Assembly: GCA_963698075.1 (NCBI GenBank)
Contig: OY969116.1
Coordinates: forward strand, 313,010 to 377,009
DNA: 64,000 bases
Source: an uncultured Candidatus Berkelbacteria bacterium
Lineage (GTDB): Bacteria; Patescibacteriota; UBA1384; UBA12157; JAENIV01
Reading direction: 5' to 3'
Made by a program: the position numbers and the translations under genes. Shown piece after piece: positions 1 through 64,000 of this stretch (position 1 is the stretch's first letter; the number at the start of each line of letters is the position of its first letter). Under the pieces are notes generated by a model that had not been told where the DNA came from, did not search any database, and was given only the letters and a program-made list of their open reading frames with translations.

Positions 1-1382
1 AGAAAACCTAACTTTTGGATAACGCTTGAAATAATTTCTTTAGCAATGGTTTTTTCACTCTGTGAGAGTCCTCCAGATTGGGGTAAATTTTTAAAATAAT
101 TCTGGAGGCTGCCAATGTCCATCTCCGTTATCCCGACGATATTTTTGTTAGCCTGCGACGCACCAATGGTAATATTCAAAACTTCTGGCCGAAGACGTTT
201 ACCTTTACATGTCGGACAGATTCTTTCAACCATATATTTTTCAATTTCTGTCTTCAAATAATCTGAATCTGTTTCTTTATAACGTCTCTCTAAATTGGGA
301 ATTACTCCTTCAAATGTGCCGTCGCCGTAAAGAACAATCTGACGAACTTTCCGCGAAAGTTCTCCCACGGGCATATCTAGAGAAAATTTATGCCGATCCG
401 CCAAATCTTTAAGAGTTTTGTTATACCAGCTCGCATGGGAAGTAATTCTGGACCAAGGCCTAATTGCTCCTTCAGCTAAAGTTAATCGGGGATTTGGCAA
501 AACGAGACTCGGTTCAATCTCATATTTTCGTCCCAATCCTTGACAGGTCGGGCAGGCACCTTGCGGAGAATTGAAAGAAAACAATCTGGGATGCAATTCG
601 TCTAAAGTCGTTTGGCATTTAGGACAATTAAACATTTCCGAATATTTTTTCTCTTTGTTACTGACAGGATCGAGCACAATCAAGTTACCTTGCCCCATTC
701 TTAAAGTTTTTTCAACTGCCTTAATGACTTCCGCTTCTTCGAGATTATCATTCTCCAAAACAACGGCCTCGATTGAGTGTGGTTTGTTTTTATCCAGCGT
801 CAATAATTGAGCTTCGACCATATCCATCAAAACATCATCAATTCTAACTTTGGAAATTTTGAGGGCCTTCAGTTTCGCCAAAAGATATTTGTGTTCGCCC
901 CGCTGCAGTCTCACTTGTGGCGCCAAAAAGGCAATTTTTTTGGTCGACTTAAATTCAGCCATGATATTGGCGGCAATATCTTTGGCTTCCTGTTTGGTCA
1001 AAATACTCTTACAATTGGGACAATGTGGCCGGCCAATACGGGCAAAAAGAACTCTTAAATAGTCATAAATTTCGGTAACGGTTCCGACAGTTGAACGTGG
1101 GTTTTGTGAGGCGCTACGTTGATCAATCGAAATTGCTGGCGAAAGATTTTCAATCCAATCAACGTCAGGTTTTTCTAAATTACCAAAAAATTGTCTGGCA
1201 TACGTTGAAAGTGATTCCACATAGCGACGTTGACCCTCGGCATAAATCGTGTCAAAAGCCAATGATGATTTGCCCGACCCGGAAATACCGGTGATTACGA
1301 CGATCTTGTCACGGGGGATTTCTAAATTGATATTTTTGAGGTTGTGTTCGCGAGCGCCATGAACAATAATTTTGTCTCTCAT
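1..1382 (-). CDS. uvrA: Excinuclease ABC subunit A (UvrA), N-terminal ~460 aa; gene continues beyond window start
   Basis: Minus-strand translation from ATG at 1382-1380 gives [65 protein letters not shown] plus zinc-finger CxxC pairs, the classic UvrA N-terminus. Not in the ORF track because the ORF runs off the window. Confidence 0.85.
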
Positions 1383-1521
1383 TTTTTTCTTTCTGATTAA
1401 CTTTAGCTATTGTAACATAAATTAAAGTCTTTGACAATATCTAGAGACTATTTGACAATCTCTCAAATTTTCCTTAATTTTAAAATGAATAATATTTATC
1501 TTAATTAGAAATGGAGGTTAA

Positions 1522-1941
1522 ATGCTAGGAGGAAAAACTACCGGTCCCTCTGGTCCAGGGACGGTTGTTGGTGCCAACGTCAAACTCGTTGGCACCTTGC
1601 AAGATGCCAGTGACATTACCATTCATGGTCGGATTGAAGGGGAGGTCATTTCCTCCCAGGGAATTTCTGTCACTGAAACCGCCTACATCAAAGGGCCAGT
1701 TTCTGGCGAAATCATCACCATCGCCGGAAAAGTCAGGGGATCAATTACTTGTACCGGAAGAATGGAAATTTTGCCAACGGGAAAAGTGTTCGGATCGATT
1801 ACCAGTAAAGATCTTTCGATCAAATCTGGGGCCATCTTTGTCGGCAAATGCACCATGCCAGAAGGCGAGAAAGAAGAAGAGGAAGAAAAATTGCCCGAAA
1901 AGGAAATCTCAAAGGAGACAGCCGCCTACGAAGTCGAATAG
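1522..1941 (+). CDS. Bactofilin-like polymer-forming protein with acidic C-terminal tail
   Basis: Repeated beta-helix-like motifs (IHGRIEGEVIS, ITIAGKVRGSI, GKVFGSITS) typical of the bactofilin/DUF583 family; E-rich tail. Confidence 0.55.
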   Translation: MLGGKTTGPSGPGTVVGANVKLVGTLQDASDITIHGRIEGEVISSQGISVTETAYIKGPVSGEIITIAGKVRGSITCTGRMEILPTGKVFGSITSKDLSIKSGAIFVGKCTMPEGEKEEEEEKLPEKEISKETAAYEVE

Positions 1942-1946
1942 CATAA

Positions 1947-2696
1947 ATGTACTATTACATAATGGAGTCTCCGAAGGCAAAAATTGTCTCCCGACAGGAA
2001 AAAATTAAAGATATCTTGGGCGACTTGGGCATCGCTGGTGAGACAGTCTCACCTTCGGCGGCTCGCACAATTGAAGAACTGACCCATTTAGGAATCATTA
2101 AGGGATATTCCACTATCGTTGCTGTTGGTCCAGAAAGTCTGGCTAATAAAGTTATCACGGTGCTGGCGACTCAAAAAGAAGTTAAAGATGTTGTTTTGGG
2201 GATAATCCCTGATGATTTCACCTCCCAGATTGCTCGAAAAATCGGCACCAAAGATTTATACACTGCCTGTGAGGCTTTGAAAAACCGCAAACTAGAAACT
2301 ATTGATCTCTGTTTGCTGGAACCCAACAAATATTTCTTAACCGACGGCACAATCGAAACTTTCTTTAACCAGGAAATTTACTTCTCGATTGAAAATCTTA
2401 AAGGTAAAGCCATCGCTAATAAAGTTGTCATTAAACCAGGCTTAGAAGTTTTCTTTTATGATAAATCACTCCAGGGAACCCCTTTGTCTTCTTTTTGGCG
2501 ATGGCTTTTTGGGAAAAAACAAGATGATATTTATTCTAGCTACTTTCAAAGCAAACGCTTAAGAATTGAGTCACAAAATAGTCTTTCTTTAAAAGTCTCC
2601 GGTCAAACAATCGCTAAAACTCCTCTAACCTTACATAATCGTTCTCGGATCTTGAAAATTATTGTCGCCCGTGATAGAATCAAAAAAGAAAAGTAA
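1947..2696 (+). CDS. Diacylglycerol/lipid kinase catalytic-domain-like protein, degenerate (GGDGT motif replaced by GPESL)
   Basis: VLGIIPDDFTSQIARKIG resembles the DAGK_cat LGIIPxGTxNDFAR motif. The upstream VAVGPESLANKVITVL aligns to the (V)AxGGDGT(V)NEV region but lacks the GGDGT glycines. Confidence 0.35.
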   Translation: MYYYIMESPKAKIVSRQEKIKDILGDLGIAGETVSPSAARTIEELTHLGIIKGYSTIVAVGPESLANKVITVLATQKEVKDVVLGIIPDDFTSQIARKIGTKDLYTACEALKNRKLETIDLCLLEPNKYFLTDGTIETFFNQEIYFSIENLKGKAIANKVVIKPGLEVFFYDKSLQGTPLSSFWRWLFGKKQDDIYSSYFQSKRLRIESQNSLSLKVSGQTIAKTPLTLHNRSRILKIIVARDRIKKEK

Positions 2697-2706
2697 AAAT
2701 GACACT

Positions 2707-2790
2707 CCGTCGACGTAGTCGACGGTATCTTATCCTCCATTCCGGCGGAGTGGAAATCCGCCGAAGCCCCGCTTAGCGGGGCGAAGGAGG
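2707..2790 (+). promoter_or_regulatory. infC leader: three consecutive hairpins then SD GAAGGAGG
   Basis: Perfect inverted repeats ccgtcgac-gta-gtcgacgg (2707-2725), ggcgga-gtggaaa-tccgcc (2744-2762) and gccccgc-tta-gcggggc (2766-2782), then gaaggagg (2783-2790) and ATT. Confidence 0.4.
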
Positions 2791-3327
2791 ATTATCAAAG
2801 GGTTAACGATTAAAGAATTAAAAACAAACCAAGAAATTATTTCATCCGAGGTCGTTCTCATTGATGAGAACGGCAAATCCCAAGGAGTCACCAGTCTCGA
2901 CCAAGCGTTACTTCTTGCCTATGAAGCTGGTTTGGATCTGGTTGAAGTCAATATCCATTCCCGTCCACCGGTCGTAAAAATCATGGATTACGGCAAATAT
3001 CGTTACGCCCAAGAAAAGCAAGAATCCAAACAAAAATCGAAATCGAAGGGACCTGAGATAAAGGAAGTTCGCCTTAGTCTTAAGATATCTTCTCATGACT
3101 TGGAATTTAAAACCCGTCAAGCACAAAGGTTTTTAAATGAAGGAGATAAAGTTAAGGTAGCTGTCAAACTTATTGGCCGAGAAATGATGTTTCGTGAGAA
3201 AGCTCGAGAGATGATCGAAAATTTTCGTCGAAATACCAATACCGAATACGAAAGTCCGGTGGAAAGACTGGGTAACCAATTTTCTGCCGTCTTGATAGGA
3301 AAAAAATATGAAGCAAAAGACCGTTAA
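2791..3327 (+). CDS. infC: Translation initiation factor IF-3, ATT start codon
   Basis: In-frame translation from ATT 2791 gives IIKGLTIKELKTNQEIISSEVVLIDENGKSQGVTSLDQALLLAYEAGLDLVEVNIHSRPPVVKIMDYGKYRYAQEK..., a full IF-3. A non-AUG (AUU) start is characteristic of infC. SD is 7 nt upstream. The ORF track shows only the internal Met at 2932. Confidence 0.85.
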   Translation: MIKGLTIKELKTNQEIISSEVVLIDENGKSQGVTSLDQALLLAYEAGLDLVEVNIHSRPPVVKIMDYGKYRYAQEKQESKQKSKSKGPEIKEVRLSLKISSHDLEFKTRQAQRFLNEGDKVKVAVKLIGREMMFREKAREMIENFRRNTNTEYESPVERLGNQFSAVLIGKKYEAKDR

Positions 3328-3502
3328 ATCAGCCAAAAAAAGATTAATGACCACGGGAAGTGGGAAAATATTGCGCCGGAGACTCTCGGCGCAACATTTG
3401 GCTATGGGGAAATCAAAAAGGGTCCGTCGAGCGGCCGGCAAAAAGGTTTTAATTTCCTCGGTTGATTCGCGTAAGATTAAAAAATTAGTCCCCAATAGGT
3501 AA
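3308..3502 (+). CDS. rpmI: 50S ribosomal protein L35
   Basis: 64 aa, basic, MKQKTVKSAKKRLMTTGSGKILRRR; position in the infC-rpmI-rplT operon. Confidence 0.85.
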   Translation: MKQKTVKSAKKRLMTTGSGKILRRRLSAQHLAMGKSKRVRRAAGKKVLISSVDSRKIKKLVPNR

Positions 3503-3508
3503 TAAAAC

Positions 3509-3856
3509 ATGGCCAGAGTAAAACGTGGAGTTACAACCAAAGCAAAACATAAAAGATTATTGGCTAAGACTAAGGGTTTTCGTCATGGCCGCAAAAATTT
3601 AGTGCGGATGGCAAGACAGGCGGATTTGAAAGCTGGTCAATACGCTTATCGCGACCGCCGAGCCAAAAAGCGCGATTTCCGCCGCCTTTGGATTATTCAA
3701 ATCAACGCCGCCTGCCGGCAAAATGATATGAAATATTCGGCCTTTATTAAAGCGCTCAAAGAAAAAAAAATCGACCTTGACCGAAAAGTTCTCGCTGACA
3801 TTGCCGAGAACAATCCTGAAGAATTTACGAATTTAGTCGAAAAAGTCAAATCTTAA
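3509..3856 (+). CDS. rplT: 50S ribosomal protein L20
   Basis: MARVKRGVTTKAKHKRLLAKTKGFRHGRKNLVRMA... is the canonical L20 N-terminus. Confidence 0.9.
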   Translation: MARVKRGVTTKAKHKRLLAKTKGFRHGRKNLVRMARQADLKAGQYAYRDRRAKKRDFRRLWIIQINAACRQNDMKYSAFIKALKEKKIDLDRKVLADIAENNPEEFTNLVEKVKS

Positions 3857-3911
3857 TTAAAAGAAAGATGCCCCGGGGTTCCCAGGGCACCGATGAACTC
3901 GTTATAGTCTC

Positions 3912-5144
3912 TTAGGATGTGGCGATGCTAGCGTGCTCTTCGATACTAGCGTAAGGAAGGAAGGGCTCGACCCACTCCTCGACAGGTCTGGCGTCGAAGA
4001 TATTCCGGCGCAATAGCCGGTTGCCAACGGTTCCGATTGCCTGCTCCATCATCCAGACGGACTGGCGAGTGGCTTCCTCGATCTGCTGGTCAGTCACATA
4101 CTGGTTGATGTAATGGAGCCAGTCGTCCCCGTGGTCTCGCATTGCTGATTCCTTGGCCGCGTAGATCCCCTGTGCCCGGAAGACCGCGCGCTGGATCTCT
4201 TTATTCGCGGGAATCAGGTAATTGATATCACCTCGAGCGTAGGGAACTGCCAGGCGATTTTCATCGACCGTACAGGCGAAATCGCCGAAGCGTCCAGCGG
4301 CTTCCTCGACTTTGCCATCAATGTTGTCGATGCCCGCAGCCCGACAGAACGCGCGTTGATGATGGGCATTGCGCACTAACGTGGCCTGCCAGGCGGTGAA
4401 GGACAGATCGTCGAGATGCATGAAGCGCTGAGCTTCCTCGGGGGTGATGTCCTTATCGCCGGCCGGATCGTACTTTGCGTTGAAACTGATCGCCGGTTCA
4501 TCCATGAGGAATCCAGGGTTCGGAATCCGGTCGAGGTTGGCGTCGGCGAATACCTGCCGCATCTTGGGATCTTCCATGATTCCAGGAATCGCCCGAATCT
4601 CGTCGAGCCCGACGACCGTCTCGTCATAGGTCGCCAACTGCTCATAGCGATTCCCCATGCCCGCGGCGTTGAAGATCCGTTTGAATGTTGAGCTGCCGAG
4701 CGGGAAGCCGAACCGGAAGATGCATTCGGCGTCCGAGACGAAGGTCGTTATATGGCCGGCTGCGATGAGGCGGTGGTAGATGGCGCGGCTCTCGACAGTG
4801 AGAACGTCGCTGAGGATGTATGGGGTGGCCGCCAACCGCATAACCACCTTGTTGCTCTTCTCTCCTCGGTCAAGGAGAGTCCCGACGGTAACGACCTGGT
4901 CGCCATGATCCAGCATGCCGACGTAGGTGCTCCGGAACCCGGCCTTAGCCGCTTCTTCCCAGTAGTATGCCGCGGTCATCGCGAGGACATATCTCTTGCC
5001 ACGTATCTCCTGTGATGGAATCTTCTTCTTGAGATCGGCGACCGAGAAGCGCCCGCTGACGATCCACGGTCCGATGCCCAGGTACCAAAGCCCGGGCGCC
5101 ACGAATTGCGGCCAGGTTGGATCCAAGTCCTTGACGCTACCCAT
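3912..5144 (-). CDS. ATP-dependent purine-pathway-type ligase (PurP/FAICAR-synthetase-like or PurC-like); GC-rich, assignment uncertain
   Basis: 410 aa; segments YVLAMTAAYYWEEAAKAGFRSTYV and GMGNRYEQLATYDE resemble archaeal PurP (TIATLGSH..KGAKxEGFxTV; GARGGRGYFIA). Partial resemblance to SAICAR synthetase also noted. GC about 58% against the low-GC background. Confidence 0.3.
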   Translation of the reverse strand: MGSVKDLDPTWPQFVAPGLWYLGIGPWIVSGRFSVADLKKKIPSQEIRGKRYVLAMTAAYYWEEAAKAGFRSTYVGMLDHGDQVVTVGTLLDRGEKSNKVVMRLAATPYILSDVLTVESRAIYHRLIAAGHITTFVSDAECIFRFGFPLGSSTFKRIFNAAGMGNRYEQLATYDETVVGLDEIRAIPGIMEDPKMRQVFADANLDRIPNPGFLMDEPAISFNAKYDPAGDKDITPEEAQRFMHLDDLSFTAWQATLVRNAHHQRAFCRAAGIDNIDGKVEEAAGRFGDFACTVDENRLAVPYARGDINYLIPANKEIQRAVFRAQGIYAAKESAMRDHGDDWLHYINQYVTDQQIEEATRQSVWMMEQAIGTVGNRLLRRNIFDARPVEEWVEPFLPYASIEEHASIATS

Positions 5145-5163
5145 CGTTTCCTCCTTGCCTTTC

Positions 5164-5736
5164 CTAGCGTTGACCGGCTACCGCATTACCGGCCAAAACG
5201 ATGGCCTCATCCAAGAGTAGTACTTCGACCGGACGCGGCTTGGGAAGCTTGACCTCGGGGAGTTGTCCCTTGATGGCAAACCTGCAGGCACGCAAGAAAC
5301 CCTCGGATCCGACGAACGTGCGGATACCATCACCACTAACCACCTGGGTTCCTGGGACTTCCGTTATAGACAGCTTCGCTGCCAAGGTATGCTTGTTGTT
5401 GCTTGGATCTTCGAACGCTACTCCTACCACGATAATATGAGTGTCATTAAGAGAGTAGCGCAGATATGAATCGCATATCCCCGTGAGGTGATTTGCCCAT
5501 CCCGCCGCCGTTAACAGAACGTCGATTGGCGGCTTCATTTTGCTCAGAGACTCCAGATGAGCAAGCGTCTCCCGCGTTACACGATGGATGCTACTAGCCC
5601 GGATATCGATGAGCTCGATTTCCCCGTGCTTCTTGGCCGTTGCGAGCAACTGAAGGCCATCAAGGCACTGCTTGAGATCGGACTTTGAACCAACTATTAC
5701 AGCGATTCTTCTCATGCCGTGTTTTCCCTCCATCAC
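5164..5736 (-). CDS. PurE-like (AIR carboxylase / N5-CAIR mutase fold) protein, GC-rich
   Basis: IAVIVGSKSDL (GSxSD motif) and LLTAAGWANHLTG (AGxAAHLPG-like) match PurE-family signatures. Confidence 0.5.
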   Translation of the reverse strand: MMEGKHGMRRIAVIVGSKSDLKQCLDGLQLLATAKKHGEIELIDIRASSIHRVTRETLAHLESLSKMKPPIDVLLTAAGWANHLTGICDSYLRYSLNDTHIIVVGVAFEDPSNNKHTLAAKLSITEVPGTQVVSGDGIRTFVGSEGFLRACRFAIKGQLPEVKLPKPRPVEVLLLDEAIVLAGNAVAGQR

Positions 5737-5845
5737 GAAGGTTCATCCCGCCTTTGGCAGGAGCATTTTAAGAGTACAAATTCACCCTGATTTTGTCAAT
5801 CCATTCGACTTCGCTCAGGATTGATACTGAGTTAAAATCGAAGTG

Positions 5846-6514
5846 TCAAACTTTGATTTCTAAAGTATCGTAGGCCAAATTAAAACGCTTATCGCCTAAT
5901 TTTTGAACAATTGCCGTCATTTCTTTGTGGGTTTTTCGCGTATGGCCGTTATGGGTAAAATAGATCTTTTTTAAATTTTTATAGGGCTTGATTGTCGCGA
6001 TGATCTCGTTGATTGACAGATGTCCCCCAAAAGTTCTACCGAGCATCGAACCGTCAAGGATAGCAATTTTGACTTCTTGTAGATATTTCTCCGCTAAATT
6101 GAGTGATAAACTATCAGGAATATAGGCAACGTCGTTAACTATTAAACCGACGGTGGGGGCCATTTTAGAATGTTCAACTTTGAAAGCAAAAAAATCAATT
6201 CCCAGAAGTTTAAAATGTTGACCGGGCTTTGCCCGGATTAACCTGATATCGCGGTTAATTCTTAAGATAAATTTGAGACCACCGATATGATCCTCGTGCT
6301 CGTGAGTGACAATTAAAGTATCAATATTTCTTATTTGGGGAGTCCTCAACTGCTTTAAAATATCAGGGGAGGCATCGATTAAAATTTTTTTGTTAATCAA
6401 AATTGATGACCGTAATCTTTGGTCTTTTTTATCTTTTGATTGACATTGGGGACAATCGCAGCTTTCTCGCGGGATGGCTTTTTCACTTGAGGTACCCAAA
6501 AATTTTATCGTCAT
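5846..6514 (-). CDS. MBL-fold metallo-hydrolase (PhnP/ElaC-like)
   Basis: THEHEDHIGG metal-binding motif; additional His/Asp further downstream. Confidence 0.6.
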   Translation of the reverse strand: MTIKFLGTSSEKAIPRESCDCPQCQSKDKKDQRLRSSILINKKILIDASPDILKQLRTPQIRNIDTLIVTHEHEDHIGGLKFILRINRDIRLIRAKPGQHFKLLGIDFFAFKVEHSKMAPTVGLIVNDVAYIPDSLSLNLAEKYLQEVKIAILDGSMLGRTFGGHLSINEIIATIKPYKNLKKIYFTHNGHTRKTHKEMTAIVQKLGDKRFNLAYDTLEIKV

Positions 6515-6519
6515 AGTTT

Positions 6520-6879
6520 TTATCTTTGAAGCTTCCGCTGAAACTTCTTATTTGCACAAGTGACACAAAGGTCAGCTCCGGGATACGCTTTAAGTCTTCC
6601 TTGCTCTATTGACCCCTTGCACTGTTCGCAGAAACCATAACTGCCTTTTTCAATTTTGGTTAGGGCTTTCTTGGTATCTTGGATTAGATTGCGGATATTT
6701 TTCTGCAGACTTAAATTCTCCTGAAATTTCTCTAATTCTTGAACATTTTCATCTTCAGAAGTGCCATATTCAGGAAACTTTCGAGTTAACTTATACTGCT
6801 CTTCAAGATGGGCTAATTCCCTCTGAAGCAATTTTTTCTGTTTCCTCACAAAAAGGGTGTTGGAAATTTGTTCAAGCAT
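6520..6879 (-). CDS. DksA/TraR family C4-type zinc-finger protein with coiled-coil N-terminus
   Basis: C-terminal CEQCKGSIEQGRLKAYPGADLCVTC four-Cys finger; coiled-coil-rich N-terminal half. Confidence 0.6.
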   Translation of the reverse strand: MLEQISNTLFVRKQKKLLQRELAHLEEQYKLTRKFPEYGTSEDENVQELEKFQENLSLQKNIRNLIQDTKKALTKIEKGSYGFCEQCKGSIEQGRLKAYPGADLCVTCANKKFQRKLQR

Positions 6880-6983
6880 TGGGCTCCTTTCTCAAATCTA
6901 TCCCAACTTGATATTAAACCATAATTTAAGATTGTCAAATCATCATTGAAAATCAACCCATTTTCGAATAAAATAATCTAAGA

Positions 6984-7056
6984 GGGCGTTTAGCTCAGCA
7001 GTTAGAGCGCTACGTTCACATCGTAGAAGTCAGAGGTGCGAATCCTCTAACGCCCA
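6984..7056 (+). tRNA. tRNA-Val (anticodon CAC), no encoded CCA
   Basis: Cloverleaf built by hand: acceptor gggcgtt/aacgccc, D-arm gctc..gagc, anticodon arm ctacg-ttcacat-cgtag, T-arm agagg-tgcgaat-cctct. Confidence 0.9.
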
Positions 7057-7069
7057 CTATCAATATTTT

Positions 7070-7855
7070 TTGTATAAAAAAATGTTTTATTTAATCGTTG
7101 CTCTCATCAATGCAGTCTATGGAATAATGCTTTTAGTGAGCATCACCCGCGATACCCCGGGATTTTTGCTAATTTTATTTATTGGGCTTGTTTTATCAAT
7201 CTTGGGGTTGGTTGGCCTGGGACTTTGGCTATGGCAAATGATTGTCAATATTAAGGGAGGGTCGAAAAAGGCCGAGCTCGCTTTAAAGAATTGGTGGCAA
7301 ATTGCCAAGGGAATTGATGTTCTTTTAATTGTGGGATTACTTTTTAGATTTCTCGTTCTCGAGCCATTTGTCGTCGAGGGAAATTCTATGGAACCTAACT
7401 TTCATGACCATGAATATCTTTTAGTTAATCAACTGACCTATCGAATTCGTGCTCCCGAAAGAGGTGAGACTATCATTTTTCAATATCCGAAAGATCCCAA
7501 GGAAGATTTTATTAAAAGGATTATCGGTTTGCCGGGAGAAAAAGTGGAGATCAAAAATGGTCAAGTTTTTATCAACGATCACTTGTTAGAAGAAAAATAT
7601 CTTAATTTAGCTGAAGGTAGCGTGAGTTCCACTTCGGGTGAAAGTTTTCTAGTCCTTGGAAATGATGAATATTTTGTCATGGGCGATAATCGCAATCACT
7701 CTTCAGACTCGCGTGACTGGGGATCGCTCCCTCGTAAAAATATTATTGGCCGCGCCTGGCTTGACGTTTATCCATTTCGATATTGGGGCTTGGTTAAAAA
7801 TTACGAAAGTAGTTTTTTGACCTCATCATCACTTATTTGGGGAAATTCTTCATAA
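7070..7855 (+). CDS. lepB: Signal peptidase I with two N-terminal TM helices
   Basis: GNSMEPN (Ser box), KRIIGLPGE, GDNRNHSSDSR motifs. Confidence 0.8.
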   Translation: MYKKMFYLIVALINAVYGIMLLVSITRDTPGFLLILFIGLVLSILGLVGLGLWLWQMIVNIKGGSKKAELALKNWWQIAKGIDVLLIVGLLFRFLVLEPFVVEGNSMEPNFHDHEYLLVNQLTYRIRAPERGETIIFQYPKDPKEDFIKRIIGLPGEKVEIKNGQVFINDHLLEEKYLNLAEGSVSSTSGESFLVLGNDEYFVMGDNRNHSSDSRDWGSLPRKNIIGRAWLDVYPFRYWGLVKNYESSFLTSSSLIWGNSS

Positions 7856-8412
7856 AATTGACCGACGGCGAAAAACATTGGCTCAATATTGAGAACTATT
7901 ATTTCGTCAACTTTTGGCTTTAGATTTTCAACAGTTTCTGGTGGCGCCACCGGCACGGCAATAATAATTTTAGCCGGATTTTGTAATTTCACTTCCTTTA
8001 TTGCCACTTCCATCGTTAAACCGGTAGCCAATCCGTCATCAACAAGAATCGCCATTTTGTTTTTTAAATCAATCTCTGGTTTTGAGCCGCGATATTCTTT
8101 AAGACGTCTTTGGATTTCTTGGCGCTCTTTTCGTGCCTCGTCCTGGAGATATTCTGGATTAGGGTTTTCTCGCGGGCTGATGATCATTTCGTGGGCAGAA
8201 ACCGCCGCCACCGCGTATTCCGGATTCATGGGCGCGCCGATTTTGCGGGTGACAATAATATCTAATGGCGAGTTTAGAGTTTTGGCAACTTCAGCGCCGA
8301 TGATAATCCCACCGCGGGGCAAAGCTAAAATAATCCCCTTTTTAATCTCGGGAAATTTACTTCTTAATTTTTGAGAAAGCATCTGACCAGCCTCAACTCG
8401 ATTTCTAAACAT
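7801..8412 (-). CDS. Type I phosphoribosyltransferase-domain protein
   Basis: ILVDDGLATGLT PRPP-binding motif; about 200 aa. Confidence 0.55.
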   Translation of the reverse strand: MFRNRVEAGQMLSQKLRSKFPEIKKGIILALPRGGIIIGAEVAKTLNSPLDIIVTRKIGAPMNPEYAVAAVSAHEMIISPRENPNPEYLQDEARKERQEIQRRLKEYRGSKPEIDLKNKMAILVDDGLATGLTMEVAIKEVKLQNPAKIIIAVPVAPPETVENLKPKVDEIIVLNIEPMFFAVGQFYEEFPQISDDEVKKLLS

Positions 8413-8964
8413 TTAATCCCCCAAAGGCAAAGTCTTTATTAAAGTATGTTTCGGCCCATCGCTTAAGAGTTCAGATTCGAATAGGATAATTTCTTTTACC
8501 GGAAAACAAGGAAAATCTTTTTTGGATATCTTATTGACAATATTTTCAAGATTTCTGGATTTTTTTATTCTGGCAAAAGTGACATGTGGCTTGAATTTGC
8601 GTGAATCATCAAACTGGATATCAGCCGCCTTCAAAATTTTACTGATTTTTTCTTGAAAATGAATAATTTCTTCATTTTCCTTAAAGCCCACCCAAAGATT
8701 ATGAGGTTTTTCTAAATTCGGAAACCCGCCTAAATTCAAACAAGTTAGCTTTAGTTTTTCAGATCTAATTTTTCCCAAAGACTCCACAATTTTTGGAATC
8801 AAAGTATAGTCTGTATCACCTAAAAAAACCAAAGTCAAATGGATATTTTCCGGTTTAACCCATTTGGCGTCAACACCAGCTGATTTCAATTCTTCCTGAA
8901 TCACCCTGATTTTTTGTTGAATTTCGTCGGGGATTTCAATCGCCACGAACAATCTCTTTTTCAT
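8413..8964 (-). CDS. thpR: RNA 2',3'-cyclic phosphodiesterase (2H phosphoesterase, LigT/ThpR)
   Basis: Two HxT/S motifs: HLTLVFLG and HVTFAR. Confidence 0.7.
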   Translation of the reverse strand: MKKRLFVAIEIPDEIQQKIRVIQEELKSAGVDAKWVKPENIHLTLVFLGDTDYTLIPKIVESLGKIRSEKLKLTCLNLGGFPNLEKPHNLWVGFKENEEIIHFQEKISKILKAADIQFDDSRKFKPHVTFARIKKSRNLENIVNKISKKDFPCFPVKEIILFESELLSDGPKHTLIKTLPLGD

Positions 8965-9017
8965 GGCTTCATTTTACCATATCTGTTATAATGAATAAAG
9001 AAATCACAAATAAATTG

Positions 9018-9168
9018 GGAGCGAAGCCAAGTATCCTCAAAAGTGGCTATCGCAGGCCAAAAAGCATGGTTCCGAGGTAATCCGAGGATTTTTGGCCGAG
9101 ATCGCAGGCACCGATTGCGCGCTGGAGCAATCGTAGTGCCGGCATCTTTTGACGGATACTGGCGAGCG
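9018..9168. mobile_element. MITE-like element copy 1 (intergenic), imperfect terminal inverted repeats
   Basis: Ends GAGCGAAGCCAAGTATCCTCAAAAGT ... ACTTTTGACGGATACTGGCGAGCGA are shared with the copy at 16621-16749. Core is GC-rich with internal direct repeats (atcgcaggc x2, tccgagg x2). Confidence 0.5.
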
Positions 9169-9173
9169 ATATT

Positions 9174-10058
9174 ATGAAAGAATGCTACCTCTATCAAAAA
9201 TCAGGCGATTACACCGTTTGTGCTACTTGCAACCACCGCTGTCGGATTGCGCCTTATAAACGCGGTATTTGTGGAGTAAGAGAGAATCAGCAAGGAAAAT
9301 TACATCTTTTAGTCTATGGTCGAATTATTGCTGAAAATATTGACCCAATCGAAAAAAAGCCCTTGTATCATTTTATGCCCGGAACTTCCTCTCTTTCTAT
9401 CGCCACTGTTGGCTGTAATTTTCGTTGTCTTTGGTGCCAAAACTGGGATATCGCCCAATGCACTAAAGACAATGCCGACCGCACCGAAATTACCAGTAAA
9501 ATGGGCATTGAAATGGAACCGGAACAAATAGTTGAAGACGCCAAAAAATACGGCTGTCCCTCAATTTCTTATACTTATACTGAACCGACAATTTTTCTCG
9601 AATTTGCCTTAGATACCATGAAACTGGCAAAAAAAGCGGGTCTAAAAAATGTTTGGGTCTCCAACGGCTATATGACAACGGAGACACTTGATTTAATCAC
9701 GCCATATCTGGATGCGATTAATGTAGATTTAAAGGGATTTAGCGAAGAAAATTATTTAAAATATTCCGGGGCCAAGTTACAGCCGGTCCTAGATAATATC
9801 CGCGAGATCTATAAACGCAAGATCCATCTTGAAGTCACGACTTTGATCGTCCCAGGGGTTAATGATGACGAAAAACAACTAAATGATATCGCCCAATTTC
9901 TCGCCTCGATATCAAAAAACATTCCCTGGCATATTTCCCGGTTTTTCCCAGCCTACAAAATGCCCGATACACCGGTAACGCCCATTGAGACCTTAGAACT
10001 GGCCGAAAAACTTGGCAAAAAAGCTGGTTTAAAGTATATTCATTTAGGAAATATTTAA
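9174..10058 (+). CDS. AmmeMemoRadiSam system radical SAM enzyme
   Basis: CNFRCLWC CxxxCxxC motif; PFL-activase-like architecture; immediately followed by Memo-like and AMMECR1 genes. Confidence 0.7.
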   Translation: MKECYLYQKSGDYTVCATCNHRCRIAPYKRGICGVRENQQGKLHLLVYGRIIAENIDPIEKKPLYHFMPGTSSLSIATVGCNFRCLWCQNWDIAQCTKDNADRTEITSKMGIEMEPEQIVEDAKKYGCPSISYTYTEPTIFLEFALDTMKLAKKAGLKNVWVSNGYMTTETLDLITPYLDAINVDLKGFSEENYLKYSGAKLQPVLDNIREIYKRKIHLEVTTLIVPGVNDDEKQLNDIAQFLASISKNIPWHISRFFPAYKMPDTPVTPIETLELAEKLGKKAGLKYIHLGNI

Positions 10059-10066
10059 GGAATAAA

Positions 10067-10885
10067 ATGTCTCTTAATTTTGCTGCCATCACCCCTCATC
10101 CCCCAATAATTATCCCCGGAATCGGTTCTCCGAAAGATTTAGAAAAAGTTGCCTTAACCGTCCAGGCGATGCGTAAATTAGCCAATTCCTTCCGCGAAGC
10201 CGAAATTGAAACATTACTGGTTATATCCCCCCATACTTTAGTCTATCCCGACCGTTTCAATATCGGCGGCATGAAAAAACTTTTTGGCACTTTTGCCCCT
10301 TTCGGGGCACCCGATGTAATGCTGGAATTTCCGAACGACATTGACCTTGCCCGAGAAATTGACGCTCAGGCTAATCAACAAGACATTAAAACCCTACTCT
10401 ATGACAATAGCGGCGAATTTTTTGAACTTGACCATGGAATTATGGTGCCTTTGTATTATCTGACTATGCAACAGGAATCCGCTCTGAAGGTCATCCCTCT
10501 CGCCTATTCCAATTTAGACCGCGCCAAACATTTTGCTTTTGGCCAGATTATTGGCGAGGTTATCAAGAAAAACCCGACGAGGATTGGCATCGTTGCCTCC
10601 GGCGATCTTTCCCATCGTCTAATCCAAGGCGCACCAGGTGGATACTCCGAGGCCGGTAAAAAATTCGATCAGAAATTGGTCGACGATTTAAAAGCTGGCA
10701 ATATTCAAGAAGTCATGTTCTATGACGAAGAATTTGTTGATGATGCTGGCGAATGCGGCTACCGCTCAATCTTGATTTTGTTGGGTATTTTAGATGGACT
10801 TTCTCTTAAGCCCGAGATAGTATCTTATGAAGGTCCTTTTGGCGTCGGTTATTTAGTCGCCAATTACCCACTCAAAAATGACTAA
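10067..10885 (+). CDS. AmmeMemoRadiSam system protein B (Memo-like / class III extradiol dioxygenase fold)
   Basis: TPHPPIIIPG, ISPHT, DHGIMVPL, IVASGDLSHRL parallel Memo-family APHAGY..GPSHH..EHSIEM..SSDFCH positions. Confidence 0.6.
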   Translation: MSLNFAAITPHPPIIIPGIGSPKDLEKVALTVQAMRKLANSFREAEIETLLVISPHTLVYPDRFNIGGMKKLFGTFAPFGAPDVMLEFPNDIDLAREIDAQANQQDIKTLLYDNSGEFFELDHGIMVPLYYLTMQQESALKVIPLAYSNLDRAKHFAFGQIIGEVIKKNPTRIGIVASGDLSHRLIQGAPGGYSEAGKKFDQKLVDDLKAGNIQEVMFYDEEFVDDAGECGYRSILILLGILDGLSLKPEIVSYEGPFGVGYLVANYPLKND

Positions 10886-11408
10886 AATGAACGCTTGTGT
10901 TGATTTGGCTCAAAAAACAATCAAAGACTATTTAATAGATGGTCGAATTTTTGACGCCGATTTGGCCCCAGAGACTTTAAGAAAAAATCGCGCTGGTTGT
11001 TTCGTCTCTTTGCACTTAAAAGATAATAAGGAATTACGCGGATGTATTGGCACGATTTTGCCAACCTGCAAAAATCTCGCTGGTGAAATTATTAACAATG
11101 CTATTTCTGCCTGTCGGGATCCGAGATTTACGCCGGTAACTAAAGAAGAATTGGATAACTTGGATATTTCGGTCGATGTTTTAAGCGATCCAGAACCGAT
11201 TTCTTCGGTTAAATCCCTTGAACCAAAAAAATATGGCGTGATTGTCAAAGCCAAAGACGGCCGTACCGGATTGCTCCTTCCTGATTTAGAAGGAATAGAT
11301 GACGCCGCCTATCAAGTGGCCATTGCTAAACAGAAGGCTGGGATATTACCAGACGAATCGGTATATCTTTACCGTTTTACTGTCGAGAGACATAAGGAAA
11401 TAACTTAA
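10878..11408 (+). CDS. AmmeMemoRadiSam system protein A (AMMECR1 domain)
   Basis: AGCFVSLH...LRGCIGT hallmark of AMMECR1. Confidence 0.75.
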   Translation: MTKMNACVDLAQKTIKDYLIDGRIFDADLAPETLRKNRAGCFVSLHLKDNKELRGCIGTILPTCKNLAGEIINNAISACRDPRFTPVTKEELDNLDISVDVLSDPEPISSVKSLEPKKYGVIVKAKDGRTGLLLPDLEGIDDAAYQVAIAKQKAGILPDESVYLYRFTVERHKEIT

Positions 11409-11423
11409 TTCGAAAGGAGTCCT

Positions 11424-12389
11424 GTGGGAGAAAAACCTTCGTTTAGCCCTGAAGAAAATTATGCTCAATTTAAAGAAACTCAAAGAAAAAAACAAGAACT
11501 AGCTTTGAAAAAAGGTCAATTCGATGCTAGTAATTGGCTGGTTAAACTTTTTCACAAAAGATCATTTGCTAAAGAGTACCAACAAATAGCATCTAAGTCG
11601 GCTCAATTAGAAAAAGAAAGTGAAAGGATGATTGCGGATGCAAAATTTCATATGAGGCAAATACAACAAGAAGCACAGATCGAAGAAATTAAAAGAAATC
11701 CCCAAGTATTAAAAACTTTGGAAGATGATTATTCACGCCTAGACGACAGTGAAAGAGACCGTTTTTTTAATCAAAGAATTCCTATTGCGGTAGCCTTTGC
11801 TCGAGGATATGTTTTGCGAGGAAAAGATTTTTCCAGCGCAGGACTCTTACCAAGTGAGAAGACTAATGGTCATATTGAATTCACTAAGCCATGGAGACCG
11901 GAAGATTTTGAATTAGGTAGATATTCCGGTCCAGAAAGACAACCTGACCAGAACGTCGTCAAGTTGGACGAAAGTGGTAAACTTAGTACGTCAGCATTAA
12001 GAAATGCTCTACTCACATTATTTGAGCCAACGCAAGAACTAATTGCAAAAGACGAAGCTGCAGCCTCAATTAGTCCAACACTATGGAACAGAGAGCTTTT
12101 AAAAATTGTAAATTCTTTGTCTGAATTAAATCGATTTTTAACCTATCTTTCACCTCATTTAGTTGAGACTAGTATAAATTTAGAAGAAGTTTACGAAGGC
12201 AGTAGGCATCTACCAAAGGCGGATCTAGGGAGAATGAATGTTTTACCTTCTAGGTCTTATCAGAACGCAGCGCTTGGTGAATTCTATTATGTTAACACAG
12301 TTTCGGGTATATATACGCTTTATCCGCTTCTAATCGAAAAAATTAAAGAATCCCAAGAATCTAATCCTGACGTATTCTCAAACTCTTAG
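11424..12389 (+). CDS. Hypothetical protein (GTG start), coiled-coil N-terminus
   Basis: 321-aa ORF with no motif I can recognise; starts gtgggagaaaaacc. Confidence 0.3.
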   Translation: MGEKPSFSPEENYAQFKETQRKKQELALKKGQFDASNWLVKLFHKRSFAKEYQQIASKSAQLEKESERMIADAKFHMRQIQQEAQIEEIKRNPQVLKTLEDDYSRLDDSERDRFFNQRIPIAVAFARGYVLRGKDFSSAGLLPSEKTNGHIEFTKPWRPEDFELGRYSGPERQPDQNVVKLDESGKLSTSALRNALLTLFEPTQELIAKDEAAASISPTLWNRELLKIVNSLSELNRFLTYLSPHLVETSINLEEVYEGSRHLPKADLGRMNVLPSRSYQNAALGEFYYVNTVSGIYTLYPLLIEKIKESQESNPDVFSNS

Positions 12390-12398
12390 TATGTAACT

Positions 12399-12755
12399 AT
12401 GCAAATAGCTCAAATTGTTCCCAAAGTGAGAACTCAAGATGAGGGTGTTTTTGATTATGCGATACCACCGGCATTATTGCCAATGATAAAAGTTGGTCTC
12501 CTAACCGAAATCCCCTTTCACGGTCGAAAAATTGAAGGGATAATAGTTAAATTAAAATCCAAATCGCATGCGGTACAAATTTCAAATCTCAAATCTATTT
12601 CAAATATTATCGATCCAGTCCCTGCTGTTGATGATACCCATATCAAACTTGCCCAATGGATGACGAATTATTATTTGGAGCCGTTAGGAAAAACTCTCTT
12701 TGAATTTATCGTCCCGCCGGCCAAAAGAACCATTAAAAAACTGGCCCATGAATAA
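12399..12755 (+). CDS. priA: Primosomal protein N' N-terminal (3'-DNA-binding) domain, as a separate ORF
   Basis: 118 aa; stop TAA overlaps ATG of the next ORF (ATGAATAA at 12748-12755); PriA-type N-terminus. Confidence 0.55.
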   Translation: MQIAQIVPKVRTQDEGVFDYAIPPALLPMIKVGLLTEIPFHGRKIEGIIVKLKSKSHAVQISNLKSISNIIDPVPAVDDTHIKLAQWMTNYYLEPLGKTLFEFIVPPAKRTIKKLAHE

Positions 12756-14190
12756 AAAATATTTAATTATTGGCGACTTTCAAACGAGATTAAAGTTCTA
12801 TTTGGCGGCTATCCAAAAAACGCTGACTAAAAATCATTCAATAATTATTTTAGTCCCTGATTTATCGCTGATTTCATATTTTACTCGGTATTTCAAAAAT
12901 CCTTATTCAATTCTGCACGCCGGCCTAAAAAAAACCGAGCGTTGGCTCGAATGGAACCGTATTCGCGAAGGAAAAGTAAAAATTATCATTGGTTCACAAT
13001 CAGCTCTTTTTGCGCCGGTAAAAAATTTGGGCTTAATTATCATTGATCAAGAAGAAAATGAAACCTATAAAAACGACCGATCACCAAGATTCCACGCTGT
13101 CCGGGTGGCCGAAGAATTATCTCGCCTCGCCAGGACCAATTTAGTTCTGGGAAGCATCTTGCCGCGTGTCGAAACCTATCATCAAGCGATTAAAGGCAAA
13201 TATCAAATCCTCAAAAAATCGGCCTTAGCTTCCAAGAATATTACCATTGTCGATATGAATTCGGAAAAATATGTTATTTCAAATACCTTGGAAAAAGAAA
13301 TTGAAAATACATTAATTCAAAAACAAAAAATATTATTAGTTCTCAATCGCAAAGGCGAAGGGACAAAATTTTCTTGTACCGATTGCGGTTGGATTGCTCT
13401 TTGTGAAAAATGCGGCCTGCCCTTGATTCCTCAAAGAGCGGAAAATGTTTGTTATCGCTGTGAGAAATCATCTCCCCCGCCTTTATCCTGTCCAAAATGC
13501 CGCGGCGTTCATCTGAAACCAATGGGTTTGGGCACGGCCCGCTTAAAAAAATTTGTAACCGATTTATTCCCGAAGGCAAAAATCATCCAGGTCGAAAAGG
13601 AAAGCGACGGCCGTCTTGTTAGATACAACTGGGATATTGCCATCACGACAATTTACGGGCTCAAATTCAGCTGGCCGAAAATTGGTTTGGTTGGCATAAT
13701 CGACGCTGACCAAGGTTTGAATTTTCCTGATTTTTCGAGCCCTCAAAAAACTTTCCAAAATTTATATAAATTTTTACGAATAGGCGAGAGGGGAATAGTC
13801 CAAACTCATTTGCCAGAAAACTATTGTTTACGGGCTCTGGCAGGCTTAAACTATGAAAGATTTTTCTTAGATGAAATCACCCAAAGACGAAAATTTGCCT
13901 TTCCGCCGTTTAATCGCCTTGTTCGCCTTTTATTCAAAAATGCTGATGAAGAAAAAGCCAAAAAAGAAACAGTGAGAATATACCAATCACTAATCACCAA
14001 TCACTTTCCACTAACCACTATCTCCAGACCACATCCCGCTTTCATTTCCAAAGAACGCGGGAAATATCGCTATCAGATTGTAATAAAAATCTCAAGCCTA
14101 AGATCTAAGTTCTCAAATCAGTTAAAAGATACTTTACGAACTCTTCCCAAGGGCTGGATTATTGACGTCGATCCCGTGAATTTGCTATGA
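12748..14190 (+). CDS. priA: PriA helicase-core-like protein with degenerate motifs plus Cys4 zinc module
   Basis: LIIIDQEENETYKNDRSPRFHAVRVA aligns to E. coli PriA motif II region (IVIDEEHDSSYKQ..RYHARD) with DEEH changed to DQEE. No Walker A GKT near the start. CTDCGW..CEKCG..CYRCE..CPKCRG zinc-binding region retained. Confidence 0.65.
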   Translation: MNKKYLIIGDFQTRLKFYLAAIQKTLTKNHSIIILVPDLSLISYFTRYFKNPYSILHAGLKKTERWLEWNRIREGKVKIIIGSQSALFAPVKNLGLIIIDQEENETYKNDRSPRFHAVRVAEELSRLARTNLVLGSILPRVETYHQAIKGKYQILKKSALASKNITIVDMNSEKYVISNTLEKEIENTLIQKQKILLVLNRKGEGTKFSCTDCGWIALCEKCGLPLIPQRAENVCYRCEKSSPPPLSCPKCRGVHLKPMGLGTARLKKFVTDLFPKAKIIQVEKESDGRLVRYNWDIAITTIYGLKFSWPKIGLVGIIDADQGLNFPDFSSPQKTFQNLYKFLRIGERGIVQTHLPENYCLRALAGLNYERFFLDEITQRRKFAFPPFNRLVRLLFKNADEEKAKKETVRIYQSLITNHFPLTTISRPHPAFISKERGKYRYQIVIKISSLRSKFSNQLKDTLRTLPKGWIIDVDPVNLL

Positions 14191-14232
14191 TAGTGGCGAC
14201 GATACCCCGCCGAAAGGACGCCAACCACGACC

Positions 14233-14667
14233 ATGAGCAAAGAGTTAATGGTTTTTCTGGCCGGGCTTATTTTCTTACTCATAATCGCGGTTCTATCACT
14301 CCTTCATGGCTATCTGCATTATCGACGCCGAGAGCTTGAACGTCGAGAGTCACAACCAGTCGTCCAAGATGTAATTTCCAGGCTCGTCAACGCCTTATCC
14401 TTTTGGGCCAAGATCCAATTACTCCAACAAACGAAAAGCACCGTCTTCCTTGCCAAAGGTTCAAGTGTTATCTTTCGCTGCCCAAAATCAAGCTGTGATC
14501 ATTGGTGTGAGGGTTTCTACTCCTGTCCTGAGTGCCACCATTATCCTTCCTTTACTTCAAAGGAACGAGACCTTATTACGTTAATCCCCCACAAAACCGC
14601 CGAACTCTCTGCTTTGAAAGAAGCTGTCCACAGAATCAACGCACCCTCCTTAGACATCGGCCTTTAA
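14233..14667 (+). CDS. Hypothetical membrane-anchored Cys/His-rich protein
   Basis: N-terminal TM helix; CPKSSCDHWCEGFYSCPECHH cluster. Confidence 0.3.
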   Translation: MSKELMVFLAGLIFLLIIAVLSLLHGYLHYRRRELERRESQPVVQDVISRLVNALSFWAKIQLLQQTKSTVFLAKGSSVIFRCPKSSCDHWCEGFYSCPECHHYPSFTSKERDLITLIPHKTAELSALKEAVHRINAPSLDIGL

Positions 14668-14756
14668 AGCCATTTGTCGGATCATTCTACCGTAGCAAAA
14701 CGCTACGGTTTTCTGTTATCTTAGGATATGGTAGAATGAACTTAAAGGATGGGAAA

Positions 14757-15926
14757 ATGAGAAAATTAAAGATCGGCATTTTTACCGAATGTTATCATCC
14801 GGTACTCAATGGCGTGGTGGTTTCGATTGAAACTTTTCGTCAAGCCCTTGAAAAACGTGGGTTTGAGTTTTTCATTTTCACCACTCAATGTCCGGGTTAT
14901 CACGAAAAAAATGCCCGCGTCAGGCGATTTAACTCAATGATCCCCTTCCCGTCCAAAGGCGGACGTTATCCGATTGCCTGGCCGCAAATCGCCAGATTGC
15001 AAGCCCCACGCATCGCGCCATCAAATCTTGACCTCATTCACAGCCAGCATCTTTTGGGTATTGGTCATTTAGGTCTAAAAGTTGGCAGAATCCTAAAAAT
15101 TCCGACCATCCTCACTTACCACACCCTCTTGGCTGAATACACCCATTACGCGCCCGGAATAGGGGCAATTTTAAAATGGTATCTAATCCATGCCAGCCGA
15201 GAAATTTCCAACCAATACGATCGAATTGTCACCCCTTCACCATCGATGAAAAGGGTTTTACGTTCCTATGGCGTCAGACGTCCAATTGAACCCATCCCTA
15301 CCGGCGTTAATATTGCTGATTTTCAAAATCATTATTCAAAAGAGGAAATCAGAAAAAAATGGCAAATACCCGAGCACCAAAAAATCCTTCTTTACGTCAG
15401 CCGAATCGCCAAAGAAAAAAATCTTGACTTTCTCTTTGAATCTATTGAACGAATAGCTACCAAGCGTGATGATTTTCATCTTTTGATGGTTGGTGGCGGA
15501 CCAGAGCTTAAATACTATCAAGCAAAAATCCACGAGTGGCATCTGAAACCATTCGTCACTTTTACTGGAATGCAACCCAAAAAAGAAGCTAACCGTTTTT
15601 ATGGCGCGGCGGATATCTTTGTCTTCCCCTCAATCACCGAAACCCAAGGAATTGTGGTCACCGAAGCCATGGCTGCCGGTGTGCCGGCAGTGGCTGTCAA
15701 TCAAATGGGACCAAGCGATATTATCCAAGATGGGATTGACGGCTTTCTTGTGCCCTTGAAAACGGATGAATTTACTGCTAAAATAGAACTTCTGCTTGAC
15801 GATGATAACTTAAGAACCAGGATGGGCCGCGAAGCTCGCCAGAACGCTCGTAAGTTCTCAGTCGAAGCTTGCGCCCAGAAAATGGAAAAAATATATGAAA
15901 GAACCATCGATCATCACCGTTCCTAA
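14757..15926 (+). CDS. GT4 family glycosyltransferase
   Basis: ETQGIVVTEAMAAGVPAVAVN (EX7E-type motif) and GT-B layout; SD aaggatggg 5 nt before ATG 14757. Confidence 0.7.
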   Translation: MRKLKIGIFTECYHPVLNGVVVSIETFRQALEKRGFEFFIFTTQCPGYHEKNARVRRFNSMIPFPSKGGRYPIAWPQIARLQAPRIAPSNLDLIHSQHLLGIGHLGLKVGRILKIPTILTYHTLLAEYTHYAPGIGAILKWYLIHASREISNQYDRIVTPSPSMKRVLRSYGVRRPIEPIPTGVNIADFQNHYSKEEIRKKWQIPEHQKILLYVSRIAKEKNLDFLFESIERIATKRDDFHLLMVGGGPELKYYQAKIHEWHLKPFVTFTGMQPKKEANRFYGAADIFVFPSITETQGIVVTEAMAAGVPAVAVNQMGPSDIIQDGIDGFLVPLKTDEFTAKIELLLDDDNLRTRMGREARQNARKFSVEACAQKMEKIYERTIDHHRS

Positions 15927-17433
15927 TGAGAAACTTTCCGAGGCGACAAGTAAAGTCACCTCTTTTGTGCAAGATTCTAATGAGCTTAAAAAACAAATCC
16001 GAAATATGGTGGCAATCCTGCGCCAAGAAGGCGGTATTGGTCTGGCTGCTAACCAATTGGGTTATGATAATCAAGTCCTAGCTATTGAATTTAAGGAATC
16101 TGATCAAAAGTCTTCTAAAAAGTCCTCGAAAAAAAATGCGGAAAAGACGGAAATCCCTTTGACAATTTTTGTAAATCCCGAAATTGTCGAATACGGGAAA
16201 ACAATTGAATGCTTTGAAGAGGGATGTCTTTCGGTGCCTAAAATCGAACTTGAAGTTGAGCGGCCGACCCAAATTAAAATTAAATATCAAAACGAAAAAG
16301 GGAAAAAAATCAAAGCCGCCCCCAAAGGTTTGCTCGCCCGCATCCTTCAGCATGAAATTGATCATCTGGGTGGCATCATCTTTACCGAACGTGTCAGAGA
16401 GCAGTTTTTTCAAAAATACCCAGAGTTGAAAAAACTAAAAATCGCATTTTTCGGTAGCGGAGAGTTTGGGGCTATCATTTTAGAAGGTTTAATCTTACTT
16501 GGGCTGAATCTCGATATCTATACGGAAAAATCAAAACCGGCCGGCCGCAGCCAAGTAACTCGCGCGACGCCCGTGGCAGAAGTGGCTAAAAAGTTTGGAA
16601 AAGATTATTTTGAAGTAGAAGCGAGCCAAGTATCCTCAAAAGTAAATCGCGGAGGCGAGCCGCACGGACAAGGGCGAGCCGAGCGTTTAGACCCGATTTC
16701 CTCGCAGGGGAAATCGAGGTCGGTACTTTTGACGGATGCTGGCGAGCGACCATTTGATTCTCTCGTCTGTGTTGATTTTGGTCAAAAAATCCCCGAATCG
16801 ATATTAAAACAAGCCAAAATTGCCGCCCTCAATATTCATCCCTCGCTTTTACCAAAATATATCGGCCCGACACCAATTCAAACGGCGATACTTAATGGCG
16901 ATAAGAAAACTGGCGTGTCAATTATTCAAATGACCGATAAAATTGATCAAGGCCCGCTTTATTCCCAAATTGAAACGGAAATTCTCGAAAACGATACCAC
17001 ACCCCTTCTCCACGACCGCCTCGCCACTTTGGGTCTAAAATTATTAATCAAAACCTTACCCAAAATCGTCCGTGGCGAAATCGAAACTGTCAGTCAGGAT
17101 TTATCCAAAACGATAAGGACGCGCAAATTCACTAAAGCCAATGGTGAAATTGACTGGCGAAAATCCCCCAAAAAAATTGATGCCAAAATCCGCGCCTTTT
17201 CCCCTTGGCCGGGTTCGTATACCCGCCTGCCAGCGCCTGAAGCCGCAGGCAATGGCGGGCAGGCTTTCGTCGATAATAAACGCCTAATTATCCACAAAGC
17301 TCATATTAAAAAAGACAAATTAGTTCTCGACATAGTTCAGAGTGAGGGCAAAAAACCAATGAAATTTTCTGAATTTTTACGCGGCTTTCACGGTCCAAAA
17401 CCGGAGTGGTTTAGGAAAGTATTATTGACATAA
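15895..17433 (+). CDS. fmt: Peptide deformylase - methionyl-tRNA formyltransferase fusion (single 512-aa ORF)
   Basis: N-terminal GIGLAANQLG, EGCLSVP, QHEIDHLGG (PDF motifs). C-terminal IAFFGSGEFG ... NIHPSLLPKYIGPTPIQ ... WRK..FSPWPG (Fmt). No stop or start between the two parts. Overlaps the upstream GT4 gene by 32 nt. Confidence 0.75.
   Translation: MKEPSIITVPNEKLSEATSKVTSFVQDSNELKKQIRNMVAILRQEGGIGLAANQLGYDNQVLAIEFKESDQKSSKKSSKKNAEKTEIPLTIFVNPEIVEYGKTIECFEEGCLSVPKIELEVERPTQIKIKYQNEKGKKIKAAPKGLLARILQHEIDHLGGIIFTERVREQFFQKYPELKKLKIAFFGSGEFGAIILEGLILLGLNLDIYTEKSKPAGRSQVTRATPVAEVAKKFGKDYFEVEASQVSSKVNRGGEPHGQGRAERLDPISSQGKSRSVLLTDAGERPFDSLVCVDFGQKIPESILKQAKIAALNIHPSLLPKYIGPTPIQTAILNGDKKTGVSIIQMTDKIDQGPLYSQIETEILENDTTPLLHDRLATLGLKLLIKTLPKIVRGEIETVSQDLSKTIRTRKFTKANGEIDWRKSPKKIDAKIRAFSPWPGSYTRLPAPEAAGNGGQAFVDNKRLIIHKAHIKKDKLVLDIVQSEGKKPMKFSEFLRGFHGPKPEWFRKVLLT
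16621..16749. mobile_element. MITE-like element copy 2, 129 bp inserted in-frame within fmt
   Basis: GCGAGCCAAGTATCCTCAAAAGT ... ACTTTTGACGGATGCTGGCGAGCGA. Adds 43 codons (ASQVSSKVNRGGEPHGQGRAERLDPISSQGKSRSVLLTDAGER) between DYFEVE and PFDSLVCVDFG, the position where E. coli Fmt has a short linker. Confidence 0.5.
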
Positions 17434-17461
17434 GATAAAAAGTCCTGTAAAATTTAAATAT

Positions 17462-18019
17462 ATGTTAGCTATCAGACTTCGCCGGCAAGGCAAAAAGGGA
17501 CAACCAAGTTATCGCATTGTCGTGGCCGACCAAAAGGCCCCGATTTTGGGTAAATATATTGAAATGCTCGGCCATTACAATCCTTTCACCAAGGCCATCG
17601 TTTTGGATAACCAAAAAGCCCTGGGCTGGCTCAAAAAAGGTGCCAAACCCTCAAATACAGTGGCGAAATTAATGCAAAAGCAGGGGCTTAAACACAATTC
17701 AATTGTGATCAAAAAATTCCGCGCGGTTTCTAAAGCCGAACTGGAAAAACAAAAAGCCGCGGAAGAAACCAAAAGAGCCGAAGAAGCGGCCAAAAAAGAA
17801 GCTGCCAAGGCGGCCTTCGAAGAACAAGTTGAGAAAGAAAAAGCGGCTGAACCCAAGGAAGATAAACTCCAGGCAATGGCCGAAGAATCAATTAAAGAAG
17901 TGAAAGAAGAAGTCAAACCAGCTGAGAAAAGAAAAAGAAGCGAGCGAAGCGAAGTCCGTCGAAGCCGAAGGCGAAGTGCGGAAAAAGCCGAAAGAAGAAA
18001 AAGGATCTTGATTTATTGA
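17462..18019 (+). CDS. rpsP: 30S ribosomal protein S16 with ~100-aa K/A/E-rich C-terminal extension
   Basis: MLAIRLRRQGKKGQPSYRIVVAD..GHYNP is the S16 core; low-complexity tail. Confidence 0.8.
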   Translation: MLAIRLRRQGKKGQPSYRIVVADQKAPILGKYIEMLGHYNPFTKAIVLDNQKALGWLKKGAKPSNTVAKLMQKQGLKHNSIVIKKFRAVSKAELEKQKAAEETKRAEEAAKKEAAKAAFEEQVEKEKAAEPKEDKLQAMAEESIKEVKEEVKPAEKRKRSERSEVRRSRRRSAEKAERRKRILIY

Positions 18020-18109
18020 AAGATTTGTGATATATTGATACACTTAAATTGGTAAGTGATAGCAGTCACGGTCGAGCTGCTTAAAAGATACGATCCATCG
18101 GAGCAAATC

Positions 18110-18445
18110 ATGGCAGAACCAGACAAAGAGTTTGTGGAAAATGTTGTTAAAGCGATTGTTGATCATCCGGACGATGTCAAAACCAAAAGATCAGTTGATG
18201 AAATGGGAGTCTTGATTGAACTCACCGTTCATCCTGAAGACATGGGCAAAATCATCGGTAAGGAAGGTCGCACCGCTAAAAGTATCCGCACACTTCTTCG
18301 AGTTTTGGGGGCTAAGAACAATGCTCGCGTTAACCTCAAGATTGTTGAACCCGAGGGTGGACGCGAAGTCAAAGTCCCGGCTGAGGAAAAAAGCGAGAAA
18401 GCGGAAAAACCACTTGAGGAAGGCAAAGCGACCGAAGTGGTTTAA
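18110..18445 (+). CDS. KH-domain RNA-binding protein (YlqC/UPF0109-like)
   Basis: GKIIGKEGRTAKSIRTLLR KH GxxG loop; located between rpsP and trmD as in many bacteria. Confidence 0.6.
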   Translation: MAEPDKEFVENVVKAIVDHPDDVKTKRSVDEMGVLIELTVHPEDMGKIIGKEGRTAKSIRTLLRVLGAKNNARVNLKIVEPEGGREVKVPAEEKSEKAEKPLEEGKATEVV

Positions 18446-18532
18446 AACACCCGACTAAATTAAAAAGAAAAATATCGAAAGATCGCCACAATCTTTATAT
18501 TGCTAAATGGCGGTCTTTTGATAAATAATCGT

Positions 18533-19213
18533 ATGAATCGCATGATTTTCCATATAATCACAACCCAACCTTCAATTTATGACTCGTTTCTAAAAACGGG
18601 TCTGGTTGCGCGTGGAATTGATAAAAAGATTATCGATATCAAGATTCAAAATTTATATAAATTTGGTCTTGGTGTTCACAAATCGATTGATGACACCCCT
18701 TACGGCGGTGGCGCCGGGATGATCATTCGCGTCGACGTTATGGATAAGGTCCTGTCGACGCTCAAACGAAAAACGAAAAACGAAAAACGAAAAACTATAT
18801 TATTGACTCCACAGGGAAAGAAGCTCAATCAAAAAATAGCCAAAAGATTAGCTAAAGAAAAAGAGTTAATTTTAATTTCCGGCCGGTTTGAGGGTTATGA
18901 TGAACGAATCCGCCGGCTGGCGGATGAGGAAATTTCTATTGGTGATTATATCTTAACTTCCGGCGATCTACCGGCCATGGTTTTAATTGAGGCGATCTCT
19001 CGCCATGTTTCCGGTTTTATCGAAAAAAAAGAATCGCTCAAATCCGAATCTTTCGAAATGAATCTTTTAGAATATCCCCAATACACGAGACCATTGGAAT
19101 TTAAAGATAAAAGAGTCCCGGAAATTCTTCTTTCCGGTGATCATGCCAAGATTAATAGGTGGCGCGAGATCGAATCTTTGAAACGTACTCATAAAAGACG
19201 ACCTGATTTATAA
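18533..19213 (+). CDS. trmD: tRNA (guanine37-N1)-methyltransferase
   Basis: DDTPYGGGAGM, ISGRFEGYDERI, SIGDYILTSGDLPAM (SPOUT knot) motifs. Confidence 0.8.
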   Translation: MNRMIFHIITTQPSIYDSFLKTGLVARGIDKKIIDIKIQNLYKFGLGVHKSIDDTPYGGGAGMIIRVDVMDKVLSTLKRKTKNEKRKTILLTPQGKKLNQKIAKRLAKEKELILISGRFEGYDERIRRLADEEISIGDYILTSGDLPAMVLIEAISRHVSGFIEKKESLKSESFEMNLLEYPQYTRPLEFKDKRVPEILLSGDHAKINRWREIESLKRTHKRRPDL

Positions 19214-19283
19214 CTATTTGACAAAAATGGAAATCTGGCGTAAAATATTCATAAGGGACGCTATGCGTTCTTAAAGGAGAAAA

Positions 19284-19568
19284 ATGCCCAATTTGCACGA
19301 GATTATTGCCCAGATTCAAAAAGAGCTTTATTGTCCGGTCTGTGGCAAAAACTACGAAATTGGTGAGATTCACGTCAGGGGTCTCTTCGATCAAACCCTC
19401 ATCATTCAGACCGTCTGCGCCAACGGCCATATGACCCTCTTTATGACCACTCTTCGCGGCAAATCTCAGGCAAAAAATTCAATTTCTTCAGATGATATCC
19501 TTGACATCCATAATACCCTGAAGCAATTTGATGGAGATTTTCAAAGCTTATGGAACAACCAACCTTAA
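19284..19568 (+). CDS. Hypothetical small zinc-ribbon protein
   Basis: CPVCG ... CANGH; preceded by TTGACA-17-TAAAAT and aaaggag SD. Confidence 0.3.
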   Translation: MPNLHEIIAQIQKELYCPVCGKNYEIGEIHVRGLFDQTLIIQTVCANGHMTLFMTTLRGKSQAKNSISSDDILDIHNTLKQFDGDFQSLWNNQP

Positions 19569-20287
19569 AAGCAGAGCCCCGCGAGATCTTGGGTAAAAGA
19601 GTTAAAATTTTACGTGGGAAAGATCAAGTTCCCGCTATTTTATATGGTCGCAATTTCAAAAGCGTACCCCTTGTTCTTTCAATTGGTGAGGTCAGCAGGA
19701 TCACCCAAGAAGCAGGTGAGGCCACTTTAATTAATCTTGAAGTCCCGGGCCAGAAACCGATGAAAGTTCTCATCCGCCACCTGCAAAAAGATCCTGTAAG
19801 AGACAACCTAATTCATCTTGATCTTTATAAAGTTGACATGAGCAAAACTATCCAGACGGAAATACCCTTGGAATTTGTGGGTACTTCGGCAGCAGTTAAA
19901 GAACTCGAAGGCAATTTGATTACTAATAAAAATAGCGTCAAAGTCGAGTGTTTACCTGATAAACTCGTTCCTAAAATCGAAGTTGATATTAGCTCGCTTA
20001 AAACTTTCGACGACATTTTACTTGTCAAGGACTTGAAAATTTCCGAAGGTATTAAGGTCATCGATGAAGCGGAAGATGTTGTCGCTCAAGTTACTCCTCC
20101 TCGCTCTGAAGAAGAATTGGCCGCAATGGAAGAGGAGGCCAAAACCGCCGCCACCACCGAAAAAGAACAAATTGAGACGATGGAACAGGCGGCCCAAGCC
20201 GAGACCGCCGCCGAAAAGCCCGAGGAAGCAGCTACTGAAGAAATTGAAGAAAAGCCACCAGTGCCTGAAAAAGGTAAAGAAGAATAA
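19550..20287 (+). CDS. rplY: 50S ribosomal protein L25/general stress protein Ctc, acidic C-terminal tail
   Basis: PAILYGR, LINLEV, HLDLYKV typical of L25/Ctc. Confidence 0.75.
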   Translation: MEQPTLKAEPREILGKRVKILRGKDQVPAILYGRNFKSVPLVLSIGEVSRITQEAGEATLINLEVPGQKPMKVLIRHLQKDPVRDNLIHLDLYKVDMSKTIQTEIPLEFVGTSAAVKELEGNLITNKNSVKVECLPDKLVPKIEVDISSLKTFDDILLVKDLKISEGIKVIDEAEDVVAQVTPPRSEEELAAMEEEAKTAATTEKEQIETMEQAAQAETAAEKPEEAATEEIEEKPPVPEKGKEE

Positions 20288-20339
20288 AGAAACAAGAAGG
20301 GGCCCCGGAGGGGCTTCTTCTTTAAGATAATCAAGGGAG

Positions 20340-20636
20340 GTGAAGCCGACTATGGGCGCAGCCATGCGGACGAGGCGGCAAGAAACAACCATCCAAGAGT
20401 TCTGCGAGTCCGTTTATCGGGCCATTGTCTCACAGCTCGAAAACGCTGGCAGAACTAGCCAAGCACACGATCCCAACATAAGGAACGAAGTGCTTTGGCA
20501 CGCCTCGAAGCTTTGGGATGGAACTCATCCCCAGTATCGAGGCACGACCCGTAGGAGCAGGAAGCGGGTAACCGAGTTGGTCTACAAACTAGTAACCTCG
20601 GGCGAGGAAACCAATGCAGCAAAACAGGCGACATAA
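20340..20636 (+). CDS. Hypothetical GC-rich small ORF (could alternatively be a structured RNA)
   Basis: 98-aa ORF in a roughly 350-bp stretch of clearly elevated GC. No motif I can recognise. Confidence 0.2.
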   Translation: MKPTMGAAMRTRRQETTIQEFCESVYRAIVSQLENAGRTSQAHDPNIRNEVLWHASKLWDGTHPQYRGTTRRSRKRVTELVYKLVTSGEETNAAKQAT

Positions 20637-20650
20637 CCACCCCGCAGTTC

Positions 20651-20689
20651 GGCCCTGAGTTTTACCATCAAGCTCAGGGCCACCCTTTT
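20651..20689 (+). terminator. Hairpin ggccctgag-N13-ctcagggcc followed by accctttt
   Basis: Perfect 9-bp stem then T-run. Confidence 0.4.
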
Positions 20690-20697
20690 AAAAAACG

Positions 20698-21780
20698 ATG
20701 AAATATTTTATCTTTACACTCGGCTGCCAAATGAATGTGAGCGATTCAGAACGGATCGCCACCATTTTAGAAAAGCGGGGATACTCTCCGAACGCTGAGA
20801 AAGTGGCCGATTTAATTATCGTCAACGCTTGTTCGGTCCGCCAAAAGGCGGTTGACCGAATTTGGGGCAAAGTCAAAATTTGGCAACTGCACCATAAAAA
20901 AATTTTATTAACTGGCTGTGTTTTGCCTGCCGACCGCAAAAAATTTGCCGAAAAGGGGATTGGTTACTTAAACTTTTATGATGATAATTTTTTTGATATT
21001 GTCCCTAAAAACCTATCCCCTATAACCTATATACCGATCATGACTGGCTGTGATAATTTTTGCTCTTATTGTGCCGTCCCCTACACTCGCGGCCGCGAAA
21101 AATCCCGACCGGTAAAAGATATCTTGGACGATGTCAAACGTGCTCTCAAAGACAAATCTAAGGAAATATTATTGTTGGGCCAAAATGTCAATTCTTATGG
21201 AAAACTAAAAAGTAAAAACTCAAAAGTTAAAACTTCAACTAAAAAGTTAAAAGATAATAAAGAATTTATAAAACTATTAAAATCCATTGATAATCTGCCT
21301 GGAAATTTTAAGTTCAACTTTATTTCATCTAATCCCCATGATATGGACGATGAACTGATTAAAACTTTTGCTAAATTAAAAAAATGGCCCCGAGAACTTC
21401 ATCTGCCGCTCCAATCCGGTGATGACGAAATTCTACACAAAATGAATCGCAAATATACTAGCGCTCAATATCTTAAACTAATTGAAAATTTAAAATTTTC
21501 GCCGAAGGCAGGCATGCAAATTGAAAATTTATCTTTAACCACCGATATCATCGTCGGTTTTCCTGGTGAGACCAAAAAACAATTCGAAAATACTCTAAAA
21601 CTTTGTAAAAAAGTCAAGTTCGATAAAGCCTACATTGCCCAGTATTCCCCTCGCCCCGGCACCGCGGCAGCCGAATTTAGAGATGATGTTTTATCAACCG
21701 AGAAAAAAAGAAGATGGGAATTACTCGATAGCTTAATCAACAAAAAAACGACGGCTTGCCCCGTTAATGACGCACTGTGA
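20698..21780 (+). CDS. MiaB/RimO-family radical SAM methylthiotransferase (short form)
   Basis: N-terminal MTTase domain FTLGCQMN; radical SAM CDNFCSYCAVP. Confidence 0.7.
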   Translation: MKYFIFTLGCQMNVSDSERIATILEKRGYSPNAEKVADLIIVNACSVRQKAVDRIWGKVKIWQLHHKKILLTGCVLPADRKKFAEKGIGYLNFYDDNFFDIVPKNLSPITYIPIMTGCDNFCSYCAVPYTRGREKSRPVKDILDDVKRALKDKSKEILLLGQNVNSYGKLKSKNSKVKTSTKKLKDNKEFIKLLKSIDNLPGNFKFNFISSNPHDMDDELIKTFAKLKKWPRELHLPLQSGDDEILHKMNRKYTSAQYLKLIENLKFSPKAGMQIENLSLTTDIIVGFPGETKKQFENTLKLCKKVKFDKAYIAQYSPRPGTAAAEFRDDVLSTEKKRRWELLDSLINKKTTACPVNDAL

Positions 21781-21823
21781 TAACACTATGTAATAGGTTT
21801 CGCAGTAAGGAATTTTACGGGGT
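21759..21823. repeat. 65-bp repeat copy 1 (CCCCG...CGGGGT closed) overlapping the last 7 codons of the MiaB-like gene
   Basis: About 83% identical to 57850-57914: ccccgttaat..cgcact..ataa.actatg.aatag.ttt...agtaaggaatttt.cggggt. Confidence 0.4.
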
Positions 21824-21858
21824 GGCAGGTCTTAGAGAACTTGATTAATAAATAATAA

Positions 21859-22434
21859 TTAGTACTCTTCATATTTAACTTTTTTGGGAAAAAGCAAAAT
21901 GTACGGATAACCGTTGTAGTTTCGTATGATTTTACCAACTCCCAATTTTTTTAAAAATTGAATCATCTCGTTGGTAATTTCTACCGGCCTTTTAGTAGTT
22001 TTTCCCGCGAATTCGACCTCCACAAACTCACCCAATTTTTTTACTTGGGCGACTGAAATGATATAGGACTTGAATCTATAATCCAGACGTTTTTTATCGA
22101 CAACAACGATTGGTTTAAAATTGAGCGCTTTTAAAATCAATTTGAGTTGCTCCATATCATCTACAGCACTTTCATACTCATCCGAATAATGGCTTCTGTC
22201 ATCTTCGTCTACATGCCAATATTTATAATTAATTGAATTTCCTTTATCAGTCTGTCTTAATCGAAGCCATTCGACAGCCGGATATTTCTTGAGAAAATCC
22301 CGGTGAGTCGGTGTGTAATAATAATCAATTTGCCGGCTTTTACGCAACAATTTTGCCTTTTTGTTTAAAAAAGCTTTCAGGGGTCGAATATTTTCTAGCT
22401 GCACTTGGATTTCAATTTCAATAATTTTAGCCAT
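21859..22434 (-). CDS. CYTH-domain protein (class IV adenylate cyclase/thiamine triphosphatase-like)
   Basis: N-terminal IEIEIQV (ExExK-like) signature; about 190 aa. Confidence 0.55.
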   Translation of the reverse strand: MAKIIEIEIQVQLENIRPLKAFLNKKAKLLRKSRQIDYYYTPTHRDFLKKYPAVEWLRLRQTDKGNSINYKYWHVDEDDRSHYSDEYESAVDDMEQLKLILKALNFKPIVVVDKKRLDYRFKSYIISVAQVKKLGEFVEVEFAGKTTKRPVEITNEMIQFLKKLGVGKIIRNYNGYPYILLFPKKVKYEEY

Positions 22435-22499
22435 AGACAATTTTAAATTCATCATCAAAATATATCAAATTATGATTTTTGACAACTTAAGAGCAGGTC

Positions 22500-23642
22500 T
22501 TAGATTAGTTCATCTTGATCCGGACCTTGAATCCCCTTCTTCTTTCGATACCAGTTCCAAATAAGATAGGCAATGATGGTAATTAAAATTCCGGCCCCAA
22601 GAATGATTAAGGCTATTTTAGTCGACTGATTCAAGCCGGCAACTTGAACTTCGGGGCTGGCCGAAGGTATCGGTGAGCCAAATTCTTCTGGAGAGGTAAG
22701 GCCGGCTGACTCGGCGGCTGAAGGCGTGATTTGATTTGGTGTAGGCTCAACTTGGCCAATTATCGGTGGAGTTTCCGGTGATTGACTAACTGAAGTAGGA
22801 GTGGAAGTTGGCGTTGGTGTTGGTTGGGCCGCGGTTGGTGTATTTCCCTCTGGAGGAGGTGTCGACTGACACTCAGTGTTTTCAGAACATTGATTGGTTC
22901 CTTCACCCTCAATTGTATCGCAGGTTTGGCTATTGGAATTGCACACTCTATGGGTTTTTGGTTGGCAATCGGCATTAATCGCACATTCGTTGGTTCCAGC
23001 GCCGCTAATGGTTTCACAGACACGATTGGTAGTATTGCAAACCGTGTGGGTAGATTCTTCGGGGCCGGTGACATCATAAGTGCCGTTGACAACATTGGCC
23101 AAGATGCAGGTACCGTCGACCATCGAAATTATATTCGTATCATTTGTCGCCCCAGGAGTGAAATCAAAATATACCTGTGAAGCCGTTATCGGCTTTAAAG
23201 CTTTGAAGGTTGCGGTCGCAAAAATGCCGCTGCCAGTCCAGCCGGGAGAATTTTGTTCGGTTTTGACCATCCCCGAAAGGGCAATTTTTCCCGGATGGGA
23301 GTCAACTCGTTCGCCCATATAAATATCAAAAATAGTACCATTTTGAATTTGGACCCCGTCCTGATTTGGATCAGCGTCCTGAACTTCTAAAACTCCCGGA
23401 TCATAATTGAGATAAAAAAGATCTACCCCGACCACTGGCTGATTATCGGTATTAACTCTGATATTAACATTAAAAGTTTGGCCTTGAGCTACAATCAGCG
23501 AATTTGGTTGCAGCTCTAACGATGGGCCAGCCGCGGCCTCGGGTTTAATCTTACCTGTTTTCAATAGGTAGATTAAAGCTCCGATCAAAGCGATAACTAA
23601 AATAATGGCTAACCCAATAAAGATAAATTTCTTTTTGGCCAT
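22500..23642 (-). CDS. Membrane-anchored surface protein: cohesin-like domain, two Cys-rich repeats, P/T linker, C-terminal TM
   Basis: N-terminal TM then NVNIRVNTD...QVYFDFTPGATNDTN, a cohesin-like beta-sandwich paralogous to the next gene. VCNTTNRVCETISGAGTNECAINADCQ and VCNSNSQTCDTIEGEGTNQCSENTECQ repeats. Confidence 0.5.
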   Translation of the reverse strand: MAKKKFIFIGLAIILVIALIGALIYLLKTGKIKPEAAAGPSLELQPNSLIVAQGQTFNVNIRVNTDNQPVVGVDLFYLNYDPGVLEVQDADPNQDGVQIQNGTIFDIYMGERVDSHPGKIALSGMVKTEQNSPGWTGSGIFATATFKALKPITASQVYFDFTPGATNDTNIISMVDGTCILANVVNGTYDVTGPEESTHTVCNTTNRVCETISGAGTNECAINADCQPKTHRVCNSNSQTCDTIEGEGTNQCSENTECQSTPPPEGNTPTAAQPTPTPTSTPTSVSQSPETPPIIGQVEPTPNQITPSAAESAGLTSPEEFGSPIPSASPEVQVAGLNQSTKIALIILGAGILITIIAYLIWNWYRKKKGIQGPDQDELI

Positions 23643-23662
23643 CTATGCTCCTTTAATGATAT

Positions 23663-24700
23663 TTATTGATCTTGTAATAACCAGTTTAAACTTAACCAGG
23701 CAAAATCACTAGTGTTGACGATCCCATCCTTATTAATATCAGCCGAAGCCGTATTCTTAAACCAATTAACTAATAAAACTTGATAGTCGGCGGTGTTGAT
23801 AATATTATCGCCGTTGAGTTCTCCAGCTCTTAACTCGCCAAAATCAAGCGTTAAAGGATTGGTTAAAGGTTTATTAATCAGCGCATTGATTAGGTACATT
23901 CCCACTTTAATTCTAAAATCGTAGTTGCCGGCCGGTACACCGGTTAAAGTGAGACTGCCAACACCACTAGCATTGGTCGTCACATCTGTTTTTTCAAAAA
24001 TTTTAGTCGTCGTGCCGGTATTGTAGACTCTAAAGACCGTGCCACTAGTTGAAAAATCACTTCTCCCCTGAAGTTTTAAATTTATGGTGGTTGGTACGTC
24101 AGCGGGGACAAGGCTATAGCTTCCGTTAGTGACTGATAAAAGAATTTCCGCTGGCGGCACGTACGGCGACAAGGTTCCGGCTGACATCACGTTAGTATCG
24201 TTGGTCGCTCCTAAAGTAAAGTTAAAAGTCACCGGACTTGTTGCTGTCCGCAGAACTTTAAAGGTAATCGTGGCCAAAATCGCCGTCCCCGCACCGGTTG
24301 AATAACCTGTTGTACCGGGGTCAATCATGGCCGAATAATATATTTTTCCCAGTGTACTATCAACCGAATTGATCGCCACATTTTTATAAACCGTGGGGGT
24401 GTTGGCTTTAATCTGGACTCCGGCCGCGACGCTATCAGCGTCCTGAACTTCTAAATCTTGGGGATTATAATTTAACATTACATCCGTGCCTGAAGTTAAA
24501 CGCGAATTAGTATTGAGCAAAATATCGACATTGAAATTAGTGCCGATTATTTTGGTCCCGGAGTTTGGCGATAAAGCTAAAGTCGCCACTTCTCCCGCCG
24601 CAAAAGGTTTAATCTTACCGGTCCTGGCCATATAAATAATAAATCCGACTACAATAATCATCAGGACGATCAAAATCGCTAAAATAAATTTTTTCCTCAT
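23663..24700 (-). CDS. Cohesin-like + Ig-like + dockerin-domain surface protein
   Basis: C-terminal GELNGDNIINTADYQVLLVNWFK...ADINKDGIVNTSDFAWLSLNW are two dockerin-type Ca-binding repeats. N-terminal region paralogous to the upstream gene. Confidence 0.6.
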   Translation of the reverse strand: MRKKFILAILIVLMIIVVGFIIYMARTGKIKPFAAGEVATLALSPNSGTKIIGTNFNVDILLNTNSRLTSGTDVMLNYNPQDLEVQDADSVAAGVQIKANTPTVYKNVAINSVDSTLGKIYYSAMIDPGTTGYSTGAGTAILATITFKVLRTATSPVTFNFTLGATNDTNVMSAGTLSPYVPPAEILLSVTNGSYSLVPADVPTTINLKLQGRSDFSTSGTVFRVYNTGTTTKIFEKTDVTTNASGVGSLTLTGVPAGNYDFRIKVGMYLINALINKPLTNPLTLDFGELRAGELNGDNIINTADYQVLLVNWFKNTASADINKDGIVNTSDFAWLSLNWLLQDQ

Positions 24701-24717
24701 TTTTTACCTCCAATTAA

Positions 24718-25402
24718 TTATTGATCTTGTTGTAACCAATTTTGTGACAACCAAGCAAAATCGGCGGTATTAACGATTCCATCTTTATTAATATCGGCGG
24801 TTGCGTTGCTTGTAAACCAATTGACTAAAAGTATTTGATAATCAGCCGTATTAATAATATTGTCATTATTTAAAGCTCCGCCTCTTAATTCGCCGAAAGA
24901 AAAGCGTCATCGGATTCGAAAACGTTTTATTTGTTAAAGCGGTCACGAGATACATATTAACTTTTATTTTAAAATCGTAATTGCTGCCCACATTGAGTCC
25001 GGTGGGCACAACTGTCGCATTGCCTGAAGCATCAGTGGCGACGTTGTTTTGTTCGAAAACGAGCGTTGTTGTCCCAGGGATAAAAACTTTCAAATCGGTG
25101 TTGGTGGTCGAAAAATCAGTTCTTCCTTGAAGTTTAAGATTCAAATTTATAGTCGTGCCTGTCGGGCTGGGTGAAGGTGGGGGGGTCGTAACGGTCGTCG
25201 TCACCGTATTGCTTTGAGCTGATTTGTCCACGCCTCCTTCTTGATAATATATGGTCGCGGTGTTGGTAATATCATTTCCGGCGGCAAAAATGTTGAAAAA
25301 TTTATTCGCAATTAAAATTCCCGCAACAATAATAATTACTAATAGAATTATCCCAAGTTGGATTTTTCTTTTTCGAGGGATTTTTTTAAAAAAACGAATC
25401 AA
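24718..25402 (-). pseudogene. Dockerin-bearing paralog interrupted by a +1 frameshift near 24893-24905
   Basis: ORF 24866-25402 ends ...NPMTLFFRRIKRRSFK*. The -1 frame continues FGELRGGALNNDNIINTADYQILLVNWFTSNATADINKDGIVNTADFAWLSQNWLQQDQ* (dockerin), about 85% DNA identity to the 3' end of 23663-24700. Confidence 0.5.
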
Positions 25403-25478
25403 TACTCTAATATCCCCTCCTATTACTAGGGGATTTATCTAACATTATTGTCTAACTATCAGAAGAATATGTCAAGGT

Positions 25479-26975
25479 TTAATTTATTCTCACCTGAAAT
25501 GTTACCGTTCCCGAACCCCCGGCAGCCAAAGTTCCTAAGTTCCAGATGACTTTGGTACCATCAAAAGTCCCACCACTACTAGCCGAACCAGTAACGTAAG
25601 TCGTGCCATTGGGGATAAAATCTTCAAATCTAACATTGGTGTAAGGATTAGTTGACCCATTAGAATAATTTAACGTATAGGTTAATATTCCCCCTGTTTG
25701 CGCGGTAATCTTATCGACAGACTTGGTAACAACCAATGGCCCTACACAGGGATTGGGATAAGAATTAGGAGATATGGCGTTATTAATCTTGCCTCCGCCT
25801 GCCAAGGCATTCCATAAAGCCGTTTGTTCATCAGTGTCCCAGGTCCAAAAAAGCGCACCCTTAAAACCGAAGTTGCAAATGGCCGCTAAATGACTTCGGA
25901 GCATCGCCGCCGCTTGATCAAGATTAGGGTAGGAATATTTCAAAGCGCCAAACTCACCCACAAGACGGGGCTTATCTTTACCCAGTAGTCCAATCTCGGC
26001 TGAATTTAAATCAAGAGTAAGATCGTAACTCGTTCCAAGTGGATATTGGTGAATATCAATAAGATCGAGGTTCGAATCATACAGCGCTGTTGGCCTAAAA
26101 GGTGATCTAGGATCGGGATGTTCCGAATTAGTCGGTGCCACTCCGTCAAAGCCATCGCGTCCGACAGCTTTAGGAGTAAAAACACTGGTCTCTACTAAAA
26201 CATTTGGGTCCATACTTTTGATACCTTCTGTCATTTGGTTAACCCAATATTTAGCACTATTATCGGCGGCTAGCTGACGGCTAGTCGTGCTTGCCATATC
26301 ATAAGTACCTCCTTCTGCTGGTGTGACAAGTCCACTTGTCATCGAAAATGGCTCGACATTCGACTCAAAACGTCCCTCATTCCAAGGATCCCAAGAAAAT
26401 ATTGTCGAAAGTAAACTTGAATCAGTATTTTTTATATATTCAACCAGGTCAATCATCATCTCTTTATAGGCGACAACATATCTCTGACTCATAAAGATAG
26501 TATTTACCCCTCCGCCCTCGGCGTGAGGAGTCGGCGGTAAAGACCAGACAAAATAATAGTAATTCGAAGGTAACCATTCAGTTGTAATAATCACATAGAT
26601 TCCATGGGCGCGGGCACGCCTCATAAAATCAAGAAGATTGGTCATATAAGCTGGGTCAACTCCTGGCACTGTCAAGGCGCCGCCAAGGACTCTGGTATCG
26701 AGGAAAACACGCGTGATGTTATAGCCATTGTTTTGCATTTGTCCTAATGCCAGCTCTGATCTGGCTGCATCATAGCTTCCCGGATTAAACAAATTATGAT
26801 AGCCGTCGATCGCATCAAGCCGAATATAATTGTTGCCCCTTGGAGTAAAAGTGTTACCGGTCACGGTATCATAAAACTCTCCGTAATGATCAGCACCAAC
26901 TCTCGTGCCGATACGATGAGAAACTAAATCTTCGGCCAAAACTGCCTTAATATGGTATTTGGCCGGAAATATCAA
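25479..26975 (-). CDS. Glycoside hydrolase family 5-like enzyme with C-terminal Ig-like (DUF11-type) domain; apparent TTG start
   Basis: (beta/alpha)8-type motifs NEGR, GEFG. C-terminal TYTLNYSNGS...GSGTVTFQVRI domain shared with 27041-29287. No in-frame ATG between the upstream stop and TTG 26975. Confidence 0.6.
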   Translation of the reverse strand: MIFPAKYHIKAVLAEDLVSHRIGTRVGADHYGEFYDTVTGNTFTPRGNNYIRLDAIDGYHNLFNPGSYDAARSELALGQMQNNGYNITRVFLDTRVLGGALTVPGVDPAYMTNLLDFMRRARAHGIYVIITTEWLPSNYYYFVWSLPPTPHAEGGGVNTIFMSQRYVVAYKEMMIDLVEYIKNTDSSLLSTIFSWDPWNEGRFESNVEPFSMTSGLVTPAEGGTYDMASTTSRQLAADNSAKYWVNQMTEGIKSMDPNVLVETSVFTPKAVGRDGFDGVAPTNSEHPDPRSPFRPTALYDSNLDLIDIHQYPLGTSYDLTLDLNSAEIGLLGKDKPRLVGEFGALKYSYPNLDQAAAMLRSHLAAICNFGFKGALFWTWDTDEQTALWNALAGGGKINNAISPNSYPNPCVGPLVVTKSVDKITAQTGGILTYTLNYSNGSTNPYTNVRFEDFIPNGTTYVTGSASSGGTFDGTKVIWNLGTLAAGGSGTVTFQVRIN

Positions 26976-27040
26976 AAGAGTACCAATTAAATATATTGTC
27001 AGTAAAGATGTAGTAAATTGTTTTGTTTGAATAATTTTAC

Positions 27041-29287
27041 TTATTGTACTCTCACTTGAAATGTCATGTTTCCACTAGCGCCAGCAGCCAGATTTCCCAG
27101 ATTCCAAATCACTTTATTATTGGGCTGATCATAAGTGCCATTGTTGGTGGCCGAACCAATCACATAGGTGGTCCCCGTGGGAATTGGGTCTTCGATGCGC
27201 GTGTTGGTGACTGCTTGACTACCATTAGTATAGGATAAAGTGTAGGTTAAAGTATCGCCTGAAGCCGCTTGGGTTTTGTCAACGGATTTAGAGAGAGTTA
27301 TTGTTGGAGTTGTGCCACCAGGCAGAATAAAAATATGATCCGCGCCACCAGATTCTCCACTTGAATCTTTGGAAAAGACTCGGAAATGGTAGAGTGGAGC
27401 AACCAGCCCAGTCAACTGTAATGAATGATTGGTGGTGGAGGTTGCGTCAGTCTTTGTTTGACCATAATTAGTGGTTTCACCATAATCAACTTTCGAATCT
27501 GAAGCTTTATCAGTTTGCCAGATAATAGTGGCAGTTTTGGCGGCTGAATCAACCGCTGCGATTACATTGGAGATAATTGGCGCTTGATTGGTTGCGCCTA
27601 AAACTATGGTCATCTCTTTGGAATTTGTCATGTTAAGACTTGGTAATGTAAATGTTGGCAGACTCGATTTCGAAACCGTAATGTCGTGAGGTGTATAGCT
27701 GGTTTTGGTTGGCGTTGTACCGCCCAAAACATTGCCTTGTTGAAAATACTCGGTTAGCTCTAATCTCGCCCGGCCACTCGAATCTGTCGTTGCCGTGGGA
27801 CTTTCCGTGCCTCCTCCTTTGGCCACGGCCGAAACAGTTGCTCCGGAGACAGCGTTACCTGCATTATCTTTAACTAAAGTATCCAAATACCACTTAAAAT
27901 ATAAGCTGTATGTTCCACCGCCACTTTGTGAAGTTTGAACAATATCATGAACATCGGCTCCATTGAGAACTTTAGTATCAATAAAAATCTCATTTTTAGC
28001 AGCATAATTCGAGAAACCTTCGCCAATGGTGTGATAATTAATTGGACTATCGCCTTTAATTAGGGTATTGGAGCTAAAGACAAGGCCATCAGCTCCTTGA
28101 CCATCGTAGGTGCTGAATTGAATATTAATGTTGTTGCTGGTAATAGTATTATTATAGATTTTCGAACCGGTATTGGCAGCAACATAGCCGGCAACCGCTA
28201 TCCCATAGGCATATTTGGGTTTGGTTGAAGGAGTGATTATCGCTTTAATATTGTTGTTATAAAATTCATTATTGAGGTTTGATGGGCCATCATAAATCCC
28301 TATACCAGCTGCCTGATCGACTAAACCATCACCAGTTTGCGTCGTAATGTCATTGTCATGAACTTTTAAATTATAAGAATTTGTCCCCGGTGGAATTCGA
28401 CATTTAATTCCCCAGGCAAAATAGCCAGAGCCATATTCTGATTTTGGACCCATCTGAACATTAATTGTATTGGAATAAACCTCAACATCTTGGACTTCAT
28501 TATCAACCAAAATTCCCAAACCATCAGTCGTGTGAATATAATTTTCATAAACTTTGGTACTATGTGGCTTATATAAGGCAACACCGAAACCATTGCTGTC
28601 AACCGCTTTATGGTTAATGTCATTGCGGTAGACGCGGCTGTTAGGAGCAGTGGTATTAAAAGCAATGCCGCCATGGCCACCAATAATTTTATTATCATGA
28701 ATATCATAATTCTGACCTTGTTGGACTTGGAGGGCATAACCATCATAGGCCATCCGGTTGCCGATAGCGGCGACGCTGCTTCGAAAAATATTATCATGAA
28801 TGCTCAGATTGATTGTTCCTCTTTCGTTAACCGAGGTTGAAGAATTACCCCGGACTGAAACATCCAGACCACTGAGTTCAACATTCCTTGGATTAGTGTT
28901 GTAAATATAGATCGCATAGCTGTAAGTTGAAGTGCCTTGTTGAACAATTTTACCGTTTTTAAGCTTAAAGCCGTTATCATCCAAATTGACCCAGTGGCTG
29001 GCATCACCAATGGTCACTCCTGAAAGACCATTTGTGCCTGATGAGGCCGTATCAAAATTAATTGTCTTGCCATTCAAATCCAAAACAATCCCTGTGGCTG
29101 TAATCGTAAAACAGGTCCCGGTCGCTGAAACATCTTGATCTAAAATATAGGTCGTATTGGCTTGGGAAAGCAGTCCGCAAGCGGAAATGTGGACTTCGGC
29201 CGCTTGGGCTTTGGGAATCTTAAAACCCAAAGAAACAGCCAAAAGAACCATAAGCGCGATGATAAAAGTGAAAACATATTTCTTCAT
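27041..29287 (-). CDS. Secreted right-handed parallel beta-helix protein with the same C-terminal Ig-like domain
   Basis: Signal peptide, repeated PbH1-like HDN/NNTI turns, C-terminal TYTLSYTNGS...GNMTFQVRV. Confidence 0.55.
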   Translation of the reverse strand: MKKYVFTFIIALMVLLAVSLGFKIPKAQAAEVHISACGLLSQANTTYILDQDVSATGTCFTITATGIVLDLNGKTINFDTASSGTNGLSGVTIGDASHWVNLDDNGFKLKNGKIVQQGTSTYSYAIYIYNTNPRNVELSGLDVSVRGNSSTSVNERGTINLSIHDNIFRSSVAAIGNRMAYDGYALQVQQGQNYDIHDNKIIGGHGGIAFNTTAPNSRVYRNDINHKAVDSNGFGVALYKPHSTKVYENYIHTTDGLGILVDNEVQDVEVYSNTINVQMGPKSEYGSGYFAWGIKCRIPPGTNSYNLKVHDNDITTQTGDGLVDQAAGIGIYDGPSNLNNEFYNNNIKAIITPSTKPKYAYGIAVAGYVAANTGSKIYNNTITSNNINIQFSTYDGQGADGLVFSSNTLIKGDSPINYHTIGEGFSNYAAKNEIFIDTKVLNGADVHDIVQTSQSGGGTYSLYFKWYLDTLVKDNAGNAVSGATVSAVAKGGGTESPTATTDSSGRARLELTEYFQQGNVLGGTTPTKTSYTPHDITVSKSSLPTFTLPSLNMTNSKEMTIVLGATNQAPIISNVIAAVDSAAKTATIIWQTDKASDSKVDYGETTNYGQTKTDATSTTNHSLQLTGLVAPLYHFRVFSKDSSGESGGADHIFILPGGTTPTITLSKSVDKTQAASGDTLTYTLSYTNGSQAVTNTRIEDPIPTGTTYVIGSATNNGTYDQPNNKVIWNLGNLAAGASGNMTFQVRVQ

Positions 29288-29301
29288 TTTTCTCCTTTCA
29301 A

Positions 29302-29919
29302 TTATTTATTAACATAAAAAGAATAAGTACCGGTTGGTGGCGTTCTTAAGACATAACCAGTAGTGATTGCATAGTAAGTATGATCTCCTGCTCGCATTTT
29401 TTTGGTATAAACGCAAGAAGAAGCAGTACAAGTCTTGACTACCCTATTATCAAGGTAAATCTTGATTGTTTTCACCCAATGATTGGGATCATTAGCTACT
29501 TGGGCAGTCAGGCTAACATAAGTAAACCGGTTGGGATTAGTCGGCGACTCTGAAACAGAAAGTTGTGGCGGGGCTGTTGGCGAAACACTGGGCGAAGGCG
29601 TGGGAGTTGATGGACTTGGTGATTCGATTGGCTTGGAAGAGGACGTCGGACTGGTTATTGGCGACGGTGATGGGGATGGAGTAAAAATAGTCGTCAGAAT
29701 CGTATTGGAAGAAATTGAATGACTATTGCCAGATGAATCTTGATAACTCAATAGGGCCGTGTTGGAGATAGAATTAGTCAGAGCCAAAGGATTTATCCTA
29801 CCAATTACCGCTGCCAAAATAATTCCGGCACAAATTAAAATTATAAAGATAAGAAATAATTCATAAATTAATTTTTGTCTTTTTGGAAGAGTCCGAAGTT
29901 TTCTAAAAAAATTATTCAT
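29302..29919 (-). CDS. Membrane-anchored P/S-rich surface protein
   Basis: N-terminal TM; SPSPSP linker paralogous to the N-terminus of 24866-25402. Confidence 0.35.
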   Translation of the reverse strand: MNNFFRKLRTLPKRQKLIYELFLIFIILICAGIILAAVIGRINPLALTNSISNTALLSYQDSSGNSHSISSNTILTTIFTPSPSPSPITSPTSSSKPIESPSPSTPTPSPSVSPTAPPQLSVSESPTNPNRFTYVSLTAQVANDPNHWVKTIKIYLDNRVVKTCTASSCVYTKKMRAGDHTYYAITTGYVLRTPPTGTYSFYVNK

Positions 29920-29964
29920 CGCCCTCCTTGAGAGCTTAGATAATTTCTTGGTTCAAATTTAATA

Positions 29965-31164
29965 CTATTTCAGTTCATTGTCAAGATTTTTAATCCATGC
30001 TGAAATTTTTTGAGTTTTTAATTCCTTTGAACCGCGAATTCTTGCGGTGATATTTTCCGCTTTTTCCTCTTTATCACCAACAACAATAATATAGGGTATC
30101 TTTTGTAATTCGGCGTCGCGGATTTTTTTGTTGATCGATTCGTTGCGGTCATCAATTTCCAATCTTACCTCGCCCATTTCTTTGGCGACTTTTTTAGCAT
30201 AGTCAAGGTGCTTTTCCGATACCGGCAAAATTACCGTCTGTACTGGTGAAAGCCACGCCGGCAATGCACCGGCAGTATGTTCCAATAAAACCGCGATAAA
30301 CCGTTCCACTGATCCCAAAATCGCCCGATGGATAATTACAGGATGTTTTTTGGCGCCACTTTTGTCAATATAATTGGCATCCAATCTTTCAGCCGTGGCA
30401 AAATCAAGCTGGATCGTCCCCATCTGCCACGAACGACCAATTGAATCTTTGACATGGAAATCAATTTTCGGACCGTAAAAAGCCCCCTCGCCTTTATTTT
30501 CTTTATATTCAATTTTCGCATCTTTAAGAGCTTTAATTAAACCGGCTTCAGCCTTCCGCCACTGTTCGTCTGTGCCAATTGATTTTTCTGGCCGAGTGGA
30601 AAGCTCAATTTTCACATCTTCAAAGCCGTATCTTTTGTAAGTTTCATAGACAAAATCAATCATCCCCAAAATTTCCTCTTCCATTTTATCCTCGGTGCAA
30701 TAAACATGGGCATCATCGATCGTCAATGCCCGCGCCCGCAATAGTCCATTAACTTCCCCCGGTTGTTCATAACGATAAACTGTACCAATCTCAGAAAATT
30801 TCATTGGCAGATCTTTATAAGAACGCATTTCTTCATTGAAAATAATAATTGAACCAGGACAATTCATTGGCTTAAGACACCAGTTGACTTTTTTCCCGGC
30901 CATCTCCTTTTCATTGCCAACAAAAAAGAGCTTCTCACGATAATTATCGTAGTGACCGCTGGCTTTGAGAGTTTCTAAACTAATAATTGTCGGGGTAATG
31001 AGATCCCGGTATCCTTGCTCGGCCAATTTCTTCTTGAGATCATTCACAATTAAGTTAAAAAGTATCGTCCCTTTAGGCCACCAATAACAAGTCCCGGGCA
31101 CAGTTCGGGAAAAACTAAATAATCCTAATTTTCGGCCAATTTCTTTGTGATCGACTGCTGGCAT
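29965..31164 (-). CDS. thrS: Threonyl-tRNA synthetase, catalytic + anticodon-binding domains only
   Basis: Starts at the DHKEIGRKLGLF region (E. coli RDHRKIGKQLDLY, about residue 240). Class II motifs present. The approximately 240 N-terminal residues (N1/N2 editing domains) are absent. Confidence 0.8.
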   Translation of the reverse strand: MPAVDHKEIGRKLGLFSFSRTVPGTCYWWPKGTILFNLIVNDLKKKLAEQGYRDLITPTIISLETLKASGHYDNYREKLFFVGNEKEMAGKKVNWCLKPMNCPGSIIIFNEEMRSYKDLPMKFSEIGTVYRYEQPGEVNGLLRARALTIDDAHVYCTEDKMEEEILGMIDFVYETYKRYGFEDVKIELSTRPEKSIGTDEQWRKAEAGLIKALKDAKIEYKENKGEGAFYGPKIDFHVKDSIGRSWQMGTIQLDFATAERLDANYIDKSGAKKHPVIIHRAILGSVERFIAVLLEHTAGALPAWLSPVQTVILPVSEKHLDYAKKVAKEMGEVRLEIDDRNESINKKIRDAELQKIPYIIVVGDKEEKAENITARIRGSKELKTQKISAWIKNLDNELK

Positions 31165-31226
31165 AACTTCTCCTATAAATATTCTACTACAATAATTCTC
31201 TGGATACAAGGAGAAGTTAAGATAGT

Positions 31227-31886
31227 TCAGTCAAATTTGGGGTTGAGAACTTGCCAAATTTTTTCAGCGATCTCTCGACGCGAAAGAATCTGATTATTTT
31301 TGACGCAATTTATTCGGTGCCAAGTTTTTTTGGCTTGTGAAAGATGAAGGTATTCTAAGCGGGTTTTTTTTAAATAATCTAAATTTTCTTCATGAATATC
31401 TTTCTTTATGCCTCTGCCATCCACCAATTCGCGGCTAATCTCCACCGGCACATCTAAATAAATTACTTGATCAGCGCGTGGGATGGCAAAAACTTTAAAT
31501 TCCATCTCGTTAAGCCACTGAAGAAATTTTTTCCGCTCTGATGGCGATTTTATTTTGGCGCCCTGATGAGCCATATTCGATTCGGTATAACGATTGGCAA
31601 TAACGATATAGCCATCATTGAGATATTTTTCGATTTTCTCTTTGGCTCGCCAACGGTCAGCGGCATAAAGAATCGAGGCCAAATAGCCGCTGACTTCATC
31701 AACTCCCCCAAATTCGCCATCCAAATATCGCCGGATAACTTTGCCAAAAAAATCATTATATTGAGGAAAATTTATGAGTACTACTTTTTTCTTTAGTTTT
31801 TTAAGGCGTTTGATTAACATTTCGGCTTGCGTTTTTTTCCCCGAACCATCAACCCCATCAATTACGATAAGTTTTCCTTTATTCAA
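31227..31886 (-). CDS. tmk: Thymidylate kinase
   Basis: IVIDGVDGSGKKTQ P-loop; DRY-like motif. Confidence 0.85.
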   Translation of the reverse strand: MNKGKLIVIDGVDGSGKKTQAEMLIKRLKKLKKKVVLINFPQYNDFFGKVIRRYLDGEFGGVDEVSGYLASILYAADRWRAKEKIEKYLNDGYIVIANRYTESNMAHQGAKIKSPSERKKFLQWLNEMEFKVFAIPRADQVIYLDVPVEISRELVDGRGIKKDIHEENLDYLKKTRLEYLHLSQAKKTWHRINCVKNNQILSRREIAEKIWQVLNPKFD

Positions 31887-32537
31887 TTAATTCTCCTTTA
31901 TTTCTTTGTCCAATTCTTTGTAAAATTTCAACATAAAATTAGCGCGTTTCTTTGATATTTTTCTAGAAATAGAAAAGTTTAAATTTTCCCATTTTTTGAT
32001 ACCATCTCTGCGAAGCTGATCGAGCAAACTATGGTCAAGCCAGACTTCTTTTGTGTTAGGAACAGATGCCGGATTAAATATTGGAAAACCCATTTCGCCA
32101 AACCAATATGAGAATCTAGCCACGCCAATAGCGCCAATAGCCTCAATCCGATCTGCGTCCTGTATTATTTTTGTTTCAACATGGTCTGTTGGTTCATGAT
32201 CATGGCCCCAAGAAAAATTATCGTGCAAGCGAATAGTTTCGAGAACCTCAGCAATTTTATCTTTTGGAAAACCAACTTCATTAAGCCACTTTTTTGCCAA
32301 TTTCATTCCATAAACTGGGTGGTTCTTAGCATCCTGTTCGTGATTTTTATATCCAACATCATGCAAAAGTGCGCCCGCATAAACAACATCTTTATCGCAT
32401 TTAATATTTTTTGCTATTTTTAATGCGTTTTTTTGCGTGCGTAGATGGTGGTAAAAATCATGACAGGCGGTATATTCATTAAGATAGTTTTTCAGTTTTA
32501 ATGAGAGTTCTTTTTTCCAATGTTTGCTATTTGACAT
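31887..32537 (-). CDS. HD-domain phosphohydrolase
   Basis: H..GALLHDVG ... DAD metal ligands. Confidence 0.6.
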   Translation of the reverse strand: MSNSKHWKKELSLKLKNYLNEYTACHDFYHHLRTQKNALKIAKNIKCDKDVVYAGALLHDVGYKNHEQDAKNHPVYGMKLAKKWLNEVGFPKDKIAEVLETIRLHDNFSWGHDHEPTDHVETKIIQDADRIEAIGAIGVARFSYWFGEMGFPIFNPASVPNTKEVWLDHSLLDQLRRDGIKKWENLNFSISRKISKKRANFMLKFYKELDKEIKEN

Positions 32538-33225
32538 GAGACATTAATTTGATTGATTTATCTTTTTTAGGCAAGCCGCAATTTTTTTCGTCTTCCCAAC
32601 AAATTCCTTCGGTTTTGCAAGTTGGACCGGCATATTTGAAAATTGTCGGAGCAACTTTCATCAATTCTTTATGCATCAAATAAGCCATGCTGCGAATTTC
32701 CCACTGCGCTCGATTACACATTCTTCTTGCCAAAAAATTAAACAATGAACGGGCGTTCATAGTGATAACAATTTTGACATCTGTCGCATTTGGTAAAATA
32801 AAACGAGCGTCTTCTTTTGGAATACCTAAATTAATTAATCTTTCGTAAACCATTCCCAAATTGTAAATCGTATAGTCAAAAAGTTTAAAAGCTTCTTCGT
32901 TGGAACGAATGGTTGGAGGAATAACAAACCCGAAATTTTTTCCGTTGATGTAACGCTGTGATTGTTGCGAATAACTTGCAATTCTATGACGAACTAATTC
33001 ATGAGTTAATACGCGCGATACCTCTTCAACAGCAAAAGTAAAAGAAACGTGTTCAATGGTTGAAGTGTGACCGCCGGCAATAACCATTTTAATTAATTTG
33101 GTTCTTTCTGCTTCAGTTAATTTTTCTTTTATTTGTTCGGCTGAGTTAGGCGAATAACATTGACGAATCGCTGCGGCCACCACTTTTTCGGGATCTTTAG
33201 TGTAGGAAATTAATTTTACTTTCAT
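32527..33225 (-). CDS. thyX: Flavin-dependent thymidylate synthase
   Basis: HELVRHRIASYSQQSQRY (RHR...S.SxR ThyX motif). Confidence 0.85.
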   Translation of the reverse strand: MKVKLISYTKDPEKVVAAAIRQCYSPNSAEQIKEKLTEAERTKLIKMVIAGGHTSTIEHVSFTFAVEEVSRVLTHELVRHRIASYSQQSQRYINGKNFGFVIPPTIRSNEEAFKLFDYTIYNLGMVYERLINLGIPKEDARFILPNATDVKIVITMNARSLFNFLARRMCNRAQWEIRSMAYLMHKELMKVAPTIFKYAGPTCKTEGICWEDEKNCGLPKKDKSIKLMSHVK

Positions 33226-33227
33226 AA

Positions 33228-34466
33228 TTATTTTTTAATCGGAAATTTCTGACAAAGTCTCGAAACTTCTTTTTTGATTTTTTCTTTCGGCATTTCTTGC
33301 TTCAAAGTTACATAAATTAATTCTGCCACTTTTGCCATTTCTTTTTCTTTCATCCCCCGGGTGGTTAAAGTCGGCGTGCCAACTCGAATACCGGAACCAA
33401 TAAACGGCTTTTCCGGGTCGTTGGGAATGGTATTTTTATTAACGACAATCCCTACTTCTTCTAACATATTTTGGGCTTCTTTGCCCTTGATTTTAATGGA
33501 CCGTAGGTCTACGAGCATCAAATGATTATCCGTTCCGCCACTTACTATACGTAGCCCCAGTTTTTGCAAGGCTTTGGCCAACGCTTTGGCATTTTTAACA
33601 ATTTGTCTTGTATAAACTTTAAAATCCGGATCCATGGCTTCGGCGAAACATACCGCCTTTGACGCGATTTGATGTTCATGCGGACCGCCTTGAGAGCCGG
33701 GGAACACCGCCCGATCAACTTGCTCAGCGAATTCCTTGCGAGTAATGATAATGCCCCCACGTGGCCCTCGCAGGGTTTTATGAGTAGTTGTAGTGACAAC
33801 GTCAGCATACGGGAAACACGAAGGATGGACTCCGCCCACAATCAAACCGGCAATGTGAGCGATATCAGCGAATAGAAGCGCGCCAACTGATTTCGCAATT
33901 TCGCCGAACTTTTTAAAATCAATAATTCGCGAATAAGCGGTTGCTCCGCAAACAATCATTTTTGGTTTTTCCCGCTTCGCAATTTTTGCTATCTCATCAT
34001 AGTCCAGTGTTTCTGACTCGGGATCAACACCATAGGCAACAAAATTGTACGCTTTGCCAACTAAACTAATTGGCAGACCGTGTGAAATATGCCCACCTTG
34101 GTCAAGTCGCATTCCCATTATTTTATCGCCGAATTCTAAAAAAGCAAAATAAACCGCAATATTGGCAGGTGTGCCGGAATAGGGCTGAACATTGGCATGC
34201 CATTTTGCGGGCGTTAGTTTAAAAATTTTTAAAACACGTTCTATTGCCAAATCCTCGATTTTGTCAATAATTTTGTTACCGCCATAATATCGGGCGTGTG
34301 GTTTACCTTCGGCATATTTATCGTTAAAAACCGAACCCAGCGCTTCTCGGACTTCGGCGCTGGTAATATTTTCAGAAGGAATTAATTCCAAAACATTTTC
34401 TTGGCGATCCTCTTCGGCCGCAATCAGCTTGGCCACCTTTGGGTCATTTGATTTTAAGCTCATCAT
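33228..34466 (-). CDS. glyA: Serine hydroxymethyltransferase
   Basis: TTTTHKTLRGPRGG PLP-lysine motif; full-length SHMT. Confidence 0.9.
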   Translation of the reverse strand: MMSLKSNDPKVAKLIAAEEDRQENVLELIPSENITSAEVREALGSVFNDKYAEGKPHARYYGGNKIIDKIEDLAIERVLKIFKLTPAKWHANVQPYSGTPANIAVYFAFLEFGDKIMGMRLDQGGHISHGLPISLVGKAYNFVAYGVDPESETLDYDEIAKIAKREKPKMIVCGATAYSRIIDFKKFGEIAKSVGALLFADIAHIAGLIVGGVHPSCFPYADVVTTTTHKTLRGPRGGIIITRKEFAEQVDRAVFPGSQGGPHEHQIASKAVCFAEAMDPDFKVYTRQIVKNAKALAKALQKLGLRIVSGGTDNHLMLVDLRSIKIKGKEAQNMLEEVGIVVNKNTIPNDPEKPFIGSGIRVGTPTLTTRGMKEKEMAKVAELIYVTLKQEMPKEKIKKEVSRLCQKFPIKK

Positions 34467-34990
34467 TGCCTTTCATACTTTTCGATCTTGTCTTCTAAAA
34501 CTCTTAATTTAACTTTGGCCTTTTTAAAAATTCTTCTGGTTTCTTGTCCCGCGTGATACTTTCTTAATGCCACAACTTCTTTAATACCACTATTGACAAT
34601 CATTTTAGCACAGGTTGAACATGGCTCCATCTTAATATAAATTGTTGCGCCCTCTATTGAAGTACCAAATTTAGCCGCTTGACAAATGGCATTTTGTTCG
34701 GCATGAATTGTCCGAACGCAATGTTCGGAAATTTTTCCCTCTTCATCAATGACTTTCCTCATGTCATGACCAACGTCGTCGCAATGGGGTTGACCAATTG
34801 CTGAGCCAACGTAACCGGTTGATAAAATGCGTCGGTCTTTGACAATCACCGCCGCCGATCTACCTCTGTCACAAGTTGACCGGTTGGCAACTGTCTGCAT
34901 CACCGAAATAAAATATTCATCCCAACTCGGCCGTTTGTATTTGACCTTTTTGTCTATTTTCCTTTTTGTCTTTTTATCTCTATTTGGCAT
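34463..34990 (-). CDS. comEB: dCMP deaminase
   Basis: HAEQNAI and PCSTCAK zinc-binding motifs. Confidence 0.8.
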   Translation of the reverse strand: MPNRDKKTKRKIDKKVKYKRPSWDEYFISVMQTVANRSTCDRGRSAAVIVKDRRILSTGYVGSAIGQPHCDDVGHDMRKVIDEEGKISEHCVRTIHAEQNAICQAAKFGTSIEGATIYIKMEPCSTCAKMIVNSGIKEVVALRKYHAGQETRRIFKKAKVKLRVLEDKIEKYERQ

Positions 34991-35561
34991 TGATTTTTCT
35001 CCAAAGTTTTTCCAAATTATCGGCTAATTCTTTTTTTGTTTCTTCATTCACAATCGTATAATCAGCCATGGCGATCGGACCGCCTTTGTTCAAATTTTCC
35101 AGTTCGGCTCGGTCGCGCGCTCTTGCCTCATCTAAACTAAATGAACGATATTTCATCAAAGGATCAGCCCCGTGTTTTCGCGAACGTCCACCAAGTCTTT
35201 TATAGCGCGTTTCCGGGCTCGAGTAAACTGCCAGGCAAATAAAATTTTTGTAGCGTTTTTTAAAGGCTAAATATTCTTCCCACGAATAAAGACCATCAAC
35301 AATAATATCTCCTTTAAGTTTATCAATTTTCGGAAAATTTAAAGTGGCAAACGCAGCCATTCCATATTTTTTTCGGAAACCTTCGCGGATTGGCCGTTCA
35401 TTTTTTTCCGTCGGTTCCAGTCCCCGTCGCTTAACTTCATCTAAAGTGATTTGCCCAAGCCGAATATAACCAAAACCCTTGCGGACAAAAAAATCCGCCA
35501 CTTCACTTTTACCTGCCCCCGGCATGCCGACAATCGCAATAATTTTTCGCATGCTGTTCAT
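34980..35561 (-). CDS. P-loop nucleotide kinase (dephospho-CoA-kinase/adenylate-kinase-like)
   Basis: IVGMPGAGKS Walker A; about 190 aa; embedded in the dNMP metabolism cluster. Confidence 0.4.
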   Translation of the reverse strand: MNSMRKIIAIVGMPGAGKSEVADFFVRKGFGYIRLGQITLDEVKRRGLEPTEKNERPIREGFRKKYGMAAFATLNFPKIDKLKGDIIVDGLYSWEEYLAFKKRYKNFICLAVYSSPETRYKRLGGRSRKHGADPLMKYRSFSLDEARARDRAELENLNKGGPIAMADYTIVNEETKKELADNLEKLWRKINAK

Positions 35562-35983
35562 CTTCTCCCCGTGCTTCCAAAACCTCTTTGCCCTCGCCTA
35601 GAATCGGACAAACTTTTAACTTCTTTTATTTTTGCTCGGATGATTGGTTGGATTAATAATTGAGCAATGCGTTCGCCCTTGCTAATTTTAACTCTTTTTT
35701 TGGATAAATTCCAAAGAGCAATTCCAATCTCTCCACGATAGCCAGCATCAATGACGCCGCCCAAGGAAATTAAACCCTCTTTTGTTGCTAAACCACTTCG
35801 TTCCCAAATTAAGCCGGCGAATTTTTTTGGAATTTCTACAGCTAATCCAGAGCTAAATGTATACCGTTCCCCGGGCTTGAGAATTTTATCTTCGATACTA
35901 TATATATCCATGCCGGCGTCGCCGGCGTGAGAATATTTCGGTAAAATCGCTTTAGATAATAATTTCTTGAATTTGATTAACAC
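35558..35983 (-). CDS. dut: dUTP diphosphatase
   Basis: AGMDIY, GLIWERSGLA, GVIDAGYRGEI, FGSTG dUTPase motifs. Confidence 0.85.
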   Translation of the reverse strand: MLIKFKKLLSKAILPKYSHAGDAGMDIYSIEDKILKPGERYTFSSGLAVEIPKKFAGLIWERSGLATKEGLISLGGVIDAGYRGEIGIALWNLSKKRVKISKGERIAQLLIQPIIRAKIKEVKSLSDSRRGQRGFGSTGRR

Positions 35984-36043
35984 AACTGCCTTTATAGTAT
36001 TTAGGGACTAAAATTTTGTCAAATAATCAGGTATAATAGATTT

Positions 36044-36463
36044 ATGAGACCCATTGCTTTTAATCGTCGCGCCTTGCACGACTATCATATTTTGGAAAAA
36101 TTTGAAGCAGGAATCGTTCTCACTGGTGAGGAAATTAAAGCCATCCGCGCCCATCGTGCCAATTTAGCCGGCGCCTTTTGTCGAATCCAACAAAATGAAG
36201 CCTGGATATTAAATCTGCATATTGCCAATACCAAAGAACCAGAACGAACACGAAAACTTTTATTACATAAAAACGAAATCCAATCTCTAATCGGCAAAAC
36301 CCAACAAAAAGGCTTATCGCTAATAGCGCTCTCGCTCTATATCAAAAAAAATCATGCCAAATTAGAACTCGCTCTTGCTCGCGGCAAAAAACTCCACGAC
36401 CGCCGCGAAGAACTCAAAAAACGTGATATCTCGCGCCAGACGGAAAGAGAATTAAAAGAATAG
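36044..36463 (+). CDS. smpB: SsrA-binding protein
   Basis: NRRALHDYHILEKFEAGIVLTGEEIK...HKNEI typical SmpB. Confidence 0.85.
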   Translation: MRPIAFNRRALHDYHILEKFEAGIVLTGEEIKAIRAHRANLAGAFCRIQQNEAWILNLHIANTKEPERTRKLLLHKNEIQSLIGKTQQKGLSLIALSLYIKKNHAKLELALARGKKLHDRREELKKRDISRQTERELKE

Positions 36464-36537
36464 CGTTGTTATCTGACTATTTTTCGTTTAAGAAAACACT
36501 CCGATATTCTGCAGAATATCGGAATATCTGTTATGAA

Positions 36538-37053
36538 CTATAACTTGTAAATGAATACTTTTCTGCTATTTATATGGTATTCAGTGCCATTTTGCAGAGC
36601 TTTAATCGGGAATCCTACCGAAATCAGACGGCTTCCGGCTTTGAGCTCGCTTTTGAATTTCGGGGCCAATTTCGAAAGCATTTCTGGCATTAAATAGCAG
36701 TAAACCACATCAGCCTTGGAAAAATCTAACTTGAAGATATTTTGATAGCGAATCTCAATGTTTTGGAATTTGGCCGTACGGATTTTAGTTAATATATAAT
36801 AGTAGGGGGAAATTTCTATTCCCCGTCCTTTTGCTCCCATTTTCGCCGCCTCAATTAACACATCGCCATTACCGCAACCGAGATCATAGAAAATTTCACC
36901 TTTTGCGAGGCCGGCTAATTTAAGCGCCTGGCGAATAACAATTTTATTTGCCATCACATAGGGACTGCCAAAAATCACTGAAATAAGATTAGACGCTTGC
37001 CAAAACAATAAACCGAACGATACTATCGCTAAAATTATTAAGAGAACTATCAT
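36538..37053 (-). CDS. Class I SAM-dependent methyltransferase with N-terminal TM
   Basis: DLGCGNGDVL motif I. Confidence 0.55.
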   Translation of the reverse strand: MIVLLIILAIVSFGLLFWQASNLISVIFGSPYVMANKIVIRQALKLAGLAKGEIFYDLGCGNGDVLIEAAKMGAKGRGIEISPYYYILTKIRTAKFQNIEIRYQNIFKLDFSKADVVYCYLMPEMLSKLAPKFKSELKAGSRLISVGFPIKALQNGTEYHINSRKVFIYKL

Positions 37054-37093
37054 ATCTCTATTGTAGTTTAGAAATTAGAAATTAGAAATTTCT

Positions 37094-37699
37094 TTAGTAG
37101 ATGTATCCCTTAATCGCGCCGTATGAGTATGAGATGGAAATCGTTCTTGAGGTAATTTTGGCAAAACCGCTATAATTCATTTCCGAAATCGTAATTGTCC
37201 CATCGTTATTAACCGCTTCGACAATCCCAACATGTCCAAAACGGCTTTCCGAGGTGACAATAATGGCGCCAACTTGGGGAACATTGCCGGTCGCAAAACC
37301 GGCGGCTCTTGCCCCAGAAAGCCATGTGCCGGCATTGCCAAACCACGGAATGTTGCGGCGCGAGGCAACATAATAAGTACAATAGCCGTAGGCGAAATGA
37401 TTGCGACCATCATTGGCTAATTTTACCGTGGGTTTAACCGTTTTGGCTGAGACCGAAGATTTTGGTAAGAGTTTGGCTGGAGTCACTTTTTCAGTAATTT
37501 GAGTCTCGGCGACCAATGGTTTTGAGAGAAAGCCATCGGGTGATAAAACTACCGGCTCTTCGCCAGCATCGGTCTTATTTAGTGACCCTGGAGTGACATT
37601 TTTAATCGCCTCTTTGGCCAAACCAAGATTGGCATCCAAAGGGCTGGCTGCGTGGGCGCGAGGAATTTCAAATGAACCAACTAGAATTCCCAGAATCAT
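37094..37699 (-). CDS. Secreted CHAP-domain peptidoglycan hydrolase-like protein
   Basis: GYCTYYVA (Cys) ... FGHVGIV (His) CHAP arrangement. An open frame continues upstream with a signal-peptide-like YLRLLGVGALMILGILVGSFEIPRAHA but no ATG/GTG/TTG (possible ATT start). Confidence 0.55.
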   Translation of the reverse strand: MILGILVGSFEIPRAHAASPLDANLGLAKEAIKNVTPGSLNKTDAGEEPVVLSPDGFLSKPLVAETQITEKVTPAKLLPKSSVSAKTVKPTVKLANDGRNHFAYGYCTYYVASRRNIPWFGNAGTWLSGARAAGFATGNVPQVGAIIVTSESRFGHVGIVEAVNNDGTITISEMNYSGFAKITSRTISISYSYGAIKGYIY

Positions 37700-38023
37700 T
37701 AAAGCCCCTACCCCAAGTAATCTGAGGTAAATTTGAGAACGATTTAATTGTGATATTGGTAAATTGTAATTTTCTTTTTGTTTGAGGCTAATTTTGGCTG
37801 ACTGCTTTTCCCCTTTAACCGCGCTGGCGGATATACAAATAATATACCTCCCAAAATCGAAGAAATAACTGGTTTCCCGTCCTTGTGAAGGTGCTCTGAA
37901 ACAACTATTCTCTCCGATATGTGCCTTTACGACAACACGTTTTCCATTCTATCAAAGGAGTCAATTTTGTCAAGGGTCAAGATCCCTCCTGTTAAAAAAG
38001 GCAACCAGTAGACTGTGGATAAC

Positions 38024-38052
38024 TTGACTAGCTATCAAAAAAGTGCTATAAT
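38024..38052 (+). promoter_or_regulatory. Consensus sigma70-like promoter TTGACT-17 bp-TATAAT for ssrA
   Basis: TTGACT 38024-38029, 17-bp spacer, TATAAT 38047-38052, 10 nt upstream of tmRNA 5' end. Confidence 0.5.
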
Positions 38053-38062
38053 TTTAAGCGAT

Positions 38063-38365
38063 GGGGCTATCAAGCTTCGACGGGAAACAATTTGACAATT
38101 TCAAGTCGAGAAGGCTACGAACCTCGCAAAATCCGTGGCAAACACTAAACGCTAACAAGCAATTAGTACCTGCCTTAGCCTAATAGGCTAATGCACGTCG
38201 TTCCATTTGTTGGTTGACCGAATGGAAACGGCGCCAACCGTCAACCTCTGGGGATGGAAGATCGTCCTGGTACTATCCTTGAAACAAACGAGGGCAAATG
38301 CTAAGCTTGTCAACGATTATCAAAGAGTTTTTCGGACGGGAGTGCGATTCTCCCTAGCTCCACCA
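38063..38365 (+). ncRNA. ssrA: tmRNA (ssrA), short form with encoded CCA
   Basis: 5' GGGGCUAUCAAGCUUCGACGGG and 3' GGACGGGAGUGCGAUUCUCCCUAGCUCCACCA match tmRNA tRNA-like-domain consensus. Internal frame gct aac aag caa tta gta cct gcc tta gcc TAA TAG (tag ANKQLVPALA). Confidence 0.8.
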
Positions 38366-38374
38366 TCAAAAAAT

Positions 38375-38398
38375 CACCCTTAAAACGGGTGGTTTTTT
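38375..38398 (+). terminator. Rho-independent terminator after ssrA
   Basis: caccc-ttaaaac-gggtg then gttttttg. Confidence 0.5.
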
Positions 38399-38432
38399 GT
38401 TAAGAAAGAAGGCCCGCCAACATCAGCGAGCC

Positions 38433-38720
38433 CTACTCGATTAGGTCAGCCCTTTTGAGAGCTTCAATCACCTCATCTTTGAGTGACTCGCCCCGGGGAA
38501 GCCCGAAGCTCTTGACTCTGATTGGGCCGTTAGCCCCTTCCTCGTGGAGGATGACTACCTCAAAACCATCGCACAAGACAATGATACTGCCAGGAGTTGG
38601 GGAATGATATTTGCGGCCCCAACAACGACCGACGAAACCGGTGAGATTGCACTTATTCCAGATGCCGTCTAAGGCCTTTCTTGCCTCAACGAGTCGTTCG
38701 CCATCGCGTTGTCTGGCCAC
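38433..38720 (-). CDS. Hypothetical small protein, moderately GC-rich
   Basis: 95-aa ORF directly downstream of ssrA; no recognised motif. Confidence 0.2.
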   Translation of the reverse strand: MARQRDGERLVEARKALDGIWNKCNLTGFVGRCWGRKYHSPTPGSIIVLCDGFEVVILHEEGANGPIRVKSFGLPRGESLKDEVIEALKRADLIE

Positions 38721-38826
38721 CTTTGACCTCCAAGAGAAGGTTTGCTATATCATAGTAATATAAAGCTTGAGTGTCAACCCTTGACAAAATGTAAAGTTGA
38801 CTTTACAATGTAGGTGGAGAGGAAAT

Positions 38827-39492
38827 ATGAAAATTTACATTCAACGTATCTCCCGTAGGTTAAGAAGTCTAAGGGAAGAGAAAGATCTCACTCAAGAAGA
38901 GCTTGCCGATCGACTGGGAATATCGAGACAATCGATAATCTCGGTTGAAAAAGGCAAATGTTTACCTTCTCTTCCCTTAGCCCTACGTATTTCGGAAATT
39001 TTTGAAAAATCTTTAGAAGACTTGTTTTTTGGTAATCAAAAAGAGAAAGGAGGTGATAATATGCCACGTTTCCTTATGCCCTGGTCGCCTTTCCGCAGAT
39101 TGGATAATTTTTTCGAGGATGAGGATTCATCGGCTTCCCCGCGATGGCGAGGATTCCAGTTCCCGATGGTTAACGTCAAACAATCTGACAAAGATATCGT
39201 TGTAACGGCTGACATTCCGGGGATCAAAGAAGAGGATGTCAATATTGAGGTTGGCGATACTTTTGTTGATATCTCTGGTGAGCGAAAAGAGGAAACCAAG
39301 AAAGAAGACGAAGGTTATTTCCACCAGGAAGTACGCTACGGTTCCTTTGCCCGACGCATTCCACTCCCGACTGAAGTCAAAGCAGATAAAGCCGACGCCA
39401 CAATCAAAGATGGACAACTGCGAATCACAATTCCCAAGCTCGAACCCGAAAAACCCAAAGTGACCAAAATCAAGGTCAAAAAAGCAAGCTAA
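38827..39492 (+). CDS. XRE-family HTH domain fused in-frame to an Hsp20/alpha-crystallin domain; internal RBS+ATG at 39061
   Basis: LTQEELADRLGISRQSIISVEKG (HTH_XRE) then MPRFLMPWSPFRRLD...VNVKQSDKDIVVTADIPGIKEEDVNIEV...GQLRITIPK (sHSP). AAGGAGGTGA 4 nt before the internal ATG. Upstream TTGACA-17-TACAAT. Confidence 0.6.
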   Translation: MKIYIQRISRRLRSLREEKDLTQEELADRLGISRQSIISVEKGKCLPSLPLALRISEIFEKSLEDLFFGNQKEKGGDNMPRFLMPWSPFRRLDNFFEDEDSSASPRWRGFQFPMVNVKQSDKDIVVTADIPGIKEEDVNIEVGDTFVDISGERKEETKKEDEGYFHQEVRYGSFARRIPLPTEVKADKADATIKDGQLRITIPKLEPEKPKVTKIKVKKAS

Positions 39493-39559
39493 AAATTTTG
39501 TTTGAAAGTCATTTTACCCTTGTTTTAAGATTTAATCTTTGATAATATACAAGATAGAT

Positions 39560-40204
39560 ATGACACCCCAAAAAGAAAGTAAAAAACCCTACATTATCGG
39601 CATTACCGGTGGTACAGCATCAGGAAAAACTTTCGTCATTGAGGCCTTAAAAGATGCTTTCAACGGCAAGATTTTAGTCATTTCCCAAGATCAATATTAC
39701 AAAGGCGAAAGAGTCAAAAGATTTGATCGTTGGGAAAGGGCTAATTTAGACCAACCAAGCGCTTTTGATAATGAGTTGTTAGAAAAGCATCTCCATGATT
39801 TGATTGCCGGAAAAACAGTCCTCGCACCGGTTTATAATTATCAACTTCATCAACAAACCAAAGCCAAAGTGCCGCTTGAGCCCAAACCAGTGATAATCCT
39901 CGAGGGAATCATGATTTTCAATGACGAAAGATTAAGAAATCTCATGGATTGGAAGGTTTATCTTGAAGCCGCCCCGGACATTCGTCTGGCCCGCCGTTTA
40001 CTGCGCGATATTGAAGAGCGGGGCGTTACCATTCAAAACATCCGTTCAACCATTGAATGGTACGTCCAAAACGTCAAACCGATGCATGATAAATATATCC
40101 ATCCGATGAAACAATATGCTGACGCCCGCCTTAACACTGACAAAGGCTCGCTCGAGGCCGCCAACACGGTCAAAGAAAAGGTTAAGGAAATTTTGCGCGC
40201 TTAG
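39560..40204 (+). CDS. udk: Uridine kinase
   Basis: IIGITGGTASGKT P-loop, Udk-like length. Stop TAG 40202-40204 lies inside the tRNA-Val 5' acceptor stem. Confidence 0.8.
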   Translation: MTPQKESKKPYIIGITGGTASGKTFVIEALKDAFNGKILVISQDQYYKGERVKRFDRWERANLDQPSAFDNELLEKHLHDLIAGKTVLAPVYNYQLHQQTKAKVPLEPKPVIILEGIMIFNDERLRNLMDWKVYLEAAPDIRLARRLLRDIEERGVTIQNIRSTIEWYVQNVKPMHDKYIHPMKQYADARLNTDKGSLEAANTVKEKVKEILRA

Positions 40205-40269
40205 CTCAGTGGCAGAGCGTCTCTTTGACGTAGAGAAGGTCACTGGTTCAAGTCCAGTAGCGCGCACCA
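40195..40269 (+). tRNA. tRNA-Val (anticodon GAC) with encoded CCA
   Basis: Hand-folded cloverleaf: acceptor gcgcgct/agcgcgc, anticodon arm tctct-ttgacgt-agaga, T-arm actgg-ttcaagt-ccagt. Confidence 0.9.
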
Positions 40270-40296
40270 TTGGTAAGGGGGCTTTTTTATGAAGAA

Positions 40297-40317
40297 GCGG
40301 TCGCCTATGGCGACCGC
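40297..40317. terminator. Perfect palindrome gcggtcgcc-tat-ggcgaccgc between convergent tRNA-Val and GC-rich gene
   Basis: 9-bp perfect inverted repeat, preceded by gggggctttttt. Confidence 0.4.
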
Positions 40318-40335
40318 CTTGAACTCGACTTTGAT

Positions 40336-41403
40336 CTATTCTTCGAACTCGATTTCGCGGACCGCCTTTCCCGAGGCCTTGACGATACCAAGACCATGCG
40401 TTTCCCCATAGCCACCTTTCTTGACGACGACGGTGTGGATGCTTGAACCAGCAATGAGCTTAGCGCAACTCAGACAGGGTATGGAGTTGACGTAAATGGT
40501 GGTGCCGGCGACCGGGATCCCGACATTGGCCGCCGTCAGAAACGCCATTTCTTCAGCATGAATCGCTCGACAAACCTCAAGCATTTGTCCCGACGGGATG
40601 CCTCTTTCATCCCTTTCGCAGCCCACGTCGGCACAAAGTTCCGAACCGGGATATTGGCCATTGAAACCTGTCGCAATCACCCTCAGCTCCTCGGGGATGG
40701 CAATCACGCAGCCGTATCGCCGGGTCTGACCCACGAGATATCCCTGTTCGTCTCGAGGGAAACTACCATCAGCAGCACGCTGACAACCCCTAACGCAATT
40801 AGAAAGCCGAGAGGTGGCCACGACAATCCCCATGAAGTAGCGATCCCGGCGAGCAATCTCTCTTTGGTATTCTTCAGTACCGAGACCAACGCCTGTCAAA
40901 CCCGTCGAACCAAATCCACCTATCCCCCTCATTGTTGGTGGTAACTCCTCTGCTGTCGCCACCTCAAGCAGATCAGGAATTTCCACCTGTGAAAAGATAA
41001 GCTGAGCAACACGCATCTCAGGCTCGATGGTAAACGGCTGACGGCCACGGTTAACCAAGAGACACCCCGCCTCGCCGCGGAAGTCCGGATCAATCGTTCC
41101 AGGACTGTTTCCCAGTTCAATTCGGTGCTTGGTTGCCAAACCGCTTCGCGGTCGCACTTCAACCTGGTGACCCCAGGGAAGAGCCATCGCAAAGCCAACA
41201 CCAATCAAAATGGCATCGTCAGGAAGAATTGTTACTGGTAGTTCCTCTCTCACTTCTCGTGTGTTTGGATCAAGAACTCGAGAGGCAAAGACATCATAGC
41301 CGATAGCCCCGGGGCTTGCCCTCACTGGCAACCGAGCATCAGGACGAACCTTCCAAACTCGAATACTTCCCAGCACTTCCGGCATCTTCCTTCCTCCACT
41401 CAA
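40336..41403 (-). CDS. Bifunctional dUTPase - dCMP deaminase fusion, GC-rich
   Basis: N-terminal GAIGYDV ... RSGLA ... GTIDPDFRGE ... GFGSTG (dUTPase). C-terminal HAEEMAF ... PCLSCAKL (cytidine/dCMP deaminase zinc motifs). GC far above background. Confidence 0.7.
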   Translation of the reverse strand: MSGGRKMPEVLGSIRVWKVRPDARLPVRASPGAIGYDVFASRVLDPNTREVREELPVTILPDDAILIGVGFAMALPWGHQVEVRPRSGLATKHRIELGNSPGTIDPDFRGEAGCLLVNRGRQPFTIEPEMRVAQLIFSQVEIPDLLEVATAEELPPTMRGIGGFGSTGLTGVGLGTEEYQREIARRDRYFMGIVVATSRLSNCVRGCQRAADGSFPRDEQGYLVGQTRRYGCVIAIPEELRVIATGFNGQYPGSELCADVGCERDERGIPSGQMLEVCRAIHAEEMAFLTAANVGIPVAGTTIYVNSIPCLSCAKLIAGSSIHTVVVKKGGYGETHGLGIVKASGKAVREIEFEE

Positions 41404-41472
41404 AGGTGCTCTCCAACCGCCTTTAATATAGCAAAGACAAATTTTAAAGCAACAGAAAAATATTGAGTTCTT

Positions 41473-42222
41473 TTAATTAGAGCTTTTTTCAATTACAATC
41501 GTCATTTTCCCGGAGCTGCTACCAAGATGGGCAATTCGTTGGCGCCAATCATAGTCACGATGATATTTCTTGATTTTAATATTATTGCTGCAAATATTTT
41601 TTATCATCGACTCTAACTTTTTTGGCGTCAAAAAAAACACTATTGAATTAGGTGTGACTTCCAATGACTTTATTCTTAATCCAATTCTAGCGTTAATTTT
41701 AGATAAATAATAAATTAATTTCGATCCCAGGGACGATTCATCAACTAACTCTTCGATAAAAATTGCTCCGTCCGGTTTCAAAGGCCGCCAAAGCTCTTTA
41801 AGAGCTTTTTCTTGATTATTGAGTGTTTCTTGATAATTTTTACCGATAAGATGATGGAGAATATCACGAATAATTAAACAATCGAAAGATTTATCAGCCA
41901 ATTTCGAATCCAGGATCGATCCATGAACAAAATTAATTTTTTTTAAAATTTGGCGGTTTCGATAGCTGGCGATTAGTTCGATATTCGTTAACTCACTTTG
42001 AGGAAAAGAATGATGAATTTGGGCCAATAATTGACCCGCGGCCCCTCCAAACTCAGCTATCTTAATTTTTTTTCCGCCAGAGGCGGATCGGCCTTTGGCC
42101 GACTTTTTTCTCGCCCAAGCTAAAAAAAGCGGAATAATTGGCGAGGTTGCCGCCGATTGATCTTTCTTCGCATAGTAATCAAGCTGTTCTTCAAAGAGCT
42201 TTGCCACCGAGGGATCTTGCAT
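41473..42222 (-). CDS. Class I SAM-dependent methyltransferase
   Basis: IAEFGGAAGQL motif I-like; DILHH. Confidence 0.5.
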   Translation of the reverse strand: MQDPSVAKLFEEQLDYYAKKDQSAATSPIIPLFLAWARKKSAKGRSASGGKKIKIAEFGGAAGQLLAQIHHSFPQSELTNIELIASYRNRQILKKINFVHGSILDSKLADKSFDCLIIRDILHHLIGKNYQETLNNQEKALKELWRPLKPDGAIFIEELVDESSLGSKLIYYLSKINARIGLRIKSLEVTPNSIVFFLTPKKLESMIKNICSNNIKIKKYHRDYDWRQRIAHLGSSSGKMTIVIEKSSN

Positions 42223-42223
42223 T

Positions 42224-43243
42224 CTAACTTCTCAATTTCCTAATTTCCGGCCACTCTTGAATTAAAACCGATATTGCCGCCGCAATTGGCACGGCAATCA
42301 AAACGCCCAAGATGCCCATAAGTTTAGCGCCCACCAGTAAAGCTAAAATAATGATCACTGGCGAAAGTCCCACCGCCTTACCCATTACTTTCGGGGCTAA
42401 AAACTGAGCTTCCAATTGTTGAATGACCAAATAAGCAATAAAAATCAATAAAGCTTTTAGGGGCGAAACCGTTAAGGCAACCAAAAAAGCCGGTATCAAC
42501 CCTAACCAAGGTCCAATATAAGGGATGACCTCAGTAATCGCTCCCCAAACAGCTAGAACTAAAGCATAAGGAATTCCCAAAGCGAGTAAGGCAACTGCAT
42601 CTAAAACTCCGATGATGACCATCAGTATGGCTTGACCTCTGAGCCATCCTCCCATTTTGCCGCCGATTTTTCTTAAAATTTCAAAAATTTTTTCTTTTTG
42701 GGTAAAAGGAAGAGTCTGCTCTAAAAATTTCTTTAAAGATTCTTGTTCCAAAAGCATATAAAAAGCCAAGACTAAAATTGTCAAAAAAGCCACGACCCCG
42801 GTAATAAAACCGACGGTCGTCGAATAAATTCCTGAGCCCAAACGACCCAATTGCGAGGAAATATTAAATAATCCTTCTTGGTAATTGCTGATCGAATTTT
42901 GAATCGTCTGATAAAAGGGTCCCAATTTAGATAAAATCGTCGGTAAATTGATGGCCAATAATTGAAGCTGGTGGACAATCGGCGGGATGATTAAATAACC
43001 TATGCCCCCCAAAACGCTCAAGAAAACCAAAGAAAATATAATCACTGCCAAGACCCGAGGCATTAATTTGGCCAGCCAATCAACAATTGGACCAAAAGCG
43101 GCGACAATGACCAAGACAATAAAGAAGAGGACGACAATATCACGGATGGCATATATAAACCAAACGGCAAAAACCGCCAAAATTAGCTTGATAATTGTTG
43201 ACGTCGAAATTTCAAATTTTATCCGGTCAGCATGCTTTTCCAT
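42224..43243 (-). CDS. AI-2E family transporter (PerM/YdiK-like)
   Basis: About 8 TM helices with the characteristic conserved loop ...LRGQAILMVIIGVLDAV... of the UPF0118/AI-2E family. Confidence 0.7.
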   Translation of the reverse strand: MEKHADRIKFEISTSTIIKLILAVFAVWFIYAIRDIVVLFFIVLVIVAAFGPIVDWLAKLMPRVLAVIIFSLVFLSVLGGIGYLIIPPIVHQLQLLAINLPTILSKLGPFYQTIQNSISNYQEGLFNISSQLGRLGSGIYSTTVGFITGVVAFLTILVLAFYMLLEQESLKKFLEQTLPFTQKEKIFEILRKIGGKMGGWLRGQAILMVIIGVLDAVALLALGIPYALVLAVWGAITEVIPYIGPWLGLIPAFLVALTVSPLKALLIFIAYLVIQQLEAQFLAPKVMGKAVGLSPVIIILALLVGAKLMGILGVLIAVPIAAAISVLIQEWPEIRKLRS

Positions 43244-43304
43244 CTTTAGTTCTACTTTATTCTAACAGGTAAAAGGTGAAAAAACAAGATTTTTAAGCTC
43301 GAGG

Positions 43305-43333
43305 TTGACTTTTGGGTCATTTTATGGTATAAT
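43305..43333 (+). promoter_or_regulatory. Consensus TTGACT-17 bp-TATAAT promoter upstream of the GC-rich beta-propeller gene
   Basis: TTGACT 43305-43310, TATAAT 43328-43333, then an 80-nt GC-rich hairpin-containing leader and ggaaagg SD. Confidence 0.45.
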
Positions 43334-43415
43334 CTCTAGGTTGTACCTGAAAAACCGGGTGTATCCCGGATAAAGCCTTGCGCCCCGAGGGGACAAGGCG
43401 GAAAGGCATTGAGCG

Positions 43416-44411
43416 ATGAAGCACAGCTCGGTCGTACTGATGGTTCTGGCGTTGGTCTTGTTGTGTATGATGGCCTGCAGCGCGGTGATGGCGTACGTTC
43501 CAGACTACCCCCCTATCTCTGAATCGCTGGCAGGAAGAACCCTCGCCCTCGCGGCGGTGCCCGCGGGCTCGATCGCACCCGTGCCGCAGGTCTTCGTCTG
43601 GCAGTATGGACGCCAGCCGGTCCAGATCACCAACTCCCGATGGGCCGTTACCCATCCGCGCTGGTCACCCAACGGCCACCTCCTTGCCGTCAACGACGGC
43701 AACCAGGTGGCGACGATCAACCTCGCCAACGGCAGAGAGACCATCGTCGTACCCGGTCCCCGCAAGTTCCTGGGAGACTGGTCATCGGATGGCCGTTTCC
43801 TCTGCTACACGGCGTTGACGTGGGTCCCGGAGTGGGACGACTTCTTCTTCCCGCGCGTCTGGTACGTGGACGTTCACACCAAGAAGAACTTCCAGATCCC
43901 GGACCATGGTGTGGACCAGCGCAATCCCACCTGGGGGGCCGACGGCACCATCGCCTACGAAGAGTGGGAGGGGGTCCCGCCGGTGATCAAGGGCTACAAC
44001 CCTTACACCGGCGAAGAGAAGCCCCTGGTGCCGATCGATGAGAAGTTTCATGGAGCGGAGAATCCGGTCTGGACCCCCGAGGGCGATCTTTACTACAACA
44101 ACTGGCCGCCCTACACCGACACCAACAAGATCTTCTTGGTTACAAACGAGGAGATCCCGGGCCGCGGCGACCCCGTCACCCACAACCTATGGGAATGGGG
44201 TGAGGACACGCCGGAACTGGCGACTGCCGAGGGTGACCTGTTCTACTACTCCCTGGGTCAGAACCAGTACACCACCTACCACTTCTTCCGCGACCGTTTC
44301 GGCACGCTGTGGGGCCTTGATCACATCATCGGCCTCGACTACTGGTGCGGATCAATCACCATCACCCAGAGCCAACCGATCCACCGCCGTTACTGGCGAT
44401 GGCGCCGATAA
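43416..44411 (+). CDS. Secreted (possible lipoprotein) TolB-like beta-propeller protein, GC-rich
   Basis: Signal peptide with LLCMMAC. Repeated PD40/WD40-like blades (PRWSPNGHLLA, DWSSDGRFLCY, PTWGADGTIAYEE, PVWTPEGDLYY). GC about 60%. Confidence 0.5.
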   Translation: MKHSSVVLMVLALVLLCMMACSAVMAYVPDYPPISESLAGRTLALAAVPAGSIAPVPQVFVWQYGRQPVQITNSRWAVTHPRWSPNGHLLAVNDGNQVATINLANGRETIVVPGPRKFLGDWSSDGRFLCYTALTWVPEWDDFFFPRVWYVDVHTKKNFQIPDHGVDQRNPTWGADGTIAYEEWEGVPPVIKGYNPYTGEEKPLVPIDEKFHGAENPVWTPEGDLYYNNWPPYTDTNKIFLVTNEEIPGRGDPVTHNLWEWGEDTPELATAEGDLFYYSLGQNQYTTYHFFRDRFGTLWGLDHIIGLDYWCGSITITQSQPIHRRYWRWRR

Positions 44412-44435
44412 CTATCACCGCACACTCAGACATGA

Positions 44436-44466
44436 ACGGCGGTCCACCCGGACCGCCGTTTCTTTA
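44436..44466 (+). terminator. Rho-independent terminator
   Basis: acggcggtcc-accc-ggaccgccgt then ttctttat. Confidence 0.5.
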
Positions 44467-44486
44467 TATCTAAAAAGAGATCCTTT

Positions 44487-45569
44487 TTATTCATCCGCCA
44501 AACGAAATCTTAAGACCGAAATCACTAACGTCACCACAATCCATACGAGTACTATTATTATATTAACTGGATTAGTAAAAGGTGATGAATTTTCTAAGCC
44601 GACCTGACGAATCATACGAAGTAAGGGTGCTAAGGGTAAATATTGGACAATACTGAAAAGCCATTTTGGTAATTGATCAATCGGAAAAAATACGCCGGCC
44701 AAAAACATCATCGGAATACTAATCGCTACTGACATTCCTTGAGCGGCGTCAACGGTTTTGGAAGCCGACGCCACGGCAAAACCAATTGATTGAAAAAGCA
44801 AACCGCCAAGCAAGGAGATTAGAACAATTAGCCAGAGGCTGCCCACAATGTGAGCATTAAAACCCCAAATACCGATGGCCAGAATCAGTGATATTTGGAT
44901 AATATTAACCACTAATCTCGACATCACCTCAGCGAAGACAAACTTCCATGGCTTGAGAGGCGTTGTTGTAATTCTTTTTAGGATTTTATCTTGACGATAG
45001 CGAGCCATGGTAATGGCGATTCCCTGAATCGAACCATTCATCAGCGCCAAACCAATAATCCCAATAAGAACAAAATCAAAATAAGTCAAATTTTTATCAG
45101 TCAGGGTTTCATTTTTTACCGAATAAATTGGTCGGGCATTTTGGATTTGAAAATTAACATTATTTAAAAATTTATCCAAAAATCCGGCAACCGCTAAATT
45201 AGCTTGAGCGTTAGAGGGATCGTTGATAAAAATTATTTGGGTGGGTGCACCAGGTTTAGGATTACCAAAATCTCGAGGAATTTCCACCACTGCTGTCACT
45301 TTATTTTTCTTTAAGAGATCTTTGCCAGCATTAACATCTTGTTCTTTTTGAATCTTAAAAATACCCGAATCAGTCATTGTTTTTTCGATTGTCGCCGCCA
45401 GCTCACTGTTGGAATTATTAATTAAGGCGACGGTCCCCACATTAGTATTATTGCCGCCGAAAAAAAGCCCAAAAATAATCGTGAACATCAAGGGGAAAAA
45501 CAAGCTCCAAAAAAGCGCCTGTCGGCCGCGAACTAACATTTTTAGGTTGGCGATAAATAGTCGAAACAT
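44487..45569 (-). CDS. ABC-2 type transporter permease
   Basis: N-terminal TM, large extracytoplasmic loop, then 5 TM helices. Confidence 0.6.
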   Translation of the reverse strand: MFRLFIANLKMLVRGRQALFWSLFFPLMFTIIFGLFFGGNNTNVGTVALINNSNSELAATIEKTMTDSGIFKIQKEQDVNAGKDLLKKNKVTAVVEIPRDFGNPKPGAPTQIIFINDPSNAQANLAVAGFLDKFLNNVNFQIQNARPIYSVKNETLTDKNLTYFDFVLIGIIGLALMNGSIQGIAITMARYRQDKILKRITTTPLKPWKFVFAEVMSRLVVNIIQISLILAIGIWGFNAHIVGSLWLIVLISLLGGLLFQSIGFAVASASKTVDAAQGMSVAISIPMMFLAGVFFPIDQLPKWLFSIVQYLPLAPLLRMIRQVGLENSSPFTNPVNIIIVLVWIVVTLVISVLRFRLADE

Positions 45570-45582
45570 TTTAATTTAAAAA

Positions 45583-46548
45583 TTATTTATTACTATTTTC
45601 TTCGTCAGTAATTGTTTTACCGGTCAATTCGATAAATACATCTTCGAGGGTCGCCGAGCCAACATTGATGCTTTCTGGTCTTTCTTTTTGGACTAAGTCT
45701 AAAGCATCATTCAAAGCAGTCTGGGATTTTAATTTAATTTCGTAATGGGCCGTTTTTCCGGGAAAAGTCTTAATGTCACAGTCTTCAACATGACAATTAG
45801 CCCTTAATTTATCAATTAATTGGGGATTCTCATAAGACAAAATAAACTCAATTTTATAAGGACTATCTGTTTTCTCAATCAACCGGTGGGGTTTATCCAA
45901 AACAATAATTTTGCCTTTATCCATAATCGCCACTCGGTCGCAGAGAATTTCCGCTTCCTCCATGTAGTGAGTTGTCAAAACGATCGTTTTCCCCTGCTTT
46001 TTTATCTCGGAAATTATTTCCCACAAATTACGACGACCGATCGGATCAAGACCGGTCGTGGGTTCGTCCAAAAAGACAATTTGAGGATCATTAATCAATG
46101 AAGCGATAATCGAAAAACGCTGTTTTTGCCCGCCAGAAAGATCTCTAATATATTGATTAGCTTTGCTCTCCAGGCCAACCATTTTCAAAAGCCGTGCTGG
46201 ATAAAGATGCATTTTATAAAAACCGCCGAATAATTCAAGAATTTCTTTGAGCTTCAGATCGTCAAAATAGGCGCTTGATTGCAGTTGGACGCCAATTTTT
46301 TCCTTGATAGTTCCGAGTTCTTTTTTGACATCTTTGCCCAAAACTAAAATCTCGCCGTGGGTTGGCTTTCTCAAACCTTCAATCATTTCTAAAGTCGTGG
46401 TTTTACCGGCACCATTTTCGCCCAAAAGACCAAAAATCTCGCCCTTTTGAACTTCAAAAGAGATATCGTTAACCGCTAAGAGTCCATTATCCCCCGCATG
46501 ATATCTTTTGGATAAATTCTTAACTTCAATGACTTTTCCGTTCATCAT
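45583..46548 (-). CDS. ABC transporter ATP-binding protein
   Basis: GLLGENGAGKTTT, LSGGQKQR, VFLDEPTTGLD. Confidence 0.8.
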   Translation of the reverse strand: MMNGKVIEVKNLSKRYHAGDNGLLAVNDISFEVQKGEIFGLLGENGAGKTTTLEMIEGLRKPTHGEILVLGKDVKKELGTIKEKIGVQLQSSAYFDDLKLKEILELFGGFYKMHLYPARLLKMVGLESKANQYIRDLSGGQKQRFSIIASLINDPQIVFLDEPTTGLDPIGRRNLWEIISEIKKQGKTIVLTTHYMEEAEILCDRVAIMDKGKIIVLDKPHRLIEKTDSPYKIEFILSYENPQLIDKLRANCHVEDCDIKTFPGKTAHYEIKLKSQTALNDALDLVQKERPESINVGSATLEDVFIELTGKTITDEENSNK

Positions 46549-47747
46549 CTTGTAATCACCCGTTTAAAAACTGGCACCGAGATTGCTAAAGTGACCACTC
46601 CGAAGATTAAAAGAATCAAAAATTCGGTTCTCACGGCCGTAAAACCTGCACCCAAAACCATCACTTTTCGTATCGCATTAATGGCGTACGTCAGAGGAAT
46701 GACATGGGCAATTTTCTGCATGAAGTTGGGCATCAAGGCGATGGGGAAGAAAACACCAGATAAAAATAGCATTGGGAATTGGAACATAAAGAGAAGCTGA
46801 GTGGCGGTTTCCTGCTCCGTGGCAATCGCTGAAACCAAAATGCCCAAACCAACAAAGGAAAAAATTCCTAAAACTAAAAGCAGCGCTACCAATAAAATAT
46901 TGCCATGAACAGTGACGCCAAAAAGCAGAAATGCGAGCAATAAAACAATCGCTCCTTGAACCAAGCCTCGAATTGATTGTGATAAAGCCTTGCCAAGAAC
47001 TATTGCCAAGCGGTTAATCGGTGAAATTAAAATTCCGTCTAAAGTGCCTTGTTCCTTTTCTCTTGATATCGAGGCCGCCAATCCCGTCAATACGGCGGTC
47101 ATCACAATCATCGCCATAATACCCGGGGCGACAAATTCAAAATAGTTCGGATTGCCGGGAATAATCCCTTCGATTTTTGCTTGGATTGGCGCGATAATGG
47201 ATTGAACCGAAATACTGGAAACCGGATTAGTGGCGGGGACGGCGGTTAGAAGTTGATTGATTTTTTGGGCGCCCACTTGGGTACTGAAACCCGAGACGAC
47301 TTGCGCCAAAATTTGGTCAACCATCTGCGAAATCTGCGGGTTGGATTGGTCTTGGACGATGGTCACTTGCGCTTGTTCGTTAGAAGTGATTTTTTGATCA
47401 AAATCGGCTGGGATATCAATTCCGCCACTAATTTGCTGCGATTTAATTGCGTTCTTAATTGCATCGATACTATCGTAAGTTTTGACTTCAAAAGCTAAAT
47501 CGGGTTTGTCGGGTGATAATTTTAAGTTGGTAATAGTGGTTACCAATTGCTGACTGATCGTTTCGCCATCTTGATTGGCGATGCCGATCGGGACATTTTT
47601 TAAAGTATTTTGGTTGGGAAAAATAAACCCGACCATAATCATCATAAACATCGGCATAATAAAGAATGTCACTAAACGCAATCGGTCGCGCGTAAATTCC
47701 AATAAATCTTTTTTAGCAATTTGCCATAAATCTAAAAGTGTTCCCAT
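46545..47747 (-). CDS. ABC-2 type transporter permease (second)
   Basis: Same topology as 44487-45569; 4-nt overlap with the upstream ATPase gene. Confidence 0.6.
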   Translation of the reverse strand: MGTLLDLWQIAKKDLLEFTRDRLRLVTFFIMPMFMMIMVGFIFPNQNTLKNVPIGIANQDGETISQQLVTTITNLKLSPDKPDLAFEVKTYDSIDAIKNAIKSQQISGGIDIPADFDQKITSNEQAQVTIVQDQSNPQISQMVDQILAQVVSGFSTQVGAQKINQLLTAVPATNPVSSISVQSIIAPIQAKIEGIIPGNPNYFEFVAPGIMAMIVMTAVLTGLAASISREKEQGTLDGILISPINRLAIVLGKALSQSIRGLVQGAIVLLLAFLLFGVTVHGNILLVALLLVLGIFSFVGLGILVSAIATEQETATQLLFMFQFPMLFLSGVFFPIALMPNFMQKIAHVIPLTYAINAIRKVMVLGAGFTAVRTEFLILLIFGVVTLAISVPVFKRVITR

Positions 47748-47749
47748 TT

Positions 47750-48571
47750 TTACCTCACCCTGCTAGTTGGCTGACCGCCGAAACGATGACCGTGACCGAC
47801 TGTGCTTTTGATTTTTTCCGTGGCCGCATCGCGAATTTCTTTGCCAGTGATGGCCAAAAAGACATCTTCCATCGTTGGATTAACTTTTCCGGGAACTTGT
47901 TTTTTTAGATTTTGCACCGTATCTAAGGCCACAATTTTACCATGATCAATAATCGCAATTCGGTCCGAAAGCTCCTCGGCTTCGAGCATATCGTGGGTGG
48001 TCAGTAAGACCGTGACACCTTGGTCATTTAATTCTTGAATAAATGTGCGAATTAAATGGGTCGTTTGCGGATCAAGCCCCAAAGTCGGCTCATCCAAAAA
48101 CAAAACGTCTGGCTCGGTCAAAAGCGCTCGGACGATATTAATTCTCTGTTTCATGCCGGTCGAAAAAGTCTCGACTCGAGAATCCATCCATTCGGTCATA
48201 TGCAACCGCTCAACCCATTTTTCTGAGCGTTCCTTGATTTGTTCCTTGGTCAAATGGAAAAGTCGGCCGAAGAAATTTAAATTTTCTCGCGCCGTCAAGT
48301 GCGGATACAGGATGATTTTTTCCGCCACAAGACCGATGTGTTTTCTGACCTCGTCCTGGTCGCGTTCGATATCGTAGCCGGCCAACTTTGCCTCGCCGAA
48401 AGTGGGTCGAAGCAGGGTGGTCAACATTCGGATAGTTGTCGATTTACCGGCACCATTTGGACCCAAAAAACCAAAAATTTCCCCCTTGTGAATTTCAAAA
48501 TTAATGTTATCGACTGCCACAAAATCACGAAATTTTTTGGTGAGGTCTTTTACCTCGATAATATTTTCCAT
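47750..48571 (-). CDS. ABC transporter ATP-binding protein (second)
   Basis: GFLGPNGAGKSTT, FSTGMKQR, LFLDEPTLGLD. Confidence 0.8.
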   Translation of the reverse strand: MENIIEVKDLTKKFRDFVAVDNINFEIHKGEIFGFLGPNGAGKSTTIRMLTTLLRPTFGEAKLAGYDIERDQDEVRKHIGLVAEKIILYPHLTARENLNFFGRLFHLTKEQIKERSEKWVERLHMTEWMDSRVETFSTGMKQRINIVRALLTEPDVLFLDEPTLGLDPQTTHLIRTFIQELNDQGVTVLLTTHDMLEAEELSDRIAIIDHGKIVALDTVQNLKKQVPGKVNPTMEDVFLAITGKEIRDAATEKIKSTVGHGHRFGGQPTSRVR

Positions 48572-48843
48572 TACTCTCGCTCTCCTTCTATTTTTGAGAG
48601 AATTCTTTTCAAAAATCCAGACATTTCGTCGATCTTGATTAAACCGATAAATCGATCGTGTCTGGCAAAGACAAACAATTTTTCTCCTTTTTTTAATTTG
48701 AGATCTTTGCGAATTTCAGCGGGAATAACAATTTGACCCCGTTCCCCCACCGAAGTCACACCCGTAAGTTTATTTTCAACAAAGTGTTCAAAGATATGTT
48801 TTTTCATACATTTCATATTACTATTGTATTTATCATTTGTCAA
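48571..48843 (-). CDS. AbrB/MazE/SpoVT-type swapped-hairpin DNA-binding protein
   Basis: GERGQIVIPAEIRKDLKLKKGEKLFV resembles the AbrB-N/MazE looped-hinge helix fold. Stop overlaps the start of the downstream ABC ATPase. Confidence 0.5.
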   Translation of the reverse strand: MTNDKYNSNMKCMKKHIFEHFVENKLTGVTSVGERGQIVIPAEIRKDLKLKKGEKLFVFARHDRFIGLIKIDEMSGFLKRILSKIEGERE

Positions 48844-48853
48844 GCCCCGCCTG

Positions 48854-49906
48854 TCAATATTTATCTAAAACCATCTGCCAAATTGCAGCAGCGACATTAC
48901 GCGGCTTTCCTTGACAGGGATAATGGTGCATATCAATAAAAGGCAAGGAATTAATTTCAATAACATAAACAGAATTCTTCCGACTAGGACTTTTTGCAAT
49001 GTCTGGCACTAGAATGTCTAAACCCAGAATCCTCGCATCGAAGATTTGAGTAACCCTAAGACAAAGCTCTGCAATTTTAGGATTAATTTTTTCTGTCACA
49101 TCAATGATATCTGCCCCTGAACCAAGGTTGATTTTTTGATTTAAAACTACCACTCGATTTTTGGCTGGTATAGTCTCGGTATTCAAATTCTGCTCTCTTA
49201 ATAATCCTAAATCGATTTTTATTGGACAAATGGTAGGAGCAACGCGCCGGGGATCTCGATTTTTGATTTTAACCAACTGAGAAATCTTATGGGCCCCATC
49301 ACCAATAACTTCTGGTGGTTTTCGTAAACAGACAGCAACAATATGATTATTGACAATTGTCACTCGGTAATTTTGACCAATTAAAAATTCTTCGATTAAA
49401 AATTTTCTGCCGTATTCTCTAACATCTTTAACTGCCTGAATAAGCTCTTTTTTATTTCTAATATTAATTGTCACTCCCAAACAACGTGATTCATTGATCG
49501 GCTTAATAACAACTGGATAATTCTTGGTCGCAATGTAGCGCAAGGCTTCCTCGACGCTAGAAACTAATTGACCATCAGCGGTAGGGATTCTTTTCTGCCA
49601 CAAAATTTTTTTGACAAACCATTTATTATCGACTGACTCTTGATAAAAACGGTTGTAGGCGTTGCCTAAAGGCATGGTTTCATAAAAATAGTACTTGCAG
49701 TTTTTATGAACTTGGTAAAAACGAGTCGGCTTGCCTTTTAGTGAAAGATTTTCAATTTTTAGGCAGCGCTTTTTTGCCTCTTCAATTAAAACTAAATCAC
49801 GGCCGTTTATTTTATGATTTATTTCTTGGGTCCATTTAGCGATGCCAAAGATTTCTAAAGTTTTAATTAAAGTTTTTAGGAAACATTCAAAAATCTTATT
49901 TTTCAT
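48854..49906 (-). CDS. ATP-grasp ligase (cyanophycin-synthetase/RimK-like N-domain type)
   Basis: YPVVIKPINESRCLGV, EEFLIGQNYRVTIV, VIGDGAHKISQLV, VIEINSLP ATP-grasp elements. The track ORF's first 38 residues read through two tRNA genes and are artifactual. Confidence 0.6.
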   Translation of the reverse strand: MKNKIFECFLKTLIKTLEIFGIAKWTQEINHKINGRDLVLIEEAKKRCLKIENLSLKGKPTRFYQVHKNCKYYFYETMPLGNAYNRFYQESVDNKWFVKKILWQKRIPTADGQLVSSVEEALRYIATKNYPVVIKPINESRCLGVTINIRNKKELIQAVKDVREYGRKFLIEEFLIGQNYRVTIVNNHIVAVCLRKPPEVIGDGAHKISQLVKIKNRDPRRVAPTICPIKIDLGLLREQNLNTETIPAKNRVVVLNQKINLGSGADIIDVTEKINPKIAELCLRVTQIFDARILGLDILVPDIAKSPSRKNSVYVIEINSLPFIDMHHYPCQGKPRNVAAAIWQMVLDKY

Positions 49907-49913
49907 AATTTTC

Positions 49914-49989
49914 TGGTGCCCTCGGCAGGATTTGAACCCGCGACCTCTGGCACCGGAGGCCAGCGTTCTGTCCACTGAACTACGAGGGC
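49914..49989 (-). tRNA. tRNA-Arg (anticodon CCG) with CCA
   Basis: rc gccctcgtagttcagtggacagaacg-ctggc-ctccggt-gccag-aggtc-gcggg-ttcaaat-cctgc-cgagggc-a-cca. Confidence 0.85.
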
Positions 49990-49990
49990 C

Positions 49991-50066
49991 TGGCGCCCTC
50001 GGGCCGAGTCGAACGGCCAACCTCTCCCTTAGGACGGGATCGCTCTATCCATTGAGCTACGAGGGC
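49991..50066 (-). tRNA. tRNA-Arg (anticodon CCT) with CCA
   Basis: rc gccctcgtagctcaatggatagagcg-atccc-gtcctaa-gggag-...-ggccg-ttcgact-cggcc-cgagggc-g-cca; 1-nt spacer to the previous tRNA. Confidence 0.8.
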
Positions 50067-50171
50067 TTTAGATAGATTTTATCATTTTTGTAAGATATAA
50101 TAAACTTGTTTAAAGAATCACTCCTTAGGGAGAAGTTTTTTTCAAAGAGTAAATTTGAAAATAAAGTTACT

Positions 50172-50246
50172 CGGGGACTGGCCTAATGGTAAGGCGCAGC
50201 GTTCGGGACGCTGAGATTCCGGGTTCGACTCCCGGGTCCCCGACCA
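50172..50246 (+). tRNA. tRNA-Pro (anticodon CGG) with CCA
   Basis: cggggac-tg-gcct-aatggta-aggc-g-cagcg-ttcggga-cgctg-agat-tccgg-gttcgac-cccgg-gtccccg-a-cca. Confidence 0.85.
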
Positions 50247-50369
50247 ATCTACTCTTCTCTTGACCTAATAAACCTATGATGTTAAGATGTTTATCGGCAG
50301 CAATATGGAAGTTATGCTTTCAGCTTGCTGCCTGTAAGCAGTGCATCAACGCCAGGAGGTAGCGAGACA

Positions 50370-50795
50370 ATGGCTGTCGCGTCCATCGAACTCCGAGATC
50401 TTGAATGTCCCAAATGCCAACAGGTCTTCCTTGAAAGCGATTTCATCTATTGTCCGTATTGCGAAGACGATGAAGTCCTCCATAATGCCGTTCTTGTCCC
50501 CAAAGGACCCGATCCAGCTGAACTCGCGGTCTTCGACGAAACCCAGATTTGGCTAATTGCCTCCCAACTCGGTGACGCCATTCTCCAAGAGATCCAGAAA
50601 CCGATTGATCGCCCCTCAGGCAATTGCTTTCACGAATATGGCTACTACCGAGGGTTAGCTATGCTTATTGCCAGCACCTTTGATCTTCCAGAAATCCCTC
50701 CTTACCACCTTGAATATCGCGTTGACGACTTCAGGCAACTTTGTTGCTACATTCTCTGGGCTAAAGACCACAAGGAGCATCTGCAAATTGACTAA
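50370..50795 (+). CDS. Hypothetical zinc-ribbon protein (moderate GC)
   Basis: CPKCQQ ... CPYCED motifs. A possible small Cys4 ORF (CPWC...CPKCG) follows at about 50785-50955 in another frame. Confidence 0.25.
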   Translation: MAVASIELRDLECPKCQQVFLESDFIYCPYCEDDEVLHNAVLVPKGPDPAELAVFDETQIWLIASQLGDAILQEIQKPIDRPSGNCFHEYGYYRGLAMLIASTFDLPEIPPYHLEYRVDDFRQLCCYILWAKDHKEHLQID

Positions 50796-51124
50796 AGTTG
50801 CCCTACTCAAAGGATTGAAATTATCGTATCGCAACGCCTGTCCTTGGTGCCACCGACCGGTGCAGGGTAAGAAACCAGTTGACCGGTGTCCAAAATGCGG
50901 CCAAACCTTCTATCGAGTCCGCAAGACCAAACCTGTCTTATCACCTCCCGCCTAACGGCGGGAGCTTCGTATCTTGACTTTTATTAATAAATATGCTATG
51001 CTATATTTAGAAGTTTGAAAGTACTCGTGTGTATTGAACGTAAGTGAAATACCCCGAGAAACGCAAACGGGGTCCCGCTAAACGGGATCGGGGTCGATAA
51101 AAATTAAGTTTTCGAAAGTGAAAA

Positions 51125-51394
51125 ATGGAAGAACAAAAGAATAAGCTCTACGTGGGCAATTTGCCCTATTCTGTCAATGATGATAGCTTAAAGGAAACCT
51201 TCGCCGCTTCCGGGGAAGTAACCGAAGCCAAAGTAATCCTCGATAAATTTTCTGGACGATCAAAAGGTTTTGGCTTTGTAACGATGAAAGATGACAAAGC
51301 CGCCGAAAAAGCCATTGCTGATTTAGACGGTAAAGAAGTTGAAGGCCGTCCAATCAAGGTCAATGTCGCTCGTCCAATGAGACCCAGAGAATAA
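51125..51394 (+). CDS. RRM-type RNA-binding protein
   Basis: RNP-2 LYVGNL and RNP-1 KGFGFVTM. Confidence 0.8.
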   Translation: MEEQKNKLYVGNLPYSVNDDSLKETFAASGEVTEAKVILDKFSGRSKGFGFVTMKDDKAAEKAIADLDGKEVEGRPIKVNVARPMRPRE

Positions 51395-51511
51395 ATAGAG
51401 CAAAATACCTGCCCCCGCAGGCAGGCAAAAATCCGCCGATGAGCAATCTGAGGCGGATTTTTGTTTCTTGAAAATGTTATTTATGTTAAAATAATACTAT
51501 AGAAGAAAAAA

Positions 51512-52099
51512 ATGAAAAAAACTTATTGGATTATTATTCTAATCGTTTTGGCCTTAATTGCGGGTGTCTTTGGCTATCTCTTTTTTACCAAACCCAGCCG
51601 ACCAACACCTTCAGCCAGTCCATCCAATCAGCCTAGCTCCACTTTAACTAATACGCCTTCAGCCACAACTTCAACTGCCACCCCTATCGGCACCACTAAA
51701 ATCAAAATCTTTATGATTGCCGTGGATGACAATGGCGCCTCCGGTAAACTAATTGGTTGCGGCGACAGCGCCGTTGCCGTTGAGCGCGAAGTCCCCCAAA
51801 CCCAAGCAGTACTCAAGGCAGCAATGGAGCAGTTGATTTCTGTAAAAGACTCGACCTACGGCGGGTCTGGACTGACTAATCCACTCTCTCAATCCAGCCT
51901 CAATTTTGTCAGCGCCACAATCGACAATGGCAAAGCCACGGTTAAATTTACCGGCAATCTGAGTTTGCCTGGTGAATGCGGCGATGCCCGCATCCAAGCT
52001 CAATTCGAACAAACCGCCTTGCAATTTCCGAACGTCGAAAGCGTTGACATTTTTATTAATGATCAAAACTTGCGTGATTTAATATCTCAAGAAGGATGA
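51512..52099 (+). CDS. Membrane-anchored GerMN-domain-like protein
   Basis: TM, S/T/P linker, then GerM-N-like motifs (KIFMIAVDDNG...LIGCGDS). Confidence 0.45.
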   Translation: MKKTYWIIILIVLALIAGVFGYLFFTKPSRPTPSASPSNQPSSTLTNTPSATTSTATPIGTTKIKIFMIAVDDNGASGKLIGCGDSAVAVEREVPQTQAVLKAAMEQLISVKDSTYGGSGLTNPLSQSSLNFVSATIDNGKATVKFTGNLSLPGECGDARIQAQFEQTALQFPNVESVDIFINDQNLRDLISQEG

Positions 52100-52368
52100 A
52101 AAGAGTTCATGTTTTTTACTCCGGCAATATTCAAGGAATCGGATTTCGCTTCGCCACCCTGGATTTTGCCCAAAAACTTAGCATTAATGGTTGGGTAAAA
52201 AATTTAGCCGATGGTCGAGTGGAAATAGTCGTTGAAGGTCAAGAAAAAATCCTCCAAGTTTTTTTGGATAAAGTCGGAAAACAGTTTCAAAACTATATCA
52301 AAGATGTTAAGCTCGAATGGCAAAAGCCAATTGAAGAATTTAAAAATTTTGAAATAAAATTTGATTAG
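52096..52368 (+). CDS. acyP: Acylphosphatase
   Basis: VQGIGFR-like (NIQGIGFR) and GWVKNLADGRVE motifs; 90 aa. Confidence 0.75.
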   Translation: MKRVHVFYSGNIQGIGFRFATLDFAQKLSINGWVKNLADGRVEIVVEGQEKILQVFLDKVGKQFQNYIKDVKLEWQKPIEEFKNFEIKFD

Positions 52369-52376
52369 GAGGTTAG

Positions 52377-52820
52377 ATGAGAATTTTAAGTTCTGCATTC
52401 CAAAACAATCAAAAGATTCCAGCCAAATACACCTGTGATGGCCAAAATATCAATCCACCGCTGGAGTTTGTCGAGGTTCCTGGCAATGCCCAAAGTTTGG
52501 CTCTTATTTGTGATGACCCTGATGCCGTCGTCGGCACCTGGACCCATTGGTTAGTCTGGAATATTGATCCCAAAACTGCCCAAATCGCCGAAAACAATGT
52601 CCCGACTGGAGCCATTCAAGGTAAGACCAGTTCTGGGGGAAATATCTATCATGGCCCTTGTCCACCCTCTGGTACTCATCGTTATTTCTTTAAAGTCTAC
52701 GCCCTTGATCTAAAACTAGATCCGGCACCAGACGCCGATAAAACTAGTCTTGAGGAAGCTTTGAAAGGTCACATTATTGAAGAAGCGGAATTAATAGGTC
52801 TCTATATGCGAGAACCATGA
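52377..52820 (+). CDS. YbhB/YbcL (PEBP) family protein
   Basis: DPDAVVGTWTHWLVWNI ... GPCPPSGTHRYFFKVYALD. Confidence 0.7.
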   Translation: MRILSSAFQNNQKIPAKYTCDGQNINPPLEFVEVPGNAQSLALICDDPDAVVGTWTHWLVWNIDPKTAQIAENNVPTGAIQGKTSSGGNIYHGPCPPSGTHRYFFKVYALDLKLDPAPDADKTSLEEALKGHIIEEAELIGLYMREP

Positions 52821-52842
52821 AGGATTATCTGGCGATAGAGTC

Positions 52843-53106
52843 CTATTTTTTTAATCCCATTTTTGCTTTAAAAAAAGGTAAAAATTTAGCTGGGATATTA
52901 TGAATTTGTTTTGTCCGAGGGTTAATAAATTCCCGTGCCTTTCTTTGGGCTAAGGAAAAAGTTCCAAAACCAGAAATGGTCACTTTTTCACCACGGCTTA
53001 AGCCTTCTTTAATAGTGCTGACGAAACAATCCAGAATTTTTGTCGCCTCCTCCTCTGATATCCCAGACTCTTGAGAAACAACCTTAATCAATTCACTTTT
53101 TTCCAT
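52843..53106 (-). CDS. hup: HU family DNA-binding protein
   Basis: GFGTFSLAQRKAREFINPRT arm motif. Confidence 0.8.
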   Translation of the reverse strand: MEKSELIKVVSQESGISEEEATKILDCFVSTIKEGLSRGEKVTISGFGTFSLAQRKAREFINPRTKQIHNIPAKFLPFFKAKMGLKK

Positions 53107-53235
53107 AAGCCCTCCGCTCCTGAATTCCGCTCCCGCGAAAGCGGGAAGGAAGTTCAGGAAGCCCCGCAGATGACGCTCCTGTGTGATTGAACGTAGTTCA
53201 ATAAACAGGAAGGAATTGTGCGGGGCATATTTTTA

Positions 53236-54726
53236 CTATTTAGCAAACTCTATCGCCCTGGTCTCACGAATGACATTAACTTTAATTGTCCCCGGATACT
53301 GCAGATCTTCTTCAATTTTTTTGGCAATATTTTTCGATAGTTTGATCGCTTCCAAATCACCAATTTCCTCAGGCTTGACAATAATCCTTACTTCGCGGCC
53401 AGCTTGAATGGCGTATGATTTTTCTACTCCGGGAAAAGAATTAGCAATATTTTCAAGTTCCTCTAAACGTTTGACATAGTTTTCCAGGGTTTCCCGTCTG
53501 GCACCGGGTCTCGAGCCAGAAATGGCATCAGCCGCTTTGACAATAATTGCCTCAACTGTTTTGGCTTCAACGTCATCATGGTGAGCGACGATGGCGTGAG
53601 TGATATCCTCGGAAAGACCGTATTTTTTAGCAATGTCGACACTAATGTGATGATGGGGCCCGGGAATATCGTGGTCAACGGCTTTGCCGATGTCGTGCAA
53701 CAGGGCCGCCTTTTTGGCTAAGTTAACGTCAGCCCCAAGTTCCGAGGCCAACATTCCCGCAATGTGGGCCGCCTCGATTGAATGGGCTAAAACATTTTGA
53801 CCGTAGGATGTTCGAAATTTAAGTCTCCCTAAAATTTTTAATAAATCAGGGTGAAGACCAGCGACGCCCACCTCATAAGCCGCCTGCTCGCCCGCCTCGC
53901 GAATCTCTTGACCGATTTCTTCGCGTGCTTTTTTAACTTGTTCTTCGATCCTTGTCGGATGAATCCGACCATCAGCGATTAATTTCTCTAAGGCAACTTT
54001 GGCTATTTGCCGACGGATGGGATCAAACGCAGAAATCACGACCGTGTCTGGGGTATCATCAATAATTAAATCCGTTCCGGTCTCTTTCTCAAAAATTTGA
54101 ATGTTGCGGCCCTCGCGACCAATAATTCTTCCCTTCATTTCATCAGAAGGTAAACTGACAGCCGTAGTTGTTGTTTCGGCAGTATGTTCTGAAGCCAAGC
54201 GTTGAATCACGGTTGACAAAATTTCTCGAGCAATATTTTGGGCCTCTTCTCGAGCAATTTCTTTTTGTTCCTTAATTTTTTTAATTAAGTCGTCTTTGTA
54301 TTCTTTTTCAACTGAAGCCAAGAGTAATTCACGAGCTTCCTCTTTTTTAATGTTGGCAATTTTTTCCAGAGTCTCTACCTGCTTAACTTTTACTTGAGCG
54401 ATTTCATTCTTGATTGAATTAATCTCTTTTTCTCTCTCAACAACCTTTTCTTTTTCGGTATCAACTGATTCGAGTCGACGATCAATCATTTCTTCGCGAC
54501 GACGAAGATTTTTCTCAAGCTCTTGGAGATCGCGCCTGAGTCTTTCTTCTTCTTTTTTAGCTTCCTCTTTAATTTTTAGAGCTTCATCTTTGGCCTGAAG
54601 TAAAAGTTCTTTTTGTTTTTGTGATGACTGATCCTTTTCCCTTTTGGCGAGGTAAATTCTTCCAAAATAGCCCGCGGCCCCACCGCCCACAACCGCGGCA
54701 ATTAAATACCATATTAAATTGTTCAT
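53236..54726 (-). CDS. rny: Ribonuclease Y
   Basis: N-terminal TM, long coiled coil, KH ([12 protein letters not shown]), HD (LLHDIGKA ... HH). Confidence 0.85.
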
Positions 54727-54796
54727 TTGAAACTCCGTATAAAAAGTCTTTCATCTTAAATTCTCAAATATATTGTACAATATTTTCGCGGAAAAG

Positions 54797-55555
54797 TCAA
54801 AGTAAAATCAGCATTGCCTTACCGCCTTGTTCGATGGAATCCGGAGAGTCGTTCCAATCATGAATGGCATTAAAGAGGACCTTTTGATTGTATTGATAGT
54901 GTTCACCCCGTTTAGTGCCAATGTCCTGAACAATAATATTATTTCCCGAATAACCAATGACGACTAACATGTGGTAGATCGGTCCGGGTTGGCGAAAATA
55001 AGGATTGCCCAACAAACGACCAGCGGTCGGCACGATCACCGGATGGTCTTGTGAGACTTCTTTTTTGATATTATCAATCGTGATATCATATTTCGCCGTT
55101 AAAGTTAGATTATAAAAACCTTTTGCCATTTCAGCCGTCTCTTTAACCGTCAGGTCCTTATGCGAACCCCAATTTTTAATCTCCCAATCCACCATCTTTA
55201 AAATTTCATCATCCATAGTTTGGGCCGAAATTGAGCTTTTTCCTTCTTGCCACCACTGAACCAAAATCACCGCTGCCTCTTCGCAGGCCTCATCGTGCAA
55301 TTGATCCCAATTAGCGAACGGCGCTTGGGGTTGGAAAGGGAAGTTTTTGATTAAATAAGAGTTGGGTAAGCTTTGAGCTGTTGGTGCTGGCGACTCTTTT
55401 GGAGTTGGAGAGGGGGTTGATAGGATCGCCGATGGAGATATCTCTGGCGAAGAAGCTGTATGAGAAGTTGAATAATATTTTTTATTAATAAAATAACCAA
55501 CCGCGATAACGATTATTAAAGTCCCAATTAATATATATAAATTTCTTTTTTTCAT
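54797..55555 (-). CDS. Membrane-anchored C39-like (papain-fold) peptidase domain protein
   Basis: DEACEEAAVIL (Cys) ... YHMLVVIGY (His) in peptidase_C39_2-like spacing; P/S-rich linker. Confidence 0.4.
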   Translation of the reverse strand: MKKRNLYILIGTLIIVIAVGYFINKKYYSTSHTASSPEISPSAILSTPSPTPKESPAPTAQSLPNSYLIKNFPFQPQAPFANWDQLHDEACEEAAVILVQWWQEGKSSISAQTMDDEILKMVDWEIKNWGSHKDLTVKETAEMAKGFYNLTLTAKYDITIDNIKKEVSQDHPVIVPTAGRLLGNPYFRQPGPIYHMLVVIGYSGNNIIVQDIGTKRGEHYQYNQKVLFNAIHDWNDSPDSIEQGGKAMLILL

Positions 55556-55655
55556 TTGGTAGTCAATCGTGGACGACGTTAGAACTATCATAACAAGTTC
55601 AGAGAGTAATATCTATATACCAAAGTTAGTTTGATAGTGTTCTTAATTTCCAATG

Positions 55656-56066
55656 CTACCTATTAACTAAATCTTGCCAATGCTCTTCCAAAAATTGTTT
55701 TTCCTGTGTGAAACCCAAGTCTCTCATTGCTTCTTCGTAGGTAAACCAGTCGTAGTCTTCGTCTGCAGCTTGGTGTTTATAATCATCAGTTTCCAACAAA
55801 AAGAGGTGTATTACTTTTTCTACAACTTCGCCAGTGTCTTCCTTAGATTGCCTTGTTATAGTTCCTAATTTCTTTATCGCTCTCAATCCTTCTAAACCAG
55901 TTTCTTCTTTAACTTCTCTAAGAGCGGTCTGTTCTTCCGTCTCGGCTTTTTGTATATGACCTTTCGGAAACACAAGAAACCCATCCTTGTGTCTAACGAG
56001 AAGCAAGAGTGCGTTTTTGCCATCTCTTTTTAAGACTAAACCGCCAGAAGAATAAGTTTTTTTCAT
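55656..56066 (-). CDS. NUDIX hydrolase
   Basis: GHIQKAETEEQTALREVKEETG Nudix box. Confidence 0.7.
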   Translation of the reverse strand: MKKTYSSGGLVLKRDGKNALLLLVRHKDGFLVFPKGHIQKAETEEQTALREVKEETGLEGLRAIKKLGTITRQSKEDTGEVVEKVIHLFLLETDDYKHQAADEDYDWFTYEEAMRDLGFTQEKQFLEEHWQDLVNR

Positions 56067-56184
56067 CCTATTTCTAACTTAGCAGATAAGCACTTGTCAA
56101 ACAATAAAAAATAGGTCATCACCCCAACGGGATTAGAACCTATTTTCTCCTGTTACTATAATTTCTTAATTTTGTTAACAGGTT

Positions 56185-56225
56185 TGGTAGCGCCGACGGG
56201 ATTCGAAGGTCGGTGTCCAACCGAC
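56185..56225 (-). repeat. Duplicated 3' end (23 nt) of tRNA-Glu fused to shared hairpin motif GGTCGGTGTCCAACCGAC
   Basis: tggtagcgccgacgggattcgaa is identical to tRNA-Glu 56364-56386, but the T-stem partner is absent so it is not a tRNA. Same 18-nt motif follows the tRNA-Lys fragment at 57523-57540. Confidence 0.5.
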
Positions 56226-56363
56226 ATTCCTATCGCGCTCGTATTGATTATCTGATATTTTTTCTGATACTGCAATAAAAATCATTCTAAAAGGTCACGT
56301 CCATCATTCCGGGTTCTACCGCGACATTACCAAACACAAAAAGACCACCAGGGTCTTTGTGTT

Positions 56364-56441
56364 TGGTAGCGCCGACGGGATTCGAACCCGTGATCTCCAG
56401 GATGAAAACCTGGTATCCTAAACCAACTAGACGACGGCGCC
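56364..56441 (-). tRNA. tRNA-Glu (anticodon TTC) with CCA
   Basis: rc ggcgccg...ccagg-ttttcat-cctgg...acggg-ttcgaat-cccgt-cggcgct-a-cca. Its 5' 25 nt are duplicated at 56516-56540. Confidence 0.85.
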
Positions 56442-56861
56442 ATAATGCTTATTTGTCAACTAACGATATATTTCTGGAGCTTTGTTCCAGTGGATGAAAA
56501 CCGCCGTGTACGGCCCTAAACCAACTAGACGACGGCGCCATATTACCATTTTATATGACAATAAGCCTGAAGTAAAGGAGAAACGGTTTTGCTGCAACAA
56601 AAATAACCCCTCGCATAAAGCTGTGGGTTACACCCTTACTTCCTTGTCGCTTCTGGCTTGCCACCCGAAGCTCCAAAGGAACGAAAGGTGGAGAGACATT
56701 CGGGTCTAGAACCTTTTGGCTCTTTTTTATTAATGAAGCAATTTCCTTTTTTCATAAAGGGGTTTAATTTCTTCAGTTAATTGGTTAGTCACTGCATTCC
56801 CTTCATTCTTTTCTCTGTGGTCTCGATCTACAGCCGTGTATGAGATTTGCCACTGTATTCG

Positions 56862-57422
56862 TTATTTAGTCTGATTTAGCGCATCTTTAATATTGCCCCA
56901 GTATTCTTTGGTCGTATCGAAGAACGGTACATTCAGCTTCTTGCAAACCTCCTCTAAACGTTTACTTTCTGATATCAAAAACTCGAACTCCTCAAGTAAT
57001 TCCTCGTTGCTCATTTCATTAGTCCAGTTGGTTACGTCAAATTCGCGGCATTTTGCCAGTCGTTCTTGTGGTGTTGTATTTGGATAACCAAATACAAAAT
57101 ATTGTAAGTGAGGATACTTCGCATACAAATCCTCAAGCGGCAGAAGGAAGCCTTCAATCACAAAGCCATCTACATCCATTCCGTCGATCATTCGGAAGAC
57201 AAAAGGTCTAAACTTTTGACACACCTCGATGTGTTCTTTGAGGTTGGGCGCTCTATGTGTAATACCTAGCTGCGGAAACACATCCTCAAATCCCTCGATA
57301 ATCGGGTCAATACAAATATGCTGAACAAAATATTTCTTCACCAATTCGTGAGAAAAAGTAGACTTACCGGCAGTGGGTACGCCAGTGACTATAAATTGAT
57401 GAAATTTCTGTTCTTGTCCCAT
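56862..57422 (-). CDS. P-loop NTPase/kinase-like protein
   Basis: IVTGVPTAGKST Walker A; 186 aa; sits between the two tRNA-fragment scars. Confidence 0.4.
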   Translation of the reverse strand: MGQEQKFHQFIVTGVPTAGKSTFSHELVKKYFVQHICIDPIIEGFEDVFPQLGITHRAPNLKEHIEVCQKFRPFVFRMIDGMDVDGFVIEGFLLPLEDLYAKYPHLQYFVFGYPNTTPQERLAKCREFDVTNWTNEMSNEELLEEFEFLISESKRLEEVCKKLNVPFFDTTKEYWGNIKDALNQTK

Positions 57423-57498
57423 AACTTGAATCCCTTTGTTCTTGTATCTTAGAGTCTTTTTTGCTTCTCCTACCTTTTACGCGGTCCCAAGCTTCTAA

Positions 57499-57540
57499 TT
57501 GGAGGGCTCGGTGGGATTCGAAGGTCGGTGTCCAACCGAC
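57499..57540 (-). repeat. Duplicated 3' end (24 nt) of tRNA-Lys fused to GGTCGGTGTCCAACCGAC motif
   Basis: ttggagggctcggtgggattcgaa is identical to 57685-57708 of tRNA-Lys, followed by the 18-nt hairpin motif instead of the T-stem. Confidence 0.5.
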
Positions 57541-57685
57541 GTCTCGATTCGTGCTTGTATTGGTTTATCTTAATTTAATGGCTCAATCCATCTGAGCCGT
57601 TCAATTTCTATCTCGTCGGCTATCATTGTGGGTTCTCACCCAACCGACCCAAGCCAGAAACCCCGATAAACCAGGGGTTCTGGCT

Positions 57686-57760
57686 TGGAGGGCTCGGTGG
57701 GATTCGAACCCACGACAAGTTGCTTAAGAGGCAACTGCTCTGCCACTGAGCTACGAGCCC
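57686..57760 (-). tRNA. tRNA-Lys (anticodon CTT) with CCA
   Basis: rc gggctcg-ta-gctc-agtggca-gagc-a-gttgc-ctcttaa-gcaac-ttgtc-gtggg-ttcgaat-cccac-cgagccc-t-cca. Confidence 0.85.
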
Positions 57761-57761
57761 A

Positions 57762-57834
57762 CGCCCTCGGCGTGATTCGAACACGCAACCTAAGGGTTAG
57801 AAACCCTTCGCTCTATCCATTAAGCTACGAGGGC
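57762..57834 (-). tRNA. tRNA-Arg (anticodon TCT), no CCA
   Basis: rc gccctcg-ta-gctt-aatggata-gagc-g-aaggg-tttctaa-ccctt-aggtt-gcgtg-ttcgaat-cacgc-cgagggc-g. Confidence 0.8.
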
Positions 57835-57849
57835 AAAATGCTCTACTCA

Positions 57850-57914
57850 CCCCGTTAATTCCGCACTATCATAATACTATGGAATAGATTTGATAGTAAG
57901 GAATTTTGCGGGGT
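57850..57914. repeat. 65-bp repeat copy 2, adjacent to a tRNA 5'-fragment-like sequence
   Basis: About 83% identical to 21759-21823. Followed by ccactgagctacaggggc (rc gcccctgtagctcagtgg, a tRNA acceptor+D-arm-like 5' fragment). Confidence 0.4.
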
Positions 57915-58024
57915 CCACTGAGCTACAGGGGCATCAAGTAAATTATACCAGATAACCATTTGATGAAAAAGAGACCCAGCCCCCCCCAAGTGGGGGCTGG
58001 GTCTTCGGCAGGCCGCGATTGAAA

Positions 58025-58756
58025 CTACCACCAGTCGACGGCCTGGGATACTTCGACCTCCTCCCCCTCATCGATACTAAAATGGACCGGCAGGGTAAGG
58101 GCTGCGTAGGGCCCCCATCCCAGCGACACCGTATAGCTGCCGGCAAAGAGCTCGGGCCAAACGGCCTGGCCCGAGGAGTTGGTGTAATGATACTCCTCCA
58201 CATGGAGGAGTCCCCCTAGTGTCAATCCATCCAACCAAACCAGGACGCCCGGCGCGGGAGCGCCAGACTCATCGGTCACTGTTGCGGTCACCCTCGAGTA
58301 CTCGCACACATCGAGGGCAACGACGTGGATTTCGCCGGGGGTGCCGGCGAAGTCGATGGTCGCCGTATCTCCATCCTGGCGAAGTCCATCGACCTGCATA
58401 AAGGTCCACCAGTCAGAGGGAAGCTGGAAGATAACCCTCCATTTCCCTCTCGACGCCCTTACCTCAACCGGCGTCGAATACCTCTTGGTCTTTCCGTCGG
58501 GGTTGATGACCCACACCCGCCAGGCGAGCCATTGCTCGCCTAGATCTAGATCCAGGACGAAGTCCAGGTCCTTGTCATCCAAGACTCGGACCTGAAGCTG
58601 AGGCCAAGACGGTCCTCCCTTCTTGAGGGGAACCGCCGGCCCTGCCATCGCACTTGAGGCGATGGCGCAGAGCAACATCGACACTACCAGGAACTGCAAT
58701 ACAGCACCAACCCTTCGTCTCGACATCTTCGGACCCCTCCGTGCCAGTATCCCCAA
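58025..58756 (-). CDS. Secreted GC-rich protein with Ig/prealbumin-like (CarboxypepD_reg-like) C-terminal domain
   Basis: Signal peptide (AVLQFLVVSMLLCAIASSAMA). SGAPAPGVLVWLDG...TNSSGQAVWPELFAGSYTVSL. GC about 65%. Confidence 0.4.
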   Translation of the reverse strand: MGILARRGPKMSRRRVGAVLQFLVVSMLLCAIASSAMAGPAVPLKKGGPSWPQLQVRVLDDKDLDFVLDLDLGEQWLAWRVWVINPDGKTKRYSTPVEVRASRGKWRVIFQLPSDWWTFMQVDGLRQDGDTATIDFAGTPGEIHVVALDVCEYSRVTATVTDESGAPAPGVLVWLDGLTLGGLLHVEEYHYTNSSGQAVWPELFAGSYTVSLGWGPYAALTLPVHFSIDEGEEVEVSQAVDWW

Positions 58757-58892
58757 AACTTCTCTCGGGGGTGGAACTCAGCCTAAATGCCCCTCATCTC
58801 TCCTTTCTCCCTCCTCACCAAATTGTAAAAATCCCAAACCTGGCCACATTATATCGAGAATTTATATAAAAGTCAAGAGTAAGATACCTTAT

Positions 58893-59696
58893 CTACGTCG
58901 CGATATCTCTTTTGGCAAAAATTACGAGTCCTAAAATAAATAAAACCAAAGCCGTCCCCAAAAATACTATATAAGACCAGTGATCAATTTCATTGTAAAC
59001 CAAGGCTTTTTGCGGATTAAAATAATAGAAAAAAGAGGCATATTTAAGATTCATTAGACTTTCTTTAAGACTCGATAAAATATTGAGAACATACATAATG
59101 ACTAAAACAACCCCAGAGATAAAAAAGACCTTGCCCTTATCAGAAAAAATACTTGAAAGAAAATAAGCGATACTAAAAATACTCAAGGCAAACATAAAAG
59201 CTAATATCACTAACGTCGTAAAATTCGGGGCTTTAAAACTAATATTATAAGCCGCGCTCAATGGCGTGGCGGCATAAACCGAGAAAAAGGTAAAGATAAC
59301 CAGCATGAAAATTCCTGCTAAATAACGACTGACAAAAAGTTTGGCCCGCGAAATCGGTTGAGAAAGTAAGACTTCGATTGTCCCCCTCTCAATTTCACCC
59401 GCCAAAGCCGCCCCGGCGTACCCGATCATCATAAAAATCGTAATTATTGGCCAGACAAAAGAAAATTGTTCAGTCGCCAGGTACCCTTCCACCGTGGTAA
59501 AACTTTTAATGTCAAAATTAAAAGCTTTCATAAAACTCTGAGGATAACCTTTGATTAACTGCTCTAAATTGGCCGACTGATCCTTAAATGAAGGAAATAA
59601 AGCAATATACATCCATAAAAGAAGAATCGCGGCCAGACAATAAATCAGGATTAAATTTCTTCGATCTTTAATTGTCCGCCAAAAAATTGTCCACAT
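58893..59696 (-). CDS. ABC-2 type transporter permease
   Basis: 6 predicted TM helices; immediately downstream of the ATPase gene. Confidence 0.55.
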   Translation of the reverse strand: MWTIFWRTIKDRRNLILIYCLAAILLLWMYIALFPSFKDQSANLEQLIKGYPQSFMKAFNFDIKSFTTVEGYLATEQFSFVWPIITIFMMIGYAGAALAGEIERGTIEVLLSQPISRAKLFVSRYLAGIFMLVIFTFFSVYAATPLSAAYNISFKAPNFTTLVILAFMFALSIFSIAYFLSSIFSDKGKVFFISGVVLVIMYVLNILSSLKESLMNLKYASFFYYFNPQKALVYNEIDHWSYIVFLGTALVLFILGLVIFAKRDIAT

Positions 59697-59699
59697 TCT

Positions 59700-60632
59700 T
59701 TAAAGTTTAGGAATTTCATTTAAATCGCTAGAAACATCAGAAGGCATTGTCAAATGATCTGATCTTCCATAAAACTCCAAAAAAATCTCTTCCAAAGACG
59801 CATGAGAAATTTCTAACTCTTTCAAATTGTAATTGGCCAGCATTCTAATTAGAGGATTAATATCGCCTTTAACACCCAAAACCAACCCTTCAGGCAATTC
59901 CTGCTGGATTTCAACCCCGGAAAGGTTAAAAATATTTCTGTCATATGATCCGTTAAAACTAACAGTCACCACGTGCATTCTTTTCTCTTTGAGCTCTCTA
60001 ATGCCCTCAACATCAACAATTTTGCCTTCTTTGATAATTGCCACTCGACTACAAATCCGATCAACTTCGGCTAAATTATGAGACGACATAAAAATTGTTG
60101 TCCCGCGTTTTTGAAGATCTTTTAAAATTCCGTAAATGGTGTTTTGTAGCAGAGGATCTAAGCCCAAAGTTGGTTCGTCCATAATCAATAACTCCGGTTC
60201 AAACATTAAGGCAAGAATCAAACCCAACTTTTGTTTGTTGCCAGATGAAAGCGTTTTAAATTTAATATTTGGATTTAAGTTGAGTTTTTCGATCAAATCC
60301 CGGGCAATTGATTTCCGATGTCTTAGATTTTCTAAAAATAAAATGTGGTCCTTGCCGGTCCAACCGTCATACAGACGAACGTCGCCAGAAAGATAACCGA
60401 TTTTATTTTTGATTGCGGTGGAGTCTTTTAGAGAATCGTATCCTAAAATATTAATGGCGCCACCATCGGGTCGCAAAAAATCTAAGAGACATCGGATGGT
60501 GGTAGTTTTACCGGCGCCGTTGGGCCCCAAAAATCCAAAAACTTCACCCTTTTCAACACTAAAAGAAATATCGTCAACCGCTCGCGTTTTCCCAAAATAT
60601 TTTTTTAAATTTTGAACTTGAATAGCGCTCAT
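59700..60632 (-). CDS. ABC transporter ATP-binding protein
   Basis: GFLGPNGAGKTTT, LSSGNKQKL, LIMDEPTLGLD. Confidence 0.8.
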   Translation of the reverse strand: MSAIQVQNLKKYFGKTRAVDDISFSVEKGEVFGFLGPNGAGKTTTIRCLLDFLRPDGGAINILGYDSLKDSTAIKNKIGYLSGDVRLYDGWTGKDHILFLENLRHRKSIARDLIEKLNLNPNIKFKTLSSGNKQKLGLILALMFEPELLIMDEPTLGLDPLLQNTIYGILKDLQKRGTTIFMSSHNLAEVDRICSRVAIIKEGKIVDVEGIRELKEKRMHVVTVSFNGSYDRNIFNLSGVEIQQELPEGLVLGVKGDINPLIRMLANYNLKELEISHASLEEIFLEFYGRSDHLTMPSDVSSDLNEIPKL

Positions 60633-60743
60633 ATAATTATCCTTAGTCAGATTATATCAAGATTTCACTGATTAGACCATCTTATAAAAAGACAAAGCAC
60701 CGCAAGGTTTTGCGGTGCTTAAGTATGCGCCAGACGCCGGTTC

Positions 60744-61820
60744 TTATCCGACGCTTCCCAGATCGGCGTTGCGCAAGTCTTCGGCGGCATGCTCAGGTGT
60801 GCGGGGATTGATGTAGGCGCCCGAGCCCTTCTCGAGGGCCGCCAGAATTGCTTCGGTGATTGGTTCGATCTGACAATGCCAATGATAGGTCTCTAGCTCA
60901 GTGTCGGTGGGAGGGGCAGTGTGGAAGTAGAGGTTGTAGTCAGGGTCGTTGAGTGTTACCCGAATCCTCTTCAGCGTCTCCTGTAGCAACAAGGCGAATT
61001 CCGTCAGAAGGTCGGCTCCTTGAGGATGGGTCGAGATGTTGGCAAAGTAGCTCTGGTGATACCGCGGTCCCACAATAACCTGATAAGGCGTCCTTGAGGT
61101 GAAGGGACACCAAGCCATGAAGTTTTCGGTGACATTGATCAACCGTTCCTTGGCAAGCAGTTCCCAATCTCTCTCCTCACAGTAGAAACAGGAGCGATTC
61201 AGGTCATAATAGTGCCGGGCGCCTGCCAACTCATGGTAGATCCGCGCTGGCAATGTCGGTAGCGCCACCAACTGGCTGTGGGGATGGGGTTGGCTGGCGC
61301 CAGCGAGCGGTCCATAATTCTTGAAGAGAAAGATGCAGTGGATGTTCCGTTTACTTCCGATTGCCAAGGTCATCTCCCGCCACATGTGCAAGACTTCGCG
61401 GAAGTAGAAGGGGTCGAGAGTCTCAAGAGCAACATCGTGTCGAGGTGATTCGATGATGACATAGTGGAAGCCGAAAGCCGGCAATACCGTAAACGGTCCA
61501 CGCTTCTCCACCACCAGAATCTCTGAAGGAATCGAGGCGTTCACTGCCGGCGCTAGGTTCGGTACGACTCTCACCCACCAGCCAGGATTGTCTGCCTTCG
61601 TCTCTTTAGCACGATAGGAACTTACTTCCTTCGGGGTCTGGCTCTCCCGACCCTCTTCGAAAGAACACTCTTCGCCGCTGACGAGGCGCGGGTTGAACCT
61701 GGACCAATCGCGCTCTTTCTGCCGCCGTAACTTCTCCAACGGCTTCTCCCGGTCTGAACCGATGATCACCAGCGTCCCCGAAATCGGGTTCCTTCTTAGC
61801 TCTTCCACACGACCTGGCAT
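60744..61820 (-). CDS. galT: Galactose-1-phosphate uridylyltransferase-like (GalT/HIT superfamily) protein, GC-rich
   Basis: SQPHPHSQL matches the GalT HPH active-site motif. CFYCE..C/H zinc-site-like residues. ATG 61820 with aggagg SD. The track ORF's upstream 71 residues read through tRNA-His and are artifactual. Confidence 0.55.
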   Translation of the reverse strand: MPGRVEELRRNPISGTLVIIGSDREKPLEKLRRQKERDWSRFNPRLVSGEECSFEEGRESQTPKEVSSYRAKETKADNPGWWVRVVPNLAPAVNASIPSEILVVEKRGPFTVLPAFGFHYVIIESPRHDVALETLDPFYFREVLHMWREMTLAIGSKRNIHCIFLFKNYGPLAGASQPHPHSQLVALPTLPARIYHELAGARHYYDLNRSCFYCEERDWELLAKERLINVTENFMAWCPFTSRTPYQVIVGPRYHQSYFANISTHPQGADLLTEFALLLQETLKRIRVTLNDPDYNLYFHTAPPTDTELETYHWHCQIEPITEAILAALEKGSGAYINPRTPEHAAEDLRNADLGSVG

Positions 61821-61924
61821 CACAGGCCTCCTTGTACCAAAAAGAACCAGTCCTTCTGGTCCTCGTGGTTTTGTCAAAGGTCTACGATAACCACAATAGA
61901 CCTTATACTTTAGTTTGTCAAGAT

Positions 61925-62000
61925 TGGGGTGGCTGACGCGATTCGAACGCGCGACCGCTCGGGCCACATCCGAGTGCTCTACCACTGAGCTACAGCCACC
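61925..62000 (-). tRNA. tRNA-His (anticodon GTG) with encoded G-1 and CCA
   Basis: rc g-gtggctg-ta-gctc-agtggta-gagc-a-ctcgg-atgtggc-ccgag-cggtc-gcgcg-ttcgaat-cgcgt-cagccac-c-cca. Confidence 0.85.
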
Positions 62001-62186
62001 ATATATAAAATGAATCTGCCTTTTGAAGGCCAAATCTCAAATTCTTGCTGATAAATCAATAAATCCCTAAACTACTACTTTTTACGGGACGCCAACCACC
62101 AAATCAGGGCAACGACGACGACGGCAATGACTACCCACCAATACCAAACCATTAAAATCTCCTTTCATTATCATTATACCATTAAT

Positions 62187-62261
62187 TGGTGCCCCCGGGT
62201 GGATTCGAACCACCAACTCTAGGTCCGAAGCCTAGTGTTTTATCCGTTATACTACGGGGGC
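62187..62261 (-). tRNA. tRNA-Arg (anticodon TCG) with CCA
   Basis: rc gcccccg-ta-gtat-aacggata-aaac-a-ctagg-cttcgga-cctag-agtt-ggtgg-ttcgaat-ccacc-cgggggc-a-cca. Confidence 0.8.
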
Positions 62262-62518
62262 AGATTGAACTTTAAACTATTTTTTAATTGCTCTTTCAAT
62301 CTTACTCGACCTGGTCCACTTTTTAAATATCTTTCTCTTCCCTTGGCATCATCTCGATTTAGGTAAGCTTCAAAATAGAGTAACTTATATGGTCTATGTT
62401 GATTGGTATATCTTGAAAATCCTTTATTATGGTCGGAGAATCTCCTCTTTATGTCAGATGTTTCACCGATATACCAACTTTTGTCTTTTAAACTTATTAA
62501 AAGATAAACGTAATGCAT
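62252..62518 (-). CDS. GIY-YIG nuclease-domain protein (YhbQ/UPF0213-like)
   Basis: YVYLLISLKDKSWYIGETSDIKRRFSDHN. Last 3 codons and stop overlap the tRNA-Arg(TCG) 5' end. Confidence 0.55.
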   Translation of the reverse strand: MHYVYLLISLKDKSWYIGETSDIKRRFSDHNKGFSRYTNQHRPYKLLYFEAYLNRDDAKGRERYLKSGPGRVRLKEQLKNSLKFNLPP

Positions 62519-62601
62519 TATTGGCCTCGTATATCCTCTTTGCTTCGCAAATTAGGAAACGCGGCTCATCCCGTTTCCTGTCATAGACAGGATATACGGG
62601 A

Positions 62602-62675
62602 TGGAGCGGGTAGCGGGAGTCGAACCCGCATCTTCACCTTGGAAGGGTGACATAATGCCGCTATACGATACCCGC
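62602..62675 (-). tRNA. tRNA-Gly (anticodon TCC) with CCA
   Basis: rc gcgggtatcgtatagcggcattatg-tcacc-cttccaa-ggtga-agat-gcggg-ttcgact-cccgc-tacccgc-t-cca, near-identical in layout to E. coli tRNA-Gly(UCC). Confidence 0.85.
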
Positions 62676-62707
62676 AAAATTATAAATTTACTCTCCAAGA
62701 ATTCCCA

Positions 62708-63238
62708 TTAATTTCTACTATATAATATGTTCCTTTCCTGAATATAATTCTTATCTAAATCTTTCCATCGGCCAGTAATGTATCCAATGGCTCCCATTAT
62801 CGGATCTCCATGCGACACAACCACGGCATTTTCATTCTTTTTTGCAATTTTTTTTAAAAAATCAAAAACTCTTTTGCCTGAATCTTTTCTTCCCTCCATG
62901 TCTGAAGTTATAAAGGGATTTTTCATATATTCTGAATTTTTCTTAAAATCATCTTTCTTTCTGCCTTGCCAGTATGAACTTTCTACTTCAATAATCTGAT
63001 TGTTGATTTCGATATTCTTTGGATCAATATCTAAGATTTTCGCAGTTATTTCAGCAGTCTCAAGTGTCCTTTCCAATGGCGATGTATATATTCTTTGAAT
63101 ATTTTCCTTTTTTAAATTTCCTGCCGACTCAACTACCTTTCGCCGGCCTTCATTACTTAAATGATAACCCGGTAACCGACCAGGAAAAACATCTTTGGGA
63201 TTATTAATTTGTCCATGACGAAACAAAAATATCTTCAT
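62708..63238 (-). CDS. Histidine phosphatase family protein (phosphoglycerate-mutase-like)
   Basis: LFRHGQ catalytic RHG motif; second His in VVSHGD. Confidence 0.65.
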   Translation of the reverse strand: MKIFLFRHGQINNPKDVFPGRLPGYHLSNEGRRKVVESAGNLKKENIQRIYTSPLERTLETAEITAKILDIDPKNIEINNQIIEVESSYWQGRKKDDFKKNSEYMKNPFITSDMEGRKDSGKRVFDFLKKIAKKNENAVVVSHGDPIMGAIGYITGRWKDLDKNYIQERNILYSRN

Positions 63239-63242
63239 TTAT

Positions 63243-63318
63243 TGGTCGGGGACCCGAGGCTCGAACTCGGAACCTCCGCCTCCCAAAGGCGGCGCTCTAC
63301 CAATTGAGCCAGTCCCCG
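63243..63318 (-). tRNA. tRNA-Pro (anticodon TGG) with CCA
   Basis: rc cggggac-tg-gctc-aattggta-gagc-g-ccgcc-tttggga-ggcgg-aggtt-ccgag-ttcgagc-ctcgg-gtccccg-a-cca. Confidence 0.85.
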
Positions 63319-63371
63319 AGACTATCTATAGTATAGCATTCTACCTGATTTTTCACCAAAAATCAATCCGT

Positions 63372-64000
63372 CTATCTAAGATCGAAAATGAATACACCCG
63401 GCGTAATTTGCTCACGAGGGAAATCTTCAAGCCATTTGAGTTCGGCTAATTGAAAATAGGTAGCTGAAACGATAACATATCCTTTAATGGTTCTATCTTC
63501 CCAAGGGAAGGGTTTAAGATTAATTCCATAATACCGCAAGGCCTCATTACCATCCCAAGGATAGAGAATATAACCATCATTAATTTGATGTTCGTCAAGA
63601 TATTTTTTAATTCGGAAAATGTCTTGTCCCCAGTCTAAATTCGAATCGCCTAAAATTTTATAGCCACCCCTTGGTCCACCGGAAGATTCATTAAAGTAAG
63701 CTAGATAGTTGGGATAGCTTGAAATTGATGACAATAAATACCACAAGATCAACAATATAAATAACAACGCTGGAATAAGTTTTTTAACATCAGCTCTAAT
63801 AATTTTCGTTGCTCTAAAATCAACTAAATTTATCGATTTCGACGCATAAACCGCTAAAAATGGAAAAATTGGCAGAATGTGACGGACGCCTAAATCGGCT
63901 TTCGAAAACATGCTGATGGCTAAAAAGATTATTGGTGCGGTCAACAACACCAACTCATCGAAAGATTCCTTTGCTTTCAATTTCTTCCAGAAAATTATTC
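63372..64000 (-). CDS. C-terminal part of a large polytopic membrane protein (possibly GT39/ArnT-like glycosyltransferase); continues past window end
   Basis: TM helices plus C-terminal soluble region. Open frame runs to position 64000 without a start. Confidence 0.3.
   Translation of the reverse strand, partial: IIFWKKLKAKESFDELVLLTAPIIFLAISMFSKADLGVRHILPIFPFLAVYASKSINLVDFRATKIIRADVKKLIPALLFILLILWYLLSSISSYPNYLAYFNESSGGPRGGYKILGDSNLDWGQDIFRIKKYLDEHQINDGYILYPWDGNEALRYYGINLKPFPWEDRTIKGYVIVSATYFQLAELKWLEDFPREQITPGVFIFDLR

Follow-up and report, generated by a model that had tools for sequence, protein, structure and literature searches.

Size-constant units behind tRNA genes of Patescibacteria as possible non-autonomous integrative elements targeting the T-loop

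[quoted passage not shown] Sequence comparison places both in one widespread family across distant CPR lineages, of which we identified 18 copies on Patescibacteria/CPR contigs, behind about ten tRNA species and with one shared architecture: the tRNA with its own 3′ end (S1), a terminator-like hairpin (P0), a degenerate copy, in antisense, of the 3′ half of the tRNA (segment A), purine boxes, a spacer, an invariant hairpin and a displaced copy of the tRNA 3′ end (S2), which begins exactly at T54 in all copies. We found no published description of this element family. The units may be integrative elements of Patescibacteria that have the tRNA T-loop as their target and, being non-autonomous, depend on an enzyme supplied in trans, a reading that in our judgement has about an even chance of being right.

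The two duplications in the window are exact, spanning 26 nt for the tRNA-Glu 3′ end (CCA plus 3 nt; Table 1) and 24 nt for that of tRNA-Lys (57499-57522 = 57685-57708), each repeat recurring downstream after 179 and 186 bp, respectively. In minus-strand reading the same 18-nt hairpin motif directly precedes both copies, and a 28-nt block, GGGATTCGAAGGTCGGTGTCCAACCGAC, is common without mismatch to 56198-56225 and 57513-57540; a search for the 18-mer that tolerated 3 mismatches still gave just two occurrences in the window, and none in 100 shuffles. A first-pass annotation had reported the duplicated ends with their shared motif and a strong hairpin directly after each tRNA, the latter proving terminator-like, and both observations hold. 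The similarity between the two segments, which it had described for the 18-nt motif, extends further: the entire stretch of ~160 nt is one homologous unit. The further tRNA pieces that it had listed are also real: the 5′ end of tRNA-Glu is duplicated at 56515-56542 (28/28), a tRNA-Glu 3′ half in decay makes up the T-arm-like piece (56117-56150), and the 5′ fragment (57914-57932) is identical to nt 1-19 of the tRNA-Arg(tct) allele found in related genomes. Such 5′ and 3′ remnants lie near the loci of the family as well, with breakpoints at tRNA positions 19/20, 43/44 and 53/54.

Table 1. Positions of the tRNA genes and of the parts of the Lys and Glu units in the window
Feature	Positions	Strand	Basis or detail
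tRNA-Glu(ttc)	56364-56441	minus	ARAGORN and Rfam; repeat S1 = 56361-56386
tRNA-Lys(ctt)	57686-57760	minus	ARAGORN and Rfam tRNA, 73.6 bits; S1 = its final 23 nt, 57686-57708, T54 to CCA
tRNA-Arg(tct)	57761-57835	minus	ARAGORN and Rfam
Lys unit, P0: terminator-like hairpin, outer arm from tRNA CCA	57649-57688	minus	15 nt arms, 93% complementary
Lys unit, segment A and pseudo-T-arm, GGGTCGGTTGGG-TGAGAA-CCCAC	57628-57650	minus	23 nt, 78% complementary to 57691-57713
Lys unit, conserved box AATGATAG, first of several sense-strand GATAR boxes	57620-57627	minus	alignment and GATAR enrichment
Lys unit, spacer of variable sequence and constant length	57551-57619	minus	62-67 nt across all 17 copies
Lys unit, GAATCGAGAC, invariant hairpin GTCGGT/TGGAC/ACCGAC, C	57523-57550	minus	
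Lys unit, S2: displaced tRNA-Lys 3′ end, T54 to CCA	57500-57522	minus	no mismatch over 20 nt; unit length 186
Glu unit, P0	56329-56367	minus	13 nt arms, 100% complementary; terminator-like on both strands
Glu unit, segment A, pseudo-T-arm and AATGATGG box, TAATGTCGCGG-TAGAA-CCCGG-AATGATGG	56301-56329	minus	alignment
Glu unit, spacer (63 nt, predicted unstructured), then GATAGGAAT, invariant hairpin, C	56208-56300	minus	
Glu unit, S2: tRNA-Glu T54 to CCA plus 3 nt	56182-56207	minus	26/26; unit length 179

An intrinsic terminator, taken as a G+C stem-loop followed by a T run, was recognised in P0 of the Glu unit (on both strands) and in P0 of L028; P0 of the Lys unit has a weak T run, and the terminator scan made no call there. 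Segment A of the Lys unit is a degenerate antisense copy of tRNA-Lys 49-73, with UGAGAA in place of the T-loop. Because the element-free tRNAs of the window have neither P0 nor segment A, both appear to be supplied by the element. Further structure is predicted in the Lys unit, whose spacer subfamily carries a hairpin, AACGGCTCA(N7)TGAGCCATT (57577-57601), and an AGATAA box, and in which GAATCGAG is able to pair with T-loop bases 3′ of the invariant hairpin (helix P3).

Across the family, unit length is 174-188 bp in 17 of the 18 copies, these units having no ORF inside, and 2403 bp in the remaining one, L047. The host is the tRNA-Arg, tRNA-Lys or tRNA-Glu of one conserved operon, varying by genome, or else a tRNA for Gln, Asp, Ser (two isoacceptors), Tyr, Lys(ttt) or Leu. 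S1 and S2 are identical over 20 nt in 10 of the 18 pairs and differ by 1-3 mismatches in 7 more. The left edge of the identity block is constant (T54, in the T-loop), and its right edge varies, falling at position 73 (the discriminator), at 76 (CCA) or up to about 9 nt further; in L025 the block runs for 67 nt. At the presumed crossover, the sequence contributed by the element does not change and that of the tRNA (T-stem 5′ strand) varies, with the base 5′ of T54 being G53 at the genomic tRNA (GTT) and C at the S2 copy (CTT). Each host tRNA has its cognate version of three segments inside the unit, namely A, the pseudo-T-stem and S.

The remainder of the unit is conserved in a different manner. 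The spacer keeps to its narrow length range (Table 1), yet its sequence is at background identity, and in four types, Gln, Glu, Asp (L023) and Tyr, no fold is predicted for it. Spacer subfamilies cross tRNA identity, the spacer of the window Lys unit scoring 0.79 against a Ser unit and 0.76 against an Arg unit, compared with 0.63 against the window Glu unit. The sense strand has 40 GATAR boxes and the antisense strand a single one (7.3 expected), and a single loop variant of the invariant hairpin was seen among the copies. To judge from these alignments, the constant-length spacer, the stranded boxes and the invariant hairpin form a pattern that suits spaced protein-binding sites. A unit of 180 bp that interrupts and restores the genes of many tRNAs at constant size, and whose hairpin is the same in distant lineages, implies that a conserved enzyme acts in trans.

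A clean polymorphism is seen at a single tRNA-Arg allele, which is empty in L030 and, in L028 and L031, is followed by the unit and a 20-nt duplication, nothing more. The unit is absent from 6 further syntenic Arg-Lys clusters and, given its absence from most related genomes and its decay in L064, it is dispensable. In L028 the displaced copy abuts tRNA-Lys, like an uninterrupted tandem, and in L025 a chromosomal junction of hairpin|S-P0-A is kept, an element-to-element junction as expected for a tandem insertion or a closed form. The long copy, L047, reads tRNA-Leu(taa), an ORF of 733 aa (an S8 peptidase by eye from its translation), A, hairpin and S2, and its repeat continues into the flank. 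Departures from the common layout are L033, where P0-A-hairpin-S2 stands with no tRNA within 1.2 kb upstream, and L045, where S2 has decayed and its pairing with A is lost. Of the two possibilities raised in the first-pass annotation for such sites, a family of tiny integrative elements is supported by the empty and filled sites, which it had suggested looking for in related genomes, and by the start in the T-loop, whereas recurrent scars do not fit the length of 174-188 bp, the conserved boxes and the invariant hairpin. The P-loop ATPase gene, taken there for cargo, lies outside both window units and is missing from the syntenic L030, which has both units.

Under the integrative reading, a small DNA unit would consist, in order, of S (tRNA T54 to the 3′ end), P0, A (the antisense of S), purine boxes (UGAGAA, AAUGAUAG and further GATAR boxes), an AT-rich spacer of 62-67 bp and the invariant hairpin of 17 nt, next to which S lies when the unit is closed. 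The invariant hairpin and the boxes would be bound by a recombinase, most likely of the tyrosine type, whose gene lies at another place in the genome, and strand exchange would occur within TTCGAAT, the universal sequence of the T-loop, or at its edge. Once the unit is integrated, possibly from a circular or single-stranded intermediate, S and P0 of the element would complete and terminate the tRNA, while the original tRNA 3′ end would be pushed about 180 bp downstream, to a place immediately after the hairpin. Cargo could be enclosed by the same ends, as in L047, and a closed form or a tandem would join ...GGACACCGACC to TTCGAAT-S-P0. Sitting uneasily with such integration are the very small size of a double-stranded circle of 175-190 bp, the resetting of three cognate segments upon a change of tRNA, which a simple integrase does not explain, the contrast between a constant element side and a varying tRNA side at the crossover, the lack of a recombinase gene in or beside any copy and among 20 window ORFs, the lack of the hairpin in viral contigs, the probable transcription of the unit at some loci and the solitary L033 copy.

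A variant of this idea, which we consider rather improbable, is that the unit serves as the module for attachment in a capture system that resembles an integron and is anchored at tRNAs, a folded single strand imitating the 3′ duplex of the matching tRNA gene. In this strand S2, or the 3′ half of the tRNA, would pair with A under a cap formed by the invariant hairpin, and recombination at G53|T54 would be carried out by a recombinase of the host or by an enzyme guided by RNA. Any tRNA could then receive gene-less units and small cassettes (such as the L047 peptidase). The ATPase, NUDIX and GIY-YIG genes adjoining S2 copies might then be cassettes too, and the cognate segments would be reset through template switching on the tRNA hairpin.

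Searches for an enzyme, an RNA family or a viral relative gave little. No recombinase or tyrosine integrase, the latter having been proposed as a target at the outset, was found in or beside any copy or in a Pfam scan of 20 window ORFs, where Phage_integrase likewise had no match. Clustering of the ORFs round 17 loci returned only syntenic housekeeping genes and no recurrent neighbour protein. At gathering and E-value thresholds Rfam matched neither unit on either strand; its matches are confined to the three true tRNAs, leaving 56182-56363 and 57500-57685 uncovered, and a YrlA match of 35 bits (threshold 69) sits on the true tRNAs. The alternative named in the first-pass annotation as one that would refute its reading, fragment plus motif being part of an unusual tRNA or tRNA-like gene, finds no support in this result. 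Scans of 2.9 million viral contigs with four patterns gave no match for two of them and chance matches only for the other two; since the hairpin is missing from these contigs, no phage attP is known. A scan of genome contigs returned 9 chance matches in high-GC genomes and 1 true match, a covariance model of the 3′ module, run over about 400 kb of CPR loci, detected no diverged copies, and an autonomous parent with the same ends was found neither among the 18 copies nor among the viral contigs.

In L028, L031 and L048 the unit lies within a tRNA operon, with no promoter-like site ahead of the next tRNA, so it is probably transcribed and may have an RNA role. The unit could be the gene of a structured, tRNA-derived non-coding RNA that is co-transcribed with the tRNA, freed by RNase P and 3′ processing, and spread only secondarily, which we regard as unlikely. 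In such an RNA, segment A (acceptor 5′ and T-stem 5′ strands) would pair with S2 into a minihelix-like end with a T-loop and, often, CCA, with protein or tertiary contacts made by the invariant hairpin and by the UGAGAA loop, which is GNRA- or T-loop-like. Segment A pairs specifically with its cognate S2 (a mean of -14.0 kcal/mol, against -10.0 when the two are not cognate; p = 3e-4), the cognate pair ranks best in 10/18, the pairing is retained in L047 and L020, where S1 is distant or different, and the helix often closes the unit in MFE folds. The strand-specificity of the GATAR boxes, the read-through implied in L028 and a TGnTATAAT-like site ~25 nt upstream of P0 in L033 point in the same direction. 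However, no Rfam family matches, the RNAalifold consensus is restricted to the hairpin region, with a two-sided change in one pair only, and the hairpin stems are invariant among the copies, not covarying. Fold z-scores of the whole unit are mostly weak, the spacer being unstructured in several subfamilies, and P0 scores as a terminator upstream of the unit. The decayed S2 of L045, the dispensability of the unit and the cargo gene bounded by the L047 copy likewise argue against an RNA gene.

Equally concerned with RNA is the idea of a natural single-guide RNA, made of a scaffold, a terminal hairpin and a 3′ guide of 20-23 nt equal to the tRNA gene from T54, which would serve homing to, or retention at, tRNAs, with G53 (GTT) at the target and C (CTT) at self possibly acting as a PAM/TAM-like discrimination. 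Type V-K transposons home to tRNA genes using a delocalised crRNA. The hairpin followed by one base and about 20 nt matching the neighbouring gene, the constant scaffold length and the difference between self and target exactly at the base 5′ of T54 would suit this idea, which we nevertheless hold to be very improbable: no TnpB, IscB, Cas12 or Tn7-like gene adjoins any copy, no Rfam omega-RNA or CRISPR-type model matches, the guide would be sequestered by segment A and would match the cell's own essential tRNA gene, and S2 decays in some copies. An improbable, though less remote, explanation is that the units are passengers and by-products of tRNA-gene replacement, in which free-standing GIY-YIG or HNH nucleases cut the gene and foreign DNA is used for repair at the universal D- and T-loop boxes, leaving 5′ and 3′ pieces of tRNA; the units would then be tied to certain tRNA alleles and would not be site-specific elements. 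It would account for the abundant remnants with their recurring breakpoints, for the GIY-YIG ORFs beside tRNAs or directly after S2 (window, L007, L048, L033) and for the HNH-type ORF (by eye from its translation) adjoining tRNA-Leu in L047. It is disfavoured because random repair junctions would not give a hairpin|T54 junction identical in 18/18 copies and about ten tRNA species, a fixed unit length, or one tRNA-Arg allele both filled and empty. As for chance similarity or an assembly artefact, the comparison loci come from metagenome assemblies, but the shuffles gave zero matches and the same architecture recurs in independent NCBI, JGI and ENA assemblies, so we consider this possibility negligible.

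In CPR bacteria the genome is tiny, tRNA genes are present once each and few mobile elements have been recognised. The unit may represent a route for the gain of small genes at tRNA loci; it marks insertion hot spots, would account for many of the "tRNA fragments" in CPR assemblies and, if its recombinase is found, could provide a compact, retargetable attachment site.

Several known systems resemble the unit in part. Compared by eye with their core motifs, hammerhead and other self-cleaving ribozymes, k-turns, C/D boxes and group I/II intron remnants misfit in motif or order. A plus-strand tRNA-like gene, based on the GGTCGGT/ACCGACC pairing, is rejected because that pairing is valid in the Lys copy only, and a dif-like 11-6-11 reading of the 28-nt block because its arms are unrelated. 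By their mechanisms, IS200/IS605, IS91, Tn7-like ends and Cas1-type staggered insertion leave the three cognate segments and the variable repeat edge unexplained. With the tRNA-like domain of tmRNA, YrlA and mascRNA the unit shares a 3′ T-loop and T-stem/acceptor 3′ strands, often with CCA, paired with a 5′ strand; unlike them, it has no covariance-model match over the element and no intact T-arm, and it copies the neighbouring tRNA. In its conserved scaffold, followed by a hairpin and by some 20 nt that match a tRNA gene, the unit resembles TnpB omega-RNA, Cas12 crRNA and the delocalised homing crRNA of type V-K transposons, from which it differs in having no effector nearby, no repeat array, a 'guide' paired with A and a different insertion distance. 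Like integron attC and the attP of CTX-phi used by XerCD, it contains a long imperfect inverted repeat with bulged bases and an unpaired centre (here the tRNA 3′ half/P0/A or A...hairpin-S, about 60-140 nt, as a predicted fold only), and as in these sites a GTT triplet flanks the crossover, with small cassettes adjoining. GTT at positions 53-55 is, however, the only integron-like feature of the core sites; RYYYAAC/GTTRRRY boxes (alignment, by eye), IntI and a cassette array with repeated sites are all lacking.

The closest parallels are with elements that integrate into tRNA genes. CIMEs are att-flanked elements lacking an integrase, and, like CIMEs and MITEs, the units are short, geneless, present in several copies per genome and presumably moved in trans. 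Unlike MITEs, they have neither classical terminal inverted repeats nor a short (2-10 bp) target-site duplication: one end is P0 or S and the other the hairpin, and the duplication is 20-30 bp with one edge fixed. Integrases that target tDNA leave a regenerated tRNA and a displaced fragment (PMC4383910), and the intact tRNA with a displaced 3′ fragment in the same orientation, as a direct repeat, is what tRNA-integrating islands and prophages share with our units. With tyrosine-integrase tRNA islands the units further share an identity block from the T-loop to the 3′ end, sometimes a few bases further, a tRNA end provided by the element, empty and filled sites, and tandem junctions. They differ from such islands in having no integrase and usually no gene, in measuring 174-188 bp and not kilobases, in serving about ten tRNA species with one family and in carrying an internal antisense copy of the tRNA end. 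The 26-bp core of mycobacteriophage Ms6 at tRNA-Ala extends from the T-loop to the 3′ end (PMC1762012); it starts in the T-stem 5′ strand, whereas identity in the units described here starts at T54.

Two inserts, one behind tRNA-Lys and one behind tRNA-Glu, are built on a common plan. The duplicated tRNA 3' ends reported in the first-pass annotation were borne out in their coordinates by a repeat finder, and the hairpins behind both tRNAs, the copy of the tRNA-Glu 5' end (28 nt) and the remaining tRNA fragments are likewise present. The 18-nt motif that the annotation had seen in both segments is indeed shared, but the likeness is not confined to it, as homology spans the whole segments in an alignment. 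The 18-mer GGTCGGTGTCCAACCGAC occurs at only these two window sites, with up to three mismatches tolerated, and in none of 100 shuffles.

Read in tRNA sense, the T54-to-3'-end portion of the intact tRNA (S1) is followed by a terminator-like hairpin (P0), whose outer arm starts at CCA, and by a degenerate antisense copy (A) of tRNA positions 73 to 61, which can alternatively be read as resembling the 5' strands of acceptor and T-stem. UGAGAA then stands where the antisense T-loop would be, and after it come a T-stem 3' strand cognate to the tRNA, box AAUGAUAG, the spacer, (A)AGCACGAAUCGAGAC, an invariant hairpin (GUCGGU/UGGAC/ACCGAC), a single C, and S2, the displaced copy, which runs from T54 as far as the discriminator or CCA. 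GAAUCGAG is predicted to pair with UUCGAAUC of S2. P0 and A are both missing from the element-free tRNAs of the window and so belong to the insert.

Features of the window and of comparison loci (L-numbers, Patescibacteria contigs from metagenome assemblies)
Locus	Feature	Position	Strand	Basis or remark
Window	tRNA-Glu(ttc)	56364-56441	minus	ARAGORN + Rfam
Window	tRNA-Lys(ctt)	57686-57760	minus	ARAGORN + Rfam
Window	tRNA-Arg(tct)	57761-57835	minus	ARAGORN + Rfam
Window	Glu 3'-end repeat	56182-56207, 56361-56386		26/26 identity, repeat finder
Window	Lys 3'-end repeat	57499-57522, 57685-57708		24/24 identity, repeat finder
Window	Exact 28-nt block	56198-56225, 57513-57540		repeat finder
Window	NUDIX gene	55656-56066
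Window	tRNA 3'-end-like fragment; tRNA-Glu nest	56119-56150		adjoins NUDIX gene
Window	Pseudo tRNA-Glu 5' part; tRNA-Glu nest	56472-56542
Window	Decayed S-like fragment	56689-56711		adjoins ATPase gene
Window	AAA-type ATPase gene	56862-57422
Window	tRNA-Arg 5' fragment	57914-57932
Window	Promoter-like site	57969-57942		TG-extended TATAAT
Window	GC-rich patch	57943-58800		GC 0.58-0.62 vs about 0.40
Window	Strong terminator in patch	58004-57972
Window	Second GC-rich stretch	60744-62033		GC 0.53-0.56
Window	tRNA-His	61925-61999
Window	GIY-YIG ORF	62252-62518	minus	Pfam, E=1e-14
Window	tmRNA, one-piece	38063-38365		Rfam, 114.5 bits
L007	GIY-YIG ORF	5975-6235		by eye
L048	GIY-YIG ORF	144-407		Pfam, E=3.5e-15
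L033	GIY-YIG ORF	5335-5571		by eye
L047	HNH-like ORF	4311-4820		by eye
L028	tRNA-Glu nests	2990-3220, 3380-3420
L064	tRNA-Glu nest	2145-2235

Scans for the 18-mer in one genome and one metagenome collection, with many chance matches in high-GC DNA, revealed about 20 low-GC Patescibacteria contigs sharing the unit architecture. The units are a family, not a local event. They stand behind tRNA-Gln (three lineages), tRNA-Asp (two), tRNA-Arg(tct) (three), tRNA-Glu (three), tRNA-Ser (cga and gga), tRNA-Lys (ctt and ttt), tRNA-Tyr and tRNA-Leu(taa). S1-to-S2 distances fall within 174-188 bp in 17 copies, and the spacer, from AAUGAUAG to GAAUCGAGAC, measures 62-67 nt in 17/17, showing only background identity between subfamilies despite its steady length. 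The hairpin is unvarying save for one loop change in the Glu copy of L030. Searching about 400 kb of related DNA with a covariance model of the 3' module turned up no diverged copies.

The neighbouring ABC permease assigns the window to Berkelbacteria-like CPR, an identical protein being encoded on a 929-kb contig. Many relatives carry the operon Arg(tct)-Lys(ctt)-Glu(ttc) downstream of the same ABC transporter genes, with units after Lys and Glu (the window, L030), after Arg (L028/L041, L031, L048), after Glu only (L044) or nowhere (L064/65, L066/67, L068, L069, L074/75, L076); a decayed remnant lies behind tRNA-Glu in L064. Related genomes thereby supply the empty-site comparison: the same tRNA-Arg allele is empty in L030 and filled in L028 and L031, where the unit and a 20-nt duplication have been added to an otherwise unchanged sequence. 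In L028, moreover, tRNA-Lys is directly abutted by S2, exactly as in an uninterrupted tandem. The window Lys spacer is closest to that of Ser(gga) (0.79-0.81), followed by Arg (0.76) and Ser(cga) (0.75), whereas the window Glu unit scores 0.63; spacer subfamilies thus cut across tRNA identity, and the unit has therefore passed from one tRNA species to another. L025 retains a hairpin|S-P0-A junction before truncation, as would be expected of a tandem insertion or a closed form. L047 has the right end of a unit (A, GATAGAGAT, hairpin, S2) 2.4 kb away from tRNA-Leu(taa), and the interval holds a 733-aa ORF whose translation resembles an S8-like peptidase by eye; the repeat there reaches about 9 nt into the flank.

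The ATPase gene, proposed earlier as cargo, lies outside both units, and L030 has both units without it. Its product matches AAA_18 weakly. Since S2 of Lys flanks the gene on one side and a decayed S-like fragment with a terminal TCCA, as in tRNA-Lys, on the other, it may be a separate insertion, older or independent, at the same tRNA. Relative to L030, both this gene and the NUDIX gene are small insertions.

The 5' tRNA fragments, initially listed alongside the 3' copies, point to a separate process of tRNA-gene replacement, given the promoter-like sites just upstream of old 5' fragments and an allele match at tRNA-Arg. There, a promoter-like site immediately precedes a fragment identical to the initial 19 nt of the tRNA-Arg(tct) allele of L028, L030 and L031, and beyond it come 75 nt of hairpin-forming sequence and another, different tRNA-Arg(tct); it looks as though the old gene was replaced from the D-loop onward with its promoter retained. 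The window, L028 (two fragments) and L064 all conserve a pseudo tRNA-Glu 5' part (positions 1-43 plus a 12-nt hairpin insertion) upstream of tRNA-Glu, with decayed or intact tRNA-Glu 3' remnants, starting at about position 39-44, on the downstream side. Such nesting of remnants around the gene suggests that replacement tRNA-Glu genes were inserted repeatedly at about position 43/44.

Small single-domain GIY-YIG ORFs (85-90 aa) sit beside tRNA genes at four loci, overlapping the 5' end of tRNA-Arg(tcg) in the window and coming immediately after S2 in L048 and L033; they are possible free-standing nucleases of the homing type that act on tRNA loci. Within the first ~40 nt behind S2, L031, L048 and L033 have in common (C)TTCGC...GCT.A.GCG/CGG, possibly the terminus of a separate small cassette; at two of the three loci it leads into the GIY-YIG ORF. 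The HNH-like ORF of L047 (CxxC ... HxxGD ... CPNCH) stops 5 nt ahead of tRNA-Leu(taa), host of the cargo-bearing copy. The window's ABC permease and tRNA operon are separated by a GC-rich patch, lacking in syntenic L030, with a 243-aa ORF weakly matching CarboxypepD_reg and Big_1. A second GC-rich stretch encodes a GalT/HIT-like protein, whose true start is probably near 61820, as the longest ORF overruns tRNA-His. The tmRNA tag peptide is ANKQLVPALA.

Whether the unit acts as a DNA site or as RNA was weighed on several grounds. For a DNA site speak the spacers of the Gln, Glu, Asp (L023) and Tyr types, which keep their length with no predicted fold (z near 0 or positive), the hairpin stems, which show invariance and not covariation in the alignment, the cargo in L047, and P0, which scores as a terminator. 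GATAR boxes, recurrent at about -80, -72, -28 and -9 from the hairpin, point the same way, with 40 in sense and 1 antisense versus 7.3 expected, the relatedness of the copies precluding a clean probability. Whole-unit folding z-scores are mostly weak, and no Rfam family matches the unit. An RNA reading is favoured by the tie between A and S: A is cognate to S (mean duplex -14.0 kcal/mol versus -10.0 for non-cognate pairs, p = 3e-4) and, when S1 is different or far away (L020, L047), tracks S2, although in L045, where S2 has decayed, it tracks S1. Further in favour of RNA, the L028 unit is probably co-transcribed, because no promoter-like site separates it from the next tRNA, and the L033 unit lies behind a TGnTATAAT-like site, its available upstream sequence (1.2 kb) containing no tRNA.

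Islands that tyrosine integrases insert into tRNA genes have been mapped by their signature of a regenerated tRNA and a displaced fragment (PMC4383910), and Ms6 uses a 26-bp attP/attB core from the T-arm to the 3' end, editing of which retargets it to other tRNA genes (PMC1762012). In keeping with both, the units combine a repeat with a fixed left edge at T54 and a variable right edge, a tRNA end and terminator supplied by the element, empty and filled sites, a tandem junction and a cargo-bearing copy. On the strength of this match, they are best read as non-autonomous integrative elements targeting the T-loop; a recombinase encoded elsewhere would mobilise them in trans, with the invariant hairpin and GATAR boxes as putative binding sites. 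Our confidence in this reading is evenly balanced, because no recombinase gene was found in the units, beside the copies or among 20 window ORFs (Pfam scan), pattern scans of viral contigs found no viral or autonomous relative, the implied circle would be very small, and integration alone does not account for A, the pseudo-T-stem or S turning cognate after a tRNA change. This reset might come from template switching that corrects the quasi-palindrome made up of the tRNA 3' half, P0 and A. No description of the element was found in Rfam or in full-text literature searches. Integration at tRNA genes is itself a known kind of event; the apparent novelty lies in a gene-less family of constant size that serves several tRNA species and carries inside each unit an antisense copy of its target.
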